Assembly: GCA_964016885.1 (NCBI GenBank)
Contig: OZ024745.1
Coordinates: 51,770,001-51,834,000 of the forward strand
Direction of reading: 5' to 3'
Length of the DNA stretch: 64,000 bases
Origin: Eledone cirrhosa
Taxonomy: Eukaryota
A model generated the notes under the pieces. That model ran no database searches. It saw only the letters and a program-made list of their open reading frames with translations, and had not been told where the DNA came from. Positions 1-64,000 of the stretch are shown one piece after another. Position 1 is the stretch's first letter. Every line of letters begins with the position of its first letter. The translations under genes and the position numbers were made by a program.

Positions 1-399
1 ATATATATATATATATGTGTGTGTGTATGTGTGTGTGTTTGTATTAGTGTTCTTTCATGGCATGGAATTCTGACATATAATAAAGGAAACACAATATTTA
101 TATTTATTTATGTTTCCTTTAGGATACATGAATAAACAATCTCCATGTTAAATCCCTGGTCATTTTATATAGGCTTGTGCTAACACAAACCCATATTTCG
201 CAAACAAATGAGAATATGAATATATTTGTACAGCAAGGTAGTTTAACATGATATCAATCTTTCCCCCTCTTCTGCTCTTATACATCAACATTCGTTTTGC
301 TTTTATTTTCCCGTTTTCTATTGTTTCATGTATTTAATTTTGATACTTTTTGCTCTACCTTGTTCATTATTTCTCACATTTCTTCCGTTTTTCAAACTC

Positions 400-700
400 A
401 CTGCTTTCAAAATCAGCCAGTCTACAAAGATAGTGTGCTGTGACCCCTGTCGCGCATTGTTGCCAATCTCCTTCATCATTTACCGAAATCTTGTCATCTC
501 ATTCTTCATTTTACCAACGTTGACAGTTCCATCTAACACATATTTCTCCGAGTGATATGTGTTATGACTTTGGCGTTAACTAGGACTTCGAAACACACAC
601 AAATATTCATGCTAACACTTTGGAATGGTGTATTGCCGCCATTTAGTCTTCTGATATATGTTTCTTGCTGTCAGTAGATTTCTTCTCATTCTTTTTCACC
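400..700 (-). pseudogene. Highly degenerate N-terminal fragment of a Hydra-type PLE ORF
   Basis: Minus-strand translation across frameshifts gives ETYIRRL-WRQY...FRSP...EKYVLDGTVNVGKMKNEMTRFR*MMKEIG...TIFVD. This is collinear with FAKRLRWRTFF...GFITYKSP...FENDLFQLVKNIKFK...IMVHSDK of the intact ORF at 7927-10080. Confidence 0.4.
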
Positions 701-1715
701 CCCGCTCTTTCTTTTTCTTCGCCATTCTCTCTATATTTATTTCTAATTCAACAGCTCTCTTTCTCTAATATTCTCACTTTCTTTCTGCAATATTTCCCGG
801 GGTATATTTGTTTGTTTACGTTTTTTTCCCCCTATATCATTACTTTTATATTAGAAGTGCTGCTATGTCTATTTTTTCAGTTACTGTCGCTTATGTCCTT
901 GATGATGCCTTTTTTTTGTTGCCTTCACTATGGTTCTTCTTGTTCTAGTCATTGCAAATGCAGTTATTGCGGTTGATGTTTCTGTTTCTATATTTACTGC
1001 TGTCTTTGTTGTTATTTTCTTTTTGTCGTTTACCTACCTTAGTTTTTAACAGAAGAAACAGCGTGATATGAACTTTTTTTTACATTTTTCTCTCACTCTA
1101 TATTTCTAACGTTGTTGGTTATTTTATTTTATTCATCATATGTTTATTTTTTTATTTTGCATTTTCTGCTTCATTTTCTTTCGACGTCTTTTGATTAATG
1201 TTGCTATATTTTCCTTAATTTTATTTTCTTGTTTATCTTTATTTTTCTCCTCCTCAGTAAATATCGTTATTTATTTAATAGTACTTCACTAAATTGCTTT
1301 TGAAATGGTCTTATTTCCCTGAAGTAAACAAGATTAGAATGCAAACATTCGGAAATAGAAATATCGTATTAGGTGCCAAACGCAGTTAAAAAAGAATATT
1401 ATTTTGGTCTACGCAATTCTATACAGCATCGTAATTTAGATTGGTTAAAAGGAAAACAAATGATTGAATAAATACATTTTTAAAAATGCAAACAACACTA
1501 AGTAAAAATCATATATACACTGTTTTTGTGAGCTGTGCAGATGTGTACATTTCAAACTACATATCTATACAAGTTACATATATTTGAGATACATACGATA
1601 CAAATGTATTTATAATATATATGCATCGTAGATGCACAACTTACTCTAGATCTAATAAAACAAGCGACATACACTGTTTATATATATATATATTTTATTA
1701 GCGCCAAATAATGAG

Positions 1716-1765
1716 TCATGTTACTCTAGAGTCTCCCTTCCTTCTTACGGGGTCATCAGACAAGA
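1716..1765 (-). ncRNA. Degenerate minimal PLE-type hammerhead
   Basis: Minus strand reads tgt CTGATGA cccc...gg GAGA ctctagag TA aca. Loop III is palindromic, GAAA is mutated to GAGA, and the motif sits between TA tracts. Confidence 0.35.
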
Positions 1766-1767
1766 TG

Positions 1768-1823
<56 letters not shown>

Positions 1824-2454
1824 TATATATGGGGAGAATTTTATTATAAGGGATATTATTGGACTACAATGAAAATGCTATCTGGCGAAACTGGTAGTCA
1901 TAAGGATTTTGATTATATATTAATGGTCATGTACTCCTTCAATGGAAAATTATATGAAAAGAATATACCCGGGAAATGAGACAATGCAAAGGAAAAAAAA
2001 AAGAAAAAAAGTTATTATTCTGCTCACAATGCGAAAGAATAAATAAAAGTGCAAATAAGTGATTTGAAGCCTATAAAATATGCTTATATGAGTTACAACA
2101 ACAACGAACATTAATGCAGAAGCACAAACACACAGGACGGAGGGCCACATAAATCTTCCCTCCCTACGACACACACACACATATATACAGATATTACATT
2201 ATTTTACATAAAGAGACTTGAAAACCCCGACGTTTCTTGTTGCATCCTAATTTTAAACATACATCTTCTTCTTGTTCTTCTTCTTCTTACAATCTCTTTG
2301 TGTTCATTTAATTCTATTATAGTAGTAATATCTATCGTATTCTCTGCGATTTGCTTAGTGGTATGTACACTGTGATTGGCAATAAAACAGCACTAATCAT
2401 GGTACTTTGATGTATACACACAGAAACACACACACACACATATATATATATAAA

Positions 2455-2584
2455 TATAATAAATACAAAACACCAGATTGGTGCTTTTTTAACACGAATG
2501 ATGAGAGCAATATCTAGTAAAGTCTGTTTTTATATAAACACAGGCACACACACGCACACACATATATATATATACACACACACT

Positions 2585-2649
<65 letters not shown>

Positions 2650-2715
2650 CACTTTACTAGATATTGCTCTCATCATTGGTGTTAAAAAAAGCAAGCAACT
2701 GCTGTTTTGTATTTT
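2455..2715. repeat. Inverted repeat arms (~70 bp) flanking a (CA)n/(TA)n tract
   Basis: aacacgaatgatgagagcaatatctagtaaagt (~2491-2523) is the near reverse complement of actttactagatattgctctcatcattggtgtt (~2651-2683). Confidence 0.75.
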
Positions 2716-3840
2716 CTATATTTATTCGATATATTAACTAAAAGCTTGTGTAATGGAAAGGTTGTGCGAGAGAAGGCGGCAAATTTATGTCACAATATTC
2801 TACTTTAGGAAGCTTATCAGGTCGAAAGGATCTGGGTCAGATCAAAACATTTTTTTGGTACTTGAGTTTATGTTAACACCACGATAAATCAACGATAACA
2901 AAAACGAAGACTGCTCGGGGTGATGTTCTATTAATTGGTGTTGTCGGCATTAGTCCTGTTGTTTTCCGTGTTGCAGCTTCTACCTCTCTATTTTCGCGCA
3001 CATCTCTACATATTCAGGAACCAATCCTTGAGATCATTGATATTGCTACATCTGTGACATGAAATCATTCTCTTCACCTCATCACGAACAGTTTGGTGTC
3101 AGTAGGCAGGTTAATGGTTGGGAATGGGTTCCAAACTCTCTTGCTCTATTTGAATCAAGATCGCCTTCCTCTTGCTTGATCATGTGTGTTTACTCCTCTT
3201 CAGAGCGGGGAATATCAGATTTGACTTCTTTTTCGACCATAGAAGCCGAAACCAGTCAGCAGTTATTTTTATACGGGGAAATGTTTGAGGTTGTTTTTAA
3301 ATTTATGTATTTTCCCCAGGCCTGGTCCTATTTCGATTTGCTCCCTTGTTACTTTCTAGATTTTAGGGCTTGGAATCTTTGCTTTTGTATGTTCTGATAT
3401 TTATCTGTTCTGGAGAAATTGCATCAGTACACAGCGTGACATGGTTAAGTCAAATCTTGCTACAAGATGCATCGCAAAGACAAAATATTCTGGGTTTATA
3501 TGGAACGTGACTACTGTATCTGTCGCTCTGACCACTTTGTTTGTCATCGTTTTTGTTAGAGATTTAGCGCATTCCAATGTGGAATATGGTGGCAGTGTTT
3601 TCAAGCTGATTCCCTAGTGTTAGTGATTGTGAAGTTATTTGTTGTGAAGTTACTAGCCGGGATGTTGGTAGTGGTTTTGATTTCAATTCTGTTTATATGG
3701 TTGATGTTATTTTAGTTCTAATTTTGATTCATCTATTATCGTGGCTACGTAATAAATTCAACGTAAAATTTTCTTGCTTCAACTAATAACATTTCTTCAG
3801 CTGGATCGAGTTAAACATGCCTCGTATACTACGTTTTCTT
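2650..3840 (-). mobile_element. Very degenerate 5'-truncated PLE relic
   Basis: Minus-strand remnant SEEE*THMIKQEEGDLDSNRAREFGTH resembles the CSEETLQMLF...LLNKKDELVTACKH C-terminus of the intact ORF. It is bounded by TA tracts. Confidence 0.3.
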
Positions 3841-3850
3841 GGTTATCAAA

Positions 3851-3894
<44 letters not shown>

Positions 3895-5426
3895 GTGTGT
3901 GTATGTATATATATATATATATGGATATATATATATATATATATATAATGTGTGTGTATATATATATATATATATTTATATGTGTGTGCGTGTGTGTGTA
4001 TGTATGTGTGTGTGTGTATGTACGTATGCATGTGTATATGGTCTGATCATAATTTTCACATTTATCATTGAAATATATAATGTAGTTTATAGCATATATA
4101 AAGCTGTATTGCTACGTGAAATTAGTCTGCTATGGGGTTAAATTTACCACTTATTACGAAAATAGGATCAGTTATGTTTCGATATATTTCACAAATACAC
4201 ATGTGCATAGTAAACTTCACATATCTCTTCGAAAAATATTATGTCATGATTTCATAAACATAGATAAATACATTTAAATTCAATATTAATTTAATCAGAC
4301 GTTGAAGTATCTCCTCTGTTGAAATGTTTTCCATAATGAAAGATAGATGTTGTTCATTTCAACGTGACATGGATATTTATGAAATTAACGTATATATTTC
4401 TTAATTCTCTTTTCCATCTTTTTTTTGTTTTTTATTCGATACATTTTGTTTAAGATGACCGATTTTAAGTGATTGTTAAGAGATGATTGTTTGAAATAAA
4501 ATGTTTTAATAACCTCAGATATTTTTGCAGATTTATACACCAACAAATGCAGGATCATTTTCAACCATAGTACGGCATATCTGTAATGAAATTTTGTAAA
4601 CATTCCTTCGAAGTAAAATAAAATGATAATTCCGATTTTTCTGCAATCACTCTCTTATATTTTATAGTGAAGAATAATTCATTGTTTTAATGATTTTGTC
4701 AAGTGAGAAATTAAACTATATTAACTCCCCATAAACACGTGAATATAATAAATACATATACTGAGAAACATATATATATTTATAGACACCCATATACATA
4801 TAAACTGTATATAATATTGAGAAATAATATATATTGTATTTGCACATATAATAATAAATATTGTCTATACATATGTATATATTGAGGAATAACATATTTC
4901 TACTGAGCTCACTGAGATTGCGAGTATATGTATATAATTAGATACACTGATATACAGACATGCAAACATATATTTCTATATAGACTGAAAAAAGATGAAT
5001 TTTTATTTTCAATTTCAGACACTTATTGGTGTCTTACCAAATAATACAATCATTAAGTTCACTGCAGTTTCGTTGGGCTTATTCGCGCCAGTCACCAATT
5101 TGGTTCTTTATCAAATCCACGAAGACTAAGCATATTTCAGAGGCGGCCTTTACTCAACCCCGTTATAGCTACGTTACCGGACTCTAGCGTTTTCGTGGAA
5201 GCTACAGTTGTGAACCATTGCCTAATTTCCCCTAGTATTTTATCGATGTTGGTCCCCGGTTGCTTATTCGTTCGGCAGCTGCCCGCTTATGTCGCAACTA
5301 ACCTTCATATAGGGTGGCTGTATCGCTATCAACCACTTGCAACCCATTTTCTAGCAGAAGAGTTCTGTCGATGTTAAAAAAAATATGGAATGCTTCAGAA
5401 ATTTGCTTCAGAAATTTGCGTGCCTC

Positions 5427-5506
<80 letters not shown>

Positions 5507-5510
<4 letters not shown>

Positions 5511-5722
5511 GATATTAATAAATGGAAACTATATTTATAAAACCATATTTATTTCATTATATATATTTCAAGGATACCAAGTTACATTATGGTATGCCTT
5601 CATCAGACAAAATACAATATATAACAGTTTTATAAATAGACATTGACGTACCCTTTTAAAATATATATAATGAAATAAATATGGTTTTATAAATATAGTT
5701 TCCACTTATTAATATCGTATAT
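5507..5722. mobile_element. Fold-back PLE terminal remnant (inverted arms ~65 bp) containing a minimal hammerhead
   Basis: gatattaataaatggaaactatatttataaaaccatatttatttcattatatata (from 5510) is mirrored at ~5660-5718. Another fragment of the same end lies at ~39655-39700. Confidence 0.7.
5551..5613 (-). ncRNA. Minimal type I hammerhead ribozyme (PLE dimer type)
   Basis: Minus strand reads attttgt CTGATGA aggcatacca-loop-tggtatcctt GAAA tatata TA atgaaat. The core is canonical, loop III is palindromic and the cleavage triplet is AUA. Confidence 0.6.
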
Positions 5723-5834
5723 CTACTCCAAATATTTGTCGAGTGCTTTATATCAGTTATAAAAATATTTGCTTGTTGTATCCCAACAATTTAAATAGAA
5801 CTTTTGCATATATATATATATATATATATATACA

Positions 5835-6375
5835 GTATTTTCCGTTGTGTTGTAATATAAATATTACACACAGTAGATTATCAGCTCACGTAGAGTTTGC
5901 TCGACGGTTCCAGTTGTAGTTCCAAAAGTAATCCGGAGAAAAATAGAAAGATTTGAATGGATACAGTTTAGTTGAAAGGAATTTATTGACACGTGTTTCT
6001 ATAACAGTTACATAACCTAAAACAGCTGCTATCTACAAACTTTTAGTTATGCAGACATTCAATATTTCAATGTTATTATTTACTGTCATTTCATCAGAAT
6101 AATATTACTGAGGACCTATTTAGTTTTTATAGAGAATATTAGGAGGGAGGGGTGAAGTTGTTAGAAGAATAGTTGAAGGAGTGGTTTTTCGATAGCAGTG
6201 AGAATTCTTGGTGGCAGTGAGTAATTAGATTCCCATCTGTTGTTTTGACATTTTTTATAGAATATATTATTGGTTATTTTTCTAAATCTATAGAAGGATT
6301 AGAGATAGTAAAGATATGCGTGGTTGGTTTTGTGTTTGCACTTAATTAACATTCAGACTTAAATTTTTCTTTCAA
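5835..6375 (-). mobile_element. 3' end relic of a Hydra-type PLE with decayed hammerhead (~6048-6100)
   Basis: Minus-strand LIKCKHKTNHAYLYYL* matches the C-terminal CxH motif. Downstream lies CTGATGA aatg..catt GAAA tattgaatg TC, with poor stem I. Confidence 0.5.
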
Positions 6376-6668
6376 GTGTACGTATCCTTTCACCCACGCA
6401 TTCACACACAAATATATTTGCACACCTCTACAAAATACATATACTCACAATTCACATATTTATACTTACATATATATACACATGCATACACATATATATA
6501 CACACATGTATTCATGTACATACATACGCGCTCATGTGTATACATTTTCATACTCAACTTATCTTTATATACACACGTATAGACACACACATATATACAT
6601 ACATACTCTAGTCCATGTGTACACACATACACACACATACACATCTATATACACATATATACATACAC

Positions 6669-6701
<33 letters not shown>

Positions 6702-6711
6702 CATATATATA
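6376..6711. repeat. (TA)/(CA) low-complexity tract, target of the PLE insertion
   Basis: Direct reading of the sequence. Confidence 0.9.
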
Positions 6712-6713
6712 TA

Positions 6714-6825
6714 GGAACCAGTAAGACCCCGACAGCTGAGCTCAAGCCGTTTCGACGGCTAATTCTGGACTAAATGAAAATTTATCCTGGTATTTAAATA
6801 GCCGATCTTCTCAAGGGGTAATTCC
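6714..6825 (-). ncRNA. Type I hammerhead ribozyme, U3-A8 core variant (3' pLTR copy)
   Basis: Sense strand: ggaat t acccc UUGAGAA ga(u)cggcua...uagccguc GAAA cggc u ugagcuca gcug UC / ggggu cuuacugg uucc. Stems I-III all pair. GUC cleavage is predicted between 6731 and 6730. Confidence 0.8.
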
Positions 6826-7926
6826 ATATATGGTCAAAGTGATTGTCAAAAATCAGTAGTAATTCTGTGGTTGCAAATTAGTAGGGGAGATGGTGGCTAA
6901 ACCTGCCAGTAGGAGAAAGAGGGGAGGGGGTGGAGTAGACCCAATCAAGCGTTGGTAGTGCCAGCTACAGCTGGGCATGAGGTCAAAGAAGATACAGGGG
7001 AGGGGGAGGGGGAGGAAGTCGGAACGGTAGGTAGAGCAATGGGGGGTAGAAATAGGAAAGAAAAAATACTGAGAGTGAAGAAAAGCAAATAAGTGTAAAG
7101 AAAAAAGTAAAGTAAATTAAATTCTACGACCTAGGTGTCAGGCTATTGTTAGGCGAGAATAAAATAAATAAAGAAAGAAAGAAGTAAATAAATAAATAAA
7201 TAAATAAATAAGGAAATAAGTAAAAGAACTAGGTGGGACGAAATAGGCAAGGACCCTTTTAAGAGGTATAAGTACGTAAATGATACGGTGACGGGTCAAC
7301 AAAAGGGGCCAAAATACTAAAGAGACTACCACGAAATAAACAATAAAGGTTTCCATCCCGGGCCAGCAACGGCCCAGTGCAGCAAAGTGAACTTGTACGA
7401 GATAATAATTCTGAGTCCCGAGAAAAATATATACTAATGCTAACTCTAAAAGATCTAAAACAAGCTACATGAAAGTTCGTACGAAATAAAGGTAGAATAC
7501 GGAGAAATAAATTCAGAATCCACCCCGCCCAGAAGAAAAGCGAAGCAAGAAATACTGAAACGAAAAAATAAGGCATAAGTGCCACTAAAAAATATAGAGA
7601 GCACAGATAATAGTGGGAGCGGTCGGAAAAAGGGGGCAAGTATCCGGGGTCTAAGCCAACTGCTATAAAGGGCGGAGTCCGCCAAATCTATCAAAGACTA
7701 GGGGAGGGGGGGTGGGGGTACTAAGGCTACATGGGGCCAAAGGGCAGCCTCGGGTGGGCGAGAAAAGACGCCGACAAAGGAGAAGAGCTGGAGTAGAAGG
7801 ACAAAGGAGAGAGGGGGGAAGGAAATAAAGGAAGCGATAAAAGAATACAAAGAAGATCTTACGTCTTCCTTGGCAAGCAGGGGTTACCCATTGCAAAATC
7901 GGCAACTGGGGTGTTATAGCCCTAGT

Positions 7927-10080
7927 CTACCCCCCCGGGTCATTATGGGGTTTGAGGGCGAGGTAAGTCCTACGCAATCTATGTTTACATGCAGTAACCA
8001 GTTCATCTTTCTTGTTTAGGAGTTGGTCCGTCGAAAACAGCATTTGTAAAGTTTCCTCCGAGCATAAATTGCACGGACGGCGTCCTCCCGTGTAAGAATT
8101 GGCTCTGGACAGTAATCTCCAAGTGAGATCATAGGTGATGTTGTTGTCCTTGAGGTCCCATATGTGGCCCGAAAGTGTAGTGGCGTGACGCCGGGCCGGG
8201 TTTCGGAAGGTATGTCTATGTTGGTATAGCCGGGTCTTGAAGTCACATGCGGTAAGTCCTATATAGGCTTTGTTGGAGGTATCCGTCCTCACGTTGCACT
8301 GGTAGATCACATTACGGTCTCTGCATCTATTGTCGAGTGGGCAAATAGATCTATCCGGGCAGTTACACCTCCTGGTCGGTTCTCCACTGCTATTTAGGTT
8401 ATTTCTGCCATCGGGGTTGAGTTTTTTGTTGTTAGAGGAGACGATGTTTTGTGCGAAGTTTGGTGTAGTGCTGTAAGAGAGTTTGATGGTATTTTTGTTA
8501 ATTATGTTGTGGTAGCGGTGTTGTAATGGGAAGTGTTTTTCAATGAGCCTAAAGAATAGTTTCCCGATGGGAGTAGTCACCTCTGCGTTGTGGGGAGGAT
8601 TGAACCATGTTACATTGCGTGAGCGGCGGTGTCTCCTGCTGGTTCCGCTAATGGGAGCTGGACAGTAGGATATTTCCTCCCGGAAACCACTCCGCTTGAG
8701 GGCCTGGTTGTAATAAGGCGCATGTTCATCGAATATCCGCTCATTAGCTGACAAACGGGATATGCGGAGGGAGATGTTTTTGACCAGGTTGTTTGTGATG
8801 TTCCTAGGATGGTTTGATCGGCGGTGGATGTAGTGCAGATTGTCATTAGGTTTCCTGTATGGGTAGTACAGGTCGTTTTCGAGGTCGAGGGTTACGTCCA
8901 GGAAGTTTACTCGGGTCAGGGACGTTTGTAGGGTTATTTTAAATCCCCAGTCGCGGAAGAATCTGATTAATTGTTTCCGGACCCGATCTGTACTACTGGG
9001 GTTGTACCCTTTAAGGGTAAGGAGCCCATCATCACGGTACAATCCACCACCGAATGCAGGAAACATATCAGTGAGTTTGGCTATTAGGAATAATCCTATA
9101 AGATCAGTGACCTCCGCCGAATCCGTGGCGCCCATGCTGACGTCGAAGGGTGAGTCGGGAGCTCTTTTTATCCATTTAGAGTCGTCAAAGAGTAAGACTG
9201 TCTTCCTGGCGTGGAGGATGATTTTTCTTTCCTGGTCGGTGATGGGCACGAGTGTTTCGGCGAAGTCCAAGGCGGCAGTAAGTAGCGGTAAGGTAATTGA
9301 AGCATAGTAGCTCTCTATGTCGAACTGTATGAATTTAGTTTCTCGTTTATCCTCCATATTGCTGAACCAGGAGATTACTTCCTGGGTGTTGATCCATAGG
9401 CTAAGTCGGGTGTGTTGCTTGACTTTTGGTATCACGCGGTCTAGCATTTTTTTGCTGATTCTCCCTATGTCGGACTTCGTTGGGTTAATAAGCCTGATGG
9501 AGGGTTTACGGTCAAAATCGGATTTATGGTCCTTCAGTGTGAAGTATGGTGTCCGTGGGTCTAGAGGTTCCGTGCGGTCGGCGACCCTGAGGCTGGAGGT
9601 GATTTGTTGTCCATCTCGATTTATGTCCTCGATGCAAGAGTGGTTGGCCTTTTTATAGGTGGAGTTTAGGCTGCTCCTGATCAGTGTGTGGTATCTGTCA
9701 GGGTTGACAAAGTATAGGTTCCCAATTTTATCCGAATGCACCATGATGTCATTTGTGTTATCATACTCTGTTAAGTTGCTACGGAGTTTTTGTAGGAATC
9801 GGTTATGTCTGGGTTTAAATTTAATGTTCTTGACCAGTTGGAAGAGGTCATTCTCGAAGGGTGCGAGCAAGGGGTTCAGTGGCGGAGATTTGTAGGTAAT
9901 AAATCCGAATCTCTCCTTGGTTCCGAAGTCTTGGTTGTCGCGATATCTGTCATAGAAAAAAGTTCTCCATCTAAGTCTTTTCGCAAATAGATCAATTTTT
10001 TGCGTGAGCATCCGAAGGTAAAGTTTTTTCGGTGGGATTGGGATGTTCTTGGTAGAGAAGTCAATGTTGTGTTTTCGCAT
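7927..10080 (-). CDS. PLE polyprotein: reverse transcriptase + CxC linker + C-terminal GIY-YIG endonuclease (717 aa)
   Basis: Uninterrupted ORF, open from a TTG at 10227. The likely ATG is at 10080 in context cgcaccATG. RT motifs: FDIESYYASI, MGATDSAEVTDL, GLYRDDGL, VNFLDV, YIHRRSNHP. Further motifs: WFNPP, linker CNCxxxxxCxxxxxC, VIYQ...YIG..FKTRLYQH, CNLCSEE, terminal CKH. Confidence 0.93.
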   Translation of the reverse strand: MRKHNIDFSTKNIPIPPKKLYLRMLTQKIDLFAKRLRWRTFFYDRYRDNQDFGTKERFGFITYKSPPLNPLLAPFENDLFQLVKNIKFKPRHNRFLQKLRSNLTEYDNTNDIMVHSDKIGNLYFVNPDRYHTLIRSSLNSTYKKANHSCIEDINRDGQQITSSLRVADRTEPLDPRTPYFTLKDHKSDFDRKPSIRLINPTKSDIGRISKKMLDRVIPKVKQHTRLSLWINTQEVISWFSNMEDKRETKFIQFDIESYYASITLPLLTAALDFAETLVPITDQERKIILHARKTVLLFDDSKWIKRAPDSPFDVSMGATDSAEVTDLIGLFLIAKLTDMFPAFGGGLYRDDGLLTLKGYNPSSTDRVRKQLIRFFRDWGFKITLQTSLTRVNFLDVTLDLENDLYYPYRKPNDNLHYIHRRSNHPRNITNNLVKNISLRISRLSANERIFDEHAPYYNQALKRSGFREEISYCPAPISGTSRRHRRSRNVTWFNPPHNAEVTTPIGKLFFRLIEKHFPLQHRYHNIINKNTIKLSYSTTPNFAQNIVSSNNKKLNPDGRNNLNSSGEPTRRCNCPDRSICPLDNRCRDRNVIYQCNVRTDTSNKAYIGLTACDFKTRLYQHRHTFRNPARRHATTLSGHIWDLKDNNITYDLTWRLLSRANSYTGGRRPCNLCSEETLQMLFSTDQLLNKKDELVTACKHRLRRTYLALKPHNDPGG

Positions 10081-10253
10081 GGTGCGGGTGAAATGAATTG
10101 AGCTTAGCGGAAAAGTCTGGATACGGCGTGGTAGGGTCGGAAAGTGCTCTACTACGGGAGTAGGAGCTAGATAACGAAGGAAATGTGGTAAGGAACCAGG
10201 TGGACCATAACGCACCAAAGTACTCAATACTTGAGGTAGTAGAGTGGGTAATA

Positions 10254-10365
10254 GGAACCAGTAAGACCCCGACAGCTGAGCTCAAGCCGTTTCGACGGCT
10301 AATTCTGGACTAAATGAAAATTTATCCTGGTATTTAAATAGCCGATCTTCTCAAGGGGTAATTCC
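10254..10365 (-). ncRNA. Type I hammerhead ribozyme, U3-A8 core variant (5' tandem pLTR copy)
   Basis: Identical to the 6714-6825 copy. Predicted cleavage at 10271/10270, 190 nt upstream of the ATG. Confidence 0.8.
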
Positions 10366-11460
10366 ATATATGGTCAAAGTGATTGTCAAAAATCAGTAGT
10401 AATTCTGTGGTTGCAAATTAGTAGGGGAGATGGTGGCTAAACCTGCCAGTAGGAGAAAGAGGGGAGGGGGTGGAGTAGACCCAATCAAGCGTTGGTAGTG
10501 CCAGCTACAGCTGGGCATGAGGTCAAAGAAGATACAGGGGAGGGGGAGGGGGAGGAAGTCGGAACGGTAGGTAGAGCAATGGGGGGTAGAAATAGGAAAG
10601 AAAAAATACTGAGAGTGAAGAAAAGCAAATAAGTGTAAAGAAAAAAGTAAAGTAAATTAAATTCTACGACCTAGGTGTCAGGCTATTGTTAGGCGAGAAT
10701 AAAATAAATAAAGAAAGAAAGAAGTAAATAAATAAATAAATAAATAAATAAGGAAATAAGTAAAAGAACTAGGTGGGACGAAATAGGCAAGGACCCTTTT
10801 AAGAGGTATAAGTACGTAAATGATACGGTGACGGGTCAACAAAAGGGGCCAAAATACTAAAGAGACTACCACGAAATAAACAATAAAGGTTTCCATCCCG
10901 GGCCAGCAACGGCCCAGTGCAGCAAAGTGAACTTGTACGAGATAATAATTCTGAGTCCCGAGAAAAATATATACTAATGCTAACTCTAAAAGATCTAAAA
11001 CAAGCTACATGAAAGTTCGTACGAAATAAAGGTAGAATACGGAGAAATAAATTCAGAATCCACCCCGCCCAGAAGAAAAGCGAAGCAAGAAATACTGAAA
11101 CGAAAAAATAAGGCATAAGTGCCACTAAGAAATATAGAGGGCACAGAGAATAGTGGGAGCGGTCGGAAAAAGGGGGCAAGTATCCGGGGTCTAAGCCAAC
11201 TGCTATAAAGGGCGGAGTCCGCCAAATCTATCAAAGACTAGGGGAGGGGGGGTGGGGGTACTAAGGCTACATGGGGCCAAAGGGCAGCCTCGGGTGGGCG
11301 AGAAAAGACGCCGACAAAGGAGAAGAGCTGGGGTAGAAGGACAAAGGAGAGAGGGGGAAGGAAATAAAGGAAGCGATAAAAGAATACAAAGAAGATCTTA
11401 CGTCTTCCTTGGCAAGCAGGGGTTACCCATTGCAAAATCGGCAACTGGGGTGTTATAGCC

Positions 11461-11884
11461 CTAGTCTACCCCCACCGGGTCATTATGGGGTTTGAGGGCG
11501 AGGTAAGTCCTACGCAATCTATGTTTACATGCAGTAACCAGTTCATCTTTCTTGTTTAGGAGTTGGTCCGTCGAAAACAGCATTTGTAAAGTTTCCTCCG
11601 AGCATAAATTGCACGGACGGCGTCCTCCCGTGTAAGAATTGGCTCTGGACAGTAATCTCCAAGTGAGATCATAGGTGATGTTGTTGTCCTTGAGGTCCCA
11701 TATGTGGCCCGAAAGTGTAGTGGCGTGACGCCGGGCCGGGTTTCGGAAGGTATGTCTATGTTGGTATAGCCGGGTCTTGAAGTCACATGCGGTAAGTCCT
11801 ATATAGGCTTTGTTGGAGGTATCCGTCCTCACGTTGCACTGGTAGATCACATTACGGTCTCTGCATCTATTGTCGAGTGGGCAA
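11461..11884 (-). pseudogene. Duplicated 3' end of the PLE ORF (GIY-YIG part) inside the tandem pLTR
   Basis: Copy of 7921-8344. A 1-nt insertion changes the C-terminus from DPGG* to DPVGVD*. Confidence 0.9.
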
Positions 11885-12335
11885 CGTACTTATGCCTCTT
11901 AAAAGGGTCCTTGCCTATTTCGTCCCACCTAGTTCTTTTACTTATTTCCTTATTTATTTATTTATTTATTTATTTACTTCTTTCTTTCTTTATTTATTTT
12001 ATTCTCGCCTAACAATAGCCTGACACCTAGGTCGTAGAATTTAATTTACTTTACTTTTTTCTTTACACTTATTTGCTTTTCTTCACTCTCAGTATTTTTT
12101 CTTTCCTATTTCTACCCCCCATTGCTCTACCTACCGTTCCGACTTCCTCCCCCTCCCCCTCCCCTGTATCTTCTTTGACCTCATGCCCAGCTGTAGCTGG
12201 CACTACCAACGCTTGATTGGGTCTACTCCACCCCCTCCCCTCTTTCTCCTACTGGCAGGTTTAGCCACCATCTCCCCTACTAATTTGCAACCACAGAATT
12301 ACTACTGATTTTTGACAATCACTTTGACCATATAT

Positions 12336-12447
12336 GGAATTACCCCTTGAGAAGATCGGCTATTTAAATACCAGGATAAATTTTCATTTAGTCCAGAATT
12401 AGCCGTCGAAACGGCTTGAGCTCAGCTGTCGGGGTCTTACTGGTTCC
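12336..12447 (+). ncRNA. Type I hammerhead ribozyme, U3-A8 core variant (inverted pLTR copy)
   Basis: ggaattacccc TTGAGAA gatcggcta...tagccgtc GAAA cggcttgagctcagctg TC ggggtcttactggttcc. Core at 12347-12353, cleavage after 12430. Confidence 0.8.
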
Positions 12448-12549
12448 TATTACCCACTCTACTACCTCAAGTATTGAGTACTTTGGTGCGTTATGGTCCA
12501 CCTGGTTCCTTACCACATTTCCTTCGTTACATATATATATATATATATA

Positions 12550-12923
12550 AGCACTTTAATACATGAATACACTTACATCTAACTATACACATCAAACATA
12601 TATATATATTTACTTATTTATATACATTTTCACATATATATACATACTTATGGACGTTTTTAGACACATTCATTATCGCATATTTGTACCTATTCTCATC
12701 AGCATATCTTTCCATTATTAGTGTGGTAATTTAAGGTTATTAATATATGTTGAGAAGAGATTGTTTTTATATTTTTCTAACTAGATTAAGGTTTATATAG
12801 TTGGGGGATGTCCCTCTTTTATGTAATATTCGGCTTGTAGTGGGAAAAAAGGGTTTTAGTTCTGTGACGGCAGAATAATGTTCGTTCAATTCTGTTATTC
12901 AGCAGTTTCTTCTTGTGTGTGAT
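12550..12923 (-). mobile_element. 3' end relic of another Hydra-type PLE with decayed hammerhead (~12648-12706)
   Basis: Minus-strand ITHKKKLLNNRIERTLFCRHRTKTLFSHYKPNIT* matches the LLN..E....CRH C-terminus. Downstream is tatg CTGATGA ... AAAA c GTC cata, with stem I intact and GAAA lost. Confidence 0.6.
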
Positions 12924-12959
<36 letters not shown>

Positions 12960-13520
12960 AAACGAGAGATGTTAGGTGTAAATCGAAGTTGTAACCGGAG
13001 TGGAGCAGATAACAATCGAATTGCTTCATTTGGTCGCAATGCATTCCATGGTGCACACATGTTTAATACAATTTCGTCCATTGTAATAAGAAACTTAAGA
13101 AAGTGTGACACCATGTATAAAACGACCAGGTGTATGTGACCATAGTTCATAACCACAAAAACGATAAATACAAGCATGTAAGAGAATAACCTCGACCACC
13201 ACAAATATATAAGAATTGATTAAATTCAAGAAAAATCTTTCATAGATTTCTGGGCTCTTGAAAGATGCCCCACGTGTTGCACAATGGTTATGCAATTTTT
13301 AATTGCACCTGGCTATTGTTTAACATTGGAAAGGTATCTCCTTTTATTAACAGGTATTCGTTCTATAGTATCTGGCGAAGTTCTGCCTGGACTAAACAGG
13401 GAAGTCTTATACTGTAGTTGTAAATTTGTAAATTCTTCGCTCATCATATAACGTCTCTCAATAGAAGGATGTCATCGTCTGAACTTTAGGCAGGTAATTT
13501 CAAGGTCTAAAGAATGAGAT
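12960..13520. mobile_element. Degenerate CR1/L2-like LINE 3' fragments
   Basis: Plus-strand AFHGAHMFNTISSIVIRNLRKCD resembles the F..RGPRLFN.LP..IRNL tail of CR1/L2-type RTs. Recognised by eye only. Confidence 0.3.
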
Positions 13521-13615
13521 CTTCACGTCCTCTATCTCACACACACACACACACACACGCACACACATACACGCACACACAAACACACACGCACACGCAC
13601 ACACATACACACGCG

Positions 13616-13688
<73 letters not shown>

Positions 13689-14116
13689 CCACACACACAC
13701 ACACACATACACACATATATATATATATGTATGTTTATAGACATATGTATTTATGTATGCATGTATGTATAATTTTGCGTTTCGGAGAGTTAGCACTTTA
13801 TTTGTATTCATAGACATTTTTATTTGATATTTCCCCATCAGATCTATAGTTTCAAATGGACACCTTTTGATAACTCCGAGCTGATCGTCAGTAAATTATA
13901 CCGTGCTGTGTTTCTTACAATTCTGATAAAAGATTGTGCTTAGATTACCATTGGAAAATGTATTTATATACATAACTACAAAATAAAGAATTTAGATATT
14001 ACTATATATGCATAGATCCCAATACACACTCAGAATATGAAATCTAAAATTTATTACCATATGTATCTTCATTCAGTATGCATAGAAATATATGCGATTC
14101 TTTTCTGTATATGCAT

Positions 14117-14176
<60 letters not shown>

Positions 14177-14278
14177 ATATAACTCTGCGCGTTCGTGTCT
14201 ATTTGCATATATGTATATATCTGTATATCTGTCTATCTAAGAAATCTATCTATATCTATATCTCTATATATATTCACT

Positions 14279-14367
<89 letters not shown>

Positions 14368-15294
14368 AGAATCACATATATATGTATATATTCGAACATA
14401 TACTCTTGTTTTATGTATGATAGTTTCTTGAATATGTAAATCCGAAGGTATCTGGTAGGATTGGCAACTTTGTGTTTATGAGGTTGGGTGGATGTTTAAA
14501 AGCTTGTATCTATGTAAGTCAATACATGCGTATAATATATACTATAGGAAAAATATTATGAGGCGGATTTCATTTATTTCAATAAACAGCATTTAATCAT
14601 TATATAGGTATATCTCTCAAAGACACTTCAGTTATTATGCAACATACATATAACATAAGATGTTATCAACATATAAATAGACACTGCAAAACATTGGTTT
14701 TATTATATTAAAGATGAAAAACGTATTTGTACACATTATATTTCATGTTTTTTTTTCATGTTTTTCATTTTTCAGCAATATAAAATAAAATATTCTATTT
14801 GTAATGGAGATGTTTAAGAAACGGAATCCGTTGAATACGTCGTATAAATTTTAAGTATATTGATACAATCGGCTACAGATGGCAATATATGCAATTTTCG
14901 GAAAGTTTGTTGTATACATCCTGACAAACAGAAGATGTTTGCTTAAAGGAGTGAAAACATCAAATGAAGATAATGAATGAAAAATTGAATGAAAAATTAT
15001 CTATTAAAGACAGCATAAAACCGACTGAAAATCGATACTAACTGAAGATTGATGTGATAGGAAGCAACTAGTATTCAAGGAAATTGTGAAAAAATACTGT
15101 ATTTAAGAGACTTTGGAATCAAAACGAAATAGAAATAATAACGTTTGGCTACAATTAGATATATTATTTGCTTAGTGAAAAGGATAATATATTCAGTATA
15201 TACAAATGTTTAAAATGTATTCTATTCTAAGAAAGTAAAGGTGTGGTGTAAATAGAAGTTTTTAAGTGCAATTTGTGACATTTTACGAACATAA

Positions 15295-15338
<44 letters not shown>

Positions 15339-15344
15339 TATATA

Positions 15345-15430
<86 letters not shown>

Positions 15431-15456
15431 CACACATAAAGACACACACATACATG

Positions 15457-15548
<92 letters not shown>

Positions 15549-15580
15549 TACATACATGTATGTGTGTGTCTTTATGTGTG

Positions 15581-15626
<46 letters not shown>

Positions 15627-15700
15627 GTATATATACATCTAAGGGCGCTGACTCAGCATGGTCTTAGCTGGATGGCTGGAACAGGTAAAAGAGTAAAAGA

Positions 15701-15745
<45 letters not shown>

Positions 15746-15748
<3 letters not shown>

Positions 15749-17080
15749 ATGCTTTTGGTTTTCAAGGTTAAACAATACCAATATAGTGAATAATGCATAT
15801 TTAAATACGAATATTTCATTCTTTAGCATTTTAAATCTCCTCGAGGCAAATAAAATTTGCCTGTCATTCCCAAACAATGGCTGGCGGGAGACGGAACTTC
15901 ATAATACTGTCAGATGATAGTCAAAACCGTTCCACGTCATAGCAGATGTGAACATACCCTGCAAATCATCAATACCCGAGCACTTGCAGAAGGGGTCCAG
16001 AACGTTCTTATCACCCTGTATGCATCTGAGACAGGCACTTGTCTTCAGAGTTTATCATGAACTAACAGTGCCTCTCTGGTTGCACTACCAGGCCAGGGAA
16101 GTTTTCCATGTCCCATGGACAAAACTTTCTCTGAATATAAAAACTAAAGCCATAGATTTTCGCCCATGCCTAAACTGCTATTTATCTTCTATCGAATGCA
16201 ATGGTAGACATTCTACCAACCATATTGGATGAGTGACCGTGCATCAGGTAAGTGCCAAACTACTTGTTTAAATGTGGTCCAAAATCTTCAACCCTAAGTT
16301 TTGGCCAGATATGTACATAAAATTGTAATTTGTTTCAGCATTGTGAGGGTCCTTATAGTATAGCACTATAACTGACGATCCCTCGGCTCTGCTCTCTTTT
16401 GAGATAAGCATATTCCAAGTGGTTGAGGAATTGTCTGTTATATAACATTCTATTTCGCAAGGATTACCATCTAGCTAGGTTATTTGTATTTCATACGGGC
16501 CGACATAGTCACACGTATATCAATGGCTGTTATTGTCGTTACACAAAACACAATATCTGTTACTGAATTCCAGGGTGAGTCTTCGCTGTAGACATTGAAA
16601 TCCACCCTGGGTTTCCAACTATTTCTCAGACCACACAATTTATTAAAATGGATAGGCACATCATTATTTTTAATCATCTAACACGTTCGTATCGTGGTAC
16701 GCAAAGACGGAATTCTTGCTACTTTGTTACTCTACGTCTTTGCAATTCAGCTTCATCGAAGGATATTATTTCGTGTCTTAGAGAACGCCTCTTTAGAGTT
16801 GACAAATCAGAATTCTCATTGTTTACTGCTGGAATCAGCTAGACGGTGCCTGCTGGTAGCCTTCTATTCATAGTTGGATTATCAAAATGTTAATTTATTA
16901 AATATAACTTATATCTTAAGATATACGAAATTATAGATTGATAGTCTGTAGTACTAGGACAAGGACGATCACACATTGAAAACGTACAAGATACATGTTA
17001 TGGTGCCGAGGTGGTATACTACTGAAAGTAGTTACCTATTCTCACAGGTGGTAACTAGATCAGACCACCGAGCTTTTATT
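15746..17080. mobile_element. Degenerate APE-endonuclease fragments of an L2/Rex-like LINE, partly inverted
   Basis: Minus-strand GFSFYIQRKFCP (~16110-16150) resembles GGVCFYIN..WC. Plus-strand CSTR...RSDH lies at ~16948-17070. Confidence 0.3.
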
Positions 17081-17221
<141 letters not shown>

Positions 17222-17245
17222 TATATATATACTATATATATATAC

Positions 17246-17279
<34 letters not shown>

Positions 17280-17347
17280 GTATATATATATATATATACT
17301 ATATATATATATATACTATATATATATATATATACTATATCTTTATA

Positions 17348-17382
<35 letters not shown>

Positions 17383-17384
<2 letters not shown>

Positions 17385-17968
17385 TAGCTAAACTACCCGT
17401 CCTTTGGATGGTTCAAGTAGCTTTCGATTTAACTCATTAAACTAAACAAAGTAAATTTGATTAAATATAAGAAAAACGTACTTTATGTTAACATGAACAC
17501 CTTAGGCACTATTCCAGCGAAATTATTAATATGTGATCTCGGTGTCTTTTTTAAAAACAGTAAAAGCGCATCATGAAATTGAGAAGTGGAGTGAATAAGA
17601 GACACTATTATGTACAAAGCATAATATTGTAAAAGTTATGACATCACGTAATGTATGAACATGAAGGAAGCGTACCTTTTGTTTCAAGTACAAAGAGTAA
17701 ATCAAAATCCGAATGAGCCGAATTACGAAAGATAACTCTTGTCTTACTTAATCACGAAAATTCACACAAATAACCGAAACTTTTTTTATGTCTCCAAAGG
17801 AACCAATATCAATTCTTGAAAGCCTTTGTAGATCATGTACAGGTTTTGTGCAAGAAGAAGCTCTGTAAAAAATTTCAAAGAAATCGCATGAATGGTTTAG
17901 AATATGTGAGCCCTCATTAAAAATTGTTCACACACACACATACAGAAAACTTCGTCTTTATATATATA
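17383..17968 (-). mobile_element. Non-autonomous Helitron-like element
   Basis: The minus-strand 3' end reads accatccaaaggacgggt (hairpin), then agtttag CTAG|T. The 5' end is TATATATAAAG followed by a (TG)n microsatellite. This matches the Lep1/DINE-like Helitron layout. Confidence 0.6.
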
Positions 17969-17989
17969 CATGTATATATATATATATGT

Positions 17990-18077
<88 letters not shown>

Positions 18078-20058
18078 ATTACACACAGAGTGGATCACCG
18101 AACGTTCATACATATGTAAATATATATAAACTTATTCAATATGTAGACGAGGAAACAAGCCAGAAAATGCGAAGTTCATCGTAAAATGAAAAACAAAATT
18201 ATAAACAAATATAATCTGTTTGCGGATCTTGGTGGGGTCCCATTAGTAGGCGTGTACATCATCGAAACAAACAGAAGGAAAAACGTGCTTGATAGTCATA
18301 TATACTCATTCACCCTTATAATTCTGAGATGGGCGTACTAATTTGCATAAAATTAGCGCTCGTGTGGGCTTATGAGGTGAGCTAGCAGCCGAAGAGTTGG
18401 ATAATGTCATAAAGAGTGGGCAACAAAGACCGCGCCAATGTGTATGCAAGTATACACATATTTAATATGTAAGCATATAATAATAACAGAAAATAGGACG
18501 TTCCCTGTGAATTGAAAACATAATAATCTTTCGATTTTCCTTCGTAGGTTGCCATCGTCAAAAGACATATATAATATCGAAACAACCACACAAAACACGA
18601 TTTTAACGTGCCTACAATTTCAAGATTTAAAAGATTTAGTTCAGTTACTCCTATTGTATTACCACAACATAATAGCGAATTATTGATACGAAGGCGGCTG
18701 GTTAGCAATGCGATCAATATGACAGACTGTTTCATCACACAGCTAGCCGGGTCACCTCCCTATCAACACTTTGTTTATAAGAAGACGTCGCGGATTGTCA
18801 TTTGTCATCGTCTTAGGAGCTAAGCCGGGCATAGGAATACATAACTTTTCATCGTGCAACATTAAAGGAATATATTGAAATCCTGCTAATTTGTATGTGT
18901 ATATATTTGAATTATGTTTAAAGAATAGTGTTCCATTTGTACTCCGTCAAAACGATATAAGGGAAATAATTAGAGTATATTTATATTAAAAGTATATAGA
19001 AAAAAATAAAAATAAAAGTAAATATTCAGCCTTGTAAATATTGCAGCAGATTCAGTCCAGATATTTTACTTCTAAATTTGCTGAAGAAGAAAATGTGAAA
19101 AACGGCACTAATTAAACGAGAAAGTATGTCATAATCCCACAAAAATATAACTCACAGGGATTCACCAACATTATAAATAGTGATAATAACAGGAAAGAAT
19201 CCAAGGAATGAAATATTCAGATATTTCTAACTAAAGATTTTAACAATAGACATACCGTTTCGCAATAATCTATGATTTACTATAGACCATTTTTAACATT
19301 CATCTTGGTAGCATATGAATTCATTATCAATTTCTCCAAATAAATCGAACATGTGTCTAACATATATATATATATATATATTCATAACATTCTTAGGAAT
19401 GAAATTTCTGTCATCCATAATCTCCAACAAGCAACATTAAAAAAATAAAGCACGCAAAACTAAACCAATATAAAGTACATTTCAAAACAGAATATTCCCA
19501 CATGTAATGTAGAGTAAACAGAATTTAAATACAAATACTGAAAATAAATTGCAAAATATAAACACAATACCACCGATTTAAAAATATATTTTGATTACGT
19601 GTGACAAAAATGACACTAATTCTATTTGAATTAAAAATATGTATTTGCTGATAAAATTCTGTATAATAATATGATTTATATCCTAACATAAATCTTCCAT
19701 TTTATTCCATTAATCTTAACATTCGAAGATGACATATTTCCATAAAGCACTGCAGCATCATTGCATGCAATATACATTTACAAACTAACGAAAAGTTATA
19801 AACAAATGAATCTATTTTTCTATTGAATCAATAATAATATTGAGATTGTACTTTGCACACATATATATATTGTTTAAAACACAAGCCGAAACCGCATGGT
19901 GCCGCAGTCGGGGTTTCACATATCTCTCTACCCACTCTGTATCTCCCCATGCATTGAAAACTCTCATGACTAGTAGTCTCCCCGGTCTCAGCACCGCAGA
20001 CTCTCTCTCTCTCTCTCTCCCCCTCTCTCTCTCCCTCTCTCTCTCTCTCTCCCCCTCT

Positions 20059-20092
<34 letters not shown>

Positions 20093-20385
20093 CACTTTAT
20101 ATGTATGTATATATATAAATATATATATATACGTGAGAAAATATATATATATATGTGAGAAAAACCACAGACCCTCCATCTCAACTCACCTTTCGAAAAG
20201 CAGAAGAACTGCGAAACCGGTAAAGGAACCAAATAAATATATATATTTTTTTAAAAAAATAAGACTCCAGTTGCATTTTCGATTTCATCTCTTTTTCTTT
20301 ATACTTTCACTCGTGTAGGACACCTCGGTTATTTTTCATTTTGTAAAAAAAAAAAAAAAAGAAAAAAAAAAAACCTCACTTTCTA

Positions 20386-20432
<47 letters not shown>

Positions 20433-20607
20433 TGTGTTTAATGGTAGCTACGATGCTTCCATAGGCGGTATGCCGGTTGAGCACTCTATGTTCTTACAGA
20501 GCAGAGTGTGATATAATATAAAACGAAAAATAAGTGATGCATCTGAACTCAATTTATTGTGTGTTATAATTGTTTCGCCGGCAGACAGCTCGAGACAGGA
20601 TCATTGT

Positions 20608-20664
20608 ATGGATCTGTCTGATTCTAGATCTGCAGGTTCGTCGGACACTGGCAATAATTTCGGA
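20608..20664 (+). CDS. Candidate first coding exon of an unidentified host gene ([19 protein letters not shown])
   Basis: Acceptor ttgtttcgccggcag| at 20584, ATG at 20608, an open GC-balanced frame, and a perfect phase-0 donor GGA|gtaagt at 20665. A possible upstream UTR-exon donor ccg|gtaaag lies at 20220. Confidence 0.45.
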
Positions 20665-20931
20665 GTAAGTTCGAAAATTATTGCCAGTATATATATGTGT
20701 GTGTCTGTGTGTGTGTGTGTGTGTGGGTGGGGGGGGGGTATGATGTATGTATATATATGTGTTTGTATGTATATCTATGTGTGTATGTATATATATATAT
20801 ACGTATAAACATATATATATATATATATAGTATATATACATATATATATACATATATATATATATTATATATACATATATATATATATATATATTTTATA
20901 TATACATATATATATATATATATGTGTATAT

Positions 20932-21040
<109 letters not shown>

Positions 21041-21066
21041 TTGGTATTTATATATATCCATATATA

Positions 21067-23125
21067 TATATATATATTTATTTATTCAGGTTTGAAGGTT
21101 CACCACTGGATAGAGCTGGTCAATCTTAATGTTATAATATTGAGAGTACTCAACGTAAAGCAGTTCAACCGTCTTCGTTTTCGTAGTTGGTGGTGCTAGT
21201 ACGGAGTTATAATAAAATGACAGGAGACTGGACTTGTGTAAATCCTTGAGAGGTTTATTATACTATGATCATTTCAATGACCGGGTTCCGTATGAATCCG
21301 GTGATATCATCAGGTATTCGAAATACAATAAATGAATGTAATAGGTAAAATCCATGGGTCTGAAAATCAAAGACAGGAGGACGACCGACCATCTAGCATC
21401 TTCCACTTTAGCCGGTCGCCCTCAATTGTTGGCTATTCGGTCTACTTGAGGCCATCTGGTGAGGGAGGGGGGGGGGTGTAAAGCTTTTAGTGTGTTACTA
21501 CCCTCCCGGTCAAATAGGATGGGAGCGGGAGGTAAATCAGCGCCAATATCATGCTACACGAAAAAAGACAGAAAGAAGGGCGAGGAAAAGAAAGAAGAAG
21601 AAAAGTCAGCGTTAATGTCGAGCTACAAGAAGAAGACAGACAGAAAGATGAAGAGAAGTCCGTACTAATGTCAAGCTAGTCAGGCCAGGAGTGGCGCGAA
21701 AAAATGTAATTCTAAAGGACCCCTATCTTAACAGAGGTATATATTATAGCAGAGGTATATATTATAACAGTGGTAAATATAGTGGGGGGTCTGCCTGTTA
21801 TAATGTGTGAGCAGAATATTGAACGTTAATTTTTGTTTAGATCTATAGGATGAAGTTACAAACATTTAATATCTAATATTAACATTACAAAATTAAAGAA
21901 ATTAGAAAATTGAAAGTTAAACAATTTAACATTTTTAACGTTTTGGTTGCGAAGTTTAAGTAAATTAAGAGTCTTTTATGAAGAAACTTAAATTGTATTA
22001 TAGAGTAAAGATTATGTCTTTGTTTAGCAGTCAAACAGCATGTGGCGAATGCAGGGTCTGTCGGCCCAACCTTACCGCGTGTCAGCCCTTCCGAGTGATA
22101 TCGCCTAGCGAAAGATACGGAAATCAATTTTTCCAAGAACTCTAGAAATGTATAACAGGCTTCAGGTGCGCCAGAGGGAAGTCAGCCCTCATCGTTAGGC
22201 CATCCTTGTACCAAACCAGTACTATTAATCTACCCAGGAGGGGGATTTTATTAAGTAGAGGGAGACGTGATACATCTAATAGTTATGATTAGGTCTCCAA
22301 TTTAAAGGTACTATATGGCGGTCAAAAAACCGGCTGCGCGCCGGGCCCCTGGGGCGAATCAGTCCGCTCCTAGTAGTTTCATTTACCGAAAGAAGGGGAA
22401 ATTTACTTTTCCAAGCACTCAAGGTAGGCCTATGCGCCAGGAGGCCGGTCCCGCAGCCAGGAAAACCAACCCTCCAGTCCGACAGAAAATTGGAACTTTA
22501 AATTATGGTTTAGATTTATAGGATGAAGTTAAACATTTTTTTGACCGACATATAGTACCTTTAAATTGGAGACCTAATCATAACTATTAGATGTATCACG
22601 CCTCGTTCTACTTAAACAAATCCCCCTCCTGGGTAGATTAATAGTACTGGTTTGGTACAAGGATGGCCTAACAATGAGGGCTGACTTCCCGCTGGCGCAC
22701 CTGAAGCCTGTTATACATTCCTAGAGTGCTTGGAAAAATTGATTTCCGTATCTTTCGCTAGGCGATATCACTCGGAAGGGCTGACACGCGGTAAGGTTGG
22801 GCCGACGGAGCCTGCAGTCGCCGCATGCTGTTTGACTGTTAAACAAAGACATAATCTTTACTCTATAATACAATTTAAGTTTCTTCATAAAAGACTCTTT
22901 CTTTACTTAAACTTCGCCACCAAAACCTTAAAAATTTTAAACTGTTTAACTTTCAATTTTCTAATTTCTTTAATTTTATAATGTTAATATTAAATATTGA
23001 ATTTTTGTAACTTCATCCGATAGATCTAAACAAAAATTAACGTTCAATCTTCTGCTCACACATTATAACAGGCAGACCCCCACTATATTTACCTCTGTTA
23101 TAATATATACCTCTGTTAAGATACG
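21067..23125 (-). mobile_element. PLE non-coding (pLTR/UTR) insertion with ~590-bp inverted repeat (21724-22317 / 22549-23122)
   Basis: The arms are near-identical reverse complements, giving the mirrored spurious ORFs 21885-22136 and 22730-22981. A minimal hammerhead lies near the left end and TA tracts flank the insertion. Confidence 0.7.
21260..21317 (-). ncRNA. Minimal type I hammerhead (partly decayed)
   Basis: atac CTGATGA tatcaccgg attc atacg gaac ccggtcatt GAAA tgatca TA gtat. Loop III is palindromic and there are two mismatches at the base of stem II. Confidence 0.6.
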
Positions 23126-23254
23126 GACGAAGAGTATAAGAAGGAGAGAGAAAGAGAGAGGAGAGAAAGAGAGAGAGATAAACATTTAAACTGAGAAACG
23201 CTGTCTCCACAATAAAACTCACCTCCTACATATATATATATATATATATATTTA

Positions 23255-23286
23255 CGTATAGGCGAACCTGTAAACGCGTGCACACA

Positions 23287-23378
<92 letters not shown>

Positions 23379-23410
23379 CGCGTGTACGCGCGTTTACCGG
23401 TTCACGTATA
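23255..23410. repeat. Imperfect palindrome centred on (TA)n
   Basis: gaacctgtaaacgcgtgcacacacg (TA)n cgcgtgtacgcgcgtttaccggttc. Confidence 0.7.
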
Positions 23411-24186
23411 CATAAATTCATAACCTAGCTCCGTAACATGGGCATAAAAATATGTAATCAATTGGTTCCTTCTCTACATGACAAATTTCAATCGTTTTAA
23501 ATTTACTCCATAACGATCTCTATGTAAAAATAATCATTTTTACTGAACTTGAATTACAATTGTCTATCTGATGAAATTTATGACTAAAGCTATATACTTA
23601 ACACATTTCATCAACCCTCTAAGGGGCAAAACCTGATAAAAGTGCGGTGATGAAAGGGTAAAAGGAAATTCCAAAGCAAGTCAGAAGATTAAATTAGGAA
23701 GTACTTTGCTGATAAGTACTCTGAATCAGGACTAACTAGAATTCATAAAATAACTACAACGAAATCCCTGCCGTCAATTGATTCTTGAGATTCTTACAAT
23801 ATGAAAATCTAAATTTCAATAATTCCATTAATAAATTTGATACCAACATTTCGAATAATGTGGCTTGAAATAATATATGTTTGGGGACGATACATCACTT
23901 GAAAAAGCGATTTTAATTTACATGATAATCAGGTAAAAATGTGTAATACCTTATGTAAAATATATCGCTTAACTGATATTCCATGTGAGCATCAAGGAGG
24001 TAATACTTACGAAAGGTGTTGTATTCGTAATGATACTTCAATAAATTAAATTTCCCGAAGGCAATAGGCTCTATAACGCCTAGAACTAGAAACGTTACAG
24101 ATATATATATGCAATGAGATATATAACCTCACTCATCGTAGCAATGCACACATATATAAATTCACAGATACAGACATATTGATCTG

Positions 24187-24260
<74 letters not shown>

Positions 24261-24265
<5 letters not shown>

Positions 24266-24348
24266 GGTGTCCAATAACTTTGATTACATGCACAGGAAAT
24301 AGTTATTAGAATACTGTTGAAGTGTGAATACATTTATGGGGACACACT
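24261..24348. mobile_element. Tiny Tc1/mariner-like MITE
   Basis: TA-cagggtgtccaataa ... ttatggggacacact: imperfect TIRs with the typical CAGGGTGTCC end. Confidence 0.4.
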
Positions 24349-24530
24349 CTCTATCGCTATATAGATGAATATATATATATGAATATACTACCAAAGTTAA
24401 ATCAAAGTTGCCATGTCTGAAAATATCAGAAGCATGCGCCATATCACCTGTGGAATAAGCTCTAAGATTACAAGTAATAAATCAGAGCATTTATTAACAT
24501 AAAATTAATATTTCGATAGACTTTTAATTT

Positions 24531-24596
<66 letters not shown>

Positions 24597-24677
24597 CATA
24601 TATATATATATGTGTGTGTGTGTTTGTGTGTGTGTGTGCGCCTGTTTGTGTGGGTGTGTGTGCGTGTTTCTGTGTGA

Positions 24678-24711
<34 letters not shown>

Positions 24712-24716
<5 letters not shown>

Positions 24717-24890
24717 AACGAGTAGGACCCCGACGGCTGAGCTCAAGCCGTTTCGACGGCTAATTCCAGAATTAACCGTCGAAACGGCTTCAGCTCAGCC
24801 GTCGTTCCTATTACCGACTCTACTACCCTAAGCATTGAGTACTTTGGTGCGTTATGGTCCACCTGGTTCCTTACCACATTTCCTTCGTTA
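24712..24890. mobile_element. Short fold-back copy of the 6712-12529 PLE termini
   Basis: taggaacgagtaggaccccgacggctgagctcaagccgtttcgacggctaatt, then the inverted arm plus a tail ending ccttcgtta. Inserted in (TA)n. It carries only the 3' half of the ribozyme. Confidence 0.9.
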
Positions 24891-25145
24891 TATATATATA
24901 TATATATATATATATAATCATCTACAGGACTAGAACGAAACAATTCTAGTCCTGTAGAAGGTTTTCTATATTAAACTTTTTACTCTGCACTGTATTGAGT
25001 ACCTTACTTACTGTGGTTTCCTCCGATTGAAGCCGCGATAACTTTTATATATATATACTTACAGGAGGAAAATTTAATATCATAGGTTAATAATTCGGGG
25101 ACAAAACCTTCGAGACGCAGTTATTGGACCCACACTTGTAAGGAA

Positions 25146-25678
25146 CTGTGCCAAATAATACAATAACAATCACAGTGATTGCCATTGAAAAAATAAAAAA
25201 AATACATGATTGCAATATTTGATCAAAGAAAAAGTAAAACATATTTTTATCAATATTAGCAATTATCATAAACAATTATCATACTCCTGTAGTGTAAATA
25301 ACATAACTACATTGAATTTACTGTGACCTGTAGAAGTCTTACGTTTCGAGTTTTAAAATATGATCTTTTGTTATATAACAGGAATTTTATCATTTCATTA
25401 TAGGGAATCTAATGAAATTCTAAAAATTCAACAACTCTAAAATCCAGTTATATAACAAAAGATCATATTTTAAAACTCGAAACGTAAGACTTCTACAGGT
25501 CACAGTAAATTCAATGTAGTTATGTTATTTACACTACAGGAGTTAAAGTTTATGATAATTGCTAATATTGATAAAAATATGTTTTATTTTTTCTTTGCTC
25601 AAATATCATTGCAATCATGTATTTTATTTATTTTTTCAATGGCAATCACTGTGATTGCTATTGTATTATTTGGCACAG
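25146..25678. repeat. ~230-bp inverted repeat (25146-25379 / 25448-25678), probable PLE fold-back relic
   Basis: ctcctgtagtgtaaataacataactacattgaatttactgtgacctgtagaagtcttacgtttcgag and its reverse complement, separated by a ~70-bp spacer. Confidence 0.8.
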
Positions 25679-27999
25679 CATAGATAATTATTCGTCGGTA
25701 AACTTCAAACGTATTACTATATCGACCCTATATGGTTAATCGGCTTAAATATTTTGATCTAGTCATACATTTCACACTGCCATGGTTTTATGTGTTTCTA
25801 AAGGCATTTCACCTGTACCTTCTTATTCCCCCTTGCAATTTCCAAAGTTATAATGGTTTATTCTACTTATTAATTATAATCATCACCACCATGAGCTTTC
25901 TTTTCAATACAAGTGTCACTAAACTTCTCAGCATCAGTAACATTAAAACATGTAATTGTTGTGTTATGCGTTTCATTTGCCAACATATCTAAGAACTTCA
26001 GACGGTATACTTTTATTGAAGTATATCCTTGTAATTGTCAGCAATTGTGTTGCATTTTGAAATATGAATATGTATAATAATTCAATAGATTCTATTTACA
26101 TGAGAATATCGTTGTATGTCTCCCTAACAAATTTCGTTTTTTGTTTGTACTTTGTGGTAATTCTATAGTCATTGTTCAGACAATAAACTTTTCTTCCTTT
26201 ACGTTATGGAGAAATGATAAGGTTCATTCAAATCTGCATCAGAGGTTCTCATGGCAATCACACAGAAAAAAGAAAAAAATCAATAGCTACCTAAAAATAT
26301 TTCCTATAACAATAGCTTCTTCTCCTCAGATCAATTGTGATATTGTTACTTTCACTAGTAAAATATTGACTGCCGAATTGTAAAATACTGACGTTATATA
26401 CGTAAATATGCACGTATATTTCGCTGCCTCACCTTGTTTCTCTGTCTCTGTGATTTCCTCTCCACCTCTCTCTCACCCCCCCCCCCCCCCTCTCACACTA
26501 TACATATATGTGTGTGTGTGTATGCGTATGTTTTGATATGATATGAATGTGCATATATTGTATATGAAATATGAATGGTGTAAAAGGGCTAGTGTAAAAA
26601 AGTAATCAACTGAATTGACTATTGGAAACTCAAACGAAATTAACGATCTTTGAAAAGAAATAAAATGATGCTGATGGCCGCTTTTGAGAATGTTCAATCT
26701 GAAATACATTTTCAAAATATAATAAAAATATAGCTTTGATGAATTACATGTCTTTTCATTATGAATGCGTGAAAGGAATACTTTCGTATGGATGGTCTGA
26801 TTTATAAGTAAATAATATTAATTTCCAGTTTATAAATATATACATTAGATAGAATTGAACGGTTTATAAAATATAAATATTTCCTTTTTCACAGATGACG
26901 ATATAGAATTATTTTAATTGAATGCTATATATTTTAAAGAACTACTCCATGTATCAAATTGCATATATTGCATTAGATAGATGAATTGTATTTGTATATA
27001 AACGAGTAATTTTATAGATTTTCAAGAAAAAAAATCGTTAGAAACAATAATTGTATTTCATTTCAAATTATAGAATATCACATAATAGAACATCTAATTC
27101 ATGTCTAGACACAAATTTATTTTTATAACTTAATTAATTCGCATAATATTTTTATGATGATTATTATAACGTAATAGAGAAATACGTATTAACCAAATAT
27201 CCTGTCTTATTAACAAAGTGTACTTAACCATATTGATTTTAGAATATATCTCACGCATAATGGCCTGATATAAATTAACTTTTTTATACACTATTTAAGC
27301 TTCGAATGTCCTTCTTTATATGCATTTATTTTTTTCGCCACACACACACATGACAATATTTGAATAGAAATACCGGCCTATAATGATCGCAAACTTTCAG
27401 CAGAGAAGAACATATATTCTGTTAGAATATTTAGAAATATATTTTATGTAAGGTATACTTGTATGTGTGGGGGTGGGGGTCTGGTGGGTGGGGATTTTGA
27501 TATTTGGCTGCTATGAGGGGACGAAGTAGATTTTCCCGACGTTTAATGCTAGTAAAACCGTGAGTTTTTCATATGACAATGTTCTTTGAGATCAAATGGA
27601 GATTTGATTGATATTCGTAGCAACAAAAGCTACCAAATTTAATGACAAGACAAAAAGCTTTTTCTCCAATGTTCGTAATTGAAGCCATTGAAATATTGAC
27701 CTTAGATAGACAAGTATATACTGAGATATTTAACTTTTCCAAAAATAGAATGATAACAGGAAACACCATATTGAAAGAACTCAAGTCAAATGAAAATCCC
27801 CACATGAAAAACACACCAACGCTAAATGATGCTACACAGCGCTGACACTCCAAATATATTTGTCCTAGCTGTCCAATGAACCTCCACAATGCAAATATAT
27901 TGCAATAAGCTTATCAGCTAAAAACTATATACACGTAACTGAAGAGAGTGGCAATAATTGAACACGGTGTACACTGTCTAAAGATACTTACGATCCCAT

Positions 28000-28036
<37 letters not shown>

Positions 28037-30138
28037 CAGTTACATTTTGTTGTGCATCGACCTGTTATAAGCATTTCGCATACGATTGGCTTAAGATCCC
28101 CTATAGAGCTCCATTATAAGTCTGTCCTTCAGACTGGTCATTCAAGTTATATATATGTATGCATGAGTGTGTGTGTGTGTATGTGTGTGTGTGTGTGTAA
28201 GTTAGTGTAAGTGTGTGTGTATGCATGCGTGTACTCGTGTGGGCGCGCCTCAACGCATGCATGCTAGTAGATTCAGAGATAGTTTTAGTGATATTCTGGA
28301 CGGAATTTAATGCGTGGGATGCAGATATTTAATGAGTTAGATGAGTTGCTACGCTGTACGTAAACAATCGTACAGTAATATTTGTGAGAATCTACGCCGA
28401 TTGTAAGGATGCCGAAAGAAATAATACATAAAACAGAAATTAAAAGAAATGGGCAATTATTCACATGGTTATCACATAGGTTCTCACTGAATCAATGATC
28501 GAAAGCTGCCCAATTTTTAGAATGTGTAGTGCGTACAAATTAAAGCCTACTATGCAGTAAGTTACATTAATACATACATAATTGAATGTGCCTCTCCTCT
28601 GGGTAGATTTACTGTTTGATCCGGTGCTGCATGGCTGTGGTTGAAGGAAAATTCAGGTATGTCAGTGAGAATAGTAAAAATGGAGGCATGCATGTGGATT
28701 CTAAAAAAATAATGAGTAGCTAAGCAAGCCTATTTCGCACAGGTTAAGGTCCATATTGAAGCGTGAAGAAGAGAAGAGATGGCGAACTATGGAACTGAAG
28801 AAACTTTACGCTGGGGTAATAAATGATGAGAAATTGACGGTGGTTTGAAGTGATACTGGCACGAATCAAAATGACAAGAGTGCGGTTGACTTTTATTAAC
28901 ATACTGTTTATCCAGCTCGAGTGAACCGCCGAACCATCTGGTTAGCACATCTATCCACATACTGGTCGTTGCTGTAGCAACGACGGAGATGGATAAATTA
29001 TGAGTGCGAGTTTAACTGATAGGAGTAGATGTGATAAGAGAAGCTGATGTTTACAGGAATGGGAGTCGGTTTGTTTGCAATTCTTGAAAGTAATCAATTT
29101 GAGATTTATGTAGGAGACAGCGAGAGATTCCTCATCATAGACTATAAATGTGCCGGGACAGAGGGAATCAAATACCAGAGAGAAGAGCAAGGCGTTAATG
29201 TAAGTAATGAATGTGTTGAGATGCTCAAGGTAGAGGTAAATCAGACTGTGCAGTCTTTTACATGTTAAATGCAATGTTTAGGAACATGTCTGGCGAACTG
29301 TGAGAAGTTTCGGAACACGAAATAGAAAAAAATATGTTTCCATTTGTGGTAGATCATTCTAATTCACTTAAGAACTGAGATGATGGTTTAACCCACCCCA
29401 ATTAAACTTGAATCAGAATGGTGCAACGAGAAACACAGGCATGTGAAGAAGTATGGATATATTGGTTGGAAGTGTGATGGAGTGTGTGAGGAAATATATG
29501 TCAATACATATGTAACTTCTAAACAACACACAGCATACCGGACTACTTAGGAACTTATATAGTCCCTCCCTTTACTTCCAGCTTGGAAGTTCCTATTTCT
29601 ACTAACTTCTCTTCATTCATAATCAACATCCGTACGTTGCAAAAATTCATTTTCCCTTCCCTCCAAATCTTGAATGCACACACACACACACACACACACA
29701 TACACACACATACACACACACACATACATATACGTACACACACATACATACACACACATACATACACACGTACATACATACCACACACATACGCACATAT
29801 AGATACACGCGCATATATACACACACGCACACACAAACTCTCATACACTCCAACACACACAGACATATATAGAGATAGACAGAGATGTATACATACATAT
29901 AAAATAGCTTTATCATTTGGCATATGAAAGTGCAAAGGGTAGACTTAAATAGAGTAACACCATAGCAGGTTATCAAATATATCTTTCTTTCGTCAATTTC
30001 AAATATACATACATGCATACATACACACACACACACATATATATATATGCATATACACAAAGATACACTACAAACTTATGCATATATATATATATATTTA
30101 CATGTACGTATATATATGTATCTCTCTCTCTCTCCCTC

Positions 30139-30208
<70 letters not shown>

Positions 30209-31445
30209 CGCGCGCGTGTGTGTGTGTGTCTGTGTGCGTATAAATATGTACATATGTCTGTTCATCGGCAGGTAAGCATGGAAATTCAGGGAAGAAGGAG
30301 AGGGTGAAAGAAAGAGGAGAACTAAGATTTCTGATTCCAATGCATATAAGACTTCCTTTATCCTTTTGTTATAATATCATCCGGTCTGTCACATATGAAC
30401 GAATGCTCAATTATCTAGACAATACAAGCGATATGGAAGGATTTAGTTTGCCCTACCAGTATTTCAGTAGTTTGTGTACACGCAGATTGAAGGTTTAAAA
30501 TGCATTCAATCTAAATATCTAACTTTATTCAGAAAGAGTTGTATAGAATTGCAAATTTGGAACAATAGTCTTGGTTATTGTTGCTTTCTCCGTCGGACAA
30601 ATGCATACATTTCTATGAATGCGCTTATTAACCAGAAACTATATTATTTCTTGGTGCACACTTAGAGATCAAAAGCAGTCTAAATATTGGCATACTTATT
30701 GCTAGTTGGTGTCTATAGAATCATTACTGCAATTTATACGAATTTGTCACTTCACTGAATACATGTTAGTAATATTTAGGTATGAAATTATGTGACAGGC
30801 TATTCGACCAGGTCAGACCAATGTTCAATCACACTGCTATATTGATGATATTCTCTTTATTGGCGAATTTCCTATTCCGATTTCTTTATTCATTGAACCG
30901 TAATACGTTTCAATACAATGAAAACAACTTACGGTTATTTGTCTCGAGATTCTGAAAGCTTTTAATTCTCCAAATACAATGTAATTAGTTAAAACCCCCG
31001 AAATCAATCAATTATCCACAATGCCAGACACACCTAACTACGTAAAAATGTAAATGACAATTATCAATTTACATGCGCGTTTCTATGATCATTTCAATTT
31101 ATCCCTTTAAATAGAAGAAATAACATTCTCATCTATAAATGTACATATACCTAAATACATACAATAATGATTAATGACGCACATCAGAATCAGGCACGGA
31201 TACACAAAATCACACACTCAGAAACAGACACTCACAAGCACAAAGGTAGATAAACCGACACGCTGAGATTGTTGCTGTTGATTGCAAAATAATTAATTTT
31301 GCATAGTGAACGAAGGACTCAATAGCATAGTAGAATACATACAATATGTATTATAGAAATGGATTCTACAGGACTAGAATGTTATACACACACACACTTA
31401 TAAACACACACACACACACACACACGCATACACACATATATATAT

Positions 31446-31624
31446 AACGAAGGAAATGTGGTAAGGAACCAGATGGACCATAACGCACCAAAGTACTCAA
31501 TACTTAGAGTAGTAGAGTGGGTAATAGGAACGAGTAGGACCCCGACGGCTGAGCTCAAGCCGTTTCGACGGCTAATTCTGGGCGTCGAAACGGCTTGAGC
31601 TCAGCCGTCGGGGTCCTACTCGTT

Positions 31625-31629
<5 letters not shown>
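31446..31629. mobile_element. Second short fold-back copy of the PLE termini
   Basis: taacgaaggaaatgtggtaagg...ccgtttcgacggctaattctgg, followed by inverted cgtcgaaacggcttgagctcagccgtcggggtcctactcgttccta. Inserted in (TA)n. Confidence 0.9.
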
Positions 31630-31666
<37 letters not shown>

Positions 31667-31741
31667 AAAAAATGGGTAGAAGAATACTGCAGGTTGCACA
31701 TGGATAACATGTTATAAAATGAGTCTCTCATCAGTGATATG

Positions 31742-31899
<158 letters not shown>

Positions 31900-31909
31900 C
31901 ATACATATA

Positions 31910-31956
<47 letters not shown>

Positions 31957-31976
31957 CATATACATACATATATATA

Positions 31977-32515
31977 TATTGTTATACTTTGAGAGGGTTA
32001 TGTTGCTAATAAGAAACACACGAACCAGTTGCTTTCACTTCAATTTATTATAATAAATTTATAAATTTAGGAATTTATAAATTTCCGGTTGGTTGGTTGG
32101 TTCCACAACCAGATGGTTGTATATATATTGTCAAATTTCTTTCGTAACACATTCTGTGACCTCTTCAGTGACTGGTGATTCTTTTCTTTGTTTTTTGTTT
32201 TTTGTGCCTCTCCTTTGTGCTGTCCTACGCCATCTTGTTTTTGTGTGTGTGCCAACCAACCAACCGGAAATTTATAAATTCCTAAATTTATAAATTTATT
32301 ATAATAAATTGAAGTGAAAGCTATTGGTGCGTGTATTTCTTATTGGTAACATGACCCTCCCAAAGTATAACAATATCGGTTTCAACACACGTTTTCAGAC
32401 AAAGTTAATGCGATGAAATACCAATGATGGTTGGCAAATCACTGACGAGGGACTAATTTTATCATATGTAACCCATGTGCGACCACGCAGTATTCCTCTT
32501 TCTTCTCATGTTTTA
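31977..32515. mobile_element. Fold-back element: ~125-bp arms (31977-32100 / 32252-32376) plus one-sided tail, PLE-like
   Basis: The arms are reverse complements and TA tracts lie on both sides. A related end occurs at ~39830-39990. Confidence 0.65.
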
Positions 32516-32582
32516 TATATATATATAATAATTGTTTCTACTTTAGGCACAAGGCCAGAAAATTACCCAGTGCATTACTGGT

Positions 32583-32667
<85 letters not shown>

Positions 32668-32679
32668 ATGTTATTTATA

Positions 32680-34330
32680 CTTATATACACTATATATAAT
32701 TATAAACAGGAAAGGTCAGTAATTCATTACTATCTTATTACCAGTAGGAAAAATAGCTCAATGTAAATACATCAGATGTTTTACAGAGTGGGAATATAAA
32801 TTCCCGAATAAACAAAACTATGTTCAAGAGAATTTATTGCTGACAATCGTTTCTTGCAAATTTTCGTTTGTAATCATCGGAGCACTGGCAAAGGCTAGAC
32901 ATATAATTAACATCTTACTCCACAAAACAATCGTAAATATACATAGATATTAGTGTTGTCATCAACAGTGTCATATTTACAGAGTAGAGATGATGTGGTC
33001 AGTATCAGTGGATGCGACAAAGATTATGAAAGCATAATATTACAATTATAGAGGAATTAAAGCAGAATGTTACTCGCAAAACGAGGACATTAGTAGTAGA
33101 TATACAAGCATATAGAGAGAGTGCAAATGTGTTAGGCATGTACAGAATAGCTAGGTAAGAAACAAGCAATGATACTAGGCATATAGATCACATTATGGCA
33201 AAGGTATCACATAATACAATACAGGTTTAAAAGCATATTAAGCAGACAGAGATATTTGTGTATGAAAATTAGTCTCTATGAAGTTTATGGTGGATGTAGT
33301 GTGATAATTATTCCGATAATTTTCAAATGTGCATGTGTTGTGAGTACTAATACTAAGGTTTTCCTTTCCATTACATTGGTTATATTTTAGTGAATGTTTA
33401 TCAGTAGTTACATCTATGGATTGTATATTCGTCCTATTACAATCTTATTCAGGGTTCGAGTTGTTCTAGAGTGATCTGTCTAACGGTTTAATTTCAGGAA
33501 GTGAATTAGAGATCTATATTAAGGGGAGCTAATGCGAAAGGGGAGGTAATTGGCGATAAATTTGTATATAATAGAAAAATGTATAGTTGTTTACAGCTTC
33601 AATTAGTTAAATTCTCTGTGCTATATATACAAAATATTAAAGTGAATCCTTTTATATAATGCTATTTATTTATATATTTAATTTTAAATACAATCTGTTT
33701 TCCTATAAAACATTAAAGTTCTCATTTTATTACTATCTACCCATATATTAATTAAATATTAGTAAGCTATAGTAGTTATATTAAATGTTGGTAACTTTAT
33801 GTTTATTCCTAATAGTTATTGTAGAGTATAAGATTTGAGATAAATAGGAGGTAAGTAGAGGAATGAGCTGATCATAGAATGTGATGCTGTGGGGGTAATT
33901 ATATGCTGATAAAACCAAGAGGTGAAGTGTTAATGGTGTTGAGGAATCCAGATATAAAATTTAAGTGAGAAAAAACTATTTATGGGAGTACAAGTTAGAT
34001 GGACAAAACAATATTTGTTTCTAAACTCGCTTATATAAAGATCTCCCTACAATGGTTTCGTTTGCGGAAGATTTCTTATTTGAACCACCAATGATAGAAG
34101 ATGTCGCTGTTTATTTCCGCAGCTAATGTTGTTGTTATAGTTATTTTTAGCTTGTATGTTGTAGGTGTTGCAGTGATGGTGTTGGAGACTGCGTATTTGT
34201 TAGTCGTTACTATGCCAGGCAAAACACAAGACATTCAGTTCTGATTTCACATATTTTTGTTGCTGTTGTTTTCATTTGTTTTGTTTATGTTTGTGTATAC
34301 TCCGGTTGACATCTAGCTGTTTTAGTCAGT
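32680..34330 (-). mobile_element. Degenerate 5'-truncated Hydra-type PLE with decayed hammerhead at 32838-32884
   Basis: Minus-strand remnant WF...SSANETIVGRSLYKRV matches WFNPPHNAEVTTPIGKLFFRLI. The ribozyme relic reads tgct CCGATGA ttacaaa..tttgcaa GAAA cgattg TC agca. Confidence 0.55.
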
Positions 34331-34959
34331 GAACATTGAACTGTTCCTTTTTACAGAATCCAGGAGTATATTTCTTCCTCCATTAAAACGATGAAGGTAT
34401 TACTTTTGCTAGTTTCTAAGAACAGAATTATATGGGGTCTATTTGTGAAAGGTTAACGCATGACGCTCTATTTACAACAGTTTTACAATTTTTTAAGTAA
34501 TAGGTAAACAAATAATATTTTCACACAAATTACACATCACCTAATTATAAATGGGAAGGATTGAGGAAAGACAATTTGATGAACGGATGTTTTATCTTCA
34601 ATGATATAATTTGTGTCTCAAATTTGTTGGATTTCATTATTGAACCTTATATCTACAGTTTCTGTTTTTCTTTCCTCTGCTAATTAAAATGTCCATTGTG
34701 ATTGTGCAATCCTAAATTTATGCAAAATAGATGAACGTATTGTTGCATACATTGTATCTATCTTTTTGTACAGATTTTGAGTGTATGTTTGTGGTGGTCT
34801 GTGTCGTTGATTATCGTTTCAGGGGCCCAAAACATTGTGCATTTTCATGTTACCTTCATGGGGGGCAGTCAATGCCAACTTAAATTTTCCTGTTTACGAC
34901 TAAACACATTACACATAAAGGAAGCCCCATTAAAACAGGGTACTGGAAAAGCCACAATG

Positions 34960-35001
<42 letters not shown>

Positions 35002-36480
35002 AGAGAGAGAAAGAGTGAGACCGAGAGAAGGGAGAGATTGAGAGGTATTCGTATATTTGTTAACGCTAATTTTCATCTCTTAACAAAGCCAGAGGCAAAC
35101 TTATCAATCTATAATGTATTAATAATTGAATTTAGTAAAATTATTTTTTCAATAAAGAGGTGCCGCAACCTGAATTTAGCGACATTTTATCTTGAGGCCA
35201 GTTCTCAATAATTGTCATCGCTGAAGTAGTTTGCCACCTTCTGATCCAATTATTCGTAAGCAAGTATGTTTATATGTATATGTCGAGTTATTTATGAATT
35301 TAAGAATATGTGCCTTCTTTCATTATATACGTATTTCACCCCTTCTTTTTCAGATGGAGATACATGTTCAAATATGTTTGTGTCTGGTTATTGCCGTATG
35401 TATGAGTTAATAAATGGCACACTCTTTTCCCTCACAATTAGATTGTTCCACGTTCGATCCCAGTGCGCGATAAATAGTGTATTTCTATTCTTTTTTTTCA
35501 TGCGAATTTATTAGATGCACACCTCCACACATACATACACACGAATACAAAATAGGATGAAGTTATATACGTAACGGTGACATATAAACCTGCCGAATAA
35601 GTATTTCTATGTAAATGACTAAACAAATTCGATAAATATCTTTAAACGATGTTCATGTCTACCTTTCATCAGAAAGTATATATATAATCAAAACAACCAA
35701 ATGGAAACACATAACCCAAGGGTTATTTATCAAAAGGGAATCCGTAATCAAGAGGTATATATATACTCTCATAATGAAATCTACGATTACTAGCGATTAT
35801 GGTAGTACTTAAATAAGATATTAAATCGTGTAGTAAATTATAAAGTTATATAAGTATGTACAAAATAAATGTAAACGAGATTGTGTCGATGTGTATAAAG
35901 AAACATACATCTATTTACTAACTAGACATGAAAAATGCTAAATAGGTATGTCATTGTCACAGAAAAATAGTTATTAATCGCTTTTCCTGTTTGATTGCTG
36001 GAAAAATAAAGTAAAAATGGGTAACATCATATACACATTTAAACTATCTCGATTATTCCTATTCGGTATATACAGATATAATTTTAATATAAATTTCATT
36101 TTCTATCAGCGCAAATTAATATGGGATAAAAATAGGTCACAGTTGCCAAGTTACTCTGCAGTTTTCATTTTACTGGTTAAGCTTTTCAAGAAAACCCGCT
36201 TTTGTTCTCAGTAAATTCGAAACATTTAATAATTGAATGAATGCAGTATAATCAATATTGTTTGCATTCACATGAAAAGTTAGCAATATTATTTGAACGT
36301 ATCTCAAAATTATTCCTATATGTTTTAACTAAAATATATTAGACATTTATTACACACGTTTGATGTCATGCATATGAAAAGGAAATAAAATGAGACGCAG
36401 AAAATGTACGCTATATCTCATCTATTACGATTTAACACGTTACATCACGCATTTGTTTCTTTAATTCACATTTTCTGCCT

Positions 36481-36513
<33 letters not shown>

Positions 36514-37922
36514 CGACCAAACCCTACAGAGAGGGTGGACATGACTCGGGCGATTTGTGTGCCGCCGAGATTATGGAAATAATCGAGAGGGGAGCTCAAG
36601 TTATCAATAAAAGGAGTTACCTCTTCAGCACATGCCTCCACGGATCCTCTGGGCCCTTACTCAAACTGTACAGACTAGCAACGTACTGGTGAAAGTTTGC
36701 AAACTTGTTCGTGGAAGCCGGGCATGGCCATGCGGCAACCCCAGCGTCAGGCGAACCGTTGATATCTTGTTTGCACACCTGGAGTCTCTATGAGTACTTG
36801 TTTCTTGTCCTTTGTTCCCTATTCCTCTGTTTATATACCTGCTGTTGTTTTTTTTATGTATTTTGTCCCGTTCCTTTATTATTGTGTTCTCTATATGTGT
36901 TCTCGTTTCTTCTATTTGTTCCTGTTCCTACTTTCGCTGCCCATAACTCTCTTCCATGGCCTAACAGCCCTTTTGATAGTATTGTTGCCGCTGTGGTTGG
37001 GACTGAATGCTATGATCATTGCTGGCCTTGTGCCTTCCAGTGATAGAGGAGGATTGTATTAACTGGGAATGTTTTTATATATATAACTACCCATCTATGT
37101 TTTCTATCCCATTTTCACTTCCTTGTTTCAACGGACTACTATTGTGGTTAGTTTAATTTTCATGGAAGCGTAGATTTTTTCCTGTTGCCGCCGTCGCCGT
37201 CGTGAGGTCATCGCTGGTCTTGTTGTTACTAATGGCTTAATACTGACATAGATGATACCACCACTACTGCGACGAACGGGATGGGTGATAAGCGGTGTTG
37301 CTGTTTGTTGTCATTGACATTGTTGTTGTTACTGTTTATGGTCATGGTGATTGATACCACCAACTCTGTGTCCCCACCTACCTCTAAACTCCTTGTTATT
37401 GCTTTGGCGTTATCGCTGTTTACGGTCAACAGGTTGGAACCGTCACTGCGACGACTACGACCTGTATACAGAACGCTGGTCTGTGTTTTTGCTGTTGTTG
37501 TCGTTTGTTGCTGTTGTCTTTGTAAGTGTTTTTACTGTAGCTGTTGTTTTAGTTATTGTTGTCAATAGGGTGATGATATCAACACGACTATTGCGACCAG
37601 TCTGGACAACTTTGGTCGGCGGTTTGATGTCATTGTTGTTGTTGTCGTCGTTGTTGCTGTTGTTGTTGTTCCTGTTGTTGTTGTTGTTAATAGGTGGTTG
37701 TCAACTAAATGTATACCCCCCCCCCCCCCCCCCAAGAGCTCCTTGTGTTGCTTCAACTATCTACTGGATTTTGGTTGCACACGGTTCTTCGTTCATTTAG
37801 TCTTTTTTCGTTGATAGCTTTTTCTAATAAACGTGACGGCTGGCAAACCCTTCAAGGAACTCATGTATGGTGGGCGCACAGGCATTAGGATGTGTGTTTT
37901 CCTGCCAGTGACATACCAAATA

Positions 37923-38029
37923 TATCGATCTTCATCTGAGAAAACCGTTCTCATAATCAACAGCAAATGCATGAAGGACATCTCGATTGCATGGAGAACC
38001 GTAGAAATAATTATTATGATTAAACGATA
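37923..38029 (+). ncRNA. Extended hammerhead relic with A8-type core (CUGAGAA)
   Basis: tatcg..tcat CTGAGAA aaccgttctc...gagaaccgta GAAA taatta TT atga..cgata. Predicted cleavage after 38015. Confidence 0.6.
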
Positions 38030-38203
38030 CATGCAACCTCAGCATCTTATTTTATTATTTTTATAAAATTCTCCATCGTAACTAAAACAACGATTGTTGA
38101 GAGCTTTCTCCTGTTTACTCCTGTTTTTACCAAGACAATCTTTTCCGAACACATACAGCTCCAGCACTGTTGAGCACTTTGAGAATAAGCAGCTGTAAAT
38201 AGG

Positions 38204-38542
38204 ATGCAATCTTCTAACATCTCCGAGTGTCTGAAGGACATTCCCTTACCCAGCAAAAAGGAGTACACCAGACAGTTAATCCTTAAAACAGACTCGTTTG
38301 TACGCAGAATGCGATGGGAGGCCTTCCACTATGATAGGAAAGCCCCTACGAAGGATGTGAACACTGGCAGCCTGGACTCTACATACGGTTTTAAATCTAG
38401 AAAAAAACCACCGCAAAACAAACTTATGGAGGGCTTTGAGAAAGAGATGGCCAATATTATTTCAGGCGTCAAATTCAAAAGGTTCCCATCGAAGGAGCAG
38501 CCTCACCTCAAGAAACTGGCGAATATAGGATCTCTGCACTAA
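38204..38542 (+). pseudogene. N-terminal fragment of a second Hydra-type PLE ORF
   Basis: LKDIPLPSKKEYTRQLILKTDSFVRRMRWEAFHYDR...YGFKSRKKPPQNKLMEGFEKEMANIISGVKFK aligns by eye with TKNIPIPPKKLYLRMLTQKIDLFAKRLRWRTFFYDR...FGFITYKSPPLNPLLAPFENDLFQLVKNIKFK. Confidence 0.85.
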
Positions 38543-38655
38543 ACAACTTGGATGCGGCAACTAATAGAAAACTAATACTTAAGGAACTTAGAAAAGAAAA
38601 ACTACACAGGCTAACCTTGACGACATTAACGAGCGGACTAATAGAATAGTGAATA

Positions 38656-38719
<64 letters not shown>

Positions 38720-38725
38720 GAAAAT

Positions 38726-39577
38726 CCAACAGTATTCCATAATATATTAGTGACTATAGCGTCAACATGGAATAATAGTTAACGTAAGATGTGGGAAAAT
38801 AATTCAAACTCATTTCAAAAAGAATCAGGATATTGATTCATCCACACAATTTGGTGAAATCCAGGGAAAAATCAATAGAGCCTTAACTCAGAATAAAATA
38901 AAGTCTAAAATACGCATCCTTCAATTTGGAAAAACTACAAATGCTTTGTATAGTCTTTAAAAAATACGATTTCACGAAACCTTCAGTGGCGATGGTCACG
39001 GTTGGAGTCGATCATCAGCCGAGCTCAAAGACACGATAACCAAAGTACCACTGTTTATAATATGCCAAAAAAAGAATTTAAAAGTAGGCTAGTTCAAAAT
39101 CATGCGTAATTATGAAGATAAACGCACATGTAGAGACAGGGTTGGTGACGTCAGAATGAGACGAATGTCTGTTTACATGAAATAACAGTCAAAAACATTC
39201 CGAAAAAAAAATCTACATATAAGGAGTTCAGCAAAAGCAATATTATCGCGGTTTTTTTTTTAATAAGACCAGGATTAGTCACAAATAATTTTAAGCACTT
39301 TAGGAAAGAAATCCGAGTATAAATATAAATGAAAAATATAGAAATTACTGTAGCAAGAAGCCAACAGTATTCCATAATATATAAGTGACTATAGCGTCAA
39401 AATGGAAAAATAGTTAACGTAAGATATGGGAGAATAATTAAAACTCAATTCAAATAGAATCAGGATATAGATTCATCCACAGAATGTGGTGAAATCCAGG
39501 GAAAAATCAATACAATAAAATAAAGTCTAAAATACTCATCCTTCAATTTGGAAAAACTACAAATGCTCTGTATAGTC

Positions 39578-39580
<3 letters not shown>
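38726..39580. repeat. ~230-bp diverged direct repeats (38726-38960 / 39361-39580) between TA tracts, possible tandem pLTR relic
   Basis: ccaacagtattccataatata...gaaaaactacaaatgct occurs twice. A decayed CTGATGA..GAAA motif lies on the minus strand at ~38965-39020. Confidence 0.7.
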
Positions 39581-39642
<62 letters not shown>

Positions 39643-40064
39643 TATATATACCAAGATATTAATAAATGGAAACTATATTTATAAAACCATATTTATTTTA
39701 TAACTTCTACATATAATATACTCGTATATATATATATATTTATTTATTCATTTATTTATATATATATATACGTGTATATATATTTTCCATTTATATATAC
39801 GTGTATATATATAGTTATACTATATCTATATAGTTATACTTTGGGAGGGTCATATTGTTGTAATAATATTGCCAGCATTAATAACAGAACACACTCACTG
39901 TTTGGTTGGTTTTCGCTTGTGTATCTTTTATATCAGTTAATTTATTCGGTCCTCAATGTTTACCAGTGACTGACCAACGGTAAAAAATACAGATATAATA
40001 TAGACACAAACACATATATATAGTCTAACAAAGTTCTTTCGTTGCACATCTGCAACATCGTCAG

Positions 40065-40123
40065 TGATGCTATTATGTTCCTCCTGTTGTATTGTATACA
40101 GCAGGAGGAACATAATAGCATCA
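40065..40123. repeat. Near-perfect 28-bp hairpin
   Basis: tgatgctattatgttcctcctgttgtat tgt atacagcaggaggaacataatagcatca. Confidence 0.85.
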
Positions 40124-40188
40124 TAAATAAATAAATAACCAGATTATTAGATGTGTGTGTGTGTGTGTGTGTGCGTGCGTGTGTGCGT

Positions 40189-40223
<35 letters not shown>

Positions 40224-40369
40224 TGTGTGTGTGCGTGTATGTTAGTGCATGTGTGTATTAAAATCATATATGATCATCATACTTAAGCTCAAAATTAACA
40301 CGATAGCAAATGTTATTGCCAGAACCAAATAAGGAATGAACTGGCAAAATATATATATCGTTAAATGGA

Positions 40370-40556
40370 TTGGCAGTATCGGTGGAGGGTCGGACGCCAT
40401 GCTTTCCAATATAGTTACGTCCCTTTACGATCTGAGTTCAAATCCCGCCGAGGTTGACTTTGCCTTTCATCCTTACGAGGTCGATAAAATAAAGTACCAG
40501 TAATGCACTGGGTAATTGCTGGCCTTGTGCCTAAAGTAGAAACAATTATTATTATT
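40370..40556 (+). mobile_element. tRNA-derived SINE
   Basis: A-box-like tggcagtatcggtgg, B-box gagttcaaatccc, core gactttgcctttcatcc..ggtcgataaaataaagtaccag (recalled as resembling the Nin/Deu SINE core), and an (ATT)n tail. Multicopy within the window. Confidence 0.85.
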
Positions 40557-41090
40557 ACTTTCAAAGTAAAGGGTGTCATGAATGATACAAAATCAAACAT
40601 ATTTCTTCAGCACACGATAGAATTCAGAGAATAAAATCGAACCTTAATCATTATATGAAAGTGATTGAAATATATTCATACACATTTCAGTGTACACTAA
40701 GAGATATCAAAACATAGAACTAGAGACAAACTACACTTAAAGTAAGACTACATGATTCGTTGAGTATCTTATTAAATCTAATAAAATATTTAAAACAAAA
40801 TACTTGTTAATGATAAATTATATGTCACTCATATGTATCTCCACAAAATCAGAATACATTTCACCGAATAACGGCGATATTTTGAAAGGGATCATCAGTG
40901 AGGGTATTCAAAATCATCTAACCTCATTCAATGCAGGGTTGAAAGTGGCTAAACGCACATGGTATCAACACATGAAATTTAGCACTCGCAACGACATGGA
41001 GGGTTCTTGTTGGCATGAAATAGCAGTCCAGCCTCTCGACATAAACAGCTCAGCACATAAAGAGCAGATATATTATTATTATTACTTTGG

Positions 41091-41275
41091 ATTGGCAGTA
41101 TTGGTAGAGGGTCGGGCGCCATGCTTTGAAGCATAGAGTTACCTCCCTTTATGATCTGAGTTCAAATCCCGCCGAGGTTAACTTTGCCTTTCATCTTTAC
41201 GGGGTCGATAAAATAAAGTACCAGTAATGCACTGTGTAATTGCTCGCCTGGTGCCAACAGTAGAAACGATTATTA
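41091..41275 (+). mobile_element. tRNA-derived SINE, same family
   Basis: Collinear with 40370-40556. Confidence 0.85.
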
Positions 41276-41818
41276 CTTTCAATCGACAAAGTATACATTT
41301 TCTGAAAATTATGAACCGGGGATTATATGAATCTCTATAATTACGTTATCACATTACGATTCTATTAATTTATTTTTTAAATAATTTACAATAAATGACA
41401 TACATTGGATACACATAAATCCGGTGTATCTAAACAAATATTTAAGTGAATGACCGCCAACAAAATGAGAATTGGGATGAATCAATTTAGAGATGTTATG
41501 GTAAATCGAAATAGAGTGGGCAATGTTTATGCAATATTTCAGTTTTCTGCAAATTATCTAATATTTATATTTTTTGGAGAGAAAAAGTTAGACCGCTGAT
41601 TTTGTGATTGATAATCATATATTGTGACTGGCTGTCGTAACTAATTCTTTCTGTTTTAAAAGATCGATTGATCTACGTGACAGAAGTATTCAATGGCTTG
41701 CACGGCGTCATTAGAATCTTGATCGATCATTGATTGGTTCGGATAAGTATTCGATCATCGTCCCATTTACACGCGGTTGCACACATACACACTCTTACAC
41801 ACATACACGCACGCATAT

Positions 41819-41853
<35 letters not shown>

Positions 41854-41938
41854 ATATAGATATGTGTATATAATATATATATCATATATACAATATATAT
41901 ATATTATTTATACTTAGATTATATGCACACACACACAA

Positions 41939-42008
<70 letters not shown>

Positions 42009-42316
42009 TCGTGAGTGTGTGTGCGCGTGAGTGTGTGTGTGACAGTGTGTGTGTGAGTGTGTGTGCGTGTGTGTAATTGTGTGGGACGTTGCGTGTGATT
42101 ATGTGTATGTCTTCCTATGCGAAATGAAACCGGACATTGCTCGGATGCTGAGAATGTCCGTTACTCATTAAGTTAAAGAGATTCTGGACAATAATTGTTT
42201 ATTTTTGAAGACACTCATTCAGCGTGGATATACATCTGTGAACAAATCGGTTAAAGTAAGAAGCATTAGGAAAACATGAACTTTGAAATATGCTCCTCCT
42301 AATGCAAATAACCGTA

Positions 42317-42497
42317 ATAACTGTTTCTACTTTAGGCACAAGGCCAGCAATTACCCAGTGCATTACTGGTACTTTATTTTATCGACACCGTAAGGATGAA
42401 AGGCAAAGTCAAACTCGGCGGGATTTGAACTCAGATCGTAAAGGGACGTAACTATGCTGGAAAGCATGGCGTCCGACCCTCCACCGATACTGCCAAT
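42317..42497 (-). mobile_element. tRNA-derived SINE, same family
   Basis: Reverse complement of the same consensus. Confidence 0.85.
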
Positions 42498-45400
42498 CTA
42501 CCACCCTTCCGTAATAATAGCCGATCATTATAAACAAAAGTTGAGAAATCTGGTGAAAAACTCCTTGAGGCAGACAGAATTGAATGGAACAAATGGCGAA
42601 TATTTAAATTGCACATCTCTCAAATGTGGCTTTTACACGACTAGAAATGTTTAATTTGAAAGAAATCATCAGGGATTTCCTGATGAATTCTTTCGAATGA
42701 TTACTTTCGCATCTACTAATAATGATTACTTTCACATCTATTAATACATTAAAAACTCATAAAAATCCTGAAAATATCCTTACCTTCACATATTTACCGA
42801 CAGAAACACAATAATAAACAAGCAAACATACACACACTCATATATACGACCACCCTCTACATTTGCCACAAGCAAAACATATAAGCTCTCCTGAAGCCTC
42901 TTGTCATTCATGTATTTTGTATTACCATCTAATCCCATGTGTAGTTTAACATCATACTTAAAACATTTTGTATTCAATGGATTGGAATAAACAATCAATT
43001 AATCTTTCTATGAGATTAAAATAATTTATTTATAGAATCACTCTCACTACGTCTTTGGACAGAATATAAATAATTTTTATCGGGAAGGTCTCCTATACAT
43101 TACATATGGATCATTTCCATATCTTATCTAAATCCCACCTGATTCGTACTTTGGAAAAAAACTTACTGCCATTCAAGAATCTAATTCCTGAATTATAATA
43201 TACAGCTCGATATCTATTCTATATAATCACACTTCTGAATGGATCAATCTATGCGAATTAATCTTCGATACCAAATGTTCTATGTCAAATACCTAACTAG
43301 TGAATATATCCATTAAATCAGAACTCACAAGCTTACAGAGTAACTAAGTAGTTCTAGACAGCGGTGTTGGTTTTGTAGATTTTTATAACCTGAATAACCC
43401 TCAAACATATAAAGTTAAAAAAAAAATAATAATTGCCCATAAATTATTTAAGAAATACACCTCGAAATTTACTATTTGCAGTGATCTCAATATCGTACAA
43501 CTCTAGCGATTCGATGTGAGATGAGAACATACAGTTTGTAGAATAATATATAAAAAGAAAATAACTAAATAACATGACAAACTTTCACAGTGTTGTTTTC
43601 TCACTTTGATTCTAGCTATCATATTTAAATACAGTAAAATATATGGAGAAGAGGAATACATTTTTCACTCCAAACTCGCGGCACCAAAGACATGAAGATC
43701 GTTAAATAGAAGGCTAAAAATATTCTGTTTGTTGTCATAAAAGGATTAAGGAATTCATAAAATGTGACAAACTAGCCACATTGTCACGTATCATTACTCG
43801 ACATACAGTTCTTTATACTTCAATATAGTAACACAATGGTGTCAAATTGCAGTAACATGAACACTGCGCTGCACAATAATCAGGCAACAATATGACCATG
43901 ATTTCGCCATAAAAATAAAATAGGTTACAGACGTCTAATAGGAAATATTATTGTTTCATAATATAGTATCATCTTTAAATTAATTAATGAACGCAACATT
44001 CTGAAATTATATATTGAGTGCAGACATTAGAAAATGTATTCACCTATCATTGTATAGAATATGGTTGATTAGAATTTAATTGAGTGTAGCTCTCTCGCAA
44101 TAAATAAAGTTATATTATATATTTGTCAACAGCTGCATAGGATGTAGATCCAATATTTTAAAGAGAATACTGATAGTTACTTGCAGCTGTTAGGTGTATC
44201 AAATAGATGGAGTACTAACTCATTTTCTTTTATTTGAGATTGGCTTTCTTCAGAATTGAAAGTAATGTTTGTACTATAACGATCAAGAGAAATAAAAAAC
44301 AACACTTGTACTCAGAACTCGGGTTTCACTTTCATCATTATATAAACAAATCAACGTCGTTTTAATCAAAAGAACCTTTAGAAGTTACTTCACACAATGT
44401 GAGCAAAATTTTACCTTTGATTTATTTATTTTGTCTGAAGTCTGAAATGTACTCAGATAGGCTTCATTTGATAACAGTAAGTTAATTATCGTGTGTTATT
44501 TCGTTAACAGGGTAATGTTTTGACTAAGGTGATAATCATATTAGGTACAATTACAGTGAGAAAAGTCTTATGTAGAAATATCTATTGTTTTATAATTGAA
44601 TTCCACTAAATATATGAAAAATTAGATCTTCTGGAAATATACACTAATCAAATTCATTTAGAAATAGAATAATTTATTATCGTTATCGGGGAAAATGACA
44701 TGCCATTTTTGAAACTAAAAATGAAAGTACTTTCTTTAAAGCATATTTAAATGTTTATATATATATTCGGTAATGGAAAAGTTTGGAAAACAAATTGTGT
44801 TTTATATTCTACGACCATTTATATTCACCGCTAAAAATTAACATATTTATTCCAGATATTTTCTTTCCGTATTTCATATCTCACCATACATTCCTGTTGA
44901 CAACTTATTCAGATAAAGATATATTGTGAAAATAATCGTACCATGTGACACAGCTGTTCAAAATATTTAAATTAAATTAATGTAGGAAGAGCGAACGTTT
45001 GGCAAAACAAATAATATTGTAGTGGGAATTTTGGCATGCTTTAACTTTTACTTTTCCAATTTCGCCTGTCAATAAATGAATTACCATTTACAGCTTGATG
45101 GAAATGCATTAGACTACCAAAATATATCTTATGTTCATAACAATTCCTGTTTTCAGCTACAGTTTGTAATTTGCTAAGGACTCGATTAGCTTTAATAAAT
45201 CAGAGCTATTAAAATATTCATTACACGGGGATCGATCCAATATTTTGTCCTATGTGCCGGCAATGTAGTTCCACAAAAATACAATATTATTATCAGAGGA
45301 GCATGTAGAGAAGCTGTACCATGTTGAAACACCCAGTAATGAATACATATTTGGAGTACTTGATTTGTATTTAAAATTAATTTATGTAAGATGCAAGCAG

Positions 45401-45532
45401 CGGTGAAGTAATATGCCTATTTTTGGAACTACATAACTCTAGAGAATCAGGTGATCGTCTTGGCATGCATATCTAAGAATAAGAAGAATTAGCCTTTTAT
45501 TCATGCTAAGGTACTCGTTTGCAGATACATTT

Positions 45533-45966
45533 TCCAAGCAACTATTAAGCCCATATTACTTTATGGATCCGAAACGTGGACACTAACATCACAACTTGAG
45601 AGGAGATTGGATGGCACATATACCCGCCTCTTAATGAGAGTGCAAAACCTATCCTGGAAACGACATCCCATCTTGTCTAAAATCTATGGCAAACTCCCTC
45701 GAGCCTCTGCCCTTCTAAAATCCCGGAGAGCTCAATTTGCTGGCCACTGTCACCGTGCCAGCAATGAAATCATATCCGCTCTCTTGCTCTGGAACCCTGA
45801 CTCCAGCCTGACTAGGAGTAGGAAGCTGTCATTCCCTGACGTTATCTCTAGAGATACGGGAATCAGTAGACAGGACCTGGGGGCAGCAATGGGGGACAGG
45901 GAATTCTGGGGCATGAGGGTGAGATCCATCATCTCGACAGTAGTCGACGAATGATGATGATGATGA
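45533..45966 (+). mobile_element. 5'-truncated RTE-clade LINE with (TGA)n tail and 13-bp TSD
   Basis: Open frame PILLYGSETWTLT...LDGTYTRLLMRVQNLSW...RRAQFAGHCHR. TSD tgcagatacattt at 45520-45532 and 45967-45979. Confidence 0.9.
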
Positions 45967-46468
45967 TGCAGATACATTTAAGATTCCGCAGTTTAATGGG
46001 AATGCATCTGTTCGTTTTCAATGAAATGGCCTGGAGAAAATTGAATTTGATTCCCCTTCAAATATTCCCGTTCCTCCTTACATTCGCTGAATGGTGATCG
46101 TATAAACATTATTCTAATTAGGAACATGGATTATCAAAGTGATGATAGCCCTCTACCGATGTAAGAAAGGAAAAAATAAACAGTTTTCAGACATACGTTT
46201 GCATTTCTTAGATCACATACTGGTTGTTACGTGTCTGTAAACATTAGCAGAAACAATATTAAACTATTTGTTTCTAACATTGTATATTATCATCTGATTT
46301 GAATTTCATCTTGTGTTTTTTCAAATCACATTTAATGTTTTAAGGAATGTGTATAACTCTAAATAATAAAATTGAAGCGCTTCCCGCCATAAATGGAAAT
46401 GGGAGCGTTGAAATGAATGTCACCTGGCTACAGGTAGTGACCGAGAAAAATCACATGAAAACAAAAGT

Positions 46469-47930
46469 ATGGAAACACAAACGGCACAAAAAATATTGAA
46501 CAATAAAAAAACACAACTTAACAAATGAACTCCACAACCATGAATCAAGCAATTGAGAACAACAAAAACAACAAACACAACAACGACAACAATGAAAACA
46601 ACAACAACAGCAACCATAAAACATCTTTGGCGACAGTAAGTAAAGGAACATTTACAAATATTGATATTTCTAATGCGAAGGAAATGATCAATGAAGGAAA
46701 AAAATATATTACCTTCGAAGAAAAAGGGGTATTTAACATCACCTCTCCACCACAAATGAAAGCCTATGCGAAGGACTGTGAGTTTTCGCACGATTTTGAA
46801 CAAACAAAACACAAACCGGCTTTCCTTACTCAAGGCGAAATTGACATCGTCTTTAAAGAGGCAATGCCGGAAATACAATACATACAAAGGGCTAAACTAT
46901 ATGGAAGCATATCGGTGCTCTTCAAAAGTGAGGCCATTGCGAAAAAATACTCAGTGACCCCGGTCACATACATGGGAAAATTAACACAAAGAATAAACAT
47001 CACCTGTATACCACCCAACATTAACATCTGGTGGATTCTGGCAGGGTTCTTGGAGGACGATGAAGACACAATAATGTCGATTCAAAAATCCACAAGAAAC
47101 ACCTGGAACGGCTTGGAAATTTTGGTCCAAATGAAACCGGACAGAATTTCCAAGATACCAGAAAAGGTGTCAGTAGACAATACAAACTATATACAGATTT
47201 CGGCAGCACCTCACATTTAAAGGCCTCCTGTCTCCTCTTACGACCCCCCCCCCCAAAAAAAAAAATTACTTCTACCAACACCAACTCCAAAATCACACCA
47301 ACAACAACAACACACAAAACAAGCAAACACACAAAAACAAACAACTGTTCAACCACAAACAACAGAAAAAACACAAACAATTCCCCTGAAAAGCACAGTC
47401 CCACCCCATCCAACACTACCACAATCACACACACAAACACACCATCACCTCACAACATACCCATCCCACACGCTCCTGATGACGATTCATCACCCGACGA
47501 GGCCACTTCTCCAACCACAAGTGAAGATTAAGTAGAGCTTCATAAATAAAAACAAAACAAAAAAAGAGACACCACTAAGCCACAAAAACAACAACACAAA
47601 CACCACCACGATTAACCCCCCCCCCCCCCATTACCAACAAAACAAACACCAACACCACCCCAAACACAAATGCCCACCATAGAAAGAAAACTACAAAATG
47701 AACAACAAACCAAAACAACACAACAAAAAAACAAACAACAATACACATACATTAACAGAAACAACAAAAACCTAATGGAGGTCATCTCCCAAGTCTCCAA
47801 AGTAGAAACTGAGGGGAAAACTTTTGTAAAAGCAGACTCTCAACCACACCCAAAACTAATAAGGGTTTCGATAGAAACATATCAGAAATTGAAAGAACAG
47901 TTTTCACAGGACGTAGGCAGCCCCTGCTAA
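46469..47930 (+). pseudogene. LINE ORF1 (disrupted; N/T/P-rich low-complexity segments)
   Basis: ORF 46525-47220 and 47670-47930 pieces lie immediately upstream of ORF2. Confidence 0.65.
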
Positions 47931-48060
47931 AAACCAATAAACCGTGTCCTGTTGAAATGTTTCCCCACCAGAACTGAAATAGAGATTGAACAACCCGATC
48001 TCCAGAAACGAAAAGGTAAGTGCACCTTTTTGTCCTTTTCGCCAACTCTTCTCCACCAAG

Positions 48061-51000
48061 ATGGCTGACTTACGAGTTGGAAGCGTGAATGTAGCGTGGC
48101 CTATGGATGCCCTGGAAACAGGGCCAGCTTTTAAACGACCTTAGGTCACACGGTATAGATGTAATAGCCATCACCGAGTCCAGGATCCACAACAGGTAGC
48201 AACTAACCCCCATCTTCAATGAATTTGAGATCTACGCATCTCTCTGTCAGCCGGGAGGTGGAGAGGGAGTGATTGTCATGTTTCGGAAAAACCTGGAACT
48301 CGAAGTACAGAAAGTACACTTGGACCCGGAGAGTAGACTGGTAGTCGTAGATGTGAACAGTATTGGAGGTGGAGCCTTCAGACTGGTGGCCGTTTATGCA
48401 CCAACCGGGCAACCACAATCGCGGCCAGACTTCTTTAAACGTCTAAAGTCTTTTCTGTGAACCTCTCACTCCTTCACTTTAGTGGGGTAGTGGAATGGTA
48501 TCCTAGATGCACGATGGGACTATGTGGGAACATGTCCCAGTAGAGTGGAGTGCAACAGCCTCAAAATTCTAATCGGCCAATTCCAACTGGCCGATAGATA
48601 TCAACTAGATTTCCCGACTGCACCACAGTGGACGTGGGCAAACCGCAGCGGGATATCTAGATCGTATCTAGATAGGTTTTTCATTAGAGAAAAGGACAAG
48701 AAGATGTTAAGCTGTCCACAAATGCACATGGTTGCCTATTCAGATCACAAAATAGTCGTCTGCATAGTCAACTGTGATAGAATACATAGACAAGGACCCG
48801 GATACTGGAAGCTGAACGTGTCTTTGCCGGCACGAAAATCCTACAGTGAACGGATGAGTAGATTAGTTAAGCAAGAGTTGACGGGAGCCATCATCAACAA
48901 TAGATGGTGGTACTCTCCCAAGAGAGCAATTAGAGTAGAATCGATAGTGTTTAGCAGACAATTAGCTTTAGAGAAAAACAAATCAGAAACAGAACTAGTA
49001 GCCAAGGTAGAAGAGGCGCTTGGGAGTGGAAACGCAGCTAGAGTGCTAGCATCGAGAACGGCACTGGACCAGTTCTTCGACGCGAAACACGAAGCCTGCG
49101 TGGTCAGAAATTAATCACGTGCTCTAGGAAATGAGGGAGCAAAAGCTGTTAGCTAGGCCCGACTGGCGGAAGCGAAAAGTGGCAACAAATCCACAATTCG
49201 GTTTTGAAAGACCAACACGGACGCGTCTACTTGACCCCAGGCAGATGTGCGCGGTCTTTCAGCGGCACTTTGCGCGACTGTTTGAGCAGAACGACGGTGC
49301 AACGAACGGGGCAATGGACTTTGGTTCATACCTCGACGGCCTGCCGTGTCTCTCGAGCATGGACGCAGAGTTCTGCGTAAGACCGATCACAGCCACTCAG
49401 ATACGGGACGCTCTGGGCCACTGCGGGAAACGTAAATCACCCGGTCTTGATTGTCTATCCTATGAGTTTTTCATAGGCATGCCGGACTTTTTCTTTGGCG
49501 TCTTCGAAGCCGTCTACTGAAATTGGCAGCAGAACGGGAGTATTCCCAGTTCTGCAGGCAAGGGCGTAGTAACGCTGATCAGGAAAGACGAGAACAAGGG
49601 GGACGAAATAAACAATTTCAGGCCCATAACTCTGCTCAACACAGAGTTAAAGATTTTGCCAAGGTGCTAGCAACGAGGATGGCGCTTGTCGTCGAAAACC
49701 TGGTAGAGAAAGCGCAAACGTGTGCAGTTCCAACCAGGTCCATACACGACAACCTCAACCTCATGCGATACACCATAGAGGGGGTGGGGCTCTGATCAAT
49801 TTAGATCAGTCTAAGGCATTCGATAGGGTCGACCATCGATACTTGGAAGCGGTTCTGAAGTCGGCTGGTTTCACCCCGTTTTCAGGGGCTGGATCAAGGC
49901 GATGCACACCAGCATCTGCTCGAGGGTCACGGTGAAGGGCTCCCTATCGGAGCCGTTCGCAATCGCGCGTTCCATTCGACAGGGATTCCCCCTCTCCTCC
50001 ATTCTGTACGTATTGACTCTAGAGCCACTACTGTGGAAGTTGGAGCTTTTGCAGGGCATCCCTTTAGAACCGGGACTGCAAAAAGCGACGTCGGCTTATG
50101 CCGACGACGTGACGGTATTTGTGTCGAAAACCTCGGAAATCAAGGTAATCGGCAACCTACAACAGGAATACGAAAGGTTCACAGGAGCAAAACTGAACCT
50201 GAACAAATCTGTCAGTTTGGAACTCGGAACGTGGAGAGGCAAATCGATGCTGTCCGACAGCGTCGTCGGACGCTGGACGGAAGGACCGCTGAAATTGCTC
50301 TGAGTCTGGTTCGGTTCAGAACTCCAGGTGGAGAAAAACTGCAACGAGGTCATGGCCAAGGTATTTGCGCTCATTCAGAAGTGGGCAGAGTGCAAACTGT
50401 CTTTGAAAAGTCGAGCGTAGGTGGCGAACACTTTCATAGCGTCCGTCATCTATTACCACTTCACTGTGGTGCCTTGTCCCTGTGAATACCCCACCAAGTT
50501 TGAACGCAAGTTCTTCCAGTTCCTATGGAAAAAGCAGGCTCCACTGTTGATGAGATCCGTCTGCTGCCAACACCCTTCCAACGGAGGGCTGGGCATGCCG
50601 TGGCTAACTATGCGCAAACATGCGCTGAGGCTACGGCATCTCCAGTTATTCCTCACAGACCAACCGGTGTGGGCACCGTTTGTGAGATAGGCCTTCCCAC
50701 AACTTGTCTCGCTGACTGAGCTGCAGTCCTGGGTGAAGGGAAGACCGAAGAAGATGGGCGCCTGGCATATTGAATGCGCCCAGGCGCTCACAGTCCTCTG
50801 TCAAGCGGGCACAGCAATCAGTGGAGACTCCACTTCGACATTCTATAGAGGGTCGTCAGTACTTTACAAGTGCGACGACGTGCTCGGGGAGACTCTAGGC
50901 ATCGAGGACGACGAGCTCACCAGTCTGTCCGGTAGGACCTTCCGCCCGGGACCTATGGACAACTTCCAGAGGTCTCTGGCCTGGCATTGCTACCGATGAG

Positions 51001-51476
51001 CTCTACCCGTTGAGATAAGATCTACAGGCACGGACGCTCCGGCAAGAATCCTTCCAAGTGGACGTGTCCAAGATGCGAACAGGACATTGAAACCGTCTTG
51101 CATGCAATTGTACACTCCCCGGGCGTAAGCGGCCTGAGGAATTATGCAGAACAACTGCTGTTGCGTATGGGACAAATCCAGTTGACTGCCGAGTCCAAAG
51201 TAAGGATCAAACCGCCAGCCTTTTTCAAAAACGAAAGATAGGCGGTTTTCCTCTGTAGAGTGGCTATGGTGAAAGAGGTTATATGGTGGACGAGATTGAG
51301 AGGACTGAGGACAGATGCCTTTCTCTCCGGACAACAAATGATTCCCTTCTTTAAGTATCAGTTTAGAAGGAGAGTGGAGAGAGAGGCACTGCACCCCAGT
51401 AAATTTGCTGAAAGGTGGTTGTATGAAGCGAAAATGGCCTGAGGGATTAGGCCTTCTCTGTTCATAAGCCTGTAGG
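48061..51476 (+). pseudogene. LINE ORF2 (APE endonuclease + RT), multiple stops and frameshifts
   Basis: MADLRVGSVNV, AVYAP, SYLDRFF, SDHK, GPGYWKLN, KSPGLD, FRPITLLN, LDQSKAFDRVDH, RQGFPLS, YADD, GGLGMP. Confidence 0.9.
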
Positions 51477-51934
51477 TTAAGGAAGAGAGCAAAGGGAAGA
51501 AGGGAGCACTTGCACAACACGCTGCTCGAGTTGAGGGTTGTTCTATTAACGGGGTATTAATCAACCCATTTGTGGCGCTTTCCCCCTATTGGTAATTTCG
51601 ATTGTTATAATTGTTTATTTCAATATTTTTACACGACTGTATGTATAATCCCCGGCATGTGTATTGTCCCCTTTTCTTGTGCGCCCTTGTGGCAAATAAA
51701 GAAATATATATTAGAGAGATGTGTTGAGTGAGGTTTTAAGAATTAATAAATATCTCGCTGACGTGAACACTATCAATTTTCCAGTGGAACGTCTAGATTT
51801 AACATTAATGTGTCATTCCAACAAATATCCTCACCGATAGAGATATTCAAGCATTTCATATAAGGTCTATCCTATTTCAATTCACCTATATCAAACGGCT
51901 TGTTGGAGCTTTTATACTCAACATTCATGTGGAA

Positions 51935-52020
51935 TATGTCCTATGTCACGAGCGTATTACGTATGTCCTATGTCATGAACTTATGAAGTACGTCCTAGTT
52001 CATGAGCTTATGATGTATGT
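51935..52020. repeat. Three ~27-bp diverged tandem repeats
   Basis: tatgtcctatgtcacgagcgtattacg / tatgtcctatgtcatgaacttatgaag / tacgtcctagttcatgagcttatgatg. Confidence 0.65.
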
Positions 52021-55000
52021 GTTACACAGCCAAGCATAATTTTATGATTTGTGCGCACATATTCCAATAGTTAATCACTTATGTATAATCTTGTAATGTA
52101 ACGAATTGTACAAACATTTGTTAATGCATACTGACTAATATAAAAACGCAATTTCAATTTTACATGTATGTTTCATGATTATCTTATATATATATTATGA
52201 TGCTCACGTCAATGATGTCTACAATTGCCAACAGATGTAACAGTTATGCTTGCTGAACACACGAGAAAGAGGAATGACTATTTAAGAGACAACGTGAGTA
52301 TACAAAGAACGTACTTGAATTACTAATACAATGTATGTAACTGTACTTCAATTTTCGATTGGCTTCATATTTCTGAACAGTAGATTACAAAATGATTACA
52401 AATACCATATTGGTTCACAACATGCAGTCTAAAGGGGGATGAAACCACGCAATAAATGACATGGAAAATTCTGATATTCCATGTATATAAGCTATCTGGA
52501 TTAGCTATTATATAATGAATACATTTGTGCTTTCATGTTTATAATGCATTGAGTTTTCCATGGAATATCTACACACATATCTACATTAATTCAAATAAAT
52601 TAGGAATTTATCAATTTCAAAAAAACATCATAATTATTTACTATCCTCCAGAATTTACAGATATGCCTTAAAAATACAGACTATCGCAAATATATATCGT
52701 TGACTGTTATTAAACTATATACAGCATAACATTGAAAAGATACGCAAACAGGTTTTATAGATTTATCTGAATATTAAATTAATCAGATAATGAGATTTTC
52801 CATGCTACATAAATGACCATTATTTTACATTCAAATATCGCAAGATAGATTTCCAACCCGAAGCAATAATTTGGTAAATCAACCCTACAAATACCGATAA
52901 AGAATGGAACATCAAACTTCTACATACCAGTATATTTCCAGATGTAAGTGGTTTCTCCTTTCCCTCCATGGAGTGTTACAATGGTATACATTCATTGGTT
53001 TTAAACCATCTCCGAAAAGGACATAAACATACTTATCCGTTTTGATATAATTAACTAATACTCCTAAATTTTGAAACAAATTTGATCGACTCTATACTTT
53101 ATATCAAATCAATCAGTGTTTGAAATCAGTGTTTTAGCTCACAAAAAAATGCAATAGGAAATGAGTTGTAGTATCAAAATGTATTCAGCAGCCTGGTTTC
53201 CAACGGAAAAAACGAAAATGATAGGGAATAACAGCAAACTTCCCTATGTTACATGAACATTTACAAAATGTTCATATAACACAATATGAAGTGTAAAATC
53301 AAAGTAATAGATTGGGCTAATCTATAATGCTTTAGCATAGTTAAATCTGCCTATACACATGCATTTCATGTGATAGCGATCTACATGTACTAAAATATAT
53401 TTCGAACATATATCATCATACTCTTGGCACAAATATACCGCAGAGTCAGACCTCACCCTACTAATAACTCTATTTTAAACGTAATTTGCTCAATACAAAA
53501 TATTAGAAGACATATGAGTAAGTGTATGCATCATAACATTTATTATTTATTTTAACATTCAGACTAATACATGATTCCCATGATATCACATATCGGATTT
53601 ATACGAAGAAAAAAAAAATTAAAATCGGTAAATCCTTTACGTCATAGACTAGGCAACAGCCAGTATAAAGGATGAAGTTGGGATAGAATTTTGTGAAGGC
53701 GATTTGTTATCTAATTAAAGTAATGACTAGACTAATGCAGCTTCATATATCGATATTTAGATCATGTTACAATTGCATTTCACCATATGTCAAAATATGT
53801 TACTGATCAGTAAGATTAACACACATTTAATTTTGCTTTCCAATGATGTGATCATGATATTACATTTAAAGTTGGCATGTGAGATGCTTACGGTAAAGAA
53901 ACATGTAACACATATTTAGTTGTCGACATCAAATAGGAAAATATGAAAATATAAATACTGTGATCATGTTGTTTATTTTAATTTTTGTTTCATATATCTA
54001 ACAGCAGAAGTTTGAAATCATTGTTATCATAAATGATTTTACTAACATAGCCACATACATTTCAATTCCCTTCACCTGATACAATCAATGCATTCAGTTA
54101 ATTAGCTATTGTCAGAAATTTCCATTTAAAATGAACAATGATTTAACCATTGCGAATTTTCTGCACTATTTTCTAAGAATTTCCCAAAGGATGGAAATGA
54201 TTGTTTTTAATTTAATCGAGTGCCACCTTTATATTAATTGAATGCTTGAGTCTGGAATTGAGAAGGATGATATAACAGCTTTGTATTCCCCCGCCTTCCT
54301 TTTGATATGAAAGATAATTTCCACTCAAAGGGAAGAATTAATTTTGGAAACATAATCAATATTCATTTTTAAAATTTGGCTTTGAATATTTTCATGTGAA
54401 ATGAAAGGGAAATATTTTAAAAATATTAATGTTCCAAATCGTAATTTGTTATTTTATATTATATTTTCTGCAAAAAAGTTCAAAATATTTTGAAGTTTCA
54501 TTTTAAAATTTTATGATATTTATTACTCAGCCATCAAAATGTGCTCTCCAAAGCGTGCATTAGAAAATTTCGATATCTATTGAATTTATTATGATATTAT
54601 TTTCATGGTAAATGCAATGCGTTAACATACGCACCGAATAAGCTGATGTGAGTATTAACCCATTAACTGATAGCATAACTATATGTAAATCATATTTCTT
54701 CGAAAGGTGACTTTATGAATTTAATTTTTTATAATAAGTGTCTTAGCAATGTTGGTATAAGTCTTTGAGGATAGTCACCTTTGTATATCTTCCTGACGTT
54801 GTCTTACACATTGCAAGCGATATAAACATGATGCGTTTTAATTATCATCCGTTTATTATTGAACTGCTCATTATTTTTCAAATTACACTATTACTTCACG
54901 TTTTAGCATATGCAAAATCACAAATATCAGTGTTTGAGATGCCACCTTCAAATGAATACGTGTAGTTTTTCTGGTATGTAAACTATTTGAGAATATACTG

Positions 55001-56662
55001 TGGTAGAAAGTAAAACCAAATCGATATATGTTATGTAAATTATATCAATCACAATTAAACTGCGTGATTTTTGGTTAAGAAATATCACTAACGAGTTTTT
55101 TTTTATTACTGATAGTTGCAACTCGTTTACAGAGAACCACATAGGGATAGGTTCCTCTTCATGACATACTCGACGAATATGAAATAGTTTTTTTTTAATT
55201 TATTTTTACAAACAAATATAATTAATATAACATAATTGTGCATTAAAATAAAATTGTACGTTAATGTGTGGCAAAAACCGTTCGAACATTTATTGATTGA
55301 CACCGTGCATATATATGTACATTACATAGCCCAAAATACTGAATGAACTATAGCATGGGGGGATCATGAAAAGAGTAGACATCACATTAGCTTCAATATC
55401 AGAATTCCATCACATATATTTAGAAAAAATAAAATGATTTCGGAAAGCCGTTACTGAGTTTATATAACACACAAACTGGGAATACTGAGGTGCAAAACAA
55501 AACAGAATGGATGGTGTAGTAACCATCAATTCTTCCATAAAACGCAAGTGTGTAAACACTACAAACAGCATTTTATTTCATAATTTCAAATTTGATATCA
55601 CTTTGTAGCTATTATATAGGGACCGCCGCAAGGACATATAAAGTGCTTGTCAATAAACAAACATTTTACAAATCTCTATTTCTCAAACGACAGGAAGCAT
55701 TTTAGTATCCAGTGGAAAGCGGTGGTTGGCGGAGGAATGGAAATTGGGACCAAGGGTGCCTGGTTCTTCGACTTGGTCAGACAATATAGAAAGCTTTTAC
55801 AAATCATAAGGATTTGAATTATGTGAAATGTAATCAAAACTGGTGACACACATGTCTATACCAGCTCTAACACAGTACAACTGCTCCAGAAATACTACAT
55901 TACAGCCTCGTATATTACTACAAGTCCCTGAGCGTGGTTTCTTGAAATTTTTGCGCAAATATACAGCTATGTCGTGTGAGAAATTAATGTTGAAATCTAC
56001 CTTATACGCAATATTTTGCAAATGAACATAAATTCACCGCACATTTATGTCTCATTGAAGAATGGCATACGAGATCAGTAATAGTGGTGTAGGGAAACAA
56101 GTATTTCTACGTATGTAGTTGTAAATGCCTAGTAATTGGTAACATTTGATATACGCAAAATTAAGGTGCCAGTGGATCAACAGATATGTAGAATAGAATG
56201 AAAGTCAAATTTTCTTGGATGTAGAATGTACAGCAAACGAATTTAGATTATAAATAGTTCTGAGCTAATAACTACGTTCTTTAACATTCTCTATTACAAT
56301 CTTTCATGTATAGCGAATTTGGTAAGACCGAAAGTGTCACGAAGTCGTACATTTATTCTGGAAATAATGTACAGAACGTTAGTCAATAAATGATATTCAT
56401 TTCATGAAATATGATGTAATGAGCTTCGTGATTAATGAGTGGGCCGTCTCTCTGTAAAATAATCAAACCTTTTTAATAAAACGAAATAATGAATGAGTGG
56501 TATCAACATATATGTTTGCTGTTTATGTAATACAGACTCATTAAATAACGCACACTTGAGGTAAGATAAAGTCGTGGTAGTACAGTAAAAACAAGGTAAC
56601 TAAAATAAGAGAATCTTGTACAAAAAGAAGCATAGGATATATAGATCATCATGAATTAAGGA

Positions 56663-57620
56663 ATGATTGTGTAGTAGTAAGCTGCCAGTATTAGAATAAT
56701 GATCATTCTATGATTTTCTGAATATATGGCACTCTGTTTCTCTTATGAATGTATACCAGAAGTCAAAAGAATTGTCTTGCTTTTTTTATAATATTGATGA
56801 TTTCTTTTACGTAGTCTAACATTCTTCCTTGTTTTAAATTGAAAAGAACATATTATGAAATCAATTCACATGTCGCTATTTAATGTTCCAATAAAATGCT
56901 ATCTTAAAATATTAACACTAATACGTTTAAATCAAATATTTACTAATAATTTATTTTAAACAATCAATGGATGTTCTTCTGAATGAAATTAATTATTATT
57001 CTAAACAGCTATATAGCACCGTCCTCATTTCAATTTTGCGATAATATATTGAAATATTTAAGCTAAGAAAATCAATTTCTTATTTTGTTTTGATTTGTTT
57101 GCTTTCCGCGTTAAGCAGGATTATATAAACAGGATACCGAACACATAATCGTATTTAAGAGGACATATGCGTATTAAATTACGATTGTGTATGATTGTGT
57201 AGTAGTAAGCTGCCAGTATTAGAATAATTGTTTCTACTTTAGGCACAAGGCCAGCAATTACCCAGTGCATTACTGGTACTTTATTTTTATCGACCCCGTA
57301 AGGATGAAAGGCAAAGTCAACCTCGGCGGGATTTGAACTCAAATCGTAAAGGGATGTAACTATGCTGGAAAGCATGGTGTCTGACCCTCTACCGAATTAG
57401 AATAATGATCATTCGATGATTTTCTGAATATATGGCACTCTGTTTCTCTTATGAATGTATACCAGAAGTCAAAATAATTGTCTTGCTTTTTTTATAATAT
57501 TGATGATTTCTTTTACGTAGTCTAACATTCTTCCTTGTTTTAAATTTAAAAGAACATATGAAATCAATTCACATGTCGCTATTTAATGTTCCAATAAAAT
57601 GCTATCTTAAAATATTAACA
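56663..57620. repeat. Local ~255-bp direct duplication (56663-56918 / 57191-57620); second copy interrupted by a SINE
   Basis: Near-identical sequence on both sides of the SINE. Confidence 0.85.
57229..57395 (-). mobile_element. tRNA-derived SINE with 11-bp TSD
   Basis: TSD attagaataat at 57218-57228 and 57396-57406. Confidence 0.9.
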
Positions 57621-59229
57621 CAAATATGTATCAAATTAACATCCATATCCACAGATTTGTCTGTTTTGATATTATATTAAGGATATGGATCGGAACTTGT
57701 AAACCGTGCCCGTGCATCAAAAATATGAAATACGAATAAGGAAAAGAGCATAAAAATACATCTCATAATTAGTTGCAATATGAAGACTTCTTTCATTAAT
57801 ATGCAAAATGAAAAAAAAAAATTAAATTAATTAATTCATTTTATGGGTCTACGATGTCGACATTACAAAGGCAAAGTATGTTTTAAAAAAAAAGCAAAAA
57901 TCGTAGTGGGTATGCGTACTAATAATTATAACTTAACAGTACAAACAAAATATCTGCATAAATCATAAATTGATTTTCGGCAACACAAACTGTTCTGAGG
58001 CAACAACATAAATGTTGTCGCCCTATATTTGTCACAAGCTTAAAGTCGCATATTTAATGAGGGTACATATAGAGAATAATGTTACGTCACTAACATCCAT
58101 CTTTCTTAAAATTTACAGTAATGCATCACCTCTTTCTATACACTTACCTTAGTCTGAAAGTGATACTTGAAACCCCGGGTGGTCACGTTTCAGTAATACG
58201 GTTTTTTACTCCAATATTTAAAATAAGTGCACGTCATATACCCTCTTGTCAATGAAAGAACATTGGTGGAAGTAAGACATATTCCTCAAGTATCATTGTT
58301 TTAAAACTGTATTATTTGAAAAATGTTGTTCTTAATCTGATATGTTGTATTTCGAGAATATATATTTCACATTTTCATGGTAGTGTATTTCTTTGGCAAT
58401 GACAAATCATGGCTTTTGTTTAATTTTCATATGGCGAAAATTTCTTTTCCGTGTTAAACTACATATATTTTCGTAGTTTATATGTCAGCATTTAGTCATA
58501 TATTCATTAGTAGCGTCATAAATGTTATGTTTCTAGAGTGTTTTACACATTTTGTATATATTCAAGTTCTTCATTAGAAACTGTTTTTTATTATTATTTT
58601 GCTTTTATCTGCAAGTAATTATTTTCTATCACTGCCCTTTCTTCTAAATGTGAAAGTTTATATTTTAAATCTTTTCTTTCTTTATATTATCTGATAAATC
58701 ACCTATATATGGTAGAAATTTGTTATTATCGTAGAAAACAATAATCGATTGTGTCTTGGTTTATTATGTCTGTTCTTTTAATTTTATTTGATATCGGTGA
58801 TTAATGTGTTCTTTATGATTCTTGCATTATTTTTTATTTTTGTATTATATAGTATGATATTCCATATTATTATTATATCAGTTGAATTTCCCTTCTGATT
58901 AGAAGTGTTATTTCTGACAGTATTTTATATATAATAATTTCTATACTAATAGTTGTTACTATATTAACATGATTATTTAATCTGGTATACTATTTTTTAT
59001 GTCACCAAATTCTATATATGAAATTGTATATTTGAAATAACACTTGTTGTTGGTAATAACTGTGCAATAAAATATATACACGTCAACAGTGTATTTAACA
59101 ACAATTATTTCTATTTTTTATAATCTATGGATCCTTAACTATTCTGTAATTCTTTAACACAATTTGGGGACATGTTTGACCCTTAGTATAGTCAATCAAA
59201 TTTCTGCGTATAAATAAACGTTCGTTTTA

Positions 59230-60300
59230 AATACCACCTCAAGAGCCGCATGTGCTGTTGTGCGTTGTACTCAGTATATATTACACAATGTTCTCTCTTC
59301 CTATGCTATTACGAGTAAACTCACGTTACATCGGAGGCTATATATGCGACCAAGCGAACATATCACACCAAGCAACTAAAACATCGTCGCCTGTCACCAT
59401 TTCTACACCGCACATCTATCTAACACGATCTAATGCCAAACCATGCTCCATACCAATTATCACCTAGAGAGAGTCAGTTTAAAACACAATGAGGATCCAG
59501 ACTTTCAAGAAACAGATTGATAATGTTTAGAATTCAACAACACTGCAGTACATACATTCAAAAGAATAATTGCAAGGCAACAAAAATCTCCAGTTCATCC
59601 TGCTCGAGGTTTAATTTGCCTTTGGACTAAAACCATTACGCTCACATACAGTCTACACCACAGTCAAACAGGGCAGAATGGCCCGCGTCCTTGTTTCTTC
59701 AACAGGAACCTTTCTTGATCATACGTGCACAGCAATAGTGTGGGTCTGTAGTTTGGGCTCCTCATGTGTGAGCGTCAAAGATGTTGACAGGCAGACCTTT
59801 TCGACTCGTTCGTAGTACAGGCACTCTCTTATCATTACAATGTGAGTCGATTTCCTTGGATTGAATGGGGCCATCAGAAGGAGCCTCGATGCTGTTGGTT
59901 TCACATCACATATGAAAACCGCTTGTCAGTAGGCCATGACTATAGACTACTCGACAAGATATTTCAAGAGTGCAATTATCAGAACTACAATACAGCTTTA
60001 TATGACGTTCCCCGACGCAAAATCTATCGTTTCGCCTACAAACCTCGGCACTACAACCCACAACGAAGAGAAGTGGAAATTATCCATATACCAGTCTTCA
60101 ACAGCCGGTTCCTTTTCATTCAGTTGCCCATGAGATTTCCAATATACTTGTTCCCTAGTCTGACTGCAATTTTCTTCCTTAACGGTTGTGAAAGGAACCC
60201 CGTGTGGGAGAATGGCTGATTTAGTGAATATCACTCATTATTTGTTACACCCGTGGGGCATTACCCCGGAGTCAACAAGTATAGTGTGGCCCTTCCCTTA
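59230..60300 (+). mobile_element. Very degenerate Gypsy-like integrase relic
   Basis: Remnants collinear with integrase motifs: PIIT*RESV resembles TITTDRGSQF, and LDK-YFKSAII resembles the region after GPY/F. Recognised by eye only. Confidence 0.4.
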
Positions 60301-60636
60301 TGCTTCTTCTTTTCATTAATTAATCTCACCTTTTATTTACTTCTTTCCTCTCTCTTAATATTTATCAATTTAATTATTTTTAGTTTTTTTAATTGCTTCC
60401 ATCATCATATACTTCTGTTCGAAAATTCATTCGTATACAGATTCTGTGAACAAACTAGAGATGACGATAAAATAACGTAATATTTAGACTAGAAAATAAC
60501 TAAAAAAATATGCCATCGAAAATAACTTCAGCAGACAAATATTTATTATATATAAACCAAGAATTAACATTAAAATATTATATATTGTAATTAGTAGCAG
60601 AACTAATAAAAAATACCAAATTACGCAGTATGTCAT

Positions 60637-60821
60637 AATAACTGTTTCTACTTTTGGCACAAGGCCAGCCATTAGCCCAGTGTAGTGCTGGTACTTTATT
60701 TAATCGACCACGTAAGGATGAAAGGCGAAGTTAACCTCGGCGGGATTTGAACTCAGAATGGCAACGGCCGTAACTCAATGCGTCAAAGCATGGCGTCCGA
60801 CTCTCTACCAATACTGCCAAT
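60637..60821 (-). mobile_element. tRNA-derived SINE (diverged variant)
   Basis: Same core and B-box as the other copies. Confidence 0.8.
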
Positions 60822-62081
60822 TCACCGTCATAATAACAATGTTAAATAATATATACACAAAGCCACACAAAACAATCTACTTTGTCGATATTTCTCAAAG
60901 ATTATCCACCAGAACGCATGACGGAGCAATGAATACAGCAAACAATATGCATACCTAACTAGACAACGATTTTGAGGCTCCATTTGCAACATACAAGAAA
61001 TAGATAATATTGAATTATAAAATTGAAACACCTTAAATGACAAATGGAATCACAAACATAAACCTAAATCATATTGAAAACTCAATCACTGCACTCTGCA
61101 TTCACCAACTTTTGTAAATACTCGTACCTACCCTCATGAGTTCCCTAAAACATGGAGCTGGAATGTGTATAGGGTTTTTAAAGGAACTATAATATCTCTC
61201 ATGAATTCGCAACATGAAGTACTTTCAACCTTCTTCATAATGGCTCATATATAATTTAATGGATAGTATTTTACATCACATTCACTGATGCAAACAAATA
61301 CACCAAAATATTTACTTAAAATATCAGATGGCGCCAATTAAAATTTAAATTCAACGTGCATCAGTCTAACCTTTATACGTTTTGGCACATTATTCGGCGT
61401 CATTCAACGTTATCCACATACATTCAAATATCCAAAAGCCACCTGAAACAAACACTGCAAAACTCCTAATAAAAGTGCCGATTAAACAACCAATGCTATT
61501 TCAGTGTCATTCTTCTAACTCTGCATTTGTTTCAAAATGCATGCCATAAGGATCTGACATCTAACACGTTCTTTTTATGTCAACCCAAGAAAATTCGTAT
61601 TCTGTTGAATAATTATTTCAACGCTGTTTAAATCCTCCAACAATGTATATCAACGCCAATAAATGTTAAAGGTTGTCCCTACCAAATTCAATGTTCCAAC
61701 AATAGAAAACATCTGGTGCAACGAAACATCACATCGAAAAAATCTATCTTAGTATTCAAGCACAAACCAACAATGCCATATATGATAGGCATGCAGAAAA
61801 AAGTGAATCGCCTACGAAGATTTCTCCAAAAACCTAAACCTACAAAAACGTTCAGTCTTACGCACTCTCTCTCTCTCTCTCTCTTTCTTTCTCTCTCACT
61901 CTCACTTTCTCTCTTTCCCCCTCCATCCCACTCATTCACAACAAACACAAAAATAAATTATATATATCTGAAATATTAACAACGTACCTGGCGCCAAATT
62001 ACCTGCAAACGATGACAGCGTTCAAGCTTTGTCTTCCCGCATATCTTCCCCCGCTGATGTAACACTCAGAAAATACTAACA

Positions 62082-62573
62082 AATAATTTTCTACTTTTAG
62101 CACAAGGCCAGCAATTATCCCAGTGCATTACTTGTACTTTATTTTATCGACCCCGTAAGGATGAAAGGCAAATTAACCTCGGCGGGATTTCACCTCAGAT
62201 CATAAAGGGATGTAACTCTATGCTGGAAAGCATGGCGTCCGACTCTTTATAGATACTGCCAATAAATAATTGTTTCTACTTTTGGCACAAGGCCAGCAAT
62301 TATCCAATGCATTACTGGTACCTTATTCTATCGACCCCGGAAGGATGAAAGGCAAAGTTAACCTCGGCGGGATTCTTATATAGGCTCAAGGCCAGCAATT
62401 ATGGGGGAGGGAAAGTCGATTAAATCGACCCCAGTACGTGACTGGTACTTTATTTTATCGACCCCGTAAGGTTGAAAGACAAATTAACCTCGGCGGGATT
62501 TGAACTCAGATCATAAAGGGACGTAACTCTCTGCTGGAAAGCATGGCATCCAAACCTTTATCGATACTGCCAA
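62082..62573 (-). mobile_element. Cluster of three tandem/nested SINE copies (62082-62262, 62267-62374, ~62380-62573)
   Basis: Repeated ttctactttt.gcacaaggccagcaatt...tcgacccc.taagg.tgaaag...cctcggcgggatt. The third copy has a different 3' part (gggggagggaaagtcgattaaatcgaccccag). Confidence 0.85.
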
Positions 62574-64000
62574 TAAATAATGATAGATTAAAGAGTGGGG
62601 AGAAGGAAACCTTTCAAAATCATAATACTGAATACCGTACGATATATTACGGCATGTTTAGTGTGAATCATTATCTGCAGTCATAGGAAGAGCCGGTGTA
62701 ATTAGGGTTGGTGGCACTCACCTCATTTTATAGCAGAATAAATTACATGGTACTACTGAATTGAGGATACATATTACAAAAATAATACAAAAGAAACATT
62801 GTATGAAATAGTCATACATATAGTGTAATCCTGTTCCCAACAGAAGATAAAATTCTGGTATATCAATATATTTAACAGATTTAATCCTAAGCCCGCTTGA
62901 AGACGCTTGATCAGAACTAACTTACCGTTAGATATGACACAATATAAACAGAAGTTATTTGTATATTCAAAATATATGCGGTATTCTCTACAGTTTGGGT
63001 AGAATTGAGTATCCTCCTTTTTAATTATAGATGGTGAAATAGACAATACAAGCAAAATCAATAGTAATTACTTGACCACTATCCCTGCTAATCATGGTAA
63101 GTGTAAACAAATTTAATAACACTAGTGTATTGAGCAAGAACATCATATATTGAATAATATGCTCAAACCTGTGCTTAATGAAGTAATTCCCTGACTAATC
63201 ATTCAATTTAATTCTTGGAAGTATTGTGCAATTAACGAAAATCCAATACATTCTGACCGAAGCCTATATTCGAAAATAAAACGGAGAGAAGAGCTTAGAC
63301 TTTCGTTACACAATGATGAAATACAATAATAGCATAAGCCTTAGATGAAATCATAAAATATCTGCGAAACATCACAAAACCTACTAGAATAATATTTAAA
63401 AAAAGTAGAAACCGTTTTTAAAATCTATATTATCTATGGTATTAGAAACAGTATAAAAATCGGCTCAAACGCTGAATGATAAATTGGCTACAAAATACAT
63501 TTTCAAAAGATAAGACTACCTTTGCTATGTAACAGAATTTCATTTTAACATTGTTAGCAATTTGTATGAATTCAAAATCGCATCGCATTGGTATATAGTG
63601 ACAGAAATAAACTATAGCTCTACCTGATTTCATATGAAACTGTAAACATAGTTCATATGATTTACAATAGGATTTGTTGTTAGTTTCTTTCTACCTTAGT
63701 GAATATTATCATATGTATTGAATCATACATTGATATGAATTATTCTTTTTTTTGTAATATTATATGGTTATTTTTTACTATTTAGAATGAAATACATTTC
63801 ATTTCTTTACACATTTGCATAGCCTAAATCGTGTCGACGACCAGATGAATGTATCAAATCTCTATTTCCAAACTTGATGTATTACCTTCTTTTAATAAGA
63901 TCAATACCCTATTATTTCACAGGAAAATATATAACTATATTCCTGTCCGATAAGAATTAAATGCGAATGCGTAATATAAATTGCAAACAGAAAACTAAGC

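Follow-up and report, generated by a model that had tools for sequence, protein, structure and literature searches.

The insertion studied here raises the question of whether tandem hammerhead ribozymes excise a unit-length, protein-coding RNA that then serves as a circular template for reverse transcription. The role of hammerheads in animal Penelope-like elements, or PLEs, has stood in question since 2014: the circle is a hypothesis, and one biochemical study found the ribozyme dispensable (PMC11167929; this and all other publications are cited from the portions examined). That the RNA of PLE hammerheads cleaves itself, is ligated into a circle and is reverse transcribed over more than one unit was proposed by Cervera and de la Pena 2014 (PMC4209133), who by their own statement had no in vivo evidence for the model and described mostly minimal, dimer-dependent motifs. 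Direct evidence for it in PLEs was not found in print; the model itself is not new, and the new part is the evidence from genomic copies. We analyzed a window of 64,000 nt (contig OZ024745.1, positions 51,770,001 to 51,834,000) from Eledone cirrhosa, whose genome holds the element in thousands of copies.

Structure of the insertion and its ribozymes

The main arm of the insertion (6711..11884, minus strand) consists of one full unit and an upstream, 5'-truncated partial unit in a pseudo-LTR arrangement, and its outer end lies 20 nt beyond the downstream cut site. Two identical predicted type I hammerheads, 3,540 nt apart, flank an intact ORF; the upstream one (10254..10365, minus strand) has its predicted cut at 10271/10270 and the downstream one (6714..6825, minus strand) at 6731/6730. 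The cut-to-cut unit (6731..10270, minus strand), the predicted excised monomer, is 3,540 nt long when read from 10270 to 6731, with GUC directly preceding its start and GUC as its last letters. These coordinates agree with those of an earlier, sequence-only reading of this DNA, and its further description (a 190-nt leader, a full RT-GIY-YIG ORF and a 3' UTR of ~1.2 kb) was confirmed: the leader (10081..10270, minus strand) places the ATG at unit position 191, the intact ORF of 717 aa (7927..10080, minus strand) encodes a telomerase-like RT with a putative C-terminal GIY-YIG endonuclease, and the 3' UTR (6731..7926, minus strand) measures 1,196 nt. The leader contains both inferred RT start sites (+20 and +100/103) and one upstream ORF of 13 codons, out of frame, and neither AATAAA nor ATTAAA occurs on the sense strand of the 3' UTR. 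The exact one-unit spacing of the two cut sites follows necessarily from tandem duplication and does not by itself testify to excision.

The direct repeat (6711-8344 = 10251-11884) spans 1,634 nt at 99.6% identity, with 4 substitutions and 2 one-base gaps; the tandem part recorded earlier as 1633 bp is thus present, at a corrected length that includes one base shared with the inverted arm. The partial upstream unit, or second pass (10271..11884, minus strand), differs from the full unit by 4 substitutions, and one private allele is common to the partial unit, the full unit and the inverted arm. The latter (11884..12529, plus strand, 646 nt) ends 99 nt beyond its own cut site, so that each outer end of the insertion falls downstream of a cut site (+20 and +99), and the interval separating the two RT start sites forms an approximately 80-nt one-sided "tail" at 12451..12529 (plus strand). 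The (TA)n target was observed in both flanks at this locus (a (TA)n-rich stretch at 6660..6710 next to the +20 end, and 12530..12550 next to the +99 end) and at most mapped loci. The inverted arm, which like the position of the two outer ends had been overlooked in the sequence-only reading, carries a third hammerhead copy (12336..12447, plus strand, predicted cut 12430/12431). A point against the model set out below is that a read-through RNA at this locus would have to pass the inverted arm first, and the arm could pair with and block the ribozyme.

The hammerhead has a U3-A8 core, a 6-bp stem III and a long stem/loop II. Both the MFE and centroid folds of the ribozyme region show type I topology with an NUH site, folding as a monomer, and the 17 listed helix pairs have pair probabilities of 0.48-0.98. 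As points against it, folding energy was no better than that of shuffles (z −0.52 to +0.05), and Rfam at gathering score gave 0 matches; we call it a hammerhead because its core nucleotides are in place (as the U3-A8 variant), and because of the fold and the pattern of genomic ends described below. The U3-A8 core, a published covariant, is known from Schistosoma Cercyon elements (PMC4209133); compared with the motifs in that paper, the Eledone hammerhead has a monomeric fold, and scars in genomic copies point to its cutting.

Genomic copy ends and tails at the scissile bond

We mapped breaks in the element sequence around the cut and found 307 at −3 to +1, versus 39 at −9 to −6 and 117 at +2 to +5. 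A hand check of the first 100 listed gave 80 true ends at −3 to +1 and 42 at +2 to +5, and 46 of those 80 lack a match at −1. Among the mapped loci, 16 of 30 break at +1, and at five both arms end at +1 or within 4 nt of it. By our estimate, cut-site ends make up some 3-5% of arms; most copies stop 25-45 nt upstream of the cut, within the first ribozyme (10295..10315 on the minus strand at this locus), which suggests an ordinary transcription start site there and hence the inferred 5' end of the commonest RNA. An RNA starting inside the first ribozyme is incapable of 5' cleavage, so the excised monomer requires transcription from further upstream.

Matches with a gap at the scissile bond were then classified: 12 of 39, from 11 insertions, carry untemplated A/U-rich inserts of 5-30 nt, where the insertion rate over 379,850 aligned columns predicts at most 1.1 (p 3e-8); the other 27 were dropped as local duplications or G-run changes. 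In all 11 insertions the tail-like insert sits exactly between −1 and +1, and one insertion has the identical insert in both arms. A control at the −7/−6 bond gave a multi-base untemplated insert in 0 of 30 examined matches (of 39), but its pattern bars A at the first position, most poly(A) inserts would escape it, and we prefer the rate from the aligned columns. Of the 9 tailed insertions with a partner arm, 8 have that arm stopping at +1 to +6, versus 0 of 35 seamless longer-than-unit insertions (Fisher p 5e-8). Tails at the bond together with partner arms stopping at +1 to +6 indicate that those templates were cut, tailed, linear RNAs; as a sequence record, these scars would demonstrate linear cut templates, not ligation.

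It is conceivable, though very improbable, that the ribozyme is only carried along as a passenger. RT would then stall at stem III or at the G-run to give the +1 peak, and repair would have left the inserts as scars. The small share of cut-site ends fits such a passenger, as do 13 of the 80 true ends that lie at −2/−3, several with partner arms reaching −26 to −43; the precise placement of the 11 inserts, one of them duplicated in both arms, and the five loci with both arms ending at or near +1 argue against it. The end peak, tails and partner-arm stops thus point to that part of the proposed excision which concerns cutting at the GUC site in vivo, which we consider very likely, and use of the cut linear RNA as a template. 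Unlike the Anolis Poseidon element PAc (Frangieh et al. 2024, PMC11167929), for which ribozyme mutants had no effect on insertion in vitro, no RNA-seq ends were reported at the cut site and the circle model was doubted, the Eledone family has genomic copies that end and carry tails at the cut.

Templates of the longer-than-unit insertions

We investigated longer-than-unit insertions among the leader-containing places (100 of 151 listed). Where the sequence-only reading had suggested permuted starts, the genome survey found outer ends at constant positions, +20 and +100/103. In the seamless long insertions both arms run across the bond, the main arm doing so twice. No cliff follows the upstream cut: of 54 arms extending over it, 53 continue past −59. 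Divergence between passes of one insertion was 0.23%, versus 0.99% between loci, and passes within an insertion disagree in just 6 of 852 subfamily-informative comparisons. Private alleles occur in both passes of 17 of 40 insertions, and a 52-nt deletion junction has 3 occurrences in the assembly, one in each of the three pieces of a single insertion. ADAR editing as the source of marks common to all pieces was rejected (sense-strand A>G 2/79 vs T>C 22/79). A single cut-to-cut RNA, copied more than once, is the likely source of the longer-than-unit insertions, the studied one included.

Arrays of at least 2 full units account for 7 of the 54 longer-than-unit arms, with sizes of 2.4-4.5 units. 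At least 4 of the 7 bear the pattern of unequal crossover, with private alleles carried over to neighboring units, and for this reason we rejected arrays as proof of rolling-circle copying; 2 of 7 have alternating alleles, and assembly error may lie behind some array structures. Of the earlier explanation of more-than-unit copying, the single unit-length template is supported by shared private marks, whereas at least these four arrays appear to be later, DNA-level duplications.

Such arrays could themselves be the templates: the ribozyme would cut some molecules only, and long insertions would be copied from uncut multimeric transcripts of arrays whose units had been made alike through DNA-level duplication. 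This linear read-through, which agrees with the scenario in PMC11167929, is possible at a rather low probability. Beyond the existence of the arrays and their crossover patterns, it draws on one array without a private allele that is the nearest neighbor to most of the youngest cluster, and on a three-way test in which 5 sites, in 5 of 28 insertions, were common to the full unit and inverted arm and absent from the second pass, with 0 sites common to the second pass and inverted arm only (p 0.06); a monomer circle does not predict such sites, and their excess counts against it. Naiads, which have the same tandems without canonical hammerheads (PMC8557442), were also counted against a ribozyme-based circle. 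Yet the arrays are few, and the 17 of 40 single insertions require a parent that bore marks of its own in each of two neighboring units, while 5 of the 7 arrays have private alleles in all units that are present in no other sampled locus, leaving them without sampled progeny. Starts at −45 in every unit would moreover predict frequent second-pass stops there, and we found 0 of 54. The sampled loci include 15 pairs sharing at least 2 rare alleles, with no parent-progeny pattern among them, and for one marked sibling pair the assembly contains no parent; lost homogenized arrays may therefore have been the parents.

A second alternative, which we regard as improbable, is that RT on a linear cut monomer jumps from the 5' end to the 3' end and repeats, an untailed 3' end leaving no scar. 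This would account for marks common to both passes; jumps of this kind are recorded at tailed junctions whose partner arm halted at +1, and complex short copies jump from −30 to −44 to sites at +141 to +545. The process seems inefficient, however, with the partner arm failing in 8 of 9 cases, and the seamless insertions cross the bond with both arms, no partner arm stopping there. On this sequence evidence we somewhat favor a circular monomer template over uncut read-through of arrays.

Taken jointly, we give about an even chance to the following reading: that an autonomous, protein-coding animal retrotransposon moves via a 3.5-kb circular RNA released by ribozyme cutting, that the element's RT copies this circle from two fixed starts onto both ends of a DNA break, that some monomers enter a linear pool when the host tails their cut end, and that the genome records both the circular and linear fates. 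A read-through RNA with two complete ribozymes would be cut to a monomer. Monomers tailed at the 3' end would remain linear, RT halting at +1 and occasionally jumping onto the tail, and untailed monomers would be ligated, probably via an RtcB-type ligase, by analogy with retrozymes in vitro. The element protein would nick both strands of the (TA)n target and prime two cDNAs at the two start sites; both cDNAs would run over the ligated junction and end at random points, ~1.0-1.4 kb along on average. The short copies, some four fifths of arms, would come from a separate, commoner RNA that starts near −45 within the first ribozyme and would be the likelier mRNA; translation from the circle, suggested in the sequence-only reading, gained no support.

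Relation to other Penelope-like elements and retrozymes

We characterized the 717-aa protein to place the element. A 25-row alignment shows conservation at residues 252, 315 and 347, which we take to be RT motifs, and at 590-621, presumably GIY-YIG-type motifs. The predicted structure (pLDDT 86.9) has TERT as its best PDB match (E 7.6e-9). Pfam returned 0 families for the 717-aa protein and weak, unrelated matches only for the 25 aligned members, and a profile search of PDB with the protein gave 0 matches; the endonuclease is a putative one, assigned by motifs only. The protein contains RWR and DKI, most aligned relatives having RWK/RWR and DKT, which we counted as the Hydra-clade signature of RWK and DKG changed to DKT. 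A CxCx5C linker lies at residues 572-580, and CxxC and CxH at 670-676 and 687-700, around a conserved E and N. With a single ORF joining a telomerase-related RT to a C-terminal GIY-YIG, these linker and cysteine motifs, and (TA)n insertion, the element is assigned by motifs and target as a young Hydra-clade PLE with an intact ORF. Membership of the Naiad/Chlamys PLEs was rejected, since the endonuclease motifs are C-terminal, not N-terminal.

The Eledone family provides sequence evidence for germ-line ribozyme cutting, for tailing of the cut ends, and for one unit copied repeatedly. If the circle is real, this would be an autonomous retrotransposon with a viroid-like intermediate, pseudo-LTR formation would be explained, and PLEs would be linked to retrozymes, a link already proposed (PMC7229834; bioRxiv 10.64898/2026.07.22.740005). 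Those papers report circles in vivo and RtcB ligation in vitro for metazoan non-LTR retrozymes, which likewise have hammerhead-to-hammerhead monomers and tandem genomic copies; retrozymes are non-coding and ~170-400 nt long, whereas the Eledone element codes for protein, is autonomous and measures 3.5 kb, its circle being a proposal. The non-LTR retrozyme class (small, non-coding, non-autonomous) was rejected for a 3,540-nt unit with an intact RT-endonuclease ORF; the element is not a retrozyme but may work like one. Because the family is young, its ORF is intact, its ribozyme folds as a monomer and its RT start sites are mapped, each step is testable.

With Anolis PAc the element shares two internal RT start sites defining the tail, AT-rich targets and priming on both strands (PMC11167929). 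With the published Hydra clade (Craig et al. 2021, PMC8557442) it has in common the RT with C-terminal GIY-YIG, hammerhead and (TA)n targets, the RWK-like and DKT-like motifs, CxCx5C linker, CxxC and CxH, and the arrangement of partial tandem, inverted arm and one-sided tail. The examined portions of that paper contain no cut-site end analysis, and three short motifs of the Eledone family had no match in the examined portion of its supplement. The Eledone element differs from the published Hydra clade in its U3-A8 core and 6-bp stem III, in its unit length (3.54 kb vs generally <3 kb) and in its tail, which is ~80 nt long compared with 30-40 nt in the published families (PMC8557442).

Anatomy, affiliation and abundance of the element

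Positions are numbered in the sense direction (minus strand), with +1 at window 10270, the first base past the predicted cut, and −1 at the C of the GUC. The 3,540-nt unit proposed in the sequence-only reading was confirmed (10270→6731); its leader measures 190 nt, its ORF encodes 717 aa and its 3′ UTR is 1,196 nt long. The direct repeat spans 1,634 nt at 99.6% identity, the inverted arm (11884–12529) bears the third ribozyme copy, and (TA)n is the insertion site. The ribozyme motif exhibited a type I hammerhead fold in which stem II is long, stem III has 6 bp and loop III is palindromic; its U3-A8 core is known from Schistosoma PLEs (PMC4209133). The folding energy was no better than that of shuffled sequences, and an Rfam search did not match the hammerhead motif.

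Scoring of 7,996 candidates yielded 2,135 protein relatives at E ≤ 1e-20. Alignment with 24 relatives revealed the Hydra-clade motifs as PMC8557442 defines them, and the predicted structure (pLDDT 86.9) had telomerase RT as its top match. The element is real and new within the known Hydra clade, to which it almost certainly belongs, and its family is young and abundant in the 3.0-Gb genome. Exact genomic matches numbered 10,737 at −23 to +6, 2,173 at −83 to −60, 673 at +2011, 254 at +608 and 151 at +93 to +116, the ratios between these counts being approximate because the search patterns vary in length. The mapped sample comprised 28 loci drawn from the 40 best matches (a set biased toward copies that reach 150 nt or more beyond the cut on its upstream side), a further 52 taken from the first 100 listed among the 151 matches at +93 to +116, the window itself and six short pairs. 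The window also holds two short head-to-head copies in (TA)n (24712–24891 and ~31444–31629), older relatives of the family in which C replaces U at −4, converting a stem III G-U pair to G-C.

Scars at the predicted cut

Using patterns that demanded three mismatches immediately upstream, we counted 307 breaks at −3 to +1, versus 39 at −9 to −6 and 117 at +2 to +5. Inspection by hand of the first 100 listed at −3 to +1 gave 80 true breaks (in 46 the match did not reach −1, in 21 it extended to the C alone and in 13 to 2–3 bases; 5 of the 80 turned out to be tailed junctions) and 20 G-run or small indels; the first 100 listed at +2 to +5 gave 42 true breaks and 58 indels. Scaled accordingly, true breaks amounted to ~245 at −3 to +1, versus at most 39 and ~49 in the flanking intervals. 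The break point in 30 mapped loci fell at +1 in 16 and at −1 to −5 in 8, with indels in the other 6.

A search for gaps at the scissile bond gave 39 genomic matches, 27 of which were local duplications or G-run changes. The others were untemplated A/U-rich inserts of 5–30 nt, one a run of 28 A, in 12 arms of 11 insertions. Over the rest of the element, 379,850 aligned columns contained 39 inserts of at least 5 nt, most of them a single inherited insert; at that rate at most 1.1 would be expected in 11,000 arms (p = 3e-8). The A/U-rich inserts at the bond resemble RNA 3′ tails. A partner arm was present in nine of the 11 tailed insertions, stopping at +1 in four, +2 in two, +3 in one and +6 in one, the last adjoining an additional diverged piece; the ninth crosses the bond, carrying an identical insert. 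Partner-arm stops and tails together indicate that the RT jumped between template ends, a 5′ end lying free at +1 and a 3′ end carrying a tail at −1; the two ends may have belonged to one molecule or to two.

These patterns suggest that the hammerhead very probably cuts RNA in vivo, and they are unusually direct genomic evidence on PLE mechanism. PMC8557442 calls the function of PLE hammerheads unclear, and our literature search (titles and abstract openings, with subscription journals thinly covered) returned no report of PLE hammerhead-cut end peaks or tails in genomic copies.

Templates of longer-than-unit insertions

The permuted starts anticipated for a circular template were not borne out: among 54 longer-than-unit arms, the 35 with a partner arm all started near +20 in one arm and +100/103 in the other, in agreement with the pair of internal RT start sites reported for an Anolis element (PMC11167929). 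Since both starts lie downstream of the cut, arms copied from a cut linear monomer are limited to 20 or 103 nt unless the monomer's two ends become bridged. Nor do the fixed sense-strand ends favour the self-priming antisense model proposed in PMC3846280. Among 61 arms of at least 3,400 nt, 53 pass −59, 7 end at +88 to +19 and one at −3, with no stops at −45 to −25; likewise, none of the 35 partner arms stopped at +1 to +6. Long templates therefore ran unbroken through the bond, having been either uncut or sealed. Per-base loss was 0.07–0.08% in the first pass and ~0.10–0.12% in the second, with no cliff. In one insertion (L040 and L121), both arms exceed one unit (4.4 and 4.1 kb).

Divergence was 0.23% among pieces within an insertion versus 0.99% between loci (first 28 loci and the window). 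In 40 insertions spanning between one and two units, first and second passes disagreed at 6 of 852 informative comparisons; 37 private alleles were common to both passes (17 insertions), and 39 and 40 occurred in a single pass. A 52-nt deletion, whose junction has exactly three genomic occurrences, is present in both passes and the inverted arm of one insertion; because these pieces differ at other sites, later homogenisation did not occur. A 72-nt duplication marks both passes of another insertion and one truncated sibling; a search for the parent of this pair found none. The window's insertion has one private allele common to all three pieces. These shared private marks indicate that every long insertion descends from a single unit. 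Among private alleles in all pieces of an insertion, T>C changes outnumbered A>G by 22 to 2 (p = 4e-5), the strand bias that RT errors at U would produce, and 20 of 31 alleles common to at least four loci were synonymous, versus 138 of 435 private alleles.

Sequence patterns give the sealed circle modest preference as the main template of long insertions. Alternatively, arrays of near-identical units could feed uncut long templates by linear read-through. Unequal-crossover patterns in at least four of seven arrays show that such arrays do arise and could supply read-through, whereas five of the seven carry private alleles in all units that are absent from every other sampled locus. We compared 28 three-piece insertions over 19,099 columns: derived alleles confined to one piece numbered 33 in the inverted arm, 32 in the second pass and 19 in the first, while 22 were present in all three pieces, 5 in first pass plus arm, 4 in both passes without the arm and none in second pass plus arm. 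The five first-pass-plus-arm sites fit templates whose units differ and weigh against the circle. No parent–progeny pairs were found among the sampled loci, nor any mark of the window's locus as a source. In 4.5-unit arrays on contig C1 (L053–L055, L056–L058), alleles alternate with a two-unit period, which may reflect a dimer template, duplication of two units at the DNA level or an artefact of assembly. L055 (G000:C1 near 91.49 Mb) also carries ~65 copies of a 55-bp ORF piece (unit 1714–1771), a minisatellite sitting where its two arms meet.

Proposed RNA pools and minor observations

About four fifths of arms end between −23 and −83, chiefly at −45 to −25, and in complex short copies additional pieces span from this zone to +160 to +326. 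We infer an RNA 5′ end here, probably a start site within loop II; in such an RNA the first ribozyme is missing its 5′ half. One short copy (L091:5641–6117) contains one and the same −30/+197 junction in duplicate, as if RT had twice circled a 226-nt RNA without the ribozyme's 5′ half. At other loci (L161–L189, L214–L219), the 23 nt of −23 to −1 are repeatedly duplicated via a near-repeat of 7 nt, with as many as three duplications in succession, a pattern reminiscent of telomerase-style slippage.

The most economical reading of these sequences would be three RNA pools. A common RNA starting near −45, probably the mRNA, would give short copies; its 3′ end could come from the downstream ribozyme because the 3′ UTR is without a poly(A) signal. 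Cut linear monomers, some tailed, would account for arms that end at +1 and for the rare jumps; a tailed 3′-OH end is not known to be an RtcB substrate. Sealed monomers would give seamless longer-than-unit insertions, and retrozyme monomers are ligated by RtcB in vitro (PMC7229834). The cut, ligate and reverse-transcribe circle model is already in PMC4209133 and is restated in a review (PMC6765202). Putative translation from the circle is improbable; fungal and plant reporters show that self-cleavage can raise cap-independent translation (PMC13725137).

At one locus (L085:3786–6023, G000:C2 near 356.03 Mb), (TA)n harbours a tandem array of seven 299-nt units together with the +103 tail, each unit a deletion derivative of the element retaining every hammerhead strand. 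The minimum-energy fold of the unit was not a hammerhead; the array looks like a retrozyme born from the window's PLE. The window itself also holds a 231-aa ORF with an Asn-rich start (46525–47220), unrelated to the PLE, and two long inverted repeats (21785–23081, 545 nt, 95%; 40368–42498, 196 nt, 94%), possibly fold-back insertions of other families.

Follow-up and report, generated by a model that had tools for sequence, protein, structure and literature searches.

The Hydra-type Penelope-like element inserted in the window, as we call the whole 64,000-nt stretch of Eledone cirrhosa DNA that was analyzed, carries at each repeat end a type I hammerhead with a U3-A8 core. Judging from where its genomic copies begin, this ribozyme probably cuts its own RNA after the GUC that ends at 12430, in a small share of the RNAs that are copied into DNA; we give this reading a probability of about two in three. 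About 200 tiny insertions that start at the predicted cut site suggest cutting in the germ line, though rarely. The reading that best fits the genomic data is that of a slow, dimer-capable ribozyme lying beside two reverse-transcription start sites. What is new is the cut footprint and the natural series of states at positions 3 and 8; the U3-A8 core itself is ordinary, and the pseudoknot proposed for the motif is doubtful.

The motif had been noticed in an earlier, sequence-only reading of this DNA, which claimed three identical copies. These do match over all 112 nt (Table 1); since they belong to one recent insertion, they are not independent evidence of conservation. The parts listed for the motif are also present, namely the UUGAGAA core, GAAA (12408-12411), GUC (12428-12430), the ACCCC/GGGGU stem I, stems II and III, and the stem III palindrome UGAGCUCA. 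Both the predicted fold and a relaxed hammerhead descriptor placed three helices round the core with the open end in stem I, as in type I hammerheads. The descriptor matched exactly three sites in the 64-kb window, which are the three copies, and none in 100 local shuffles. As had been foreseen, a CUGANGA search overlooks the motif, and so does Rfam: its hammerhead model gave no match at E 5 in 12 kb or at E 10 in 201 nt, and the matches that Rfam did return were only microsatellite look-alikes and were discarded. At about 21255-21320 on the minus strand, inspection by eye showed what is probably a canonical minimal hammerhead belonging to another family, with CUGAUGA, a 7-8 bp stem II, GAAA, a palindromic AUGAUCAU helix III and a 4-bp stem I.

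The three-way hammerhead was the minimum-energy fold, at −27.5 kcal/mol and about 0.49 of the ensemble, and the overall stability of the motif was not unusual (z −0.17). A rival fold, in which an AGCCGU-CGAA-ACGGCU hairpin buries the GAAA, was just 0.4 kcal/mol worse and took about 0.24 of the ensemble. This hairpin can form because stems II and III share sequence at 12401-12416; it is retained in all subfamily majorities and, on the folding model, might serve as an off switch. Every subfamily retains the palindrome in the loop of stem III, and this loop favours a dimer (calculated −26.3 versus 2 × −4.9 kcal/mol), while a stem III of 5-6 bp makes activity as a monomer possible. The A-U pair of stem II is present only in the youngest subfamily.

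Table 1. Positions in the window of the hammerhead copies, their parts, the host element and related stubs.
Feature	Positions	Strand	Remarks
Type I hammerhead motif, inverted-arm copy	12336..12447	+	Sequence, copy alignment, fold
Identical hammerhead copy, upstream pseudo-LTR; predicted cut 190 nt before ATG	10254..10365	-	
Identical hammerhead copy, element 3' end; element stops at 6711 in (TA)n	6714..6825	-	
Core U3 U4 G5 A6 N7 A8 A9 (UUGAGAA)	12347..12353	+	3/8 states vary by subfamily, N7 free
Stem I: proximal part 12342-46/12431-35, extended distally by 12336-39/12444-47	12342..12435	+	
Stem II, long: G10.1-C11.1, CGGCUA/UAGCCG, internal loop, outer hairpin 12374-12394	12354..12407	+	
GAAA, stem III (5-6 bp) with palindromic loop, GUC; predicted cut 12430/12431	12408..12430	+	
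Possible loop-loop pairing of CCA(G), 12371-74, and (C)UGG, 12440-43	12371..12443	+	Complete only in A2 and A
Intact 717-aa ORF, RT and C-terminal GIY-YIG, Hydra-clade motifs	7927..10080	-	
Upstream pseudo-LTR of 1,634 nt; 99.6% identity with 6711-8344	10251..11884	-	
Inverted 5'-truncated arm, 646 nt, ending in (TA)n	11884..12529	+	
79-nt tail separating two element ends that lie 20 and 99 nt past the cut	12451..12529	+	
Short two-armed stub, older subfamily, without 5' half of ribozyme	24712..24890	.	
Second short two-armed stub, same older subfamily	31441..31629	.	

The host element had been called intact, and its ORF is indeed open throughout. A Pfam search of the 717-aa ORF gave no match; by inspection, the protein carries RWR, DKI, CNCPDRSIC, VIYQC..YIG, CNLC and CKH, and the junctions are (TA)n. 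Among the hallmarks of the Hydra clade, we found the RWK-type and DKT-type motifs, CxCx5C, a C-terminal GIY-YIG with no CCHH, and insertion in (TA)n, but not a canonical CUGANGA hammerhead or a length under 3 kb. Of 8,000 candidates scored, 2,136 were relatives of the protein, most with an identity of about 40%. A 231-aa ORF elsewhere in the window (46525-47220, plus strand), also with no Pfam match, may be a remnant of the first ORF of another retroelement. The Penelope locus is a single young insertion with (TA)n at both ends; the cut-to-cut distance is 3,540 nt, and the insertion exceeds one unit in length. At another locus (G000:C1:91473243-91493732), at least five full units lie in tandem with a spacing of about 3,543 nt, a likely source of multi-ribozyme transcripts. 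Contigs from public runs showed the same two element ends, with loose ends at 10251 and 10171, and the contigs of four DNA-type runs had the same variants and ends; the cut site was absent from the loose ends listed for those four runs, which, being DNA, cannot show RNA ends. By analogy with the element described in the cited part of PMC11167929, we infer that the two element ends correspond to two internal reverse-transcription start sites.

A DNA search of the genome with the 126-nt motif returned nothing despite the abundance of the family, and copies were found by exact patterns. Exact core patterns gave 2,237 matches to the youngest form, 4,573 to others, 1,511 to a C3·A8 core and 98 to cores without A8; a 22-nt motif had no match in metagenomes. 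The sample of 172 fetched copies was chosen so as to over-represent rare cores; 162 of them were sufficiently complete for sorting and fell into ten subfamilies, with within-class divergence ranging from 14.5% down to 1.2%. ORF identity to the window element rose from about 80% to 100% in the same subfamily order. The core is UUGAAGA in subfamily O (G8 in 28 of 35 copies), U-A in P and Q, C·A in C1-C3, and again U-A in B2, T, A2 and A, giving a lineage order at positions 3 and 8 of U·G, U-A, C·A and U-A. In a tree of 70 copies from which columns 3 and 8 were excluded, the young U-A group (98/84) was nested in a C·A grade. A protein tree gave the same unrooted order, with the distant outgroups attached at the young end; as this runs against the age order indicated by branch lengths and by divergence inside the classes, the rooting is uncertain. 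On these trees any root would still put the C·A elements, whose copies carry near full-length ORF remnants, on the main line.

Tens of thousands of two-armed stubs of 130-200 bp end inside stems II-III and resemble small inverted-repeat elements; 27 of 30 copies with the C3/B2 signature are stubs of this kind. Other repeats of the window include an inverted repeat at 21785-23081, with 545-nt arms that are 95% complementary and a 207-nt spacer. A further repeat of 180-200 nt occurs in dispersed copies (42316-42498, 40368-40563, 41072-41276, 57223-57395, 60638-60840 and 62081-62374); it is presumably a SINE, with a stretch on one strand that resembles a B box.

We then considered what the copies say about the core and the stems. 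U4 G5 A6, A9, G12 A13 A14, A15.1-U16.1, H17 and G10.1-C11.1 were invariant in all ten subfamily majorities. Subfamily-level changes affected 3 of 44 core and inner-stem positions versus 26 of 68 others (p 1.4e-4), the two sets of positions being of our own definition. The stems showed no covariation, with none of 28 pairs changed on both sides in 23 sequences; they therefore rest on invariance, as do the proximal and distal pairs of stem I, and because they are invariant the covariation null says little. RNAalifold preferred the CGAA-hairpin fold, the covariation term being absent. Across subfamilies the 3' UTR falls to about 70% identity or becomes unalignable. The 79-nt tail is as conserved as the ribozyme, so the conservation may reflect protein recognition.

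A compensatory 3-8 pair found no support in the comparison, as no Watson-Crick covariation was seen at these positions inside the family: the window copy is U-A, the 1,511 copies are C·A, and 28 of 35 in the oldest branch are U·G. Most likely, to judge from the copies, U3-A8 arose here by C3 → U3 on a fixed A8 and not by a paired swap from C3-G8. Nine chance C3-G8 copies were found, none of which founded a subfamily, and no sister subfamily with a canonical core was recovered by either of two patterns: one gave 40 matches (the old U·G branch and single mutants) and the other 15, all of them unrelated junctions. A path from C-G through U·G to U-A is not shown by the trees, given that the U·G branch may be derived, with two U-A copies basal to it. 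Repair of C·A by A-to-I editing likewise found no support, the C3 copies without A8 having 9 G, 7 U and 4 C, as counted by eye. For the C3 lineage, a shifted register CUGA-GA-A is possible, with G7 in 95 of the 100 matches listed; one origin in a G7 lineage suffices to explain this prevalence. The activity to be expected of C·A and U·G cores is a matter of general background, together with the C3G and G8C single mutants of the Anolis element. The U3-A8 core is not new: such cores are already described in Penelope hammerheads (PMC4209133, in the part cited) and elsewhere in nature (PMC3088659, likewise).

The 5-bp accag/cuggu pseudoknot was also weakened, because G12374 is already in use as the first G of the stem II gga/ucc pairing and U12444 as the first U of the stem I ggaa/uucc pairing, so that the free part is CCA/UGG only. 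Among the copies of A2 and A, the two youngest subfamilies, 41 of 44 had it in full, as against none of the 118 others. Over 23 sequences its pairs were 59% paired without a double change, and the pairing is thus neither conserved nor covarying. Along the subfamily ladder, 9, 0, 52, 58, 75, 75, 75, 66, 100 and 98% of the CCAG/CUGG cells were paired, a climb that keeps a late gain of the pseudoknot possible; each gain in complementarity also lengthens a plain stem, and ACCA is invariant in the subfamily majorities. Subfamily T, without the full pseudoknot, shows the cut footprint too. The pseudoknot is probably not needed.

To locate the footprint, truncation starts were read by eye among the first 100 matches listed per search, with full-length mutants removed. 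Among the matches listed for A/A2, 42 of 83 starts fell at 12431 (30 independent insertions), against a mean of 4.6 at the nine neighbours; this ninefold spike was the sharpest. Position 12431 also accounted for 32 of 80 starts in T, 25 of 70 in C3/B2 and 11 of 44 in C1, where one tandem locus was collapsed and the spike persists (all among the matches listed). Across the subfamily searches, the means at neighbouring positions were 3.7-5.3 over nine positions. With N7 taking all four bases and copies piling up at 12431, the genomic record supports the register that had been assigned to the motif and its predicted cut after 12430.

Fold-backs with both arms at the cut were then counted genome-wide, giving 160/161 strand matches for the U3-A8 signatures (A/A2/T) and 38/38 for the C·A-rich signatures (C1/C2/C3/B2). 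A control offset at 12428, where the chance of CG overlap is equal, gave a single fold-back in the whole genome. Per intact end, fold-backs amounted to 0.82% for U3-A8 and 0.20% for C·A-rich signatures, where the patterns behind the two denominators differed in length (20 and 26 nt) and the ends were split according to the 100 matches listed. Age and palindrome loss confound this roughly fourfold drop, since the C·A-rich signature has a greater age and includes copies of the U3-A8 subfamily B2. All six fold-backs inspected lay in (TA)n and combined an arm of 20 nt with one of roughly 99 nt. The cut site is spanned by about 39,000 copy ends, some 98% of all ends, indicating that the majority of templates had either stayed uncut or been re-ligated. 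Of the 42 A/A2 cut-site starts among the matches listed, about 21 sit in double-cut junctions, far above the 2% base rate; with about half of the starts in such fold-backs, both arms probably come from one cut RNA or a co-cut pair.

The junctions themselves were of several kinds. Among the 51 fold-backs listed, 29 had no spacer, which CG overlap at 12430-31 could also yield, and 19 had spacers of A and T only, which are typical of template ends. G microhomology could account for about 7 of 42 (A/A2) and 9 of 25 (C3/B2) of the cut-site starts listed. T gave 20 of the 51 from about a quarter of ends. About ten T fold-backs among the matches listed join through a GUC/GAC spacer, 1-3 bases upstream of the cut, and such spacers were rarer in the other subfamilies. 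Among the freely accessible papers listed, none reported a genomic cut footprint.

These observations can be accommodated by a simple scheme. The reverse transcriptase of the element would start at two internal sites after nicking (TA)n. On uncut or re-ligated RNA, copying through the ribozyme would produce full units and the stubs that end in stems II-III; on cut RNA, the enzyme would run off at the new 5' end, G12431, adding 0-2 untemplated bases, and two such arms joined together would make the 120-bp fold-backs. Since cleavage within the downstream repeat would part the unit from its start sites, slow cutting may be tolerated or favoured, and it fits both the competing CGAA hairpin and the passage of the lineage through U·G and C·A. 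Any help to the ribozyme would more likely come from a protein of the element, or from dimerization via the palindrome in the stem III loop, than from the pseudoknot. In a bolder form of this scheme, the fold-backs would be a dated, quantitative germ-line record of hammerhead cleavage, each made when both start sites were used on a single cut RNA, with a frequency that tracks the 3-8 pair along a single master lineage (U·G, U-A, C·A, U-A); we give this form an even chance.

Cutting could instead be efficient and followed by ligation, in which case the template would be a 3,540-nt circle, the spanning copies would be re-sealed and the fold-backs would be linear leftovers. A model of this sort was proposed in the cited part of PMC4209133; two cuts would free the exact 3,540-nt unit, and the insertion is longer than one unit. 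A read-through tandem transcript accounts for the same layout, however, and C·A lineages spread without a good core, so that we consider the circle unlikely, although it overlaps the slow-cutting reading at the chemical step and the two are not exclusive. We think it more unlikely still that the ribozyme is mostly dead and kept as a protein-binding or priming signal, the pile-up at 12431 being a pause of the reverse transcriptase or a CG snap-back at the helix junction. The lineage was long amplified with C3·A8 (1,511 copies, nested in the tree), none of the nine chance C3-G8 copies gave rise to a subfamily, the tail is equally conserved, the spike remains in C·A-rich signatures, and insertion in vitro is independent of cleavage (PMC11167929, in the part cited), all of which would fit a dead ribozyme. 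By contrast, it would less readily explain why the spike falls at exactly the predicted base when the CG-matched control gave one insertion, why 19 of the 51 listed fold-backs have A/T-only spacers, why the same secondary structure with C·A gives a weaker spike, or why all other catalytic bases are invariant across the ten subfamily majorities. Least probable is a fast monomeric ribozyme held by the loop-loop pseudoknot and gained stepwise in the youngest subfamilies: such pseudoknots are common in hammerheads (about 40% in the cited part of PMC3088659), the complementarity rises along the ladder with ACCA invariant, and the spike is sharpest in A/A2, but stems I and II grow with the same gains, two of the five pairs take bases already used in those stems, no compensatory change was seen, T, which lacks the full pairing, is well represented among the fold-backs listed, and about 98% of ends span the site.

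The cited part of PMC8557442 calls the function of Penelope hammerheads unclear, and that of PMC4209133 notes in vivo evidence for their cutting as lacking. For these ribozymes, the genome count points to in vivo cutting at the predicted base. The ten natural subfamilies amount to an allelic series, each member with its own prediction: U·G, U-A and C·A cores, and the pseudoknot either present or absent. If the fold-backs are indeed a germ-line record, they would be direct in vivo evidence of cutting, cutting would be largely dispensable for spread, and fold-back counts would read out ribozyme activity for any Penelope family.

The comparisons that follow draw on parts of the cited papers. Like the minimal hammerheads of metazoan Penelope-like elements (PMC4209133), the ribozyme described here is of type I, lies in both pseudo-LTRs, and has a palindromic loop 3 and a U3-A8 pair; a helix II of 7-8 bp, a helix I of 4-5 bp and a low expected activity are also shared. 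The U3-A8 variant reported there is that of Cercyon in Schistosoma mansoni, with about 1,300 matches and a low expected activity. Unlike in those minimal hammerheads, stem III here is not absent or very short but has 5-6 bp and a palindromic loop of 7-8 nt, stem II is extended by an internal loop and a second hairpin, a CGAA hairpin competes with the fold, and dated C·A and U·G core states accompany a genomic cut footprint. The element resembles Hydra-clade elements (PMC8557442) in its RWK-like and DKT-like motifs, CxCx5C, lack of CCHH, C-terminal GIY-YIG, (TA)n insertion and 3'-end hammerhead, whereas the Hydra hammerheads in File S2 of that paper are all CUGANGA with a stem III of 3-4 bp, and the unit of 3,540 nt contrasts with a usual length under 3 kb. 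Anolis carries the PAc Poseidon element (PMC11167929), in which, as we propose here, a tail is made by two internal start sites located downstream of the hammerhead and most templates are uncut. There, however, the core is canonical, the tail measures 30-40 nt rather than 79 nt, and RNA ends at the cut were not found by its authors; here, DNA copies begin at the cut. Cleavage of that element is protein-assisted, and its insertion in vitro proceeds without cleavage. Perreault et al. in 2011 (PMC3088659) described both U3-A8 covariation in nature and pseudoknots between stems I and II; their pseudoknots had mutational support, and the one proposed here shows no covariation and has three free pairs. 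A parallel for the footprint is the HDV-like ribozyme of R2 (PMC3774820), in which a ribozyme cut is likewise recorded as the 5' junction of DNA copies; both the ribozyme and the class of retroelement differ, and the cut that defines full-length copies in R2 is seen here in rare 120-bp by-products.
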